Shown in pieces: positions 1 through 64,000 of a stretch of 64,000 bases of DNA. Position 1 is the stretch's first letter, and each line of letters opens with the position of its first letter. Location of the stretch: contig JAVBNQ010000003.1 of assembly GCA_031551405.1 (NCBI GenBank), positions 124,001 through 188,000 on the forward strand, read 5' to 3'. The notes under the pieces are model-generated. The model saw only the letters and a list, made by a program, of their open reading frames with translations. It did no database searches and had not been told where the DNA came from. Position numbers and translations under genes: made by a program. Source of the stretch: a bacterium. GTDB lineage: Bacteria > RUG730.

Positions 1-529
1 CCGTATATTCATTCCCCGCATCATCCCAAACTTTTAAAATATAAGAATATGGTTGCCCTGGAATTAAAAATTCATCTTTGTTATTTTTTCCATTCCAATT
101 TATAAGTGAAGGTAATTTTTTATTATCACCCAAAACAAAAAAAACCTCTCCCTTAGTGTTTACTACGGTAATAGTCCATTTTTTTATTTTCACATTTGGA
201 TCAATATCAAAGTTGAATGTGAAAACAGGATTAAATCTTATATTAATCAAATCAGGAGATATTAATTTTTTATTAAAAACCAAATCGTTATATAATAATT
301 TAATGGCGTCTAAATGCGCTATATTTATATTTAAAAATTCGGAATTATTTTCCATTACATTTTCTTTTAAAAAAATTTGCTCGGCTTTAAAATTTATTTT
401 TGGTTTTTCAGAGTCTATTTCTATTTTTACATCGGCATTTACATTAACTTGCTGAACTTCTGAATGCAATAAATTGTTTAGTGTTACAAATAATAAACTT
501 AAAAAAAGTAATTTAATCATTCTTGACAT
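1..529 (-). CDS. Secreted protein with a FlgD-like Ig segment, running off the window edge (3' partial)
   Basis: Not in the ORF track. Manual translation from ATG 529 (GGAG RBS upstream) gives MSRMIKLLFLSLLFVTLNNLLHSEV (signal-peptide-like) and ends at the edge with ...NWNGKNNKDEFLIPGQPYSYILKVWDDAGNEYT. It follows the TonB gene on the same strand. Confidence 0.75.
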   Translation of the reverse strand, partial: MSRMIKLLFLSLLFVTLNNLLHSEVQQVNVNADVKIEIDSEKPKINFKAEQIFLKENVMENNSEFLNINIAHLDAIKLLYNDLVFNKKLISPDLINIRFNPVFTFNFDIDPNVKIKKWTITVVNTKGEVFFVLGDNKKLPSLINWNGKNNKDEFLIPGQPYSYILKVWDDAGNEYT

Positions 530-597
530 TTTTTTCTCCAAACTAATTTATTTATGCTTTTTAAATAAAACTGAATAATTGAAGGATAATAGAAACT

Positions 598-1818
598 TTA
601 TTTTAATCTAAATAAAAAGCTAATCACTCCATTTTGTATTTCATCATTTTTTATTTCCGAAAAAAGCCAATTTTTTAGAACGCTAATAGCATAATCGTCT
701 AGTTTTTTATATCCTGAAGTAATTTCTATTTTCATAGATGTCTCTATGATTTTACCATTTGGCAATACTTCAAAATAAATTGAAACCACTCCGTCAATGT
801 TTTTTTCTTGCGCCCAATCGGGATATTTTGGAAGAACGTTGTATACGATTGAACGATTTTTGATGGCTCCCGTAATGCTAAAATTTTTTGTATTTAAATT
901 TGTATTTAAATCTTTTTGATTTGCCGTAGTATTGGTAACAACGCGAGTTTGATCGACTTTAATTTCCTTTACTTTGTTTTCTTCTATTTCCAAACTATTT
1001 TTACTTAAAAGTTTTATAGGTTTTTGTCTAGAGTCGTATTCTGAGCTAATTTTAGAAATTCTTTGCTGCCCACTATTTTCATTTTTATCTTGCAAAACTA
1101 CAATTTTTTCTAAATTAAAATTATTCGAATTTTTTTCGGTTTTTATTTCGGCTGTTTTTATATCTTTCATTTTCTCAAAAGTTTTATTAGACATATTAAT
1201 TACAGGAGTCTCGTTAAAATTTGCAATCTTTTTATCTAAATCCTTAATTTTTTCATTATCTTTTAATTCTATTTGAGGCTTGTCAAAATTTTTTATTTTT
1301 ACGTTTTTTTGTAATTCGTTTGCCAATTCCAATGTTTTTTTCGAAAATTTCTTTTCGCCGACTTCTTCTAATGTGATTAATTTTTTTACATCTTCTGAAT
1401 CAAGGTGCTCTCTATTTTTTAAAATCGGCTCGTCATCTATATCTTTAATACTAATTTTTTTTTCAGTTTTTATTGGTTCAATATCTAAATCTTTTGGTTT
1501 TGAGCGTTCAATCGTTGGTTCCGGAATTTCTATTTTTGTTTTGATTATCTCTGGCATTGTTTCTCTTGGTGTTTCCGGTATATTATTTTTTTGTTCTATT
1601 TTTTTCTGCTCTACAATAATTTTTGGTTTTATGATTTCTTTTTTTTGTATTTTATCATAAAATTCAACGCTATCTATTGAAACCTCATTGTAATCTATGC
1701 TTTTTTTTAAATCGTTAATTAAATATACAATAAACAATCCATGAATGACAATTGAGGAAACAATTCCAAGCTGTAGCGTAATTTGTGTTTTTTTATAGTT
1801 ATTTTGATAAATATACAT
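598..1818 (-). CDS. TonB-family energy transducer (N-terminal TM, long charged linker, TonB_C domain)
   Basis: TM with SIVIHG (S..H) motif. C-terminus PKYPDWAQEKNIDGVVSIYFEVLPNG..SGYKKLDDYA..NWLF. Start placed at ATG 1818; the track uses TTG 1839. Confidence 0.85.
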   Translation of the reverse strand: MYIYQNNYKKTQITLQLGIVSSIVIHGLFIVYLINDLKKSIDYNEVSIDSVEFYDKIQKKEIIKPKIIVEQKKIEQKNNIPETPRETMPEIIKTKIEIPEPTIERSKPKDLDIEPIKTEKKISIKDIDDEPILKNREHLDSEDVKKLITLEEVGEKKFSKKTLELANELQKNVKIKNFDKPQIELKDNEKIKDLDKKIANFNETPVINMSNKTFEKMKDIKTAEIKTEKNSNNFNLEKIVVLQDKNENSGQQRISKISSEYDSRQKPIKLLSKNSLEIEENKVKEIKVDQTRVVTNTTANQKDLNTNLNTKNFSITGAIKNRSIVYNVLPKYPDWAQEKNIDGVVSIYFEVLPNGKIIETSMKIEITSGYKKLDDYAISVLKNWLFSEIKNDEIQNGVISFLFRLK

Positions 1819-1841
1819 AAAGTACCTGATGTGATACAATT

Positions 1842-2225
1842 TTATTTTTTTTGTTCTGTAGCTATTGTAATCTTTGCAGCTCCGGATTTTTTTGCTATTT
1901 CCATTATATCCAGCAAATTGGCGTGTCTACTATTTTTATCTATTTTTATTAATATCATATCGGATTTAATAAGATCTAGTTTCTTTTTAATCAACGTTTC
2001 AACGTCGTCACGATTTACTATTAATTCGTCTATAGCAATTTGACCTTCTTTTGAAACATATAAAATGATTTTATCTTGCTCTTCTTTTTCTTCGTTTGTA
2101 GCTGCTTCCGGAATTTCAATTTTAAGATTTGGCTGAATTAAAAATGAACCCGAGACCATAAAAACAATTAAAAGCGACATACAAACGTCGACTAAAGGAG
2201 TCATGTTTACTTTTATGCTTTCCAT
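1842..2225 (-). CDS. exbD: ExbD/TolR family biopolymer transporter
   Basis: NMTPLVDVCMSLLIVFMV motif with the conserved TM Asp; C-terminal IKIDK..MEIAKKSGAAKI. Confidence 0.9.
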   Translation of the reverse strand: MESIKVNMTPLVDVCMSLLIVFMVSGSFLIQPNLKIEIPEAATNEEKEEQDKIILYVSKEGQIAIDELIVNRDDVETLIKKKLDLIKSDMILIKIDKNSRHANLLDIMEIAKKSGAAKITIATEQKK

Positions 2226-2234
2226 TATTTTCCC

Positions 2235-2651
2235 TTACCTTGAAATACTTACTTTTTCAGCTCCATTTTGTTTTGCCAGATCCATCAGGTATACAACATA
2301 ATTCACCAAATTTTTTTCATCTGCGACAATCATAACTTCTTTTACAGGACTTGCTAATATAGCATCTTTCAAATATGGCTGAATTTTATTTTTAGCTATT
2401 TCTATGCCGTTTATTGATACCATACCGTTTTCATCGACGGTTATCTTTACAATGTCTTCTTGAGCTGATTTCCCAATAGAAACGCCACTGGATTTCGAAC
2501 TAAGAGCTTTTATCCCCGATACTAGGGCCAATGGAGTTACGCACATAAATACTATAACAAGAATCAATGCGACATTAACCATTGAAGTTAAATCTGTAAG
2601 ATCTTCTACAAGCAAATCATCTTGCTCGCCTACTTTACGTTTTTTCATCAT
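2235..2651 (-). CDS. exbD: Second ExbD/TolR family protein (TM Asp replaced by Asn)
   Basis: DLTSMVNVALILVIVFM TM; IVADE..YLMDLAKQNGAEKVSI C-terminal motif. Confidence 0.85.
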   Translation of the reverse strand: MMKKRKVGEQDDLLVEDLTDLTSMVNVALILVIVFMCVTPLALVSGIKALSSKSSGVSIGKSAQEDIVKITVDENGMVSINGIEIAKNKIQPYLKDAILASPVKEVMIVADEKNLVNYVVYLMDLAKQNGAEKVSISR

Positions 2652-2663
2652 AGAAACTCCGAA

Positions 2664-3353
2664 TTACTTTTTATTTAACATAAAAAATAGATATTTCATA
2701 TTTACGTCTAACTCGGACAAAACAATTTTAATTTTATTTGAAAAGAAATTAAATGCTACAAGCATAGGAATAGAAATTATCAATCCAAACGCAGTTGTAA
2801 CCAAAGCTTCCGATACTCCGGACGCAATAACGGAAGGTCCTCCTGTCCCCGACGCAGCTAAATCCGAGAATGCTTGAATAATTCCGGTTACGGTTCCCAA
2901 CAGTCCCAATAACGGCGAAATAGCGGCTGACGAACCAATTAATACTAAAAATTTTTCCATGTTTTCTTTTTCTTTGACTCGAGCTATTTCGTATAATTCT
3001 TCTAATTCTTCCTTATTTTTTTCCCTATTCGTTATTATTAACTTTATAACATTATTAAGTGGATTATTTTTTTTAAGCGTTTCATTTAAAAGTACATCAA
3101 CATTTTGTTCTTTTAGCATAAGCTCCACTTGTTTCATTATTTTTGTAGAAGAAAATTTTATGCTTAAAAAATAAAAAGTTCTTTCTAAAAGAAAAATTAA
3201 AGAAATAACAGAAACCGCTAAAATCGCCATCATTACAAGACTTGACTTTAATAATAAAATATAATCTATTTGTCCTAAATTTTGCTCTTTTGCATAAATT
3301 AGTCCTGAAAAAAGTGGAAGAATTATTAGGAAGCTAAAAAGTTTTTTTTTCAT
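2664..3353 (-). CDS. exbB: MotA/TolQ/ExbB proton channel family protein
   Basis: SPLLGLLGTVTGIIQAF and GVSEALVTTAFGL signature helices. Confidence 0.92.
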   Translation of the reverse strand: MKKKLFSFLIILPLFSGLIYAKEQNLGQIDYILLLKSSLVMMAILAVSVISLIFLLERTFYFLSIKFSSTKIMKQVELMLKEQNVDVLLNETLKKNNPLNNVIKLIITNREKNKEELEELYEIARVKEKENMEKFLVLIGSSAAISPLLGLLGTVTGIIQAFSDLAASGTGGPSVIASGVSEALVTTAFGLIISIPMLVAFNFFSNKIKIVLSELDVNMKYLFFMLNKK

Positions 3354-3371
3354 TTTTTTTACCTCTATTTT

Positions 3372-6300
3372 TTATTTATTTCCCAATCTGGCGTTTATAG
3401 AACGAATCCAATCTTTATTTGTCGTATAGAGCAGAATTTCTCTATAAATAGAATCTGCGTTTTCTTTCATGTTTTTATTTTCATATATTTCCGCTAATTT
3501 TACAAGCCCGGATAATCTTGTAGTATTTTCTTTAGGAGCCATAGATAATAATTTTGAATATTCTTCTATTGTTTTATCTGTCTTAAATTGCTTTTCATAA
3601 CAATCTGCAATTTTGTATTGCGCATATATTCGTTTTTCATCTGATAAATATGGAGTTATAAAGCGTAAAACTTCTATAGCTTTATTATATTCTCTAACAT
3701 TGGCGTAACTTTCTACGACTTCCAGTACTACTTGAATTGCATCTTCATCTCTAGCGTCGCTTAGTTTGTAAAAATTTAGAAAAGCTAAACAAGATTTTTC
3801 TATATCGTCGCTTTCTCTGTAAGCCAAACCTAAATTATAGGCTACTAGTTTTAAGTTTTCAGATTTTGGGAATAAAACGTTAAATTGCTCATAAACATGA
3901 ATACATTTATCATACATTTTTAAATTAAAATAAGAAGTTCCCAGTCTTATATAAGCTTTTTCAATGTTTTTAGATTTTATAAAATTAGTTATAAAAATTT
4001 GATAATTTCTAGAAGCCTCGGAATAATTTTTTAAAAAATAATAGGATTCCGATATATAGTAGATAGCAGTCTCTAACTTTGAAGCTTCCAATAACGAATA
4101 ATTATTTGAATTTAAAAAACGTTGAAGCCACGGAATTGCTTTTTCATATTCGCCTTCTTCAAAATAATGCGTTCCAATATCAAGAATTAATGACGTTGTT
4201 AATTTTAATTTTGGATTTGCTTGAATAAAACTACGAAATGCCGTCTCAAAATCTTCAGCAATTTTAATTTGAACTGTTTTTAAACCTTTTAAATAAGCGT
4301 TATATTCTTGTCTCTTATAAAGAGTGGATTCAAGTTGAGTAATTGCTTCGGAGGTTTTTTCAGTTGCAGGATATTGTTTTATAAAATCTAAAAATTCAGT
4401 TATAGCCTGATCATATTTTTTGTTATTGTAATAAGATTGAGCTATACGTAATTTTGAGTCTATTACTTCGGGTATATTTTTATCATATTTAGAACAAATA
4501 AATTTGTACATTTCAATCGCTTCAGCATATTTCCCGGATTTATAATAAGTATCCGCGACTTTATAAGTGATACTTAACGATTTTTTATTATTTGGATATT
4601 TTTTGATAGCTTCTTGCCATTTATTTAGCGCTTCCGAATAATACTCAGACATATAATAGCAATTTCCGAGATTTAAATAAGCGGAAATGTTATATTCTTC
4701 AATCGGTGAAATTTTTAAAAAATATTCATAAAACTCTATCGCTTTCAAATAGTCCTTTTTCATGAAATATAGATTTGCCAAATCATAAGAATTTAAATAT
4801 TTTAAATCGTCTGTTACAGTATTGCTTTTTGTTAAAATTTCCTGAATAATTTTTTTATACTCTATAGCTTTCTCATAATTTTTTTCTTTTAATTCGCACC
4901 AAGCTAAACCGTTAATTGCTTCTACATAAATTAAGTCATCTTTTATATATACATTCGCTATCTTGGAAAATAAATTTTTTGCCTCTTTAAAGTAATTGAA
5001 TCTATAACATGTGTCTGCAATAATGAAATAACTTTTTATATTCTTAGAATTTTTGTCTTTTGGATCCAAAGTAAGCCTTAGCTCATTTAATAAAAATTGA
5101 TAATCTGTAGCGATTACGTTATATTCGTTTCGATTATAACTAATATAATTTAACATGAAAAAGGCTTTTGTTAGCAAATAATTTAAATTTGCTGACTTTA
5201 GTTGTGAACTTTTATCTACGACTGCTTTATAATCTTGTTTTGCGGCTTCTAAATCTCCTTTTTGGTATTTAAGATCTGCCAAAAAAGCGTGCATTTTGAT
5301 AATAACTTCAGTTAGGGAAACATCAGATTTTATGCTGTTCTCTAAGATATTTTCAGCTTTTTCAAAATCATTTTTTATGTATTTAATCCAAGCCAAAATT
5401 AAATTTATTTTTAATCTAGTTTGTTTGTTGTTTACAAGATTTGCGGCTTTTTCAAAAAATACAGAAGCTTCGTCATAGCGTTTTAACTCATAATACGAAT
5501 AACCTATCAAATATAATGACATGAAATATAAATTTACTTCTCCATCATTAGATTTTATAATATTTCCGGGAGCATTTTCATTGATTTTTGAAAGATATTC
5601 AATTGACTTTAGATAATCTTTCGTATTTATATAACAACAAGCAATTTTATAATTCACGTAGTTTTTTGCTATATCATTTTGATATTTATCTTGAAATTGC
5701 AAAAAATTTGAAATGGCTGTTTTATAATCTTTTAAATTATATAAATTTTCGCAGACACCCAGAGCGGCTAAATTCGCATATACCGGATCATCTATTAATT
5801 TTTTATTTTCACCCAACGCAAATAAATCTTGATTTTTTTTCGTATAACAACGAGCTAAAAAATATGTTGCATTATTAGAATTGCAAGTTTTGAAACACTC
5901 TATAGCTTTATCGTAACTTCCTAAAATAAAACTTAAAAAACCTAATGCCATTCTAGAATTTTCATTATAAATTTGCGTATTTTGTTGAATAAAGTTTTCT
6001 AAAAATAAAAGATCATCTTTATTGTATTTTCCAGAATCGTTTAGAAATTTTATATAATTTATGATTTGTAAATAAGCAAAATCTTGTTTTAACCAGTAAT
6101 TTGAAGGGAATTTTGAACAAATTTTTGAAGTTTTATTAAAATCGTTTAAATTTAAATAAGCTTCAGCTATTCTAAGTTTAGCATTTAGCGCTAAATAGCT
6201 ATTTGGATTTTTCATTAGACTAATAACGTATTCATAATTGAAAATAGCTTTTAATAGAAGATCTGAGAATTCTTTATTTTTTAAGTTTGTTTTTTTATTT

Positions 6301-6680
6301 TGTATAAAACTTTTTAAAACATAACTTTCACCTATTAAATAATAGGCATTTAGAATTAAATAATTATTCGGATACTTTGCTATAAATTCATTTAACGATA
6401 TTATTATATAATCTAAATGTTCATCGTCTTCATCTTTTAAAGCGTTTACATTAATAAAGTAATTATTATATAAGTCGGCATTATCTAGATCTAGAAAATC
6501 ATATTCTGCATCGGATCTATATTTTTCTATGTCATTATAGAAGTCGGCAATATCTAGAAAATCATATGTTGCATCGAATCCATATTTTTCTACTCCATTG
6601 TCAATAATAAAATCTATACAAAAAATATTTGATAAAGTTAATACAAAGATGATAAAAATTAAAGAAAATAATTTTTTCAT
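3372..6680 (-). CDS. Large secreted tetratricopeptide-repeat protein (1102 aa)
   Basis: Signal-peptide-like N-terminus and many TPR units (e.g. AYLNLGNCYYMSEYYSEALNKWQEAIKKYP, LRIAQSYYNNKKYDQAITEFLDFIKQYP). GAGG RBS. First gene of the operon. Confidence 0.85.
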   Translation of the reverse strand: MKKLFSLIFIIFVLTLSNIFCIDFIIDNGVEKYGFDATYDFLDIADFYNDIEKYRSDAEYDFLDLDNADLYNNYFINVNALKDEDDEHLDYIIISLNEFIAKYPNNYLILNAYYLIGESYVLKSFIQNKKTNLKNKEFSDLLLKAIFNYEYVISLMKNPNSYLALNAKLRIAEAYLNLNDFNKTSKICSKFPSNYWLKQDFAYLQIINYIKFLNDSGKYNKDDLLFLENFIQQNTQIYNENSRMALGFLSFILGSYDKAIECFKTCNSNNATYFLARCYTKKNQDLFALGENKKLIDDPVYANLAALGVCENLYNLKDYKTAISNFLQFQDKYQNDIAKNYVNYKIACCYINTKDYLKSIEYLSKINENAPGNIIKSNDGEVNLYFMSLYLIGYSYYELKRYDEASVFFEKAANLVNNKQTRLKINLILAWIKYIKNDFEKAENILENSIKSDVSLTEVIIKMHAFLADLKYQKGDLEAAKQDYKAVVDKSSQLKSANLNYLLTKAFFMLNYISYNRNEYNVIATDYQFLLNELRLTLDPKDKNSKNIKSYFIIADTCYRFNYFKEAKNLFSKIANVYIKDDLIYVEAINGLAWCELKEKNYEKAIEYKKIIQEILTKSNTVTDDLKYLNSYDLANLYFMKKDYLKAIEFYEYFLKISPIEEYNISAYLNLGNCYYMSEYYSEALNKWQEAIKKYPNNKKSLSITYKVADTYYKSGKYAEAIEMYKFICSKYDKNIPEVIDSKLRIAQSYYNNKKYDQAITEFLDFIKQYPATEKTSEAITQLESTLYKRQEYNAYLKGLKTVQIKIAEDFETAFRSFIQANPKLKLTTSLILDIGTHYFEEGEYEKAIPWLQRFLNSNNYSLLEASKLETAIYYISESYYFLKNYSEASRNYQIFITNFIKSKNIEKAYIRLGTSYFNLKMYDKCIHVYEQFNVLFPKSENLKLVAYNLGLAYRESDDIEKSCLAFLNFYKLSDARDEDAIQVVLEVVESYANVREYNKAIEVLRFITPYLSDEKRIYAQYKIADCYEKQFKTDKTIEEYSKLLSMAPKENTTRLSGLVKLAEIYENKNMKENADSIYREILLYTTNKDWIRSINARLGNK

Positions 6681-6933
6681 GAATACGTCCTCACTATTTA
6701 TCCTTATTTATTTTTCGCTATTGTAATCAAAACCGCGATTTCGTTATTATTTTGTGAATTTTGAAAAGTTTCAGGCTTTGAATGTTTTTCAAGCATAATT
6801 AGCATAAATTTTATTAAAAATGATTGTCAAAAGATAAGTAAAGATACTGTTAATCTGCTTATTTTGACTTCTTAAAATATTTATATCTGAAATTTATTTG
6901 TTTTTCCTGTTTTTTTAAGCTAAACGTTTCTTG

Positions 6934-7311
6934 TTATGTTATCATTTTTGCAAAAAACATTCCAATTACAACGCCTAATATGCTCAACCCGAGATTTAAA
7001 ACAATGTTTCCGGTAGCAAGTCCATATTTTCCGTTTGAAAAAAAGATTACTGTTTCAAGGCTAAAGGCAGAAAATGTGCTAAGTCCGCCGAGAAGTCCAG
7101 TTGTCAAAAATAATTTTGTTTTTGGTTCAATGGAGACAGACTGTTTTTCCAAACCGATTATAAATCCAATCATTATTCCTGCAATGACGTTCGATAACAA
7201 TGTTCCGAGTGGAAACGAAATTTGAAAATAATCACAAGTTTTGGTTAAGCCATAGCGCAAACACGAGCCGATAAATCCGCCAATACCGACTGCGCCAAAT
7301 TCTAACATCAA
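6934..7311 (-). CDS. crcB: Fluoride efflux channel CrcB/Fluc
   Basis: GGFIGSCLRY, FPLGTLLSN and TTGLLGGLSTFSAF motifs. Confidence 0.95.
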   Translation of the reverse strand: MMLEFGAVGIGGFIGSCLRYGLTKTCDYFQISFPLGTLLSNVIAGIMIGFIIGLEKQSVSIEPKTKLFLTTGLLGGLSTFSAFSLETVIFFSNGKYGLATGNIVLNLGLSILGVVIGMFFAKMIT

Positions 7312-7352
7312 ACGCGCTCCTTAAGATTGCCAAATGCCTAATTAGTCTGGAT

Positions 7353-7556
7353 TTATTTTTTGCTTTTCGCTATTGCAATAACAGCTGCAATTTCGCTGTC
7401 GTTTTTATTTGTAAAATTATTTTGATCATTGCCGCCAGAAGTAGCTTTAGCGAATTTGCCTAAAAGAACTACCATTATTTTTACTAAAACTGCGACTAAA
7501 AGTGAAATGATAATTGTCAAGAGATATGTAATTAGTGAAATTGTTAATCCGCTCAT
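7353..7556 (-). CDS. OadG-like gamma subunit of a Na+-translocating decarboxylase
   Basis: Small single-TM protein with the C-terminal EIAAVIAIA motif, directly after the beta subunit, GGAGG RBS. Confidence 0.7.
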   Translation of the reverse strand: MSGLTISLITYLLTIIISLLVAVLVKIMVVLLGKFAKATSGGNDQNNFTNKNDSEIAAVIAIAKSKK

Positions 7557-7565
7557 TTTTCCTCC

Positions 7566-8813
7566 TTATTTTATAAAACTACAAAATATCCCGGCAATAA
7601 TTGCAGTAGTAATAACTCCACTTATGTTTGCGCCAAGAGCTTGAGGTAAAACTATGGAATTTGGATTTGCTTTTGTTACAATTTTTTGAGCGACTTTTGC
7701 AGTAGTTGGGACACAGCTTACTGCAGCTATTCCAATCACTGGATTGTATTTTTTTCCGGAAATGAAATACATAAAATATCCACCGATTATTCCGCCGATG
7801 CCTGACAAAAGCAATGACAAAATTCCGAGTAAAAGTAAAGGCAAAACTTTTGGACTCATAATCGTAGTTGCCTCACACAATACTCCTAAAAGAAGACCTA
7901 AAAACATTGTTGATAAATAAAGAATTGGTCCTTGGAGAAGTTCAATAAATTGTTTGACTCCGGATTCTCTGATGACTACGCCAAAAAATAAAGAGAAAAG
8001 TAAAGGCGCTGCAACAGGAAGTAAAAACGATAAAATCACACAAGCAACAACTGCAAAAAGCATTTTTTCGCCTGATGTAAATTCTCTCTGTTTTTTTTCT
8101 TCCATTTTTATGGCTTGTAATTTTTTTGGAATGGTAAATTTTATTAGGTAAGGAAACCCGCCGTAAGCAAGTCCCAAATAAAGATAAGCTACAACTGCGA
8201 TTGGAACGAATAATTCAGGAGCGAGTTTGAGAGATGTGAAAAGAACCATCGGACCGTCTGCTCCGCCGACTATAGAAATGGCGGCAGCCTGTTTAGTCGT
8301 ATATCCAAACATTGTTGCTATAGGAAGAGTCATAATTGTTCCGAGCTCAGCAAAAAGAGCTACAATCATACTCACGAATGGTCTTGCCATTACAAAACCA
8401 ACGTCGAGAAGCGACCCGATTCCCATAAAAATCAAGCAAGCAATAAGTCCATTGCTAAAAGTAAAATTATAAATCGGTTGAAGCCAGTCTATTTGAAGCA
8501 TTGTCATAATGTGGTCATTATTTACGAGAGTAGGATCTACGAACAAAGTTCCCATTTTGAGAGGATCTATTGGATTTCCCATCGCTATATTGAGAGGATC
8601 AAAAAACATGATAGAAGCATTGACAACAGCCATTCCAAGTCCCATCGGAATCATAAGAAGAGGTTCGAGAATTCCTTTTTTCCCCAAGTAAATCAGCAGT
8701 AAGCCCAAAATAGTCAGTCCAATTCTAGCTATTGCCATAGTTGGGCTATTTGAAAAGTCTAAGGCTAAAGTTTGAAATCCTTGAAAAATTCCCCAAATTG
8801 AATCCATGTACAT
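7566..8813 (-). CDS. oadB: Sodium ion-translocating decarboxylase beta subunit (OadB/MmdB/GcdB family)
   Basis: EPLLMIPMG, IVGGADGP, NPVIGIAAVSCVP and ALGANISGVI motifs. Confidence 0.93.
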   Translation of the reverse strand: MYMDSIWGIFQGFQTLALDFSNSPTMAIARIGLTILGLLLIYLGKKGILEPLLMIPMGLGMAVVNASIMFFDPLNIAMGNPIDPLKMGTLFVDPTLVNNDHIMTMLQIDWLQPIYNFTFSNGLIACLIFMGIGSLLDVGFVMARPFVSMIVALFAELGTIMTLPIATMFGYTTKQAAAISIVGGADGPMVLFTSLKLAPELFVPIAVVAYLYLGLAYGGFPYLIKFTIPKKLQAIKMEEKKQREFTSGEKMLFAVVACVILSFLLPVAAPLLFSLFFGVVIRESGVKQFIELLQGPILYLSTMFLGLLLGVLCEATTIMSPKVLPLLLLGILSLLLSGIGGIIGGYFMYFISGKKYNPVIGIAAVSCVPTTAKVAQKIVTKANPNSIVLPQALGANISGVITTAIIAGIFCSFIK

Positions 8814-8854
8814 CTTGAAACTCCTTCTTTGTCAAATATTTGATTGATATAAAT

Positions 8855-9601
8855 TTATAAAAAAATGTCTCCTAAATTAATATTTTTTTGCATTCCATTA
8901 TCGAGCATTAAAAGCAATTGTCCGTTTTCGTCGACATCTTTTGCTAATCCTTCATAAATCTCATCAAAAATAACTACTTTGATTTTTTTGTCAAGAAAAC
9001 AAGATTTTTCTTTGTATTCGTCTCGAATCAAGTGAAAACCGGATTGCGAGAAACCAGAATAGGAAAAACTAAATTCATTTAATAATTGTTCTAAAAAATT
9101 TTTTTTATCAACTGAATTTTTGATTAGCATATTTAATGAAGTAGCAGGTTGATCGATTTTGTTTAAAAAATTTTCACTTAAATTTAAATTCACACCAACT
9201 CCAAGAGCCAAACCTTGGATTTCGTTATTTTTTATGCTAGTTTCGCATAAAATTCCAGCGATTTTTTTGCCGCCAACTAAAATGTCATTTGGCCATTTTA
9301 TCTCTGCTTTAACTTCATAATTCTCAAAAACTCGGCATAAAAGTATAGCCATTAATTGCGAAATATTCGGTAAAATATTTATAAAATTGTCGTTAGATGA
9401 TTTCAAAATAATTGTAAAATATAAATTGTTCGGTTCGCTCGACACCCAATTTCTATTATTTCGACCTTTTCCGTTAGTTTGTTTGTCAGCGGAAATAATG
9501 GTTTTCGATTCAAATGAATTTATATTTTGGATAGCGTATTTATTGGTTGAGTCGATTTTGTCGAAGTGAAAAAAATTAAAAGTGCTTTTAAAATTACTCA
9601 T
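8855..9601 (-). CDS. birA: Biotin-[acetyl-CoA-carboxylase] ligase (no HTH)
   Basis: DSTN, QTNGKGRNNRNW and KWPNDILVGGKKIAGILCE motifs. Confidence 0.95.
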   Translation of the reverse strand: MSNFKSTFNFFHFDKIDSTNKYAIQNINSFESKTIISADKQTNGKGRNNRNWVSSEPNNLYFTIILKSSNDNFINILPNISQLMAILLCRVFENYEVKAEIKWPNDILVGGKKIAGILCETSIKNNEIQGLALGVGVNLNLSENFLNKIDQPATSLNMLIKNSVDKKNFLEQLLNEFSFSYSGFSQSGFHLIRDEYKEKSCFLDKKIKVVIFDEIYEGLAKDVDENGQLLLMLDNGMQKNINLGDIFL

Positions 9602-9781
9602 AAAGATTTATATTTTTAAACTTCAAAAAATTGAAACATTCTAAACGATAAACTTAAAAGTGTCAAATTTTTTATTTTTTACTTGTGTGAGACATTAAAA
9701 TTATGATCCCCAAATTTTCACAAATTTTTATTGCAAAAAATAGACATTTTTATTTCAGCTTGACAAATACAAACAAAAAAC

Positions 9782-9810
9782 TTGAAAAAAAATCGTAAAA
9801 TAAATATACT
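9782..9810 (+). promoter_or_regulatory. Putative sigma70 promoter of rpmB
   Basis: TTGAAA (9782-9787), 17 nt spacer, TATACT (9805-9810). Confidence 0.45.
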
Positions 9811-9863
9811 ATCAAACTTTATCGCAATCCTTATTATAAAAATACAGAAGGTGAGGGACCAAA

Positions 9864-18536: not shown

Positions 18537-21095
18537 ATGTGGTATTCGAAAAATCCATCGGAAGTTTTACAAATTTTTGGTTCAAAAAAAGAGGGTTTGA
18601 GTCATAGTGAAGCAATCAGCCGTTTAGAAAAATTTGGGTTAAACAAGCTTCAAGACGGAAAACAAAAAACAATTTTTGAGATTTTTATTGCGCAATTCGG
18701 TGACTTGATGATTTGGGTTTTGATAGCAGCTGCGATAATTTCCGCATTTTTGGGCGAGATGATTGACTCGGCAATTATTGCGTTTGTGGTAATTTTGAAC
18801 GCGATACTCGGCACGATTCAGGAGTCAAAGGCCGAAGCCGCTCTTTTGGCTCTACAAAATATGGCAGCTCCGTCAGCAAAAGTAGTGAGGGATGGAGCTA
18901 TAGAAAAAATCACTGCATCCGAACTTGTTCCGGGAGATGTCGTCGTCATTGAGGCTGGAGACAGTATTCCGGCTGATTTGCGGCTCGTCGAGACTTATTC
19001 ATTAAAAATTGAGGAATCAGCTCTCACCGGCGAATCGGTTCCAGTAGAAAAAGATGCAGAAAAAATTATTGATGAGAAATCGAGTCTTGGCGATAGGATT
19101 AATCTGGCTTTTATGGGAACTCACGCGACTTATGGTAGGGGGCTAGGGATCGTCGTAGAAACTGGCATGAAAACTGAAATGGGAAAAATCGCTGCCGGCT
19201 TACAGATTACAACAAAAGAAACCACTCCGCTTCAAAAAAAATTGAATCAAATTTCTAATATACTTTCTATCGGAGTTTTGGCGATTGCTGCCGTGATTTT
19301 TGTGATTGGGCTTTTGACTGGGAACGAACCTCTCGAAATGTTCTTGACTGCAGTTTCGCTCGCAGTTGCCGCAATCCCGGAAGGCCTCGTCGCTGTAGTA
19401 ACGATAGTTTTGGCGCTCGGTATGTCTAAGATGGCTGCAAAAGGCGCGATCATTCGAAGGCTTCCGGCAGTCGAGACCCTTGGCTCTACGCAAATAATTT
19501 GCTCTGACAAAACCGGTACTTTGACTCAGAACAAAATGACTGTAAAAGAAATTTTTGCTGATGACGAAAACCTACTCGTTTCCGCAATGGCAAATTGCAA
19601 TGACTCAAAACTCGGGAAAAACGATGTTTTTGTAGGGGATCCGACAGAAACAGCTTTGCTGGATTTTGTTTTGCTCAAAAATTGGACGAAAGATGCGTTA
19701 AAAAATAGAACGAGAGTTGGAGAAATTCCATTTGATTCTGAAAGAAAATTATCGACGGTTGCGATACAATTAAATGGCAAAACTCGAGTCTTTGTAAAAG
19801 GCGCGCCGGATATTTTATTGACAAAAATCACGAATGAATTTAAAAATAACGAAGTAAAAACAATCTCTCGAGAAAAAATTCTTGAAATCGAAAAAGTTAA
19901 CGAAGATATGGCAAAAAAAGCGCTCAGAGTTTTGGCTTTTTCGTATCGAGATGAAGAAAATTTGGATTACACAAAACCGGACGAAGTCGAGAATAATTTG
20001 ACGTTTGTTGGATTAGTTGGGATGATTGATCCGGCTCGTCCTGAAGCAAAAGACGCAATCAGTTTATGTAAAAAAGCAGGAATAGCGTCGGTGATGATCA
20101 CCGGCGATCATAAAATTACGGCTGTTTCAATAGCAAAAGAACTGGGAATTCTAGACGGAGAAAAACAAGCGATCACAGGACTTGAGCTAGAAGCAATGAA
20201 CGATGATGAACTTTTTGATGGTGTAGAAAAAATTCGAGTTTATGCTCGAGTTGCGCCTGAACATAAATCTAGAATCGTCAAAGCTTGGCAAAAAAAAGGT
20301 AAAGTTGTTGCGATGACAGGCGACGGAGTCAACGACGCTCCGGCATTAAAACTTGCTGATATTGGCGTTGGAATGGGAATCACAGGCACAGACGTTTCTA
20401 AAGGCGCATCGGATATGGTTTTGACAGATGATAATTTTGCAACGATCGTTTCTGCAGTCAAGGAAGGCCGCCGCATTTTCGACAATATTCATAAAACCGT
20501 TCGTTTTCTTCTTTCATCAAACGCCGGCGAAGTTATCTCGATTTTGACTGCGACGATAGCAGGCTGGCACTTTTTGGCGCCTGTTCACATACTTTGGATA
20601 AATCTCGTGACAGACACTTTCCCGGCTTTAGCTCTAGGAGCTGAGCCCGCTGAATTTGACGTGATGGATAGAAATCCGCGTGATCAAAAAGAACCTTTTT
20701 TTGACGCAAAATCCTGGGTACGAATCGTGATAGTCGGAACGGCCGAGGCAACTCTTGCCATCATCGCCTATCTCGTCGGAGGCAAAGGAGCGACTGGTAC
20801 GACGATGGCATTTTTGACACTTTCGTTGTCGCAACTTTTTGCTGCCATCGGGTTCCAGAGTGAAAGAAATAGCATTTTTAAAATTAAGCTTAAGGAGCAT
20901 CCAATTCTTTGGCTCGCATTTTTGGGCTCTGCGCTTTTGCAGCTCGTCGTAGTTTTTGTGCCGGTTATAAGAGAGATTTTTGGGCTAACTAGTTTGTCGT
21001 TTCTTAATTGGCTTACAATTATAGGTTTATGTTTTGCAATGCTAATTTTCGTCGAATTACAGAAATTTCTCACAAAATTACGAGATCAGAAATAG
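18537..21095 (+). CDS. Cation (likely Ca2+)-translocating P-type ATPase, P2A type
   Basis: TGES, AIPEGL, DKTGT, KGAP, TGDGVNDAPAL and WINLVTD motifs. Confidence 0.95.
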   Translation: MWYSKNPSEVLQIFGSKKEGLSHSEAISRLEKFGLNKLQDGKQKTIFEIFIAQFGDLMIWVLIAAAIISAFLGEMIDSAIIAFVVILNAILGTIQESKAEAALLALQNMAAPSAKVVRDGAIEKITASELVPGDVVVIEAGDSIPADLRLVETYSLKIEESALTGESVPVEKDAEKIIDEKSSLGDRINLAFMGTHATYGRGLGIVVETGMKTEMGKIAAGLQITTKETTPLQKKLNQISNILSIGVLAIAAVIFVIGLLTGNEPLEMFLTAVSLAVAAIPEGLVAVVTIVLALGMSKMAAKGAIIRRLPAVETLGSTQIICSDKTGTLTQNKMTVKEIFADDENLLVSAMANCNDSKLGKNDVFVGDPTETALLDFVLLKNWTKDALKNRTRVGEIPFDSERKLSTVAIQLNGKTRVFVKGAPDILLTKITNEFKNNEVKTISREKILEIEKVNEDMAKKALRVLAFSYRDEENLDYTKPDEVENNLTFVGLVGMIDPARPEAKDAISLCKKAGIASVMITGDHKITAVSIAKELGILDGEKQAITGLELEAMNDDELFDGVEKIRVYARVAPEHKSRIVKAWQKKGKVVAMTGDGVNDAPALKLADIGVGMGITGTDVSKGASDMVLTDDNFATIVSAVKEGRRIFDNIHKTVRFLLSSNAGEVISILTATIAGWHFLAPVHILWINLVTDTFPALALGAEPAEFDVMDRNPRDQKEPFFDAKSWVRIVIVGTAEATLAIIAYLVGGKGATGTTMAFLTLSLSQLFAAIGFQSERNSIFKIKLKEHPILWLAFLGSALLQLVVVFVPVIREIFGLTSLSFLNWLTIIGLCFAMLIFVELQKFLTKLRDQK

Positions 21096-21107
21096 CTGGA
21101 GATAAAT

Positions 21108-22271
21108 TTGAAAAATATTGTAATTTTAGGCTCTACCGGCTCAATCGGGAAAATGACTCTGGAAGTGCTTGATCATTTGAAAGAATATCGCGTTTTGGGG
21201 CTCGCTGCCAATGGGAATACTGAGCTGTTGAAATCGCAAATTTTGAAATGTAAACCTAAATTTGTGGCAATTAGCGATGAAAAAAAATATTCGGAATTTT
21301 TAAAAACCGAAAAATTTTTTATCGAGCAAAATGACGTGACAATTTTTGGCGGAGAAGCCGGTCTCGTCGATATTTTGGATATTGACGGAATTGACTTTAT
21401 ACTGGTGGCTGTCGTCGGAGCAATCGGACTTTTATCTATTTCAAAGGCGATACAGCGAGGTTTGAAAGTCGCAGTAGCCAACAAAGAACCGCTTGTGATT
21501 GCTGGCGAATTTTTGATGCAAGAATGCAAAAAACATTCTACCCAGATTATTCCGGTCGATAGCGAGCATAGTGCAATTTTTCAATGTCTACTTGGCGAGA
21601 ATCGCAGCGAGGTAAAACGAATAATTTTAACTGCTTCCGGTGGTCCGTTTTACAATAAAAGCTGCTATGACTTAAAAAACGTAACCGTTGAAGAAGCATT
21701 AGCTCACCCGCGCTGGAAAATGGGAAGAAAAATCACGATTGATTCCGCGACGATGATGAACAAAGGTTTTGAGGTGATTGAAGCGCATTATTTGTTTGGA
21801 ATGCCGGCGGAAAATATAGACGTGATTATCCACAGAGAATCTGTGATTCACTCGATGGTGGAGTTTATCGATGGAAGCGTCAAAGCGCATCTCGGAGAAA
21901 CGGACATGAAAATTCCGATACAGTTTGCTCTGACTTATCCGAAACGCGTTTTGGCGTCAAATGAACGTTTTGATTTCGCAAAACTCAAAAGTTTAAATTT
22001 TGAAGACGTTGATTTTGCAAAATTTAAGTGTTTAAAATTGGCGTATGAATGCCTAAAAAATGGACAAGATTATCATGTGGTTTTAAATGCAGCCAACGAA
22101 GTTTTAGTAGAAAAATTTTTGAACGAAGAAATAAGATTTTTGGATATTCAAAATAAATTGAACGAAATATTGGTAAAGCACAAATCTCAAAAATTAAATG
22201 ATATTTATGACGTGATAGCGTTAGACAAGGAAACAAGAAAAAAAGTAAGTAGGGAAATTAGCAGATTTTAG
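21108..22271 (+). CDS. dxr: 1-deoxy-D-xylulose-5-phosphate reductoisomerase
   Basis: LGSTGSIG, ANKE, PVDSEHSAIFQ, HPRWKMGRKITIDSATMMNKG. Confidence 0.97.
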   Translation: MKNIVILGSTGSIGKMTLEVLDHLKEYRVLGLAANGNTELLKSQILKCKPKFVAISDEKKYSEFLKTEKFFIEQNDVTIFGGEAGLVDILDIDGIDFILVAVVGAIGLLSISKAIQRGLKVAVANKEPLVIAGEFLMQECKKHSTQIIPVDSEHSAIFQCLLGENRSEVKRIILTASGGPFYNKSCYDLKNVTVEEALAHPRWKMGRKITIDSATMMNKGFEVIEAHYLFGMPAENIDVIIHRESVIHSMVEFIDGSVKAHLGETDMKIPIQFALTYPKRVLASNERFDFAKLKSLNFEDVDFAKFKCLKLAYECLKNGQDYHVVLNAANEVLVEKFLNEEIRFLDIQNKLNEILVKHKSQKLNDIYDVIALDKETRKKVSREISRF

Positions 22272-22377
22272 AGATTTTAGAAATTTTAGATTCAGAGAGA
22301 TAAAATAAAAAAAATTTAAACGAAAAACATTAAGAAAGAAAAGTGTCCGAGAACAAAAAATATTAAATAAAAAAACT

Positions 22378-22881
22378 TTGAAAAAAATGCAAAAAATAAG
22401 CTTAAAAGAAATAAAAAATCGAATGTTTTTTCCACAAACTTTTGAAAGCGATTCTCCAAAATATACGAGTGAAATTGCCAAAAATTTCGCCAAAATCATA
22501 AAAAAAGGCGACAATATTTTTTTAACCGGAGATTTAGGCACAGGAAAAACATTTTTTACGAAAGAATTGCTCACTTCTCTGGAAACTGAAGACTTTGTGA
22601 ATAGCCCGTCGTTTAAATTGATTAATGAGTACCGGACGAAGAGTTTCAAAATTTTGCATTTTGATTTATACAGACTGGAAAATGTTGATGAAATTTTGTA
22701 TTTGGGTTGGGAAGAGATGATGACTTCTGACGCGATTTGTATCGTCGAGTGGGCAGAAAGAGCAAAAAATATTTTGCCTGAAAAACGTTATGAAATTAGT
22801 TTTGAGCATTTTTTTCAACATTTTTCGACTAAGAAAAAAGAAGTTAACAAAAGAATGATTAAAATTATAAAAATCGATTAA
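22378..22881 (+). CDS. tsaE: tRNA threonylcarbamoyladenosine biosynthesis ATPase TsaE
   Basis: GDLGTGKT, SPSF, HFDLYRL, VEW. The start may be a downstream ATG. Confidence 0.93.
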   Translation: MKKMQKISLKEIKNRMFFPQTFESDSPKYTSEIAKNFAKIIKKGDNIFLTGDLGTGKTFFTKELLTSLETEDFVNSPSFKLINEYRTKSFKILHFDLYRLENVDEILYLGWEEMMTSDAICIVEWAERAKNILPEKRYEISFEHFFQHFSTKKKEVNKRMIKIIKID

Positions 22882-22908
22882 AATTTTATAAAACCAGAGA
22901 AATGACAG

Positions 22909-23604
22909 ATGAAAAAATTAGGAATTGATACGACGACGAATATTTGTAAAATCGTTTTAAAGATTGGTGAAAAATATATCGAGAAAAATTTTGAAAATAA
23001 ATTAAGTCACAGCGATATTTTGCTTCCGGAATTAAAAAAATTGCTAAATGGAAACGAGATTAAATTAGAAAATATAGACGAGATAACAGTAAATATTGGA
23101 CCTGGTTCTTTTACTGGAACGCGAGTCGGAGTAACAGTTGCAAGAATGCTCGCTCAAATTTTGAACATAAAAATAAAACCGATTACGTCGCTCGACAATT
23201 TGAAGCAGACTTTTTTTTACTCAAAAAAAAATAATACTGAAGCAGATTATTTTTTGGTTTTGATAGATGCGATGAGATCAGAATGTTATTTTGGAATTTT
23301 TGATAAGACGCTAAATAAAATTGAAGAATTTGGAATTGTCGACGAAGTACAAATGTATCAGTTACTGCGAAACTTTGGGAAAAACAAAAAAATTGAAGTT
23401 TGCGGTTCCGGCGTAAAAAATTTTGAAAATTTATTAAATCAGTTTGAAAATATAAAAATTTTTGATAATCTTAAGATACAAAATTCGAACTTGATCAAAA
23501 ATGCTAATCTTGAACAAACAAAAAGTTTTGAGTATTGGGAAATAAAACCTCTTTATATTAGAAAAAGCGCTGCTGAAGAAAAAATAAGCATTTCTAAAAA
23601 ATAA
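22909..23604 (+). CDS. tsaB: tRNA threonylcarbamoyltransferase complex subunit TsaB
   Basis: LGIDT, GPGSFTGTRVG, IDAMRSE, PLYIRKSAAE. Confidence 0.93.
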   Translation: MKKLGIDTTTNICKIVLKIGEKYIEKNFENKLSHSDILLPELKKLLNGNEIKLENIDEITVNIGPGSFTGTRVGVTVARMLAQILNIKIKPITSLDNLKQTFFYSKKNNTEADYFLVLIDAMRSECYFGIFDKTLNKIEEFGIVDEVQMYQLLRNFGKNKKIEVCGSGVKNFENLLNQFENIKIFDNLKIQNSNLIKNANLEQTKSFEYWEIKPLYIRKSAAEEKISISKK

Positions 23605-23661
23605 TTCAGGTTTGTTTAAAAAAATTTTAAATTTTAAAAATTAAAAATTAGGAGGCTTTAT

Positions 23662-24018
23662 ATGGGTTTTTTTGAGTTTATTTTAGTTTTTTTATCAATT
23701 TTTGTACTTTTTTCTCCACTTTTTTTGTTTTTTATGCTATTAAATATAGACTATGAAATTTTAGAGGACAGATTGAACTTTAAATTTTATAAGTGGAAAT
23801 TGCGCACGATCATGTATTCGAACATAAAAAATATCAAACCATTTAAACAGTTTCCATCTATAAAATACGAAAAATTTCCGTTTAATAATGCAATAATGAT
23901 AGATTTGTATAAAGCGCCAATTTTAAATTTTTCACAAATAGTGATAGCTCCTAAAAATCGTGATGAAGTCGCAAACATACTTGGCGAAAAAATTAATGCT
24001 TACAAACTCAAACAATAA
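23662..24018 (+). CDS. Small membrane-anchored hypothetical protein (possible bacterial PH domain)
   Basis: AGGAGG RBS; N-terminal TM followed by a beta-rich segment and IAPKNRDE helix. Confidence 0.65.
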   Translation: MGFFEFILVFLSIFVLFSPLFLFFMLLNIDYEILEDRLNFKFYKWKLRTIMYSNIKNIKPFKQFPSIKYEKFPFNNAIMIDLYKAPILNFSQIVIAPKNRDEVANILGEKINAYKLKQ

Positions 24019-24685
24019 AAAATTAGTAATTTTTGATCTCGATGGCACTATTTGCGATTCGATTTCTGATATTGCTAAAACTTTAAATTTAACTCTAACA
24101 GAATTCGGGCAGAAAACTGTCGAGATAGATAAAATCAAAGCTGCGGTTGGTAGCGGACTTTTCACGCTTATAACGGAAACTTTACATGAAGATTTTGTAA
24201 ATGACGACGAAAAAATACGTCAGCTTTACTCACGTTTTCTTGATAAATATTTGGAAATAATGTCGGAAACTTCGACTTTGTACCCCGGAATCACAGAGCT
24301 TTTGAAAGATTTATCTCAATACGATTTTGTAAAAAAAGCCGTTATTTCAAATAAACATGAAAAAGCTTGCAAAATCCTATTGAAAAATTTGGATATCGCT
24401 CAATATTTCGATTTTATAGCAGGAGAAGATACGTTTCAGGAAAGAAAACCAAGTCCTATTCCGATATTTTGCGTTTCAAAAAAATTAAACGTAAAACTCG
24501 AGAACACGATTATGATTGGAGACGGAATGAACGATGTTTTGGCGGCTAAAGCGAGCGGAATAAAAAATATCATGGTTTCTTATGGATACTCACCGCTTGA
24601 TAGTATTTTACGGGAAAAACCAGATTTTGTAGCTAGCAATGTTTCAGATGTGAAAAAGTTAGTTTTTGAATTTTGTGGAATTTAG
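23996..24685 (+). CDS. gph: HAD-family phosphatase (phosphoglycolate phosphatase-like)
   Basis: IFDLDGT, SNK, RKPSP and MIGDGMND motifs. Start set at ATG 23996. Confidence 0.85.
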   Translation: MLTNSNNKKLVIFDLDGTICDSISDIAKTLNLTLTEFGQKTVEIDKIKAAVGSGLFTLITETLHEDFVNDDEKIRQLYSRFLDKYLEIMSETSTLYPGITELLKDLSQYDFVKKAVISNKHEKACKILLKNLDIAQYFDFIAGEDTFQERKPSPIPIFCVSKKLNVKLENTIMIGDGMNDVLAAKASGIKNIMVSYGYSPLDSILREKPDFVASNVSDVKKLVFEFCGI

Positions 24686-24702
24686 ATTAATAGAGTCGAA
24701 AT

Positions 24703-25380
24703 ATGGAAAATATATTTATCTTAAAAATTAAAAGTTTGTCAGAAAAAATTTTTACTAATTCAAATTTTATTGACGATATAAAATTAGAAAAAATCGTAAA
24801 ATACATAGACTTTTTAAAGGAAGAAAATAAAAAAATAAATCTGATATCTCGAAAATCTACCGACGAAGAAATTGTGGAACGGCATATTTTAAGCTCATTA
24901 TTATTTGCAAAACACATAAAAATTTTGCAGGGAAAAAATGAAATAAAAAGGCTTGTAGACATTGGTAGCGGATCAGGTTTCCCGTCAATAATTTTAGCTA
25001 TTTGTTTCCCAGAAATTTATGTTGCAGTTGTTGATTCTATCCAAAAAAAAATCGATTTTTTGTACGATACTGCAAAATTGTTAGACTTAAAAAATGTAGA
25101 TTGTTTTTGGGGAAGAATAGAAGATTTTGGCGAGGCAAAAGGTTTTATGCAGACTTTTGATGTTTGTACAGCGAGGGCTCTTGGAAGTTTAGAGCTCACG
25201 ACAGATTATAGCCTTCGATTACTAAAACCTGACGGCGTTTTTGTGACAATAAAATCGTTTGATCAAGAAGCAGAAATTTCTAAAAGTATCGCAACGCTCG
25301 AGAAACAAAAAATAAAATTTGAAATTTTAAACGAAGAAATAGACAAGAGTTTTATAATTTTGTCGAAAGTTTTTTTATAA
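24703..25380 (+). CDS. rsmG: 16S rRNA m7G527 methyltransferase
   Basis: KINLISR, VDIGSGSGFP, DSIQKK, GRIE, TARA motifs. Confidence 0.93.
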   Translation: MENIFILKIKSLSEKIFTNSNFIDDIKLEKIVKYIDFLKEENKKINLISRKSTDEEIVERHILSSLLFAKHIKILQGKNEIKRLVDIGSGSGFPSIILAICFPEIYVAVVDSIQKKIDFLYDTAKLLDLKNVDCFWGRIEDFGEAKGFMQTFDVCTARALGSLELTTDYSLRLLKPDGVFVTIKSFDQEAEISKSIATLEKQKIKFEILNEEIDKSFIILSKVFL

Positions 25381-25402
25381 ATTATTATTTTGGAGGGGGA
25401 AA

Positions 25403-27013
25403 ATATTAAATAAGGTTCAGAGGCGTGATTTCCAAAGATTTCAAATTGACCACACCTTACCCATTTCAATAATTAACGCACAAAATTTAGTAGAAGCAAA
25501 AGGCGAAACTTTAAGTATAAGCAGAAAAGGTTTATGCGTAAAATTAGATCGAGATTTTTCTGTTTTTGAACGAATAGAATTGATATTAAATTTCCAAAAT
25601 GATAAAAATTTTACCTTGAAAGGCAGAATTATTTGGCATGACAAAGCTACGTCGTCATACGGAGTCGATTTATCAGAATATGAGACAAATTTTCCGGATT
25701 ATTTCGAAGGGTATTTGTCTGCTCTAGAAACAACAAAAAAAGTAATTGATAGACGTGAAAAAACAGATAGACGAGAAACAAAAATAGACGGTGAAAATCT
25801 TAAAACTAGAAAAACAGATAGACGTGAAGAAAAACCGTTTTTTTTGAAATGTAAAAAATATAATTTAATTAAAAATTTAATGAAAGACGGAAATTGTTTC
25901 TTTTTACGAGAGCTCGCAACAGGTTCGATGAATAAAATTATCGTCAATGGCAAAGAGTTTTTAAACTTTGGTTCAAACAATTATTTAGGTTTGACATATC
26001 ATCCTGAAGTTAAAGAAGCCGGAATAAAAGCAATTGAAAAATACGGATTAGGTTCAGGTGGTGTAAGAGTATTGAGTGGAACTATTGATTTACATAATCA
26101 ACTTGAAAGAAAATTAGCTAATTTTAAAGGTGGAGAAGATTGTATTGTATATCCATCTGGATACAGCGGGAACGTCGGAGTAGTTTCCGGATTGGCAGGC
26201 AAAGACGATGTTTTAATTATTGACGAAAAAGCACACGCGAGTTTGATTGATGGCTGCATTTTATCCGGAGCAGTTTTTGAAAAATTTAGGCACAATAACT
26301 TGGAAGATTTAGAAAAAAAATTGAATAAATATAGTAATAATCAATCAAGATTGATTATTACAGACGGAGTTTTTAGTATGGACGGGGATATCTGTCCTTT
26401 GCCAGAATTATATGCGATAGCAAATAAATATAATGCTGCTATCTTGGTTGACGATGCACATGCCACAGGAGTCATAGGAGAAAATGGTCGTGGTACTGCT
26501 TCGCATTTTGGGATGGAGGGAAAAATTTCGCTTAATGTCGGAACTTTGAGTAAAGGACTGGGCAATATCGGTGGATTTACAGTTGCTAGTAAAGACATCG
26601 TCCATTATCTGAAACATAACAGTCGAGCGTTTTTATTTAGCACGAGCCTTCCACCAAGCATTTGTGCAGGCACTATGAAGGCAATAGAAATATTGGAACG
26701 AGATACAACTATAATGGACGCTTTATGGAGAAATATAAAATTTTTAACCAGCGAGCTACAAAATTTGGGTTTTGATTTAGGCGATACAAAAACAGCAATA
26801 ATTCCAATTATGGTTTATGATGATGTAAAAATACACAAATTCGTAAGATTATTGGCTGATGAAGGTATATTTTTGAATTCCGTGATTTATCCCGCCGTAA
26901 AAAGGAAACAAGCTAGAGCACGGCTTAGTCTGATGGCGACACATACGCAGCAAGATTTGGAAATTTTGGTGTCTATCCTCAAAAAGGCTGGAAAAAAGAT
27001 GGAGATAATTTAA
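25403..27013 (+). CDS. PilZ domain fused to a PLP-dependent alpha-oxoamine synthase (BioF/Kbl/SPT family)
   Basis: The frame is open upstream of the track start (25580): QRRDFQRF..LSISRKGLCV..KGRIIW..YGV (PilZ), then DRR repeats, then SNNYLGL, HASLIDG, SMDGD, DDAH, GTLSK. GGAGG sits 6 nt before an ATA codon at 25403. Confidence 0.85.
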   Translation: MLNKVQRRDFQRFQIDHTLPISIINAQNLVEAKGETLSISRKGLCVKLDRDFSVFERIELILNFQNDKNFTLKGRIIWHDKATSSYGVDLSEYETNFPDYFEGYLSALETTKKVIDRREKTDRRETKIDGENLKTRKTDRREEKPFFLKCKKYNLIKNLMKDGNCFFLRELATGSMNKIIVNGKEFLNFGSNNYLGLTYHPEVKEAGIKAIEKYGLGSGGVRVLSGTIDLHNQLERKLANFKGGEDCIVYPSGYSGNVGVVSGLAGKDDVLIIDEKAHASLIDGCILSGAVFEKFRHNNLEDLEKKLNKYSNNQSRLIITDGVFSMDGDICPLPELYAIANKYNAAILVDDAHATGVIGENGRGTASHFGMEGKISLNVGTLSKGLGNIGGFTVASKDIVHYLKHNSRAFLFSTSLPPSICAGTMKAIEILERDTTIMDALWRNIKFLTSELQNLGFDLGDTKTAIIPIMVYDDVKIHKFVRLLADEGIFLNSVIYPAVKRKQARARLSLMATHTQQDLEILVSILKKAGKKMEII

Positions 27014-27014
27014 T

Positions 27015-29830
27015 ATGACTTGGCAGATAGCGACTAGTTTTTCAGCTGGATTTTTTTCTTTATTCATGGCTTTTTTTATTTTACGAGGAAAAATAGACAT
27101 CATAAAAATTATTTTTTCGTTATTAAATTTAACGATTTCGACTTGGAATTTCGGAGATATCCTAATAAGTTTTAGTCGAAACACTAGTAGCGCTTTATTT
27201 TTTGATAAAATTTCGTATGTTGGTGCTTTTTTTATTGCGCCATTTTTTTGCTTTTTGATTTTAGTTTTGACAAATAAGTATAAAGATCCTTTGTTCCGAA
27301 AATTCATAATAATAAATTTTTGCGTAGCCACTATTTTTTCTATACTTAATTTATCAACAAATTGGTTTTTAAAAAACGTTAAAATTCATCCTTCTTTTGT
27401 AGAAGAAATTGGGCCATTGTATTATGCATTTATCTTTTTTTCTTTGTTAATTTTGATCATAAGTATATGTATTTTATATTCTGCCTATAAAAAAGAAAAA
27501 TTACTTTTTTAAAAAAACCAATTGAAATATATTTTAAGCTCGCTTTTTATTGGGTTTGTTGCAGTGGTTGTGTATTTTATTTGGGTTATAAAACATAATT
27601 TTTTTGTTATGCATTATGTGATAGAAATATTGTATTTGCTTACTCTATATTATGCAATCGTAAAATATGATATTATCGACGTGGATGTTGTTTGGAGACA
27701 GGTTGTAAAAAATATTATTTACTTTTGCATATTTTTGATAGCTATTTTATGTTTATCTTTTGGGGTCTACAATAGCTATTCTTCAATTATTGTAACTTCG
27801 ATATTATTTATTTTTTACCTCGTCTATTCAAAACAAAAAATTTATGACTCATTAAATAAATTATTCATTAAAAAATATATTATAGTTCAGGAAAATCTAA
27901 AAGCAGTTGGCAAAATTAAAAACGATATTTACGATAAAGAAAAAATTGCAAATATTTTAGTAAAAGAAATATCTTCTATTTTGGATTTAACGTATGCAGC
28001 ATATTTTGAATGCAATAGAGAGGAAAAAAAATTACAAATTGATTGTAGATTATTCAACAGGTCAAATGGATGAGACAAAAAAAGTTAAAGAAATAAGTTT
28101 GAACAATAAGCTTGTAGATGAATTAATACAAAAAAAAAATTATTTATATACAGAAGATATCGTTCGAGACGTAAAAAATGAAAAATTAGTCGAGATAATC
28201 CAAGAAATAAATTCTGTCTTATGCTTTCCAATTTTTTTAAAGCGTAATCTAGAGGGAATTTTATTTTTTGGCCAAAAAAAGAATGATACGATATTTCACA
28301 AAGAGGACTTAGAGGTTTTGGAAGAAACAGTCATGCATGCTTCTAGGCAATTAGAGTCAATTGCAAACTATAAATTTTTATCTGAAAGGCATGCTGCTGA
28401 GGTTTTGGCAAATTACAAATCCAAATATCAACTTGAGCTCATAAATGAAATAAAAAATCTTGGACGGATAAACGATATAAACAAACTCTGTACTCACGCA
28501 CAAAAAGTTATAAATCGCCTTTTAAACGGAAGTGATACAAGTATTTATCTTTATGACGAGAAAAAAAGTGTTACGAGTATAAAGGCGATCTTTCAAAACT
28601 CGACGGAAAGCCAATGGAGATTTCTGAAAATGAATACTTTATAAGTTACCTCAGGCAACAAGAGGCTATAATTTCAATCGATAATTTAAGACAAGGCGCG
28701 CGAGAAACAAAAATAAAAGAAACTGTCGAGGCTTTGGCTTTGGCTGAAAAATTGCGCGCAAAAATAATTATAATATTAAACTATTTAGAATTTGTGGGAT
28801 TTATATCGATAGAAAATAAAACTAACGCTCCTCAACCGTATTTCCAGGATGATTTCGTACTCTTGGATTTTTTGGGTGACAAGCTCGAATCTACAGTGAG
28901 AAATATTTCTCTTTACGCACAGGCAAATACTGACAATTTAACAAAACTTTCTAACCAAAGGTATTTAGAAAAACGAAGTCGTGAAGAAATTACGCGTAGT
29001 ATGAGAGAAGGAACTCCGATTTCTTTTATGATGATAGACGGAGATAAGTTCAAAGAATTTAATGATTTGGTTGGTGGACACGATTTTGGAGACGAAGTTT
29101 TAAGTGAAATTTCTTCATGTATTGAGTCGGTTACTCGCTCTAGTGAGGAATGTTTTCGTTATGGGGGAGAAGAATTTGGGGTTTTGGCGCGACTTTACGA
29201 GCCAGAAGCAAAAAAATTAGCTGAAAGAATAAACAGGGCATTCAAGACAAATACTAAAATTTTAGAATTAGAAAAAAGAGCAAATGGTAAAAAGATCAGT
29301 GTAAGTATCGGAGTAGCGACATTCCTTCCGGGAGAAACAAATAAATATCCAAATATAAACCAAACTACTGAAATATTTAGTGTTTTGAAAAAGCGGGCTG
29401 ATAAAGCGCTTTATCAGGCAAAAAAACAAGGGCGTGATCGCGTCGTAACTACGAAAACATTCAATTCCCTTACGTTTGGCAAAAAAATAGATGATTTTGT
29501 TTTTGATATTGCAATAATAGCAAACGATCAAAATTATAAAAATTTGAAGTTGCAAAATGACACTATTTCGTTAGTAAAAAGTTTTAATGACGAAAAAGTA
29601 AAGTATTGCGATGCAGTTATTTTTGACAATCCGGATGAAGAAAATAGATTTGAAGCTATTGATAAATTCAATGAAGCCCTTCGAGGGGAAAAATATATCG
29701 GAGTGGTTATAAAAAATATAAGTGATAAACAAATTTGCGATCAGAAAAATTATCATTTTTTATTCATCCTATCTCTCAAAAGGACCTGGAACAATGGATT
29801 TTTAACATTAAAATGACAGAAAATGAATAA
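27015..29830 (+). pseudogene. Interrupted membrane sensor diguanylate cyclase (HisKA_7TM-like N-terminus, two GAF-like domains, GGDEF, possible degenerate receiver); four ORF-track fragments
   Basis: Fragments 27015-27512, 27522-28073, 27994-28644 and 28614-29816 join via an in-frame TAA (27510) and shifts in A8 (28024-28031) and A7 (28561-28567). The GGDEF domain has DNLTKLSN, IDGDKFKEFND, GHDFGD, RYGGEEF, SIGVA, ADKALYQAKKQGRD. The lesions may be sequencing artefacts. Confidence 0.8.
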
Positions 29831-29854
29831 AAAAACACAGTAAAACGAGGAAAA

Positions 29855-31633
29855 ATGTCATATTTAGCTTTAGCTAGGAAATATAGACCTAAAAAATTTA
29901 CGGATATTGTTGGACAAGAGCATATTTCAAAAACCTTGGTAAATGCTCTAAAAAGTTCACGGATAGCACACGCTTATTTATTTTCCGGACCGCGAGGAGT
30001 CGGAAAAACTACGGCAGCTAGAATTTTGGCAAAAACAGTTAATTGCGAGAGCCAAGATTTGGAAAACAAGCCTTGTCTCGAGTGTCCAATTTGCAAAGAT
30101 GAAAAATTAATGGATATTATCGAAATAGACGGAGCATCGAATCGAGGTATCGATGAAATCCGCGAACTTCGAGAAAATGTCAAGTTCACGCCGCTAAACT
30201 CCAAGTACAAAGTCTACATAATCGACGAAGTTCACATGCTTACTGACCAAGCCTTTAACGCTCTCCTCAAAACGCTCGAAGAACCACCGGCACATGTGAT
30301 TTTCATTTTTGCGACGACAGAGCTTCATAAAATTCCGGATACGATTTTATCAAGATGTCAAAAATTCAATTTTAAACTCATCACTCTTGACGATATCACG
30401 AATCGCTTAAAACACGTTTTGGATGCGGAAAACATTAAATACGAGCTTAAAGCGCTCAATTCGATAGCTAGAGCTAGTCTCGGAAGTATGCGCGATTCTT
30501 TGAGTCTTCTTGATCAAGTCATAGCTTATAGCCCGGACATTGTAACACAAAAAGAAACAGATTTTATTTTGGGAATAATAAATATTGATTTGATTTTTGA
30601 AATAGTCGGAAACATTCTTGATAATAATACGAAAAATATAATAAAAATCATTGATAATTTGCTCAAACAAGGTTTCGATCTAAGTCAGGCAATGCTGCAA
30701 CTTCGCGAGCATTACAGAAATCTAATGCTATTGAAAATTGACGCGAGTTTATCGGAAATTTTGGATATTTTGCCAGAAGATTTATCGAGATATGAAGCAG
30801 AACTATCGAAATTGTCATTGGGTAAAATAACTCGCGATCTTAGGATTATAAATCTTGCGATTGAAGACATAAAACGTTCTGATTATGCTCGAGTGATTTG
30901 CGAGCTTTGTTTAACAAAACTTTCAGAGCCATATATTTCTTCCGTAGAACTTTTGCAAAAATTGAATAATTTGGAAAATTTTGAATTTCCGATGACGCAA
31001 AAAGTTCCGGAAAAAGAATATATTTTGTCAACGCCAAAAGTTTCTCCAGAGCCAAAATTAGCGTCTGAGCAGCAGAGTGAGCAAAATTTTGAGCCTAAAT
31101 CTAAACCTCAAAAAATTCAAGAAAATGATACGCAAAATAACGAAAAATTCATAGAAGTTGAAGGTTTTGATTCAAAATGGAATGCAGTTCTCGAGCGAAT
31201 AAAAAAACAAAAAATGTATCTTTTTACTTATTTGAAAGAGGCGAATGGCATCGAGTTTAAAGGGAATAATTTGTCGCTTTCGTTTGCAACCAAATTTTAC
31301 AAAGACGGAGTTTTGAAAAATAAGGAAATAATTGAAAACGAAATGTTAGAGATTTTTGGACAAAAATATAATGTTGTTTGCGAGCAAAAAATTGTTTTTG
31401 AACAAAAAAAAAAGAATGAAGAGGAGCCGGTTTTGAATGAAACCGCTAAAAAAGATATAGAAACAAATGAAATTGAAGAAAATAATGAGGACATTCCTTT
31501 TCCATCTGACGAGGATTTAGTGAGTACAAAAGTAGAAGAAAAAATTGTATACTCGCCGGATGAAATTTTTGAGAAAGAACCGGTTGTGAAAAAATTTGTC
31601 GATCTCTTCGATGGCGAGCTGCTTCCACATTAA
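29855..31633 (+). CDS. dnaX: DNA polymerase III subunit gamma/tau
   Basis: ARKYRP, GPRGVGKTT, EIDGASNRG, IIDEVHML, TILSRCQ. Confidence 0.97.
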   Translation: MSYLALARKYRPKKFTDIVGQEHISKTLVNALKSSRIAHAYLFSGPRGVGKTTAARILAKTVNCESQDLENKPCLECPICKDEKLMDIIEIDGASNRGIDEIRELRENVKFTPLNSKYKVYIIDEVHMLTDQAFNALLKTLEEPPAHVIFIFATTELHKIPDTILSRCQKFNFKLITLDDITNRLKHVLDAENIKYELKALNSIARASLGSMRDSLSLLDQVIAYSPDIVTQKETDFILGIINIDLIFEIVGNILDNNTKNIIKIIDNLLKQGFDLSQAMLQLREHYRNLMLLKIDASLSEILDILPEDLSRYEAELSKLSLGKITRDLRIINLAIEDIKRSDYARVICELCLTKLSEPYISSVELLQKLNNLENFEFPMTQKVPEKEYILSTPKVSPEPKLASEQQSEQNFEPKSKPQKIQENDTQNNEKFIEVEGFDSKWNAVLERIKKQKMYLFTYLKEANGIEFKGNNLSLSFATKFYKDGVLKNKEIIENEMLEIFGQKYNVVCEQKIVFEQKKKNEEEPVLNETAKKDIETNEIEENNEDIPFPSDEDLVSTKVEEKIVYSPDEIFEKEPVVKKFVDLFDGELLPH

Positions 31634-31784
31634 TCTGCATTAAAAATTCCACGAATCAAATTAAACAGTTTTGTGACAAAACAAAAATTTCAAAAAATTT
31701 TTTTATAAGCAGAGACCGCCAACCTTACAAGGATAAAATCCTAAATCCATTTCTAATTTCTACAAAAAATTTGGGTTGAATTTT

Positions 31785-32783
31785 ATGAAAAAAACAGAAA
31801 AAATTATAATCACGTGTGGTGACCCTGCAGGAATCGGTCACGAAATAGCCATAAAATCCATCCTAGATCCGCAAATCAAACAAAAAATCACCCCAATCTT
31901 AATAGGCAATTTGGAAATTTTAAAAAGTTTTATCCCAAAAATTTATGCAAAAAAAATTAATTTTAATATTTTGAAACCTTCTGAGAAAATAAAAATTTCC
32001 GATGATAAAAATTGTTTGAACATCATAAATTTTGATTTTCCGAAAAATTATAAATTTAAATTTGGGAAAAGCGATAAAATTACCGGAAAATTCGCATTTT
32101 TATATCTGGAAAAAGCTCTTGAACTAATCAAAACAGGCGAAATTTCAAAACTTGTCACTGCTCCAATCTCAAAAAAATCTTGGCAAGACGCCGGGATAAA
32201 ATATCAAGCGCATACCGAAGCCTTGGCTGAACTCACGAATACGAAAAAATATGCGATGATTTTTGCAAATAGCGAGTTGCGAGTAGTCCTGGCGACAAGG
32301 CACGTTGAAATCAAAAATATCATAAATTTCCTTGATAAAAAAACGATTGAAGATGCAATTGATTCCGGACTAAAATTTTTGAAAAATCTGAGAATCAGGC
32401 AAAAAAGTATCGGCATTTGCGGGTTAAATCCTCATGCCGGCGAGGAAGGATCCGTCGGAAAAGAAGAAATCGAAATTATTCAAAAAGTTTTACGGTACAA
32501 AAAATACGAAGCGCTAAATTTTTACGGACCAAAATCTAGCGACGACGTTTTTCATCGTGCTTTAGAAAAAAAATTAGATCTAGTCGTGGCAATGTATCAC
32601 GATCAAGGAATTTTACCTCTCAAGATAACGGATTATTTTGGATGCGTGAATATTACGATTGGATTGCCTTTTGTGAGGGTTTCGCCAGGTCACGGAACAG
32701 CATTCGACATTGCCGGCCAAAATACTGCAAATCCTCGCGCTATGATCGAAGCAATTCTCTGGGCTTTGAAATTAAATGTTTAA
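31785..32783 (+). CDS. pdxA: 4-hydroxythreonine-4-phosphate dehydrogenase
   Basis: GDPAGIG, HTE, GLNPHAGE, AMYHDQG, HGTAFDIAG. Confidence 0.95.
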   Translation: MKKTEKIIITCGDPAGIGHEIAIKSILDPQIKQKITPILIGNLEILKSFIPKIYAKKINFNILKPSEKIKISDDKNCLNIINFDFPKNYKFKFGKSDKITGKFAFLYLEKALELIKTGEISKLVTAPISKKSWQDAGIKYQAHTEALAELTNTKKYAMIFANSELRVVLATRHVEIKNIINFLDKKTIEDAIDSGLKFLKNLRIRQKSIGICGLNPHAGEEGSVGKEEIEIIQKVLRYKKYEALNFYGPKSSDDVFHRALEKKLDLVVAMYHDQGILPLKITDYFGCVNITIGLPFVRVSPGHGTAFDIAGQNTANPRAMIEAILWALKLNV

Positions 32784-33657
32784 TTTTTTTCGTCTAACCT
32801 TAACAAAAATCCATAAAATTTTTATTTTTTTTGTATTTATTTTTTTTATGGTTGGAGGAATTTACGTTGACTCGATCGTAGATTCGACAGACACGAAATT
32901 TTTGCTGATAAAAAACCCCAAAATTGTGTCGCTGAGTCCATACGTGACGGAAAATTTGTTCGATCTTGGCAGCGAAAAAAACGTTGTAGGTGTAACGAAT
33001 TATTGCAACAGACCAAAAGCTGCGGAGCAAAAAACGAAAATCGGTGGGATTGTAAATTTGAACGTAGAAGCGATTTTGAAGCTCAATCCGGATTTGATAA
33101 TCGCCACAAAAGAAGATCAAAATTTCGAGCAAATCAAGCGTTTGAGAGATTTGGGATTAAAAGTTTTTGTTTTGCAGGAAGTAAAAAGTTATGACGACAT
33201 AAAACAAAATTTTTTAACAATTTCGGTTTTAGTGGATAAAAAAAATTTGGCAGTAAAAAAACTTTCTACTGTGCAAAAAAAATTAGATTTTATAATGCAA
33301 AAAAATTTAAATCGAAAAACACAAAAAATATTTTTTATTATTGAGGCTGATCCAATAATTACTGTTGGTAAAAATAGCTTTATAAATGATACGTTGAAAT
33401 TTTTAAATGCAGAAAATATCGTCAACATCCAAAATCCGAGGTATCCGATTTTTAGCAAGGAAAAAATTCTGGAACTAACGCCAAAAATAAATGCAATAAT
33501 TTTTTTGTCGGAATCAAAAAAAACTTCCGGCGATAATGTTAAATTTTTTGAAAATATAAAAAGTCAAAAGTTTAACGTTAATCCTGATGTTTTTAGTCGA
33601 GCGAGCCTAAAAGCATTTTACGAAGCCGTGAACATTTTGGATGAAAAATTAAAATAG
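32776..33657 (+). CDS. Helical-backbone metal/cobalamin receptor (BtuF/TroA-like periplasmic binding protein)
   Basis: KIVSLSPYVTENLFDLG..VVGVTNYC..NVEAILKLNPDLII. Confidence 0.85.
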   Translation: MFNFFRLTLTKIHKIFIFFVFIFFMVGGIYVDSIVDSTDTKFLLIKNPKIVSLSPYVTENLFDLGSEKNVVGVTNYCNRPKAAEQKTKIGGIVNLNVEAILKLNPDLIIATKEDQNFEQIKRLRDLGLKVFVLQEVKSYDDIKQNFLTISVLVDKKNLAVKKLSTVQKKLDFIMQKNLNRKTQKIFFIIEADPIITVGKNSFINDTLKFLNAENIVNIQNPRYPIFSKEKILELTPKINAIIFLSESKKTSGDNVKFFENIKSQKFNVNPDVFSRASLKAFYEAVNILDEKLK

Positions 33658-33693
33658 CGTGGTCAAACGAAGAATTTTCGTCATTTTATCCTT

Positions 33694-33721
33694 TTGACTT
33701 TCCACGTATTTTTTGTATAAT
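33694..33721 (+). promoter_or_regulatory. Putative sigma70 promoter of ileS
   Basis: TTGACT (33694-33699), 16 nt spacer, TATAAT (33716-33721); same architecture as the dnaE promoter. Confidence 0.6.
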
Positions 33722-33762
33722 TACGATTTACAAAATTCTGAGCTGAAAATGGAGAATTTTTT

Positions 33763-36612
33763 ATGCTTGAAAACAAAATAAATTTACCAAAAACTAACTT
33801 TTCTATGAAGGCAAATTTAGCGCAAAAAGAGCCTATTCAACAAAAAAAATGGGAAAATTTGGATCTCTATTCCAAAATTTTGGCTAAAAATGCCGGAAAA
33901 CAAAAATACATTTTACACGACGGTCCTCCTTATGCGAACGGAAATATTCACTTGGGACACGCATTGAACAAGGTTTTAAAGGATTTTATCCTGAAATTCG
34001 AGTCGATGCAAAACAAGTGTGTCCCTTATATTCCCGGCTGGGATTGCCACGGACTTCCTATCGAGTTCCAACTTTTGAAAGAGTTAGAAGCGGAAAAAAA
34101 ACAACTCGACCAGCTCAAATTCCGAAAAAAAGCCGCAAGTTTTGCGGAAAAATACGTCAAACTTCAAAAACAAGATTTCAAAAGGCTTGGTATTTTTGGC
34201 GACTGGGAACACGAATATTTGACAATGTCTAAAGACTATGAAGGCGAAAGTATTCGAATTTTCAAGGAGCTCGTCAAAGCTGGATATATTTACCGAGGCT
34301 TAAAGCCGGTCTACTGGTGCGCGTCCTGCGAAACTGCGCTCGCCGAAGCCGAAATCGAATACAAAAATCACGAGTCAACTTCAGTTTTTGTGAAATTTCC
34401 TCTTGCTGATAAAAGTTTTGAGAATACATCGATTTTGATTTGGACGACTACGCCGTGGACGCTGCCGGCGAACGTGGCTGTTGCGTTGCACCCGGACTTC
34501 GAGTATTCGGAGATAAAAATCGTTGAGACTACAAATCAAAATATAAATCAAAGCGAAAAATTTATCCTCGCGACTGAATTATTGGAAAAAGTTGTAAATA
34601 TTTTGGGCGTGAAAAATTACGAAATTACTCGAAACTTTCGAGGGAAAGATCTTGAAAATCTCAAGTGTAAATCTCCTTATAGAGACGAATTATCGCTTTG
34701 CATTTTGGCAAATTTTGTGACTACGGAAGACGGCACAGGAATCGTACATATCGCTCCCGGTCACGGCGAAGACGATTATTTGGCGAGCTTGAAATACAAA
34801 CTTCCAATAATTGTTCCGGTTTCAAATGACGGAAAATTTACTGTGGAGGTCTCGCAATTTTCTGGAAAAAATATTTTTGAAGCAAACCCACTTATCGTCA
34901 AAGATTTGGATTCTCGAAAATTGCTTTTGAAAGAACAGAAAATTGACCACAGTTATCCTCATTGCTGGAGATGCAAAAATCCCGTTATTTTTCGAGCCAC
35001 TAGCCAGTGGTTTTTGAATATTGAGCACAACAATTTGCGCTCGAGAATCCTTGAATCTTGCAAAAAAGTCAACTGGATTCCTGAATACGGATTCAATCGT
35101 ATGTCGAGCATGATCGAGAATCGCCCTGACTGGTGTTTGTCTCGTCAGAGATTGTGGGGAACACCGATTCCGGCGTTTTATTGCAAATCTTGCGGAGAGC
35201 TTTTGCTGACAGACGAAAGCATGAGCGCCGTAGAGAAAATTTTCAGAGAAAAAGGAAGTGATACGTGGTTTTACGTTCCGAGCGACGAGATTCTGCCAAA
35301 AACCATAAAATGCCAAAAATGCGGCGATCAAAATTTTGAGAAGGAAAAGGATATTTTGGATGTTTGGTTTGAGTCGGGAGTAAGCCATGAAGTCGTTGTG
35401 AGAAATCTTGGCTGGCCGGCAGATCTTTATCTCGAGGGTTCAGATCAGCATCGAGGCTGGTTTCAATCTTCTCTTATTCCGTCGATTGCGCTTTACGATA
35501 CTCCGCCTTACAAAACGGTTTTGACCCATGGATTCACAGTCGACGAAAGCGGCAAAAAAATGAGTAAATCACAAGGAAATTCGATTTTACCTGAGGACAT
35601 CATCAATAAATTTGGCGCAGATGTCTTAAGGCTCTGGATAGCGAGTGAAGATTACCAGGAAGATATGAGTCTCTCCGAAAATATTATTTCGCAGATGGTC
35701 GACGCTTACAGGAAAATTCGAAATACCGCAAAATATTTACTTGGAAATTTAGACGGGTTTGAGTTTGCAAAAGACGAGATAAAATACGAAGATTTACTCG
35801 AAATCGACAAATGGATTTTAAGTGAGCTAGGAAATGTTTCAAAAAAAATAATTCGAGCTTATGAAAGGCGAGATTTTCATATCGTTTACCGCGAGTTTTA
35901 TAATTTTTGCAGCGTCGAACTCAGCTCGCAATATTTTGATATTTTGAAAGACAGGCTTTATATTTTTTCGACAAACAGTTTAGAGAGAAAATCAGCGCAA
36001 ACTGCTCTTTATTTTTTGGTTAAATTTTTGGCAAAATTTATTGCACCGATCATGCCTTTTACTAGCGAGGAGATTTGGGAGTCGTTCATTTCAATGGAAA
36101 ACAAAAAAGAAAGTATTTTCCTTGAAAATTTTGTTGGAATCGATGAGGGAGATAAAATTTTACTGGAATTATGGACGACAAAAAATGGTTTTGATTTGCT
36201 CGAAAAATGGCGAAATATTTTTGAATTTAGAAAAATTTTGCTTAAAAAAATCGAGGAAATCAGGCTTGAAAAAATAATTGGTAATTCTCTAGAAGCCAGG
36301 CTTGAGATTAGTTTGGACAAAGATTGCAAAGAACTAGAACTTTTACCAGGAAATTCAGGCTTTTGGAGTCAGATCGCGATAGTTTCGCAAACTGTAATAA
36401 AAATCGAAAATTGCGAACAAAATTCTGCGATTTCTGATGAATTATTGCCTGATTTGCTCAAAGGTTTCAAGGTGAAAATCGTAGCAAAAAAAGCTTCCGG
36501 AGAAAAATGCTCCAGATGCTGGAATTGGTCAGAAAATATTAAAAAAATCAGTGATGATTTTGAAATTTGCGACAGATGTTTTGGTATCCTCGAGACTTGG
36601 GATAAAAAATAA
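33763..36612 (+). CDS. ileS: Isoleucine--tRNA ligase (type 1)
   Basis: DGPPYANGNIHLGH, WDCHGLP, EGSDQHRGWF, KMSKS; C-terminal Zn finger CSRCW..CDRC. Confidence 0.98.
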   Translation: MLENKINLPKTNFSMKANLAQKEPIQQKKWENLDLYSKILAKNAGKQKYILHDGPPYANGNIHLGHALNKVLKDFILKFESMQNKCVPYIPGWDCHGLPIEFQLLKELEAEKKQLDQLKFRKKAASFAEKYVKLQKQDFKRLGIFGDWEHEYLTMSKDYEGESIRIFKELVKAGYIYRGLKPVYWCASCETALAEAEIEYKNHESTSVFVKFPLADKSFENTSILIWTTTPWTLPANVAVALHPDFEYSEIKIVETTNQNINQSEKFILATELLEKVVNILGVKNYEITRNFRGKDLENLKCKSPYRDELSLCILANFVTTEDGTGIVHIAPGHGEDDYLASLKYKLPIIVPVSNDGKFTVEVSQFSGKNIFEANPLIVKDLDSRKLLLKEQKIDHSYPHCWRCKNPVIFRATSQWFLNIEHNNLRSRILESCKKVNWIPEYGFNRMSSMIENRPDWCLSRQRLWGTPIPAFYCKSCGELLLTDESMSAVEKIFREKGSDTWFYVPSDEILPKTIKCQKCGDQNFEKEKDILDVWFESGVSHEVVVRNLGWPADLYLEGSDQHRGWFQSSLIPSIALYDTPPYKTVLTHGFTVDESGKKMSKSQGNSILPEDIINKFGADVLRLWIASEDYQEDMSLSENIISQMVDAYRKIRNTAKYLLGNLDGFEFAKDEIKYEDLLEIDKWILSELGNVSKKIIRAYERRDFHIVYREFYNFCSVELSSQYFDILKDRLYIFSTNSLERKSAQTALYFLVKFLAKFIAPIMPFTSEEIWESFISMENKKESIFLENFVGIDEGDKILLELWTTKNGFDLLEKWRNIFEFRKILLKKIEEIRLEKIIGNSLEARLEISLDKDCKELELLPGNSGFWSQIAIVSQTVIKIENCEQNSAISDELLPDLLKGFKVKIVAKKASGEKCSRCWNWSENIKKISDDFEICDRCFGILETWDKK

Positions 36613-36661
36613 AATTTGATTGATCAGAAATACTAATGCTGAAAAATGGAGGATTTTTAAG

Positions 36662-37510
36662 TTGAATTTAGCAAAGGCGAGTATACGTCGTTCGAAAAAT
36701 ATTGTTTACGTCAATACAAAAGGCACAACTCTAAAAAAACAGGACTGGGTTTTGATTCAAACCGAAAATGAGCTCGAGGTAGCAAAAATTCTGCAGCTCG
36801 ACGTAACACCAAATAACAAGGACCAAGAAATTTTTGAATTATCGCGTCGATGCACTCCAAGAGATTTTGACATGATACGCGAAAACCAGCAGAGATTAAA
36901 ACAAATAAAAGCTGTTTGTATCGAAAAAATCAAAGAAAAAAATTTGGATATGAAGCTCACTGCTATTGAAATGACTTTTAGCGGAACGAAATTTTTCCTG
37001 TATTACACTGCAGAAAACCGAATAGATTTTCGTGATTTGTTGAAAGATTTGGGCTCGATTTTCAAAAAACGCATCCAAATGGTGCAGATCGGAGTTCGCG
37101 ATGAGACAAAAATAGTCGGAGCTCTCGGGCACTGTGGAAATGTTTTGTGTTGTAAAAAATTTTTGACGAGCATAAAACCGATTGTGATTGATATGGCGAA
37201 AGATCAGAATTTACCTCTCAATCCAACGAAAATTTCCGGAGTTTGCGGTCGGCTTATTTGCTGCCTCGAATACGAGCACGATTTTTACAAAGAGATTGCA
37301 AAAAAAATGCCTCGTGAAAATGACGAAATTAAAATCGATAATCTAGTCGGAAAAGTAAAATCAAAAAATTTATTGAAAGAAGAAATCGAAGTAGTTTTTG
37401 AAGACGGGACATTGAAAAAATTCAAGCTTGACGAAATAAAAAATTGCAATTGTAAAAAAGCATGTAAAACTTGCGACGAGAAAAAAGGGAAGCAAAAAAA
37501 TGAAGAATAA
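36662..37510 (+). CDS. ricT: RicT/YaaT (PSP1 C-terminal domain) protein
   Basis: RIDFRDLLKDL, QIGVRDE, GHCGNVLCC, KISGVCGRLICCLEYE. Start set at TTG 36662 behind a GGAGG. Confidence 0.88.
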   Translation: MNLAKASIRRSKNIVYVNTKGTTLKKQDWVLIQTENELEVAKILQLDVTPNNKDQEIFELSRRCTPRDFDMIRENQQRLKQIKAVCIEKIKEKNLDMKLTAIEMTFSGTKFFLYYTAENRIDFRDLLKDLGSIFKKRIQMVQIGVRDETKIVGALGHCGNVLCCKKFLTSIKPIVIDMAKDQNLPLNPTKISGVCGRLICCLEYEHDFYKEIAKKMPRENDEIKIDNLVGKVKSKNLLKEEIEVVFEDGTLKKFKLDEIKNCNCKKACKTCDEKKGKQKNEE

Positions 37511-39086
37511 AATTTATATCACGACGCCGCTTTATTACATCAATGCTTCGCCTCATATCGGACATTCTTATACGACGATAGCGGCTGACGTTTTAGCGAG
37601 ATATTACAAGCTCAAAAATAAAGATGTGTTTTTGATGACCGGAACAGATGAGCACGGACAAAAAATTGAGGAAGCTGCAATTACAGCTAAAAAAAATCCG
37701 AAAGATTTTGCCGATGAAGTTGTTGAAAAATATAAAACTTTATGGGCAAAGCTAGATATAAATTACGATAAATTTATTCGTACAACAGATGACGAACATC
37801 AAAAAACTGTACAAAAAATCATCGAGATAATGTTCGAAAAAGGCGATATTTACAAAGGCGAATACAGTGGCTGGTATTGTACTCCGTGCGAAACTTATTT
37901 TTTGGAGACTGAGCTGGCTGATAAAAATCAAAAAATTTGCCCGGATTGTTCCAGGGAACTCAAGCTGATTTCCGAGGAAGCATTCTTTTTTAAACTGTCG
38001 AAATATTCAGACGATTTGCTCAAATACTTCGAGTCAAATAAAGATTTTTTATCACCGAATTTCCGAGCAAAGGAAATGTTGAATTTTATAAAAAATGGTC
38101 TCAAAGATCTGTGTATTACGAGAGCTTTTCTCGAGTGGGGGATTCCGTTTCCGTTAGATAAAAAATACAGCGTTTATGTCTGGTTTGACGCTTTGATAAA
38201 TTATATTTCCGGTATTGGATTTTTGGATTTTGCCAACGGAAAAAATGATAATTTCAAGAATATTTGGCCATGCGACGTACATTTTGTAGGTAAAGAAATT
38301 TACAAGTTTCACACGGTGATTTGGCCGGCAATGCTCCTCAGCCTGGGTCTAGAACTGCCAAAAAAAGTTTTTGGACATGGCTGGTGGACGTTTGAAGGTG
38401 AAAAGATGTCGAAATCTCGAGGTAATGTGATAGATCCGAACGATGTAATAGCGAAATTTGGAAAGGATGCTCTCAGATTTTTTGTATTGAGAGAAGTCCC
38501 ATTTGGAACCGATGGAGATTTTTGTATGTCGAGCTTCGTTGAAAAATACAACAACGAACTCGCGAATGAGCTCGGAAACCTTTTTTCGCGAACTCTAAAA
38601 ATGCTCGAGAAATACACCGGCGGAATCGTTCCGGAGGTAAAAATTACACAAAATATCTTGAGAGAAAAAGCAAATGAAACGAAAATTTTTTACGACGAAA
38701 ATATGCAAAACATTGATTTTTTCAAAGCTTTGGCTAAAATTTGGGAGCTGATCAGAGTCGCGAACAAATATATCGAGGACGAAGCTCCTTGGAAATTAGC
38801 GAAAAACGAAGCTGATAAACCAAAATTGGACGAAGTTTTGTTTAATGTTTTAGCGACGATGAGATTGATTACGCTTTTCTTACAGCCTTTTATGCCTGAA
38901 AGTGCGAAAAAAATGCTTCAACAGCTTGGGATTGACGAGACGCCTGAAACTTTGAAAAAAAACGCAATGCTAAATTGGGAAGATCTCGAACAAAACGCTC
39001 GAATTGGCGAAATAACAATTTTGTTTCCGCGAATCGATGATTCAATAATGAGCGATTCCGTACTCGGCGACGTAAAAAACAATTAA
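37500..39086 (+). CDS. metG: Methionine--tRNA ligase (no C-terminal tRNA-binding appendix)
   Basis: YITTPLYY..PHIGH, GTDEHG, YVWFDAL, KMSKS. Confidence 0.97.
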   Translation: MKNKIYITTPLYYINASPHIGHSYTTIAADVLARYYKLKNKDVFLMTGTDEHGQKIEEAAITAKKNPKDFADEVVEKYKTLWAKLDINYDKFIRTTDDEHQKTVQKIIEIMFEKGDIYKGEYSGWYCTPCETYFLETELADKNQKICPDCSRELKLISEEAFFFKLSKYSDDLLKYFESNKDFLSPNFRAKEMLNFIKNGLKDLCITRAFLEWGIPFPLDKKYSVYVWFDALINYISGIGFLDFANGKNDNFKNIWPCDVHFVGKEIYKFHTVIWPAMLLSLGLELPKKVFGHGWWTFEGEKMSKSRGNVIDPNDVIAKFGKDALRFFVLREVPFGTDGDFCMSSFVEKYNNELANELGNLFSRTLKMLEKYTGGIVPEVKITQNILREKANETKIFYDENMQNIDFFKALAKIWELIRVANKYIEDEAPWKLAKNEADKPKLDEVLFNVLATMRLITLFLQPFMPESAKKMLQQLGIDETPETLKKNAMLNWEDLEQNARIGEITILFPRIDDSIMSDSVLGDVKNN

Positions 39087-39088
39087 AA

Positions 39089-39853
39089 ATGATGATTGAA
39101 ACGCACTGTCATCTTTTAACAGAAGCCTTTGATGCGGACAGAGAAGCTGTGATTTCTAGGGCAATTGCCGGAGGAGTCACGAAGTTCATCGAGGTCGGCT
39201 ATGACGAAAAATATTCGGCGCGAATTTTGGATTTTGTGAAAGCTAGAAACAATTTTTTTTGTGCGATTGGAGTTCATCCTCACGACGCGCAGAAATTTTC
39301 GAATTCGACTATCAAGACTTTTTTTGAACTGGCAAAAGATGAGAAAGTTATTGCAATCGGCGAGATCGGACTTGATTATTACAGAGATTTATCGCCTCGG
39401 GAAATTCAGAAGGAAGTCTTCGAAAAACAAATAAAGCTTGCACTCGATCTGCACAAACCAGTGATTATTCACTCGAGAGAAGCTACGACTGGCTTACAAA
39501 AAATTTTGCAAAAATACCAAAATTTACGAGGAATCGTTCATTCGTTTTCAGGAAATCTTGACGACGCAAAATTTTACATAGATCGAGGATTTTTGCTTGG
39601 AATTTCCGGACCGATTACTTATAAAAACAGTTTTGCTTTGAAGGAAGTTGTGCGGGAAATTGATCTGGAAAATTTTGTTCTCGAGACAGATTGTCCGTAT
39701 TTGCCGCCGGTTCCGTTCAGAGGGCAGAGGAATGAGCCGGCGTATTTGAATTTGATTGCAAACGAAATAGCGAAAATAAAAAATACTGAAACAAAAATCG
39801 TTGAAGATGCGACGACAAAAAATATTGAAAAACTTTTTTGGAATAAAAAATGA
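39089..39853 (+). CDS. tatD: TatD family hydrolase
   Basis: THCHL, GVHPH, IGEIGLDY, IIHSREA, LETDCPYL. Confidence 0.95.
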   Translation: MMIETHCHLLTEAFDADREAVISRAIAGGVTKFIEVGYDEKYSARILDFVKARNNFFCAIGVHPHDAQKFSNSTIKTFFELAKDEKVIAIGEIGLDYYRDLSPREIQKEVFEKQIKLALDLHKPVIIHSREATTGLQKILQKYQNLRGIVHSFSGNLDDAKFYIDRGFLLGISGPITYKNSFALKEVVREIDLENFVLETDCPYLPPVPFRGQRNEPAYLNLIANEIAKIKNTETKIVEDATTKNIEKLFWNKK

Positions 39854-41109
39854 AAACGAAAAATTTTTACGAAAACATAAAATATCAAAAGTTTGGCGAC
39901 GGATTGACTTTGATTTTTAAGGAATTGCGAAATTTACCGCTTGTTACTGTCAATATTTGGGTAAAAACCGGAAGCGTGAACGAAACGCGAAAAAATAATG
40001 GGATTTCGCATTTTCTCGAGCATATTTTGTTCAAAGACACGCAAAATTTCCCGAATAATTCGCTCTCGCGAGAGATTGAAAAGCTCGGCGGATACATGAA
40101 CGCTGCGACGAGCTTGGATTTCACGCATTACTACATAACTTTGCACAAAAATCAAGTCGAAAAAGCGTTTTTTGTGTTGCGAGATATGCTCAAAAATTTG
40201 ACGATAGAAAAATCGAATTTCGAAAAAGAAAGAGGCGTAATTCTCGAGGAAATTAATCGCGGGAACGATAATCCTGAAAATGTTTTGTGGGAAAATTTAT
40301 ATAAAAATTTTTTTAAAGATTACAAATATTCTTACCCAATAATCGGCACGAAAAAAAATATTAAAAATTTAGATGTAAAAGATTTGAACGATTATTACAA
40401 AAAATTTTATGATTCGAACAATTTTATAGTTTGCGTGAGCGGAGATTTGGATTTTGAAGATGTTCAAAATCTAACAAAAAAATATTTTGTTAAAGCAAAA
40501 CCAAAAAAGGCATCAATAAAACAAAAAAGTTCAAAATTTTTTAACGTGGAATTGAAAAAAAATTTGAGTTTTGAGAAAAAAATGAAAACTGTGAGTCAGA
40601 CGTACTTTGCCTATGCTTTCAATGCGCCAAATTTTCACGATGAGAATTTTTTGGAAATTAATGTGTTGTCAAGAATGCTTTCTGACGGACTCAGTTCAAG
40701 ATTCTACAAAGTTTTTCGCGAAGAAAAAGAGTTGGTTTGGCATATAAATACTGCGGTTGCAGAGCAAAAACTCGGGACTTTGTTTGTGATTTTTGGTACT
40801 TGCGAATTTGCAAATCTAAAAAAAATCGAACAAACTTTGAAACAGGAATTGCAAAATATTGAGAAAAATTTGTCGAATGAAGATTTAGAAAAAGTGAAAA
40901 TTTGCTATAAACTTGAACGCGAACTTGCCTTTGAAACTACGTCGCAAATTACGGATATTTTAGGTTATTACGAATTTTTTGGCGACTACAAAAAATATTT
41001 TGATTTCGACGACAAACTTGAAAAATTGGATTTACAAAAAATTTTAAAAGCAACAAAAAATATTTTTAAACAAAATTATCTGAGACAGATTGTAACCGGT
41101 AAAATTTGA
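39850..41109 (+). CDS. M16 family zinc peptidase
   Basis: Inverzincin HFLEH motif, NAATS, ERGVILEE, SSRF. Confidence 0.92.
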   Translation: MKTKNFYENIKYQKFGDGLTLIFKELRNLPLVTVNIWVKTGSVNETRKNNGISHFLEHILFKDTQNFPNNSLSREIEKLGGYMNAATSLDFTHYYITLHKNQVEKAFFVLRDMLKNLTIEKSNFEKERGVILEEINRGNDNPENVLWENLYKNFFKDYKYSYPIIGTKKNIKNLDVKDLNDYYKKFYDSNNFIVCVSGDLDFEDVQNLTKKYFVKAKPKKASIKQKSSKFFNVELKKNLSFEKKMKTVSQTYFAYAFNAPNFHDENFLEINVLSRMLSDGLSSRFYKVFREEKELVWHINTAVAEQKLGTLFVIFGTCEFANLKKIEQTLKQELQNIEKNLSNEDLEKVKICYKLERELAFETTSQITDILGYYEFFGDYKKYFDFDDKLEKLDLQKILKATKNIFKQNYLRQIVTGKI

Positions 41110-41214
41110 ACGCGAAAATTTCAAATTTTCTGCACAGATTGCGGCTTTTTCAAAAACAAAAGTTTATTCTTAAAACTTCCTCAGTTTTGATTATTTTAAA
41201 ATTTTTAGTAGGTT

Positions 41215-42024
41215 TTGATGAATTTTTTATTCGACAAACTCATAAAGTATACAAAAATTTTTTTGCTGGATATTGGCAATATAAGCATTTTGTTTTACGA
41301 AACTATACAATCGATTTTCAGCAAAAGATATGACAAAAAAAACATTATAAGCCAATTTTGTGAAGTCGGAGCAAATTCTTTTCCAATTGTTTTCCTGATC
41401 TCATTTGGCGCTGGAATGGTTCTGGCATTGCAGCTGGGTATCGTTATGCAAAATTGGTTTGGAACGCCGGTTTTGCTCGGTATGACGATTTCGTTTGCAT
41501 TCGCGAAAGAATTGTCTCCACTCTTGGTCTCGATAGTTTTAGCAGGTAGAATTGGCGCGGCAATTACAGCAGAAATCGGCACAATGAAGGTCACAGAGCA
41601 GTTAGACGCGCTCAATAGTCTCGGAGTTTTTCCGGTCCAATATTTGGCTGTCCCAAGGTTGCTAAGTTGTTTTTTTATGACGCCTATACTAGTTTTTTTA
41701 GGCTATTTAATCAGTTTGCTCGGCGGCGCGATTATAGCTAATGCAGTGCTCGATGTTCCGACTACGATTTATTTTACAGACGCACTTGACAGCATTTACA
41801 TAAACGATATTTTGCATGGACTGATAAAATCCTTCGTTTTCGCAACAATAATCGCAATAATCAGCATTTACAAAGGTTTTCAGTGTAACCAAGGCGCCGA
41901 AGGCGTCGGGAAAGCGACGACAAGTTCTGTTGTTCTTTCGATTATTTTTATAATTTTGTCCGATTATTTTTTAACGCTTCTCCTAGTAGCTTTCAAGATC
42001 GGCGTAGGTTCGAGAGGCTTTTAA
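41215..42024 (+). CDS. mlaE: MlaE family lipid ABC transporter permease
   Basis: AGRIGAAITAEIGTMKVTEQLDAL and GAEGVGKATTSSVV. Confidence 0.93.
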   Translation: MMNFLFDKLIKYTKIFLLDIGNISILFYETIQSIFSKRYDKKNIISQFCEVGANSFPIVFLISFGAGMVLALQLGIVMQNWFGTPVLLGMTISFAFAKELSPLLVSIVLAGRIGAAITAEIGTMKVTEQLDALNSLGVFPVQYLAVPRLLSCFFMTPILVFLGYLISLLGGAIIANAVLDVPTTIYFTDALDSIYINDILHGLIKSFVFATIIAIISIYKGFQCNQGAEGVGKATTSSVVLSIIFIILSDYFLTLLLVAFKIGVGSRGF

Positions 42025-42756
42025 ATGATCGAAGTAAAAAATATTTACAAAAGTTTTGGCAAAAAACAAGTTCTGAGCGGCGTAAGTTTTAAAATTTTAA
42101 ACGGAAAAACTTTTACGATTATCGGTGGAAGCGGGCAAGGAAAAAGCGTAATTATAAAACATATTTTTGGGTTATTAAAACCTGATTCCGGTGATATTTT
42201 AGTTGACGGGAATAGCATTTTGAATTTAACAAAAAAAGAACTTTTCCAAATTCAAATTCAATTTGGCATAGTTTTTCAAGGAGCTGCTCTTTTCGATTCT
42301 CTCACAGTCAGAGAAAACATTGGATTTGGACTTCATTGGATCAAAAATTTGCCGCAAAAAGAAATAGATAAAATCGTAATTGAGAAACTAAAAATGGTCG
42401 ATTTACCTACTGACATTTGCAACCAGAAACCATCCGAACTCTCCGGTGGAATGCGAAAACGTGTTGGAATTGCTCGAGCCATAGCTTATGATCCAAAATA
42501 TATTTTGTACGACGAACCTACAACCGGCCTTGATCCTGTAACTTCAGACGTGATAAATAATTTAATTTTGCGATTACAAAAAGATCTAAAAATCACGTCA
42601 ATAGTCGTGACTCACGATATGAAAACTGCATACAAAGTCTCTGATTCACTAGTCATGATCGACGATGGGAAAGTAGTGCAAGAGGGAACTCCGGACGAAA
42701 TAAAAAACACGACAAATTCTAAGGTTCGTCATTTTATAGAAGGAATAGCAGAATAA
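42025..42756 (+). CDS. mlaF: MlaF family ABC transporter ATP-binding protein
   Basis: GGSGQGKS, FQGAALFDSLTV, LSGGMRKRV, YDEPTTGLDP. Confidence 0.93.
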   Translation: MIEVKNIYKSFGKKQVLSGVSFKILNGKTFTIIGGSGQGKSVIIKHIFGLLKPDSGDILVDGNSILNLTKKELFQIQIQFGIVFQGAALFDSLTVRENIGFGLHWIKNLPQKEIDKIVIEKLKMVDLPTDICNQKPSELSGGMRKRVGIARAIAYDPKYILYDEPTTGLDPVTSDVINNLILRLQKDLKITSIVVTHDMKTAYKVSDSLVMIDDGKVVQEGTPDEIKNTTNSKVRHFIEGIAE

Positions 42757-44114
42757 TGGCATTACAAAAAGAAATAAAACTCGGTATTTTTGTTTTTTCA
42801 GGTATTCTATTTTTTTTACTACTAATTTTAAGAATTGGCAATTTTTCGTTTGGAAAAAGTTATGTATTTTTTGTCGAATTTTCTGACGTATCAGGACTAC
42901 CGATAAAATCAAGCATAAAAATGTACGGCGTTGATATCGGAAAAATTTCAGATATGAAACTTGAAAACGGCTTAGTTCGAGTCGCTGTCGAAGTGAAAAA
43001 AGATATAAAAATTTTCAAAAATGCAAAAATCACAATTGCGTCGTCTGGCATGATTGGCGCGAAAAATTTAAATATTACTGGCGGAGATAACTCTCAAGGT
43101 TTTATAGAAAAAGGAGACGTAGTTCGAGGATTTGATCCTGTTTCTATTGATAAAATCATTGAGAAAGTTTCAAATATTTTTAATGAGATAGCTCCTGATG
43201 GAAATATGAAAAATATGTCACTCGTCAAAACCTTGAAAAATTTAGAAGAAATAACGCATAAATTAAATGAAGGTTTGGGAAAAAATTCGTCAGATATACG
43301 GCAAATTGTAGTTAGTATCCGCGATGCTGCAAATTCAATAAATGTATTATCAAGCGACCTAAAGGATTTGGTGCACAACAATAAGGAAGGCTTGCAACAG
43401 GACGTCGATAAAATTGGCGAAATTTTAGAAAAAATCTCGACTGCCGGCGATAAAATCAACACTTTCATGGAAACTTTGAACACCGGTAAAGGAACGATTC
43501 CAACTCTTGTTAACGACGAAAAAATGGCGTACGAATTGAAAGAAACGTTCACAAAAGTTAAAGACGTAAGCACTGATCTGAAAAATTTCACGAATAGAAT
43601 AAAAAAGATCGATATTTATTGGGATGCGGAGCTCGAGCATAATTTTGACGACGATTTGACTCGAACAAACGCTGGAATTACTTTTGAGCCGCGTGACGAT
43701 AAACGTTATATTTTCAAATTCAACAATTTGGTTGCTGACTCAATAGGCAAATTCGATAAAGGTGATCAAAAATACAATTCCTTTACAGCCTTAATCGAGA
43801 AAGATTTTAACAAATTCAGGCTACACGCAGGAATGGTAAAATCCTATGGTGGAGTTGGAGGCGAATACCGAGCGTTTGAAAATTTTGGTATTGGAACTGA
43901 AGTTTATAGGTTTACTCGGGAAAATAAATCTGGTGATAAAATTCCGTGGATCGATGCATATGCTTACTACAATTTTGTGAAGTGGGCGCGCCTCAAAGTC
44001 GGAGTTTCTGATATTGCTGAAAAACCAAGTATGACAGCTGGCGTCGATATTTCGATAAGAGATGATGATATTTCGTATTTACTGGGATTTGTTGGGCTAG
44101 CGACAACCAAATAA
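42756..44114 (+). CDS. mlaD: MlaD/MCE protein with long helical region and C-terminal beta-rich domain
   Basis: N-terminal TM, MCE motif (VSGL..GVDIGKI), coiled-coil-like middle, amphipathic beta-strand C-terminus. Confidence 0.88.
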   Translation: MALQKEIKLGIFVFSGILFFLLLILRIGNFSFGKSYVFFVEFSDVSGLPIKSSIKMYGVDIGKISDMKLENGLVRVAVEVKKDIKIFKNAKITIASSGMIGAKNLNITGGDNSQGFIEKGDVVRGFDPVSIDKIIEKVSNIFNEIAPDGNMKNMSLVKTLKNLEEITHKLNEGLGKNSSDIRQIVVSIRDAANSINVLSSDLKDLVHNNKEGLQQDVDKIGEILEKISTAGDKINTFMETLNTGKGTIPTLVNDEKMAYELKETFTKVKDVSTDLKNFTNRIKKIDIYWDAELEHNFDDDLTRTNAGITFEPRDDKRYIFKFNNLVADSIGKFDKGDQKYNSFTALIEKDFNKFRLHAGMVKSYGGVGGEYRAFENFGIGTEVYRFTRENKSGDKIPWIDAYAYYNFVKWARLKVGVSDIAEKPSMTAGVDISIRDDDISYLLGFVGLATTK

Positions 44115-44204
44115 ATTTCATACAAATTTCCTAACCTATTCTTTATTAAAAAATTCCCAATATAAAAAAAATTCAAAACAAAATTTTTAGGAGCCAAAAT
44201 CAAA

Positions 44205-45821
44205 ATGCGTCAGATAGAAAATTTTAGAAATTGTTATCAAGAGCTTGAGAAAGAATTTGAAAAAATAAAAAATGTTCATTTGCGAGAGTTATTTGAGGAT
44301 AAAACACGAGCTGAAAAATTCACGAAAAAATTCAATTCAATAACATTAGATTTTTCGATGAACAGAATCACAACTGAAATTTTTAATAAACTTTTTGAGT
44401 TGGCAAAATACGCTGATTTGAAAACTGAAATAGACAAAATGTTTCAAGGCGAGAAAATCAACAAAACCGAAAACCGCGCTGTTCTTCACGTAGCTTTGAG
44501 AAATCGAAAAAACAATCCAATTTATGTCGACGGAGTTGGCGTTATGCCTGAGGTAAACAGAGTTTTAACGAAAATGGCAAAAATTTCTGACGAAATTCGC
44601 ACCGGAAAATGGCTAGGATTCACCGGGAAACCGATAAAAAATATTGTCAATATCGGAATCGGAGGATCAGATCTTGGCCCGAACATGGCGACGATTGCGC
44701 TAAAACATTATTCCGACAGAAATCTTACTCTTAGATTTGTCTCAAATGTTGATGCTACTCATTTTGTCGAGGAGACTTTTGATTTGAATCCGGAAGAAAC
44801 GCTTTTTATCGTTGCATCAAAAACTTTCACGACTCAGGAAACTATGACGAACGCTTTGACTGCAAAAGCCTGGATTTTAAATACGCTAAAAAACGAAAAC
44901 GCTACAAAAAAACATTTTATCGCTTTGTCGACGAACATTGAGGAAGTAAAAAAATTTGGGATTGATCCGAAAAATATGCTGGAATTTTGGGATTGGGTTG
45001 GCGGACGATATTCTCTGACGAGCGCAATTGGATTGCCTCTGATGATTAGCATCGGAAAAGAAAATTTTTACAAACTTTTGGACGGCTACCACGCTATGGA
45101 CGAGCATTTCAAAAACGCGGCATTCGAAGAAAATTTGCCGGTTATTTTAGCTTTGCTTGGGATTTGGTACAACAACTTTTTTGGCGCTGAAACAATGGCG
45201 ATTTTGCCGTATGATCAATATTTATCGAGATTTATCGCGTATTTTCAGCAAGCTGACATGGAAAGTAACGGCAAAAATGTCGATAAAGACGGCAATAAAT
45301 TTTGTTATCAAACCGGACCGATTTTGTGGGGCGAGCCCGGCACTAACGGACAACACGCGTTTTACCAACTGATTCACCAAGGAACAAAGCTTGTGCCCGT
45401 CGATTTCATCGGTTTCGCGAAATCCTTGAATCCGATCGCGGATCACCACGATAAATTGATGTCAAACCTTTTCGCTCAAGCTGAAAGTTTGGCTTTTGGA
45501 AAAACTACTGACGAGGTTTTAGCGACTGAAACAAAAGACGTTTGGCTCGCAAAACACAAGACTTTTGATGGAAACAGACCATCAAACAAAATTTTAATCG
45601 AAAAATTGACGCCTTTTAGTTTGGGAGAATTGATCGCAATGTACGAGCACAAAATTTTTGTTCAAGGAGTAATTTGGAACATATTCTCGTTTGATCAATG
45701 GGGAGTTCAGCTCGGGAAAGTTTGCGCTAACAAAATTTTGCCGGAACTTTCGAGCGAATCTGATTTATCTCACGATTCCTCGACTAATAATGCGATTCGT
45801 TGGTACAGAAATTTAAGATAA
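44205..45821 (+). CDS. pgi: Glucose-6-phosphate isomerase
   Basis: [38 protein letters not shown]. Confidence 0.97.
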
Positions 45822-45836
45822 TTTCCTGAGGACAAA

Positions 45837-46784
45837 ATGGATTTTAAAAAAACAATCGAAACTTTTAAAAATAAACGTATTGCCGTTATTTACGGAGGCT
45901 GGTCAAGCGAGAGAGAAATCTCAATCTTGACCGGGCAAGCGATTATGGAAAGTTTAGCGCGCTCCGGACTGAATGCTTTTGGACTTGATTTGAAACGAGA
46001 TAATTTTTTTGAGCTTGAAAAAGCAAGTTTTGATTTTGCTTATCTTGCTCTACACGGCGAGGGCGGTGAAGACGGAAAAATCCAGGCGTATTTTGAACTA
46101 AAAAATATTCCTTACACAGGCTCTAGCTCTCTTTCTTCGTCGATAGCAATGAACAAATTTTTTACAAAAAATATCCTTGAGATGCATAATATTCCGACAG
46201 CAAAGTGCTTTAAAATCGACTTGACAAAAGAAATTCCGCAAAATTTGTTTGATAAAATTATTGACGGCTTTCCTTTTCCTTTTATCGTGAAACCCGTCAG
46301 CCAAGGATCTGCAATCGGAGTTTTTATCGTGAACTCTGAGTCGGAATTTTTTTCTGCGCTGGAAAATATCAAAAAAATCGATTCTAGCGCTTTGGTCGAA
46401 AAATACATCAAAGGTCGAGAATTTACTGTTGGTGTTGTTGGAGATTTGGTTCTGCCTGTTCTCGAAATTGTAGCAAAAAACGTTTTTTATGATTTTGACG
46501 CAAAGTATGAGCCGGGAAAGTCGCTTCACAAATTGCCGGAAAATTTGGCACCGGAAGTCATCGAAAAAATGGCAAAATATGCAAAAAAAACGTTCGATTG
46601 TTTAGGATGCTCTGGAGCTGCGAGAGTCGATATTATTTGTGATCAAATGTCGAACATTTTTGTCCTTGAGATCAACACGATTCCCGGGATGACAGAACTT
46701 AGTTTGCTGCCTGACGCTGCATCGAAAATGGGAATTTCCTTTGACGAACTTGTTTTAATGATTTTGGAGCTCGCAAAAAAATGA
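45837..46784 (+). CDS. ddl: D-alanine--D-alanine ligase
   Basis: GGWSSEREIS, LHGEGGEDG, YDFDAKY, LEINTIPG. Confidence 0.96.
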   Translation: MDFKKTIETFKNKRIAVIYGGWSSEREISILTGQAIMESLARSGLNAFGLDLKRDNFFELEKASFDFAYLALHGEGGEDGKIQAYFELKNIPYTGSSSLSSSIAMNKFFTKNILEMHNIPTAKCFKIDLTKEIPQNLFDKIIDGFPFPFIVKPVSQGSAIGVFIVNSESEFFSALENIKKIDSSALVEKYIKGREFTVGVVGDLVLPVLEIVAKNVFYDFDAKYEPGKSLHKLPENLAPEVIEKMAKYAKKTFDCLGCSGAARVDIICDQMSNIFVLEINTIPGMTELSLLPDAASKMGISFDELVLMILELAKK

Positions 46785-47569
46785 CGCATTTTGTGAGAAA
46801 ACAAAAAATTAAAACCAGGAAAAACGTGCTTGCATCAAGAAAAAAACTTTTCTTGCGGATTTTTTTGATTTTCGCAGGATTTTCAGTTTTGTTTTTTATT
46901 GTCAAATTTTCGTATGTTTTTGCAAAAAATTCTTTTAAAAATAATCCTTTTTTCGCTATAAAATCAATTGCCATTTCAGAATTAAAATACACTCAAAACC
47001 CAGAATTTCAACAATATTTAAATTTTAAAATCGGAGATAATATTTTTAATTTTGATGACAAGCGAGAAGAAAAGTTTTTGTTGAAAAAAATTAAAAGCCT
47101 TGAGTCTGTCGATATAAAAAAAATTTATCCGTCTCGAGTAAAAATCAAAACAAAAGAAAGAACTCCGGCATTTTATTTTGAGACAAAAGGACAAATTTTC
47201 CTTATCGATAAATTCGGCATAATTTTCAAAAATATCTCGTCGCAAGATTTAATAAAAATTGATACAAATTTGCTTAGCAATAAAAAAATTTTCTACGAAA
47301 CCGTTGAGTTTAGCAAAAAATTAAAAATTTCGTATCCGGATCTTTTTACCAAAATCAGAGAAGTTCGATTTAATGACAAAAAAAACTTAGCGATTTTCCT
47401 GAAAAATGATAAGATCATCGCCTGGGGAAAATTAAAAAACGAAGATTTTGAGACGAAATTACACTTTTTGCGATTAATTGAAGCTGATTTGTCTAATAAA
47501 AAACAAGATTTTAAAGAGATAGATTTTAGTTTTTGTAATAAAAATTTTGACTATGTAATAGTGAGATAA
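46781..47569 (+). CDS. ftsQ: Cell division protein FtsQ/DivIB
   Basis: Single TM, POTRA-like KKIYPSRVKIKTKER; lies between ddl and ftsA. Confidence 0.8.
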   Translation: MTHFVRKQKIKTRKNVLASRKKLFLRIFLIFAGFSVLFFIVKFSYVFAKNSFKNNPFFAIKSIAISELKYTQNPEFQQYLNFKIGDNIFNFDDKREEKFLLKKIKSLESVDIKKIYPSRVKIKTKERTPAFYFETKGQIFLIDKFGIIFKNISSQDLIKIDTNLLSNKKIFYETVEFSKKLKISYPDLFTKIREVRFNDKKNLAIFLKNDKIIAWGKLKNEDFETKLHFLRLIEADLSNKKQDFKEIDFSFCNKNFDYVIVR

Positions 47570-47572
47570 AAA

Positions 47573-48796
47573 ATGACAAAAAACAATTTTTTAACAATTT
47601 TGGACATCGATTCCGAAAAACTTACGGCTGCCGTTGGAATCAACAAAAATGAAAATGTTGAGGTTATCGCATTAGCTGAAACGATATCGGCCGGACTCGA
47701 TAAAGGAAACGTTGTTAGTATTGAAAAAGTCGTGGATTCAATCCAAAAAATTCTAGACGAAATAGAGACGAAATTTGGCAAAAGAATCAAAGAATTATGC
47801 ATCGGAATAAAAGGGGATCACGTCGAAGTCACAAAAGCAAAGGGCATTGTCAATATTTCGAGGTCAAACAAAGAAGTTACCGACGAAGACAAAAAAAATG
47901 TTCTAAACTCTGTGCGAGGACAAATTAGTTTGGGAGAAGACAGAAGTATTCTAGAGATTATTCCGGTCACATACACCGTCGATAGCCAAACCGGAATTTT
48001 GGATCCAAAAGGAATGGAGGCGCATCACCTCGGTATCGAAGCCTTTGTCGTCACAGCGTCGACTGTAGTTTTGAATAATATTTACAAATGCGTCGGAGAA
48101 GCCGGTTTTAAAGTCGCAAACATTTGTTATTCCGAGATAGCTTTGGCTGATTCGTGTCTTTTAAACGAAGAAAAAGAAGTTGGCGTTGTGCTCGTGAATA
48201 TCGGCTCAAAATTAACAAACTTAAGTTTTTATCAAAACAACAAATTTTTGTTTTCAAAAAAAATCGCGATTGGAAATGACTTGATTGTAAACGACGTGTC
48301 TTACGGAATAAAAACTTCAATCCCAAGCGCGAGAGAGCTGATTCAAGATTTCGGAGCAGCTTGCGTTGCAAAAAATGTTGTTGATCAGGAAATTAAGTTC
48401 GTAGCTGTTGATGGCATAACTGAAAAAAAAATCTTCCAAAATGTTTTATGCGAAATTATTAACGCTCGAGCTGAAGAAATTATCAAAATTATTGGCAAAG
48501 TGTTGAAGGAAAATAATATTGACTACAGTATTCCTGCCGGCATAGTTTTGACCGGAATTGGCGCAAAACTTAAACATTTATCAGAATTTGCGAGTGAAGT
48601 TTTAAATATGCCGGTCAGAATCGGGCTAAGCCGTGATATTTCAGGTGATGAAAAAATTACAAAAGATGCAATTTATTCGTCGGCATTGGGAGTTTTGCAA
48701 TATTTTTTTAGAAACAGCACAAAAATCTACAAAATGAAAAATTCCGGAAATTCAACTTTTAGCAATCTCAAAAAAAAGTTAGAGGAAATATTTTGA
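47573..48796 (+). CDS. ftsA: Cell division protein FtsA
   Basis: Actin-like fold motifs (GIVLTG, MPVRIG); lies directly upstream of ftsZ. Confidence 0.92.
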   Translation: MTKNNFLTILDIDSEKLTAAVGINKNENVEVIALAETISAGLDKGNVVSIEKVVDSIQKILDEIETKFGKRIKELCIGIKGDHVEVTKAKGIVNISRSNKEVTDEDKKNVLNSVRGQISLGEDRSILEIIPVTYTVDSQTGILDPKGMEAHHLGIEAFVVTASTVVLNNIYKCVGEAGFKVANICYSEIALADSCLLNEEKEVGVVLVNIGSKLTNLSFYQNNKFLFSKKIAIGNDLIVNDVSYGIKTSIPSARELIQDFGAACVAKNVVDQEIKFVAVDGITEKKIFQNVLCEIINARAEEIIKIIGKVLKENNIDYSIPAGIVLTGIGAKLKHLSEFASEVLNMPVRIGLSRDISGDEKITKDAIYSSALGVLQYFFRNSTKIYKMKNSGNSTFSNLKKKLEEIF

Positions 48797-48797
48797 A

Positions 48798-49907
48798 ATG
48801 AACGAAATAAATATGACCGACGAATTCAAACAATATCCAGCAGTCATAAAAATAATTGGTGTCGGAGGAGCTGGCGGAAATGCCGTCAATCGAATGGTAT
48901 CTCTAAATGTGAAAGGAGTAGAATTTATTGCTGCAAATACTGACGCTCAGGCACTTCGAAATTCAAAAGCCGGAGTCAAAATACAAATTGGTACGCATTT
49001 AACTCGAGGACTAGGAGTTGGCGGAGACCCGAATTTGGGCAAGCAATCTGCAGAAGAAGATAAAGAAAAATTGCGAGAAGTTCTAGCCGGAGCGGACATG
49101 GTGTTTATCACTGCCGGAATGGGCGGCGGGACCGGCACCGGAGCTGCGCCTGTCATTGCTGAGATTGCAAAAAATCTTGGAATTTTGACTGTCGGTATCG
49201 TTACAAAACCTTTTAATTTTGAAGGAAAAGTTCGAAATAGAAATGCTGAAACCGGAATTTTAAATCTGAGAGATAAAGTCGATACGCTCGTCGTTATTCC
49301 AAACCAAAAATTATTCGATGTAATTGATGAGAATACGTCAGTAGATACTGCCTGGGAAAAGATTGATGATGTTTTGCGCCAATCGATTCAAAGCATTTCC
49401 GACGTAATTACGAGTATCGGAGTCGTAAACGTAGATTTCAACGACGTGAAATCGATAATGCTAAATGCGGGCGACGCTTTGATGGGAATGGGAGAGGCGA
49501 GCGGGGAATCACGAGCACTCAAAGCTGCACAACTCGCTATGAGATCACCGCTTTTGGAAGATGTGTCGATCGACGGAGCAAAAGGAATTTTAGTGAATAT
49601 TTCAGGCAGCAAAGATTTGACGATGCATGAGATTATTGACGCTATGACTTTGATTTCAAACTCTGTTGATAGCGAGGCGAACGTCTTTTTCGGCCAGGTT
49701 TTTGATGAAACGATGGGTGACAAGATAAAAATTACGATTATCGCCACGAATTTTGCGAAACTAAAGAAGGAAGAAACAGACCAATTTCAAAAAGAAAATC
49801 AAAAATTCGAACAGCAAGACTTGTTCGAGCAAAAAGAAAAAAATAGCGCAAAAGTAAATTTGGACGAACCTGCTTACTTGAGAAAAAATAAAAATAAAAA
49901 CGATTGA
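48798..49907 (+). CDS. ftsZ: Cell division protein FtsZ
   Basis: GVGGAGGNAV, GMGGGTGTG, NVDFNDV; C-terminal DEPAYLRK. Confidence 0.99.
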   Translation: MNEINMTDEFKQYPAVIKIIGVGGAGGNAVNRMVSLNVKGVEFIAANTDAQALRNSKAGVKIQIGTHLTRGLGVGGDPNLGKQSAEEDKEKLREVLAGADMVFITAGMGGGTGTGAAPVIAEIAKNLGILTVGIVTKPFNFEGKVRNRNAETGILNLRDKVDTLVVIPNQKLFDVIDENTSVDTAWEKIDDVLRQSIQSISDVITSIGVVNVDFNDVKSIMLNAGDALMGMGEASGESRALKAAQLAMRSPLLEDVSIDGAKGILVNISGSKDLTMHEIIDAMTLISNSVDSEANVFFGQVFDETMGDKIKITIIATNFAKLKKEETDQFQKENQKFEQQDLFEQKEKNSAKVNLDEPAYLRKNKNKND

Positions 49908-49910
49908 AAA

Positions 49911-50645
49911 ATGAGTTGGATAAATCGAGGAAATTATTGCGTTAACAAAGAGCTTTTGGAATTGGGTTTTTCGCATGCTATTTCGACTCGAAAATCAGGC
50001 AACTTGAAAGATCCTAAACTTTACGAAAATTTTCTAAGCTTTCTTTCGAAACAAGAAAGTTTGTTTGAAGATAAAAAGTTAAAAGCAAAAACAGTATTTA
50101 TTGGCGAACAAAAACACACCGACAATTTTTTTGAAATCGTAGAACATGAATTTAACGGTTTAGTAAAAAATAACGACGGGTTCATCTCAAAGTTTAGAGA
50201 TGTCAAGTTTGGAGTTTTTACAGCGGATTGTATGCCGATTTTTGTTGTAAATCCAAAACAAAACGTAGCGGCGCTGTTGCATTCAGGTTGGCGAGGAGTG
50301 GAGCAAAACATAGTCGGAAAATGTTTAGATTTTATGTCTCATAAATATTCTTGCGACCTCGAACAAACTTTTATTGCAATAGGTCCTCACTTGAAATCTT
50401 GTTGTTATGAAGTGGGAGAAGAGTTTAAAAAATTTTTCGAAATCGAAGAAAAAATGATGAATGGCGAGAAAAAAATTTTTTTGGATATGGAAAAAAATCT
50501 AACAAAAATTTTACTAAAGATTGGAATAAAACCTGAAAATATCTTTTCGTCGAATTTTTGTACTGGTTGTAACAATGATTTGTTTTTTTCATATCGCTTT
50601 GACAATAAGACCGACGAGAGAATGTTATCAATTTTGACGACATAA
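49911..50645 (+). CDS. pgeF: Peptidoglycan editing factor PgeF (YfiH)
   Basis: TADCMP, HSGWRG, IGP..CCYEV, CT..FFSYR. Confidence 0.9.
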   Translation: MSWINRGNYCVNKELLELGFSHAISTRKSGNLKDPKLYENFLSFLSKQESLFEDKKLKAKTVFIGEQKHTDNFFEIVEHEFNGLVKNNDGFISKFRDVKFGVFTADCMPIFVVNPKQNVAALLHSGWRGVEQNIVGKCLDFMSHKYSCDLEQTFIAIGPHLKSCCYEVGEEFKKFFEIEEKMMNGEKKIFLDMEKNLTKILLKIGIKPENIFSSNFCTGCNNDLFFSYRFDNKTDERMLSILTT

Positions 50646-50773
50646 ACTCAAAATAAGGCAAAAAAAGCGAAAAATTCACGAGAACGAGAAAATTAAAACA
50701 AGAAGTTAAAAGAAAAACGTTTGAAAGGATTTAAAACTTAGACGAGAGAACTTTAGGAAGGTGCAGAAGAATT

Positions 50774-50910
50774 GGCGGAGGTTAAATAAGAAAACCTTGC
50801 TCGCAACTGTATGAGCGAAATGGAGTGAAGCGAGTTTTGCGAGAAAAAGCTAAGGAAAAGCTCGAAAAACCTACAGCTTTGGAGTTGGTTTTTCGAAAGA
50901 AAAGAACGCC
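50774..50910 (+). repeat. Structured intergenic element (multi-hairpin; REP/MITE-like or ncRNA)
   Basis: Inverted repeats CTCGCAA(50800-06)/TTGCGAG(50837-43), TCGAAAAACC(50862-71)/GGTTTTTCGA(50887-96) and AGGTT/AACCT, closed by GGCG/CGCC. Confidence 0.4.
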
Positions 50911-51073
50911 GCGCACGTGGAAAATGAAAATCTTATCGTGAGGACTGAAAAATAAAAAAGTTTTTTAAAAGTAAAAAACGTGAACATTTTTTTGTATTTT
51001 TGTGAAATTTTCACCGAGTTTTAAATTGTAAAAAATAAAAAAATTAAAAGCTTTTTAAGGGGAAATTTGTGTT

Positions 51074-51649
51074 ATGAAAAAAATAATATTCACTTTAGTT
51101 TTATTTGTCTTCACTTTTTCTTTTCTTCATTCTTATATTGGCTTAGATGACTCTAAAGACGCCATTCAAGCTTCTCAAAATTCAAAAAAAACAACTTCAG
51201 CTTCTTCCAACAAAACTAAGCAACAACCCAAGCAAAAATTAGCAAAAGCCCCGGATTTTGAAGTTAAAGACATCGAAGGGAAAAACTTTAAACTATCTGA
51301 CTTCAAAGGCAAAGTCTTGATTTTAGATTTTTGGGCAACGTGGTGTCCGCCTTGTATCGAGGAAATTCCGGGATTTAATAATCTTTACTCAAGTTATCAA
51401 AAAGACGGTCTCGAAATAATCGGGCTTTCCTTAGATAATGCCGGAGAAAAAGTCGTCAAAGATTTTGTGGCAAAAAATTCTATAAAATACAAAGTTGCAA
51501 TGGGAAATGCAGAAATTGCTGACAATTATGGTGGAATCACCGGAATCCCGACTACATTTATAATAAATAAAAATGGTGAAATAGCTTCAAAACACATCGG
51601 TTTTACGTCTAAAGCTGATTTTGAAAAAGAAATAAAAAAGTTGTTGTAA
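51074..51649 (+). CDS. TlpA/ResA-family thiol-disulfide oxidoreductase (exported)
   Basis: Signal peptide, DFWATWCPPC, GIPTTFII. Confidence 0.92.
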   Translation: MKKIIFTLVLFVFTFSFLHSYIGLDDSKDAIQASQNSKKTTSASSNKTKQQPKQKLAKAPDFEVKDIEGKNFKLSDFKGKVLILDFWATWCPPCIEEIPGFNNLYSSYQKDGLEIIGLSLDNAGEKVVKDFVAKNSIKYKVAMGNAEIADNYGGITGIPTTFIINKNGEIASKHIGFTSKADFEKEIKKLL

Positions 51650-51653
51650 AATA

Positions 51654-52334
51654 ATGCAAAATATTACTTTTTATGCAGCTTTTTTAGCTGGAATTTTAAG
51701 TTTTTTTTCGCCTTGTGTTTTGCCTTTAGCGTTAGTTTATTTGTCTTTGATTACCGGATTTACAGTCGAAGATTTATATAAAAAGCAAAATATTAATAAA
51801 CTTTTCATTTTTTCTCGAATTTTAGCATTTGTAATTGGATTTAGTATTGTTTTTTTGAGTCTGGGAATTTTCGCAAAATATATTTCTTTTTTTCTAATCT
51901 CAAACAAAAAACTTCTAAACACTATTTCTGGTTCAATCTTAATTTTTTTCGGGTTAAACTTACTCGGAATTTTAAAATTTCAGTTTCTGGCTTACGAAAA
52001 AAAAATATCTTTAAACCTAAAAAACAAAGGAAATATTTTTGTGAGTTTTATGCTTGGAATAATTTTTGCTTGCGGCTGGACTCCGTGCATCGGTCCTATT
52101 TTAGGTAGCATTTTAGCGATGGCTTCAAGAGAAGAAAGTTTTCGCAAGTCAGTACTTTTGCTCGTGATTTATTCTTTTGGTTTAAGCTTGCCCTTTATTT
52201 TGCTCGGATTTTTTTATAATCTTTTACTCGAAAACTTGAAACATTTTTATAAATTTTTGCCGGTCATCCAAAAAATCATAGGAATTTTAATATTTACGAT
52301 GGGGATTTTAATTATTTATGGGAAAATTTTTTAG
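51654..52334 (+). CDS. ccdA: CcdA-type membrane electron transporter
   Basis: SFFSPCVLPL and GWTPCIGPIL motifs. Confidence 0.93.
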   Translation: MQNITFYAAFLAGILSFFSPCVLPLALVYLSLITGFTVEDLYKKQNINKLFIFSRILAFVIGFSIVFLSLGIFAKYISFFLISNKKLLNTISGSILIFFGLNLLGILKFQFLAYEKKISLNLKNKGNIFVSFMLGIIFACGWTPCIGPILGSILAMASREESFRKSVLLLVIYSFGLSLPFILLGFFYNLLLENLKHFYKFLPVIQKIIGILIFTMGILIIYGKIF

Positions 52335-53064
52335 ATTTAAGTTTTTATTTTTAATTTTTTGTTGTATTTTGAACGCACAAATTTTTTGTTTAGACGAGGC
52401 CTTGGCTGACAAAATAAAGATCAAAACTTTTGATGAAACTGAAATTGATTGCGTTTTGAGGCTACCATCTAGCGATACAAATTTTTTAGTTATTTTTGTG
52501 AACGATTACTTGCAGCCAAAAGATGAATGGTTCAAACTTGTGGATTTAATGCCTGGTAAATACGGGTTTTTGCTCTATAATTTGCGAAATTTTGAGGATG
52601 TTAAACGCGAAAACCGAAAGCTCGTAAATTCATCCGAAAATTATAATCCAAACTATTTTTTGCAAGATTTGGATCGAATAATCGCATTTCTAGATATAAA
52701 TTACAAAATTAAAGATTCCAACATCATTTTAGTTGGTGCGAAGCTCGGAGCCAATGTCGCAATAAATTGCGCTGCCAGCAAAAAAAAGCTTAAAAGCGTA
52801 GTGCTTATTTCTCCTCGTGAAGAATACAAAAATATTTCGACAAATTATTCTTTAAAAAGTTATGGCGACAGGCCGATTCTGCTTCTCACTTCTGCGAAAG
52901 ATCAGGAATCATATGATACTTGTTTGAATTTTGTGACTTTTTTGTCTAGGAACAAAAATATTTCGCTAAAATTTTATTCTGATAAGCTCGAAGGTACGCA
53001 ATTTTTCTCCAGTAAAGCCGCAACTTCTGATATCTTGCAATTTTTAAAAACTTGTGAGAAATAA
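52318..53064 (+). CDS. Secreted alpha/beta-hydrolase-fold protein (nucleophile Ser absent)
   Basis: Signal-like N-terminus, LVGAKLGANVA elbow, VVLISP, PILLLTS..D. Confidence 0.7.
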   Translation: MGKFFRFKFLFLIFCCILNAQIFCLDEALADKIKIKTFDETEIDCVLRLPSSDTNFLVIFVNDYLQPKDEWFKLVDLMPGKYGFLLYNLRNFEDVKRENRKLVNSSENYNPNYFLQDLDRIIAFLDINYKIKDSNIILVGAKLGANVAINCAASKKKLKSVVLISPREEYKNISTNYSLKSYGDRPILLLTSAKDQESYDTCLNFVTFLSRNKNISLKFYSDKLEGTQFFSSKAATSDILQFLKTCEK

Positions 53065-53118
53065 ACTACAGTTTTAATTAAATCTAGATTCCAAAACAAA
53101 AAAATCTCGGAGCAATTT

Positions 53119-54570
53119 ATGAAATATATTTTTGATTATAAAACTTCGCAAACTAACTATTTTGGTGACGCAAACAAACTGGAAGGTTTCAATATTTCGC
53201 AGAAAATTTTAGTAAAAAATGCGCTAAAAAAAGCTACTGAAAATTCTGATTTACCGCAAATTTCCGAGGTAGATTTGGTTCGGCATTTCACAAATTTATC
53301 GAAAAAAGTTTACGGCGTTGACAATGGAATTTATCCTCTTGGAAGCTGCACGATGAAATACAATCCGAAGATTTCAGAGAAAATTGCGTCGTATCAAGAG
53401 TTCAACAATTTGCATCCATACACAGAAATCGCATCAATGCAGGGCAGTTTAAGAATTACGTTTGAACTCGAAAAAATGCTCGCAGAAATCTCTGGAATGG
53501 ACGCTGTTACGCTCGAGCCTTGTGCAGGAGCTCACGGCGAGTTCACGGGCCTGCTCATCATCGACAAATATCATAAATCTCGAGGCGATTTTAAACGCAA
53601 AAAAGTGATTTTGCCAGACACTGCTCACGGGACAAATCCTGCAACTTGCGCTGTTTTGGGCTTTGAAGTTGAAGAAATAAAAACAGACGAATTTGGAAAC
53701 GTAAATCTTGATATTTTGCGTAACTCTATCGATGAAACGACAGCAGCTTTTATGCTTACAAATCCGAGCACGCTTGGATTTTTCGAGGAAAATATTTTGG
53801 AAATAGCAAAAATCGCTCACGAAAAAGGTGCTCTTCTTTACTACGACGGAGCAAATTTGAACGCGCTTTTGGGACTCGCAAAACCCGGGGAAATGGGTTT
53901 CGACGTGATGCATTTCAATTTGCACAAAACTTTCGCAACTCCACACGGAGCCGGCGGTCCCGGAGCAGGTCCTGTCGGCGTAAAAGATTTTTTAAAGGAA
54001 TTTTTGCCAAACCCAAGAATTAATTTTGACGGCGAGAAATATTTTATCGAGCTAGAAAACGCAAAAAGTATTGGCAGAGTCAGAAGCTTTTTTGGAAATT
54101 TTCAGGTTTTACTTAAAGCCTATATTTATATTTTGATACTCGGAAGCGACGGTCTCAAAAAATCCAGCGAAATCGCGATTTTGAACGCGAATTATCTGCT
54201 TGCAAAAGTAAAGAAAATTTTCGAATATCCTTTTGGCGATAAAACTTGTATGCACGAATTCGTCGTTAGCGCAAAAAATTTGAAAGACGTGAAAGCTGTC
54301 GATATTGCAAAACGCATGCTGGATTTTGGAGTTCATCCTCCGACGATTTATTTTCCGCTTATCGTCGCAGAGTCGATGATGTTTGAGCCAACTGAGACTG
54401 AAAGCAAAGAAAATTTAGACGAACTTGCGAAAATTTTAGAGGTGGTAAAAACTGAAATTGAGATGGACGGTCAAAAATTAAAAAACGCGCCAATTCAAAC
54501 ACCGATCGGAAGGCTAGACGAAGTAAAAGCCGTCAAAAATCCTAAACTTATATTAGAAAAAAATGAATAA
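53119..54570 (+). CDS. gcvPB: Glycine dehydrogenase (decarboxylating) subunit 2
   Basis: [42 protein letters not shown]. Confidence 0.95.
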
Positions 54571-55789
54571 CACGCCAAAAGCAAACAGAATCCACATCGC
54601 AATTTTTGGAAAAACTAACGTCGGTAAATCTACTTTTCTCAATATGATTTCTGGGCAAGACGTTTCGATTGCGTCGGAAATCCATGGAACTACGACGGAT
54701 GTTGTTGAAAAAACGATGGAAATCTTGCAAATTGGTCCAGTCGTTTTTTTGGATACTGCGGGTTTAGACGATGAATCAGTTTTGGCAAAAGCGAGGATAG
54801 AAAAGACGCAAAAAATTTTTGATTGCGCTGACGTCGGAATTTTGATAGTGGAGTCGAACAATTGGACAGAAAAAGACGACGAAATCTTACGAAAACTCCA
54901 GGCAAAAAATTTGAAAATTTTGATAGCCGTTAGTAAAATTGATGAAAATTTTCCGGCGGAAGATTTCAAAAAAAATCTGGCTTCAAAAGGGGAACAAACT
55001 TTTTATTTCTCAGGCATTGACCAGAAAAACAAACAAAAATATCAATACGAATTTACAAACTTAATTTCTCAAATTTTGCCTAAAGAATCGCTGCAAAATC
55101 CGTCGATTTTAGAAGGAATTGTTTCAAAGAAAGACCTGATCGTTCTCGTGGTTCCGATTGATTCTGAAGCGCCGAAAGGCCGTTTAATTTTGCCGCAAGT
55201 CCAAACTATTCGTGAGCTGCTCGACAAAAACGCGCTGACGTTGATCGTGAAAGAAACCGAATATCCTGAAGTTTTCAGTGTTTTAAAACAAAAACCAAAG
55301 CTCGTGATTTGCGATTCGCAAGTCGTGAAAGAAATTGCAAAAAACACACCAAACGAAATTTTTATGACTACGTTTTCAGTGCTTTTTGCGAGGCAAAAAG
55401 GTGATTTTGCGGAATTGGTAAAAGGCGCAGATTCTATCGATAATTTGCAAAATGATGATAAAATTTTGATTGCCGAAGCTTGCAGTCACAATGTTCTCGA
55501 CGGAGACATCGGTCGCGTAATAATTCCGAATTTTCTCAAAAAATACACGCAAAAAGATTTAATTTTCGAGGTTTCTTCGGGAAAAGATTATCCCGAAAAT
55601 TTACAGGATTACAAGCTCGCGATTCACTGCGGCGGCTGCATGATAAATCGAACTTTCATGCTTTCACGGATCGATTACGCAAAAAACGCAAAAATTCCGA
55701 TCACAAATTATGGTTTAGCGATATCAAAATGCCAAGGCGTTTTTGAGCGCGTAATTAAGCCATTTTTAAACGAAAAAAATGAAAGCTAA
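54563..55789 (+). CDS. hydF: [FeFe]-hydrogenase maturation GTPase HydF
   Basis: [38 protein letters not shown] cluster ligands. Confidence 0.96.
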
Positions 55790-58625
55790 GCAAATCTATT
55801 TGGGCAATTACAAAACCGGGAAAACGCGTAAATTAATTGAAATTTATTTAGATCTCGTTATAAACAAGTCGGTAACTCCAGAAAAAATTTTGTTCTTTTG
55901 TACCAATGAAAATAGCCTTCAAAATATAATTTTAGAAGAACTTTTAAAGTCCGGAATAAAAGGTTTTCAGGAAATCTGGATCACAAATTATTTTGCGTTT
56001 TGCAAAAAAATTTTACTCGAGAGCCTTGACAAAAAATTTGAAGTAATATCCGGATTTGAACAAAAATTTGTACTAAAAAAAGTTTTGGATGACACAAAAA
56101 ATTCTGGCTTTGACTTTGAACAAAACATAGAAAAACTAAAATATTCGAACACTTTTTTGAAAGATTGTCTCAATTTTATAGATTCTGTCAAATTAAATTA
56201 TTTTGAATTTCCCGTCATTAAGTCCGAGAATTTGCAAAACTCCGATTTTTTTAAGATTTTAAAAATTTACCAGTCAAAACTCGAGGAATTAAATTTTTTA
56301 GATTACAGGGATTTGGCTATAAAAACTATCGAATTTTTGCGCGAAAATCCAAGCATTTTGAAATTTTATTTGGACAAATTCGAGTACATTTTTATCGATG
56401 ATCTCGAGGAAATTACAAGTTTAGATTTTGAACTTTTAAAATTATTTTGCAACGCACAAAATGCTAAAGTAAAAATTTTTGCTGCTCTGAATGAAAACGC
56501 ATCTATTTTTGGCTTTCGAGGCGCTAATCCGAAAAAATATGTGAGCAAATTTATCGAGGAATTTAAATTCGAACGAAATTTCCTTGAAACGCCAGAAAAT
56601 AAAAACGTACAATTTGAATATAAAAATTTTGTTTCAGAACGCGACGAAATATCGTGGATTGCTCAAAAAATTAGAGATTTGATAGTTTGCGAAAATTACG
56701 AGCCTCGTGAAATCGGAATTATCAGACGAAATCTCAAAAATAGCTCGAAATTGTACCGAGAAATTTTTGATGAACAAAAAATTCCGTTTTACATAAAAGG
56801 AACCGGCGGAATTTTCACGAATCCGCAGATTATAAACCTAATTTTGTATCTTAAAATTTTGAATGAAATTTTTGAAAATAACGATGGAAGCAAACAGTTT
56901 TTTAATTTTGATTTGGCTTATGAAAACTTTGTGAAAATTTTGACGTTTGAGTCAAAAAACAAAGCGAAAATTCATAAATTTTTTTACGATTTTAAGAAAA
57001 AATTTACGCATTTTACGCGTTTGGCTAACCTTGTAGAAACTTTTAAAAATCTGTCTGAAAACAAAAATAACGACGAGATTTCGATCGTTTTAATAAAATT
57101 TTTTGAGATTGCGGATTTTTACAAAACGCAGAAATCCGATGAGAAATTTGATTTAAAAAATTTAATTTACGCGATTGCAAAAAAATATGATTTGCTAAAT
57201 TTTGAAAATCCGAACATCGAGGAATTAAGTTTATTTTTGAAAGTCATCGGTGATTTCAAAAAAATTTTTTTGCGGCTTTATTCGAAAAATTTGAATTTGA
57301 AAAATTTTGTCGAGTATTATGACGAAATATTAGAGGCTTATACTTTTGAGACTGCGTTAAAAAATTCCGAACAAAATGTAGTTAAAATTTCGACAATTCA
57401 AGATTTGAAAGGCGAGTTTGAGATCAGAAAAATAATATTTTTCGCCGGATGTTCGGAAAATATTATTCCAGAAATTTTTTCTCAGCCAAAATTTTTTGAC
57501 TCGCAAACCTTACAAAAAATCGGGATTGAACTTGAGGCTGATTACGAAAAATTTTACTCAGACGAAAAAAATTTGTTTGATTTTGCGATTTCTCGAGCTG
57601 ACGAAAAATGTTTCGTCTCTCATGCTGACAATACTTCCGACGCTAGAAGTTTGAGTCCAAGCGCGCTCCTTCGAAATCTAGATTTTGGCAGAGATATTTT
57701 TGCAGACTCAAAACATGAAATAGTTGATGAACTTCTCAATTTTTCAAAAAAAAATCTCGAAGCAAACAACTTCAAAAAATCTAGTCTCGACAAAAAATAT
57801 CTAAAAGAACTTTTGAAAAATTTTGTATTCTCGAAAAGCAGCCTCGAAATTTACAAAAAATGTAAGTTTAAATTTTTTCTTTCGTATCTTTTGCGAATAA
57901 AAATTCAGGAAAATCAATTTAATTTTGGGCTGATTGTCCATGAGATTTTGCATAAATTTCACACGATTTATCGAGATTTTTCAAGCCTAAATAATCAGTC
58001 AAGAAATACTAATTTGAACAAAATCATTGACGAAACCTTGAAAAAAAATCAAAATATGTTCGATTGCGAGGGCGAAAAGGTTTGGCTAAAAAACAAAATC
58101 GAAAATTTGTTGCAGGATTATCTTGACGATGTTGCAAATTATGAGCCTTGGAAAATAATCGAGCTAGAAAAAACTTACGAAAAAACAATCAATGGCGTTA
58201 ATTTTAAAGGTAAAATCGATAGAATCGACAAAGTTTTGGATGAATATTTTGAGCTTTTGGATTACAAAACTGGAGAACACAAATTCACAGGAAAATCCAA
58301 AGGAAAATTGACTCTACTTGAAAAAATCGAAACCGTAGAAGAACTGCAATTTTTGATTTATTATTTGCTTTTGCAAGATGAATTTGACGAAAAATTAGAA
58401 AAATTTTCTTATATTTGGCTAGAAAAAAAGACCGGAAATAGCAAAAAATTCAGCATAAACATTAAAGATCTGGAAACTCTTGAATCATTCAAAATTGCTG
58501 AAAAAAATCTTTTTAGCTGGATTCAAAAAATCCAAAACGATGAACTCTGGGAAATTGAAAATTTTAATGAATGCAGAAGTTGCAACTTTGGATTCATTTG
58601 TCGAGGAAGCCAAGATACATTTTGA
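55779..58625 (+). CDS. AddB/AdnA-like subunit: degenerate UvrD-like motor plus PD-(D/E)XK nuclease with Fe-S Cys staple
   Basis: GNYKTGKT, IFIDDLEE, SIFGFRGA; YKKCKF, KGKIDRID, LDYKTG; C-terminal CRSC..IC. Confidence 0.8.
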   Translation: MKAKQIYLGNYKTGKTRKLIEIYLDLVINKSVTPEKILFFCTNENSLQNIILEELLKSGIKGFQEIWITNYFAFCKKILLESLDKKFEVISGFEQKFVLKKVLDDTKNSGFDFEQNIEKLKYSNTFLKDCLNFIDSVKLNYFEFPVIKSENLQNSDFFKILKIYQSKLEELNFLDYRDLAIKTIEFLRENPSILKFYLDKFEYIFIDDLEEITSLDFELLKLFCNAQNAKVKIFAALNENASIFGFRGANPKKYVSKFIEEFKFERNFLETPENKNVQFEYKNFVSERDEISWIAQKIRDLIVCENYEPREIGIIRRNLKNSSKLYREIFDEQKIPFYIKGTGGIFTNPQIINLILYLKILNEIFENNDGSKQFFNFDLAYENFVKILTFESKNKAKIHKFFYDFKKKFTHFTRLANLVETFKNLSENKNNDEISIVLIKFFEIADFYKTQKSDEKFDLKNLIYAIAKKYDLLNFENPNIEELSLFLKVIGDFKKIFLRLYSKNLNLKNFVEYYDEILEAYTFETALKNSEQNVVKISTIQDLKGEFEIRKIIFFAGCSENIIPEIFSQPKFFDSQTLQKIGIELEADYEKFYSDEKNLFDFAISRADEKCFVSHADNTSDARSLSPSALLRNLDFGRDIFADSKHEIVDELLNFSKKNLEANNFKKSSLDKKYLKELLKNFVFSKSSLEIYKKCKFKFFLSYLLRIKIQENQFNFGLIVHEILHKFHTIYRDFSSLNNQSRNTNLNKIIDETLKKNQNMFDCEGEKVWLKNKIENLLQDYLDDVANYEPWKIIELEKTYEKTINGVNFKGKIDRIDKVLDEYFELLDYKTGEHKFTGKSKGKLTLLEKIETVEELQFLIYYLLLQDEFDEKLEKFSYIWLEKKTGNSKKFSINIKDLETLESFKIAEKNLFSWIQKIQNDELWEIENFNECRSCNFGFICRGSQDTF

Positions 58626-58632
58626 TTAAAAT

Positions 58633-58706
58633 GCGCTCGTAGCTCAGCTGGATAGAGCAACTGACTACGAATCAGTAGGTCGTGCGTTCGAATCGCGCCG
58701 AGCGCG
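58633..58706 (+). tRNA. tRNA-Arg (anticodon ACG), CCA not encoded
   Basis: GCGCTCG/CGAGCGC acceptor stem, GCTC D-arm, ACTGA-CTACGAA-TCAGT anticodon arm, GTGCG-TTCGAAT-CGCGC T-arm. Confidence 0.97.
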
Positions 58707-58781
58707 TTTTTTTTGTATAAATTGTTTCGAATTACTCCCACACCACCTATATTTTCCTTATTAAAAAAATGCGAGGGGTTT

Positions 58782-59345
58782 ATGGATACACACAACGCTA
58801 TCAACGTGAATATTTACGACGGATTTCCCAAAAAAGAAATATCTTTTATTGATTTATCCCCAAGTTTGGCAGATGGGAAATTGCTGTTGGAAATAATCGA
58901 AAAAATGTCTGCTAATATCCCTGATGACATAGATTTTATAATAAGTCCGGAATCTCGAGGATTTATTTTCGGAGTTCCGGTAGCTGCTACAAAAAAAGTT
59001 GGTTTTTTATCTGTGCGAAAATCTGGCAAATATCCGCAAACCGAAGTAAGTAAAGTCATGTACAAAACAGAATATTCTGAAGATGTATTGGAAGTGATTA
59101 CGCAAGATTTGCATTGTAAAAAATTATGGTTTGTCGACGATATTTTTGCAACCGGCGGCACGTATCGCGCTATAAACGAATTGGTTACCAAATTAGGAGG
59201 AACGATTTTAGGTGGATCTATCGTGTACGATATCGAAATAAATAATCCTCCTGAAAATTTTTATTTTGCGTATAATAAAAATCATTTAAATATAATTAAG
59301 AGAGTAAACATAAATGAAAAACTTCAAAATATTAGTTGCAACTGA
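58782..59345 (+). CDS. apt: Adenine phosphoribosyltransferase-like type I PRTase
   Basis: GFPKKEISFIDLSP, PESRGFIFG, VRKSGK, YKTEYS, FVDDIFATGGT. Start at ATG 58782 behind GAGGGG. Confidence 0.8.
   Translation: MDTHNAINVNIYDGFPKKEISFIDLSPSLADGKLLLEIIEKMSANIPDDIDFIISPESRGFIFGVPVAATKKVGFLSVRKSGKYPQTEVSKVMYKTEYSEDVLEVITQDLHCKKLWFVDDIFATGGTYRAINELVTKLGGTILGGSIVYDIEINNPPENFYFAYNKNHLNIIKRVNINEKLQNISCN

Positions 59346-64000: not shown

Follow-up and report, generated by a model that had tools for sequence, protein, structure and literature searches.

The locus comprises two genes between rsmG and dnaX, within a window of 64,000 nucleotides (the whole stretch of DNA that was analysed). A first-pass annotation of the sequence had described a two-gene unit at this position, and its flanks were confirmed by Pfam matches to GidB and DNA_pol3_delta2. 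The 1-nt gap between gene 1 and the ATG of gene 2 (27015) could be read directly. The features are given below by window position (+, forward strand).

24703-25377, upstream flank: RsmG gene (Pfam GidB, E 6.8e-41)
25392-25399, +: ribosome-binding site GGAGGGGG before gene 1 (read directly)
25403-27013, +: gene 1, with PilZ, an Arg-rich linker and an alpha-oxoamine synthase resembling serine palmitoyltransferase (SPT-like) (translation, Pfam)
25418-25669, +: PilZ domain, residues 6-89 (PF07238)
25748-25852, +: Arg-rich "DRR" linker, residues 116-150, ending KPFFLKC (conservation, model)
25955-26974, +: PLP-dependent alpha-oxoamine synthase domain, residues 185-524 (PF00155)
27015-29816, +: gene 2, a 7TM-GAF-GAF-GGDEF diguanylate cyclase, pseudogene in four pieces
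27042-27683, +: HisKA_7TM membrane sensor region, broken by a TAA (PF16927 positions 4-222, 53.2 bits)
27510-27512, +: lesion 1, an in-frame TAA at a T6/A7 junction (read directly)
28024-28073, +: lesion 2, a frameshift (tblastn frame change between 28054 and 28103)
28561-28569, +: lesion 3, a frameshift at the A7 tract 28561-28567 (alignments of two frames)
28923-29441, +: GGDEF domain (PF00990, 125.8 bits; Pfam E 4.7e-36)
29855-31630, downstream flank: DnaX gene (DNA_pol3_delta2, E 1.6e-44, and others)

The genes adjoining the pair are all housekeeping genes (Dxr, a TsaB-like gene, a HAD phosphatase, RsmG, DnaX and PdxA), so that, as first noted, none of the neighbours is a gene of the bio, tdh or sphingolipid type. 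An ORF check found the remaining long ORFs of the window intact. The genome measures 1.21 Mb and carries, elsewhere, two intact 7TM-GGDEF paralogues and two HD-GYP genes. The sequencing run that is the probable source of this DNA (X1) carries the label invertebrate gut metagenome.

With its frame taken from 25403 through the TAA at 27011-27013, gene 1 encodes 536 residues, and its product shares 61% identity with protein P0003 across 100% of the length. The domains are those first read; the canonical start codon is missing, with no ATG, GTG or TTG start for gene 1 before the TTG at 25580. The GGAGG of the ribosome-binding site ends 6 nt ahead of an ATA at 25403, which is the only plausible start for the PilZ part. 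The start codon of gene 1 is either non-canonical (ATA) or lost. The N-terminal PilZ domain itself was borne out by PF07238 (38.5 bits against a cut-off of 22.5, E 1.6e-9; 41.7 bits in the genome search), and the AlphaFold2 model has a beta-barrel at residues 12-89. Both motifs that had been named are present. RRDFQR (25421-25438, residues 7-12) provides the RxxxR motif ahead of the barrel, and SISRKG (25514-25531) stands in place of [D/N]xSxxG, with S, x, x and G kept and Ser at the first position, which is occupied by D or N in 30 of 32 relatives. Among these 32 relatives RRxxxR occurs in 29 and the full [D/N]xSxxG in 23. Because of the Ser in this motif and the missing canonical start, this genome may have stopped producing the PilZ receptor, or the receptor may have lost its binding. 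The three DRR motifs could be located within 25748-25852, in a linker that is missing from unfused relatives. Its residues R117, R118, R123, R136, R140, R141, K149 and C150 are invariant across the eight fusion loci described below, and residues 119-137 are disordered in the AlphaFold2 model.

The synthase domain is complete, as had been stated (Aminotran_1_2, PF00155, residues 185-524, E 1.3e-54), and is modelled with a pLDDT >90 by AlphaFold2. The PLP lysine K384 (26552-26554), together with H278, D350 and H353, sits in invariant columns of alignment A1. The proposed kinship to the autoinducer synthases CqsA/LqsA is not supported by our data: the CqsA-type model NF005526 gives 204.9 bits where 428 are required, and CqsA structures reach 113 bits, compared with the 352 bits of the closest solved structures, serine palmitoyltransferase 3a2b and 8guh (residues 149-534). 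The top-scoring curated model is SPT CFB type (NF047600), with 449.2 bits, below its cut-off of 640; TIGR01825 scores 445 against 535. Kbl (NF005394, 420.3 against 460) and BioF (TIGR00858, 399.8 against 426.45) were rejected, and gene 1 passes none of the curated cut-offs. Judged by these scores, the enzyme is closest to bacterial serine palmitoyltransferase, and not to CqsA, BioF or Kbl.

The tree places the DRR-linker fusions in one clade (SH-aLRT 91), nested in a 52-row clade (support 98) that also takes in an SPT-like group but neither of the E. coli references, BioF and Kbl; the tree includes no genuine SPT sequence. A housekeeping BioF or Kbl of the ordinary kind, with a PilZ domain and a cyclase neighbour acquired by chance, would agree with the annotation of relatives as "8-amino-7-oxononanoate synthase" or "glycine C-acetyltransferase" and with scores only modestly under the BioF and Kbl cut-offs. 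The tree speaks against such an enzyme, as do a separate BioF-like gene in the genome (425.7 against 426.45), the lack of adjacent tdh or bio genes and the sensor adjacency reported below (8/8 versus 1/80), and we consider it highly improbable.

A different case can be made for c-di-GMP-controlled membrane lipid synthesis. Here the fusion would be a regulated second serine palmitoyltransferase for the cell's own sphingolipid/ceramide-type pathway, and the 7TM-GAF sensor would report the state of the envelope. The top solved and curated matches, both bacterial SPT, fit this reading, and elsewhere in the genome an unfused SPT-like gene, which scores 551 bits with the SPT model and did not figure in the first reading, is followed after a 4-nt gap (stop 9617, start 9622) by a GNAT acyltransferase gene, whose product aligns full-length with the C-terminal part of the PilZ-synthase-GNAT tri-domain protein P0096 (30% identity, E 1e-50). 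Spt, bCerS and CerR form a known bacterial ceramide route, and their genes are often clustered (PMC11334938). However, a GNAT homologue was found in only one of the five other fusion-bearing genomes searched, no GNAT or reductase lies beside the eight fusion loci, and this genome's unfused paralogue belongs to the SPT-like clade, from which the fusion clade is distinct. A general ceramide-type role is disfavoured because the bCerS-like GNAT was not found, with the query used, in G004 (97% complete), G275 (98%) and G407 (91%). On balance, lipid synthesis under c-di-GMP control is possible but falls well short of probable.

Gene 2 had been described as a multi-TM sensor, two GAF-like domains and a GGEEF cyclase. 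The sensor was recovered as HisKA_7TM (E 1.6e-13), and the active-site motif GGEEF at 29163-29177 conforms to the GG[D/E]EF of diguanylate cyclases; the I-site position reads RSSE, against what we take to be an RxxD motif. The GAF pair is less clear: one domain lies below the Pfam cut-off (GAF_2, 23.8 bits against 28.6), and the second is visible only via homology to the intact partner in locus L016, which has two weak GAF matches. The 7TM pieces match none of the NCBIfam models. The first reading needs correction on the continuity of the gene. The TAA and two frame changes divide it into four pieces, and no uninterrupted frame joins sensor and GGDEF. Homologues L101p and L103p align straight across the TAA of lesion 1. 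The A8 tract 28024-28031 is the likely site of lesion 2, its exact position being inferred. At lesion 3 the alignments of one frame end at 28563-28569, and those of the other begin at 28566 (L014p) or 28620 (L016p). All lesions are identical in a second assembly of run X1, a 36-kb contig produced by another assembler from the same reads (depth 34, 0 differences). In this genome gene 2 is a pseudogene, and the circuit is broken. The first half of its 7TM region matches HD-GYP partners of another phylum (E 8e-18 to 2e-10) and has no match at E <= 1e-3 to the genome's own two 7TM-GGDEF paralogues.

Such decay could extend to the whole module, which would then be a non-functional relic here, both genes being lost from a shrinking genome and the frame of gene 1 not yet broken. 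The three lesions in gene 2, the absent canonical start and degraded PilZ motif of gene 1 and the small genome agree with this, and the fusion was not found in three genomes of the same family (99, 76 and 82% complete). Were gene 1 neutral and hit at the density seen in gene 2 (3 lesions per 2.8 kb), it would still have escaped stops and frameshifts with a chance of about one in five. On the other side, gene 1 keeps all 41 invariant columns of a 32-sequence alignment, catalytic lysine included, has a well-placed ribosome-binding site ahead of ATA 25403 and maintains a frame open for 551 codons in 34% G+C DNA. We regard a relic as somewhat unlikely.

The fusion recurs well beyond this genome. 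PF07238 and PF00155 occur together in 26 of the 120 best matches, and when 1.84 billion representatives were searched with a profile, the best 150 included 20 proteins of 520-744 aa that match the N-terminal profile over its whole length, plus 4 fragments. A 7TM-GAF sensor is the next same-strand gene in 8/8 fusion loci, its start ranging from an overlap to 49 nt away (stop-to-stop measure); the loci represent 7 genomes of 2 phyla and are not independent, because three share a genus and two share a genome. Their other neighbours are unrelated housekeeping genes. In the control set of 80 unfused-relative loci, a directly adjacent sensor-like ORF was seen once, an HD_5 ORF one gene away three times, and nothing of the kind within 4 kb in 76. 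These counts show that sensor adjacency is conserved and specific to the fused form. The partner ends in GGDEF at 4 loci and in HD_5 (HD-GYP type) at the other 4; that HD-GYP is as frequent as GGDEF is new relative to the first reading. Because one domain would raise c-di-GMP and the other lower it, the loci cannot all share one wiring diagram. Partner genes are frame-broken in 2/8 loci (the window and L015), so the partner may be dispensable.

Taken from the PilZ match, the recurring fusion and the sensor adjacency of 8/8 versus 1/80, a dedicated c-di-GMP circuit around this enzyme is a sound and well-supported reading of the sequences. Our preferred explanation, put forward with moderate confidence, is a conserved two-gene c-di-GMP module that has decayed in this genome. 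In such a module the gene 1 enzyme would condense a small amino acid and an acyl thioester to an alpha-amino-ketone, the predicted product being most likely either a lipid precursor of the long-chain-base type or a signal of lipid character. Intact gene 2 would be a 7TM-GAF membrane sensor, co-transcribed and probably translationally coupled with gene 1, whose GGDEF output would make c-di-GMP; in other lineages an HD-GYP output would destroy it. In response to its presumed input the sensor would set the c-di-GMP level, and the PilZ domain, perhaps with the linker, would bind c-di-GMP and turn this level into a change of enzyme activity, a putative allosteric effect with a likewise putative sign. 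In the present genome the cyclase is a pseudogene and the PilZ part has lost its canonical start and one binding-motif residue, while the catalytic part is intact.

It is plausible that the 7TM domain senses the enzyme's own product. This idea, which is that of the first reading, refines the two-gene module and is compatible with it: the amino-ketone or a derivative would be a diffusible or membrane-resident signal, sensed by the partner 7TM, converted into c-di-GMP and fed back via PilZ in a kinase-free, quorum-sensing-like loop. Consistent with such a loop, the 7TM-GAF input stays with the synthase while the output swaps between GGDEF and HD-GYP, and at locus L046 two HisKA_7TM proteins lie on either side of an unfused synthase (upstream, a protein with a weak GAF match but without a recognised output domain; downstream, one truncated by the contig end). 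The bCerS-like GNAT is found in 0/8 fusion loci versus 17/80 unfused-relative loci. Also, CqsA-family synthases adjoining sensors have been reported in silico from CPR bacteria (PMC7567580). The enzyme, however, is far from CqsA (113 versus 352 bits; 205 against a cut-off of 428), export or modification genes beside the pair are not conserved, and nothing points to cell-to-cell signalling over sensing of the cell's own membrane. We put the signal-and-receptor loop forward only tentatively.

Its most specific form would be a self-contained lipid-signal circuit of a hitherto undescribed kind, again kinase-free: a long-chain amino-ketone produced by the SPT-like enzyme would be sensed in the membrane by the HisKA_7TM-GAF partner, which would let c-di-GMP rise (GGDEF) or fall (HD-GYP), and c-di-GMP would feed back on the synthase via PilZ and the invariant Arg-rich linker. 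Taken jointly, these three steps are decidedly unlikely. If they are true, the linker would be a new c-di-GMP-responsive gating element, and c-di-GMP signalling would have the synthesis of amino-ketones or long-chain bases among its direct outputs.

The literature searched yielded no description of this fusion paired with a c-di-GMP-turnover sensor, and no report of a PilZ fusion to any PLP-dependent condensing enzyme from the family that serves sphingolipid, biotin or autoinducer synthesis. c-di-GMP acts directly on polysaccharide synthases, flagellar motors, transcription factors and riboswitches. If binding and regulation hold, the first step of a lipid/amino-ketone pathway would also be a direct c-di-GMP target. 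HisKA_7TM sensors are widespread but uncharacterised, and the two-gene module, with an output naturally swapped between synthesis and breakdown, is a compact system for asking what they detect. The decayed copy illustrates the loss of such a circuit from a reduced genome.

Among known systems, cellulose synthase BcsA (C-terminal PilZ) and Alg44 of alginate synthesis have PilZ joined or bound to a biosynthetic enzyme, with c-di-GMP acting directly on synthesis. These architectures are listed by Galperin and Chou (bioRxiv 10.1101/814665), whose preprint contains 0 occurrences of "aminotransferase" or "pyridoxal". Gene 1 resembles them in this arrangement. It differs in that its PilZ is N-terminal and followed by a conserved Arg-rich linker, and in that its enzyme is a soluble PLP-dependent C-C condensing enzyme, not a membrane glycosyltransferase. 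With the alpha-hydroxyketone signalling pairs CqsA/CqsS of Vibrio and LqsA/LqsS of Legionella the locus shares an oxoamine-synthase-family gene adjoining a polytopic membrane sensor, and this layout suggests signal plus receptor. In contrast to both, the partner output is c-di-GMP turnover (GGDEF or HD_5) and not a histidine kinase; a Cqs/Lqs-type system with membrane histidine kinase and phosphorelay was rejected, no HisKA or HATPase match being present in the 10 partner ORFs scanned. Gene 1 is also not a CqsA orthologue (205 bits against 428), and CqsA is not known to carry a PilZ domain.

Sphingobacterium SPT (3a2b, 8guh) is related to gene 1 through the nearest solved structures and the best-scoring curated model, and the Spt-bCerS-CerR pathway through the unfused SPT-like gene and GNAT gene elsewhere in this genome. 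Gene 1 nevertheless remains under the SPT equivalog cut-off (449 versus 640), no bCerS or CerR adjoins it, and the fusions have a clade of their own, distinct from the SPT-like one, in a tree built without a genuine SPT reference. Finally, in eukaryotes ORM/ORMDL, embedded in the membrane, senses lipid status and exerts feedback control over serine palmitoyltransferase. Neither its parts nor its messenger are related to those of the present module, and the two are not homologous; the likeness would be one of working principle only, the first long-chain-base enzyme being placed under feedback from a membrane sensor.

Our analysis identifies a real, rare and conserved c-di-GMP module, of which we found no description in the literature searched and whose copy in the window is degenerate. 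Judged from the sequences, one protein joins a c-di-GMP receptor domain (PilZ) to a condensing enzyme that is intact. Directly behind this fusion, across lineages, lies the gene of a dedicated membrane sensor of a kind that would make or break c-di-GMP. In the host genome (1.21 Mb in 14 contigs, rated 100% complete, ~34% G+C) the two genes are co-directional and lie between rsmG and dnaX:

24703-25377, rsmG, upstream of gene 1 (Pfam GidB, E 6.8e-41)
25403-27013 (+), gene 1, PilZ, Arg-rich linker and PLP-dependent alpha-oxoamine synthase
27015-29816 (+), gene 2, broken 7TM-GAF-GGDEF cyclase
29855-31630, dnaX, downstream of gene 2

The two-gene unit with a 1-nt gap at this place, as described in the first-pass annotation, is confirmed by the TAA of gene 1 at 27011-27013 and the ATG of gene 2 at 27015. 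Housekeeping genes (Dxr, TsaB-like, HAD phosphatase, PdxA) are found farther out in the window. A 118-aa ORF without Pfam match, located within 23662-24685, shares 59 nt with the start of the HAD-phosphatase ORF, either as a possible small gene of unknown kind or because the start of the HAD ORF is set wrongly. The rsmG/dnaX synteny was ruled out as a conserved setting, because the two genes are on separate contigs in the relatives that have both (genomes G001, G003 and G004); the search found no rsmG in G002 and neither of the two in G006. No Rfam family scored over threshold at the locus (window 23903-28510). Promoter-like sites were no more common than in shuffled sequences (26 vs 23.4, sd 4.7) and the same scan gave one weak terminator-like site, so we make no claim on transcription.

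Translated from 25403 to its TAA at 27011-27013, gene 1 encodes 536 residues. In Pfam, residues 6-89 match PilZ (38.5 bits, E 1.6e-9; the gathering score is 22.5) and residues 185-524 match Aminotran_1_2 (E 1.3e-54), which bears out the earlier reading of this gene as PilZ, DRR repeats and a PLP synthase; the motifs quoted for it (RRDFQR, SISRKG and three DRR) were all located. The frame is open from 25358, and its first ATG, GTG or TTG codon is TTG 25580, where the database gene call starts (P0002, 477 aa). A start at this codon would split the PilZ domain in half. GGAGG is located 6 nt 5' of ATA 25403, and the closest relative, protein P0003, also has 536 aa (61% identity over 100% of the length). 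We infer that ATA 25403 is a weak start or a mutated ATG. Of 32 aligned sequences, 29 retain RRxxxR and 23 the complete [D/N]xSxxG; the window's protein alone has Ser in place of D or N. In the PilZ part of gene 1, both the canonical start codon and one residue of a motif have been lost. The best-conserved stretch of the fusion N-terminal region is the Arg-rich linker, which ranks ahead of the PilZ barrel. It follows the pattern DRR...RR...(K)RxxDRRxxKPxFxKC, and residues R117, R118, R123, R136, R140, R141, K149 and C150 are invariant in 8/8 fusion loci. Sequence comparison found no such linker in unfused relatives, nor in a second type of PilZ fusion (P0039, P0051, P0062, P0069, P0074 and P0096). 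An AlphaFold2 model of the gene 1 protein (pLDDT 88, pTM 0.72) shows PilZ as a barrel and the synthase as a fold predicted with confidence, with residues 119-137 disordered.

In all eight fusion loci the fusion gene is followed on its own strand by a gene for a 7TM/GAF sensor, whose start ranges from an overlap up to 49 nt (measured stop to stop). Apart from this partner nothing is common to the fusion neighbourhoods, in which the other genes include PGI, RecG, CarB, PurF, enolase, transposase, TsaD and subtilase. Eighty loci with unfused relatives, from the matches listed by the metagenome-contig search, served as negative control; in 53 of the 80 the downstream sequence is 2.5 kb or longer. 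A sensor-like ORF stood right next to the synthase in 1/80 (locus L046) and an HD_5 gene one gene away in 3/80 (L021, L023 and L029, evidently one lineage); in 76/80 no gene of the sensor or HD_5 type was found within 4 kb. The proposed neighbourhood conservation with HisKA_7TM/GGDEF therefore holds for the sensor, which adjoins 8/8 fusions vs 1/80 unfused synthases. The further claim that this sensor gives its output as c-di-GMP synthesis would fit half of the loci. According to Pfam, the partner output is GGDEF in the window and in L014 (plus a receiver domain), L015 and L016 of the same phylum, and HD_5, an HD-GYP-type c-di-GMP phosphodiesterase domain, in L017 (two tandem copies) and in L101, L102 (second copy upstream) and L103. 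The first half of the gene 2 7TM region matches the HD-GYP partners of the other phylum (E 8e-18 to 2e-10), and no match at E <= 1e-3 was obtained to either of the intact 7TM-GGDEF paralogues, two in number, that the host genome encodes. Input module and synthase accordingly move together, and the output is swapped.

Sensor and synthase also meet in other arrangements. In L046 (5408-9090) an unfused synthase (6941-8143) is flanked by two HisKA_7TM proteins, a sensor-synthase link without PilZ; the upstream protein (5408-6937) has HisKA_7TM, a weak GAF match and no recognised output domain, and the downstream one is truncated by the contig end. In L021 (6998-10606; also in L023 and L029) the gene of an SPT-like (serine palmitoyltransferase-like) synthase is followed by one for a GNAT of 370 aa and then by one for a protein with HD_5, which is a further link of this enzyme family to a c-di-GMP-type phosphodiesterase domain. 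The 844-aa protein P0271 combines HisKA_7TM, GAF, HD_5 and GGDEF in a single chain.

The search for the PilZ + Aminotran_1_2 architecture succeeded: PF07238 and PF00155 occur together in 26 of the best 120 matches to gene 1. An N-terminal profile (188 positions, built from 8 loci) run against 1.84 billion representatives gave 1197 matches at E <= 1e-3, of which 44 reached 1e-10 or better and 10 reached 1e-30 or better. The best 150 of these comprise 20 whole-profile proteins of 520-744 aa, 4 fragments and otherwise ordinary PilZ proteins; the fusion architecture is thus rare yet real. The 744-aa protein P0138 is a fusion with ~200 extra residues ahead of the PilZ part. The eight fusion loci examined come from 7 genomes of two phyla, namely 4/7 genomes sampled in the window's phylum (G000, the window's own; G004 with two loci; G005; G006) and 3/9 in the second (G275, G405 and G407, one genus). 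Of 401 genomes sampled, 394 belong to phyla other than that of the window, and among these the fused N-terminus was found in G275 alone. The fusion was not found in three genomes of the same family (99, 76 and 82% complete). A weak PilZ-like match in G001, of this family, was rejected as a fusion remnant, being a small stand-alone PilZ protein, and matches in G303 and G100 proved to be unfused synthases followed by a GNAT gene. Gene 1 as query over genome contigs returned one relative only, unfused and from Bacteroidota, and a metagenome-contig search with the synthase alignment gave no fusion among the 80 matches listed, all of them unfused.

Gene 1 scores below every curated NCBIfam cut-off: SPT (CFB type) 449 vs 640, TIGR01825 445 vs 535, Kbl 420 vs 460, BioF 400 vs 426 and CqsA type 205 vs 428. 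By this test it is a member of none of these specific families. The ranking is similar, with the SPT model on top, in 5 of 6 other fusions scanned; in the exception, L016, TIGR01825 and Kbl are narrowly ahead. The nearest solved structures are the Sphingobacterium-type SPT 3a2b and 8guh (352 bits), followed by a BioF/Kbl enzyme (293), Kbl (282) and CqsA (113). Kinship with the CqsA-type autoinducer synthases, as suggested in the first-pass annotation, is not supported by these scores (205 vs 428 for the model, 113 vs 352 bits for the structures). A quick IQ-TREE analysis of 58 rows, which include no proven SPT or CqsA sequence, set the fusions apart from BioF and Kbl: all PilZ fusions and the SPT-like clade form a 52-row clade (SH-aLRT 98), with E. 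coli Kbl, TIGR01825-type proteins and BioF outside. A 146-row FastTree agrees with this grouping. The linker-bearing fusions are one clade (91), to which a second, small group attaches (87). Fusions of PilZ without the linker are in a separate clade (100), so that this enzyme family probably acquired PilZ on two or more occasions. The nearest neighbours of the window's protein in the tree are P0003, P0007 and P0012 rather than the fusions L014-L016 of its own phylum; transfer of the gene pair is possible.

The host genome has two further synthase paralogues, one BioF-like (425.7 vs 426.45) and one SPT-like (551 vs 640). In L018 (8433-10737 on G000:C3) the unfused SPT-like gene is followed after a 4-nt gap by a 371-aa GNAT-type gene. 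The whole of this GNAT is homologous to the C-terminal part of a tri-domain PilZ-synthase-GNAT protein of 924 aa, P0096 (30% identity, E 1e-50); it matched no curated model or solved structure. The Spt-bCerS pair is reported as part of the bacterial ceramide route (PMC11334938). By its resemblance to Spt-bCerS, the SPT-like gene with its GNAT is a candidate pair of this kind. GNAT homologues occur in 17 of 80 control loci listed vs 0 of 8 fusion loci and in one of five other fusion-bearing genomes (G005); with this query none was found in G004 (97% complete), G275 (98%), G407 (91%) or G006 (55%). The fused enzyme is therefore not generally dependent on that acyltransferase. The c-di-GMP set of the host genome consists of three 7TM-GGDEF genes (one broken), two HD-GYP genes and two PilZ matches, and a domain search of the whole genome gave no EAL gene. 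The only PilZ match besides gene 1 (L020, 6999-9011 (-) on G000:C5) scores 25.4 bits in the genome search and 21.4 bits in hmmscan; it covers the N-terminus of a protein of 670 aa without other Pfam match. In L101, a subtilase/fn3/FlgD_ig gene (3340-6015, -) that diverges from the PilZ-synthase gene (at 6678) is preceded by two tandem c-di-GMP-I riboswitches (5941-6037 (-) with 62.3 bits and 6159-6253 (-) with 60.6 bits; gathering score 35). They are the only Rfam matches, ahead of a gene other than the fusion.

The pieces of gene 2 match HisKA_7TM (E 1.6e-13), GAF below threshold, and GGDEF (E 4.7e-36) with GGEEF, in agreement with its description as a multi-TM sensor with GAF-like domains and a GGEEF cyclase. 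Three lesions interrupt it:

27510-27512, lesion 1, in-frame TAA within the HisKA_7TM match
within 28024-28073, lesion 2, frame change; an A8 tract is located there
~28561-28569, lesion 3, frame change at an A7 tract

Sequencing or assembly noise was ruled out as their cause by the identical letters of a second assembler and by the unbroken long ORFs. A 36-kb contig from the other assembler (run X1, depth 34) has 0 differences across 25300-29900, and the other long ORFs of the window (up to 1148 aa) are unbroken despite 242 A/T runs of >=7. Run X1 probably also gave rise to the window's assembly, and the comparison was one of contigs. It is thus a check on the assembly rather than on independent DNA, and rare or minority variants would escape it. 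An alternative genetic code is likewise ruled out by the intact long ORFs. A search for longer relatives of the first 7TM piece gave no match. With the GGDEF piece as query, the 10 proteins returned were generic cyclases, none of them an intact orthologue close to gene 2. We take the gene 2 cyclase to be dead in the window genome, and the loop to be cut there. A second fusion locus, L015, likewise has a cyclase partner (7984-10560, G004:C390) with two frame changes (~8250, ~9700), which may be errors, as G004 is a 560-contig assembly. L016, the other module in G004, is intact.

In the proposed mechanism, the partner sensor would set the c-di-GMP level, PilZ, possibly with the Arg-rich linker, would bind c-di-GMP, and binding would change the alpha-amino-ketone output of the enzyme. 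One idea is that the 7TM domain senses the synthase product or a membrane property dependent on it. It draws on the persistence of the input module while the output changes, on the unfused synthase between two HisKA_7TM proteins in L046, and on synthase-beside-sensor pairs reported in silico in CPR bacteria (PMC7567580); that paper contains 0 occurrences of PilZ or c-di-GMP. Literature searches, which covered a minority of subscription journals, found nothing relevant on PilZ with an oxoamine synthase, SPT, BioF-type or aminotransferase enzyme, or linking c-di-GMP to serine palmitoyltransferase. The Galperin and Chou survey of PilZ architectures (10.1101/814665) mentions no such fusion in the portion consulted, its supplements aside. 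Among known systems, the fusion module can be likened in its working to BcsA and Alg44, in which a biosynthetic enzyme is under direct control of PilZ. The gene layout of fusion and sensor is similar to that of CqsA/CqsS, and bacterial SPT is nearest to the catalytic domain.
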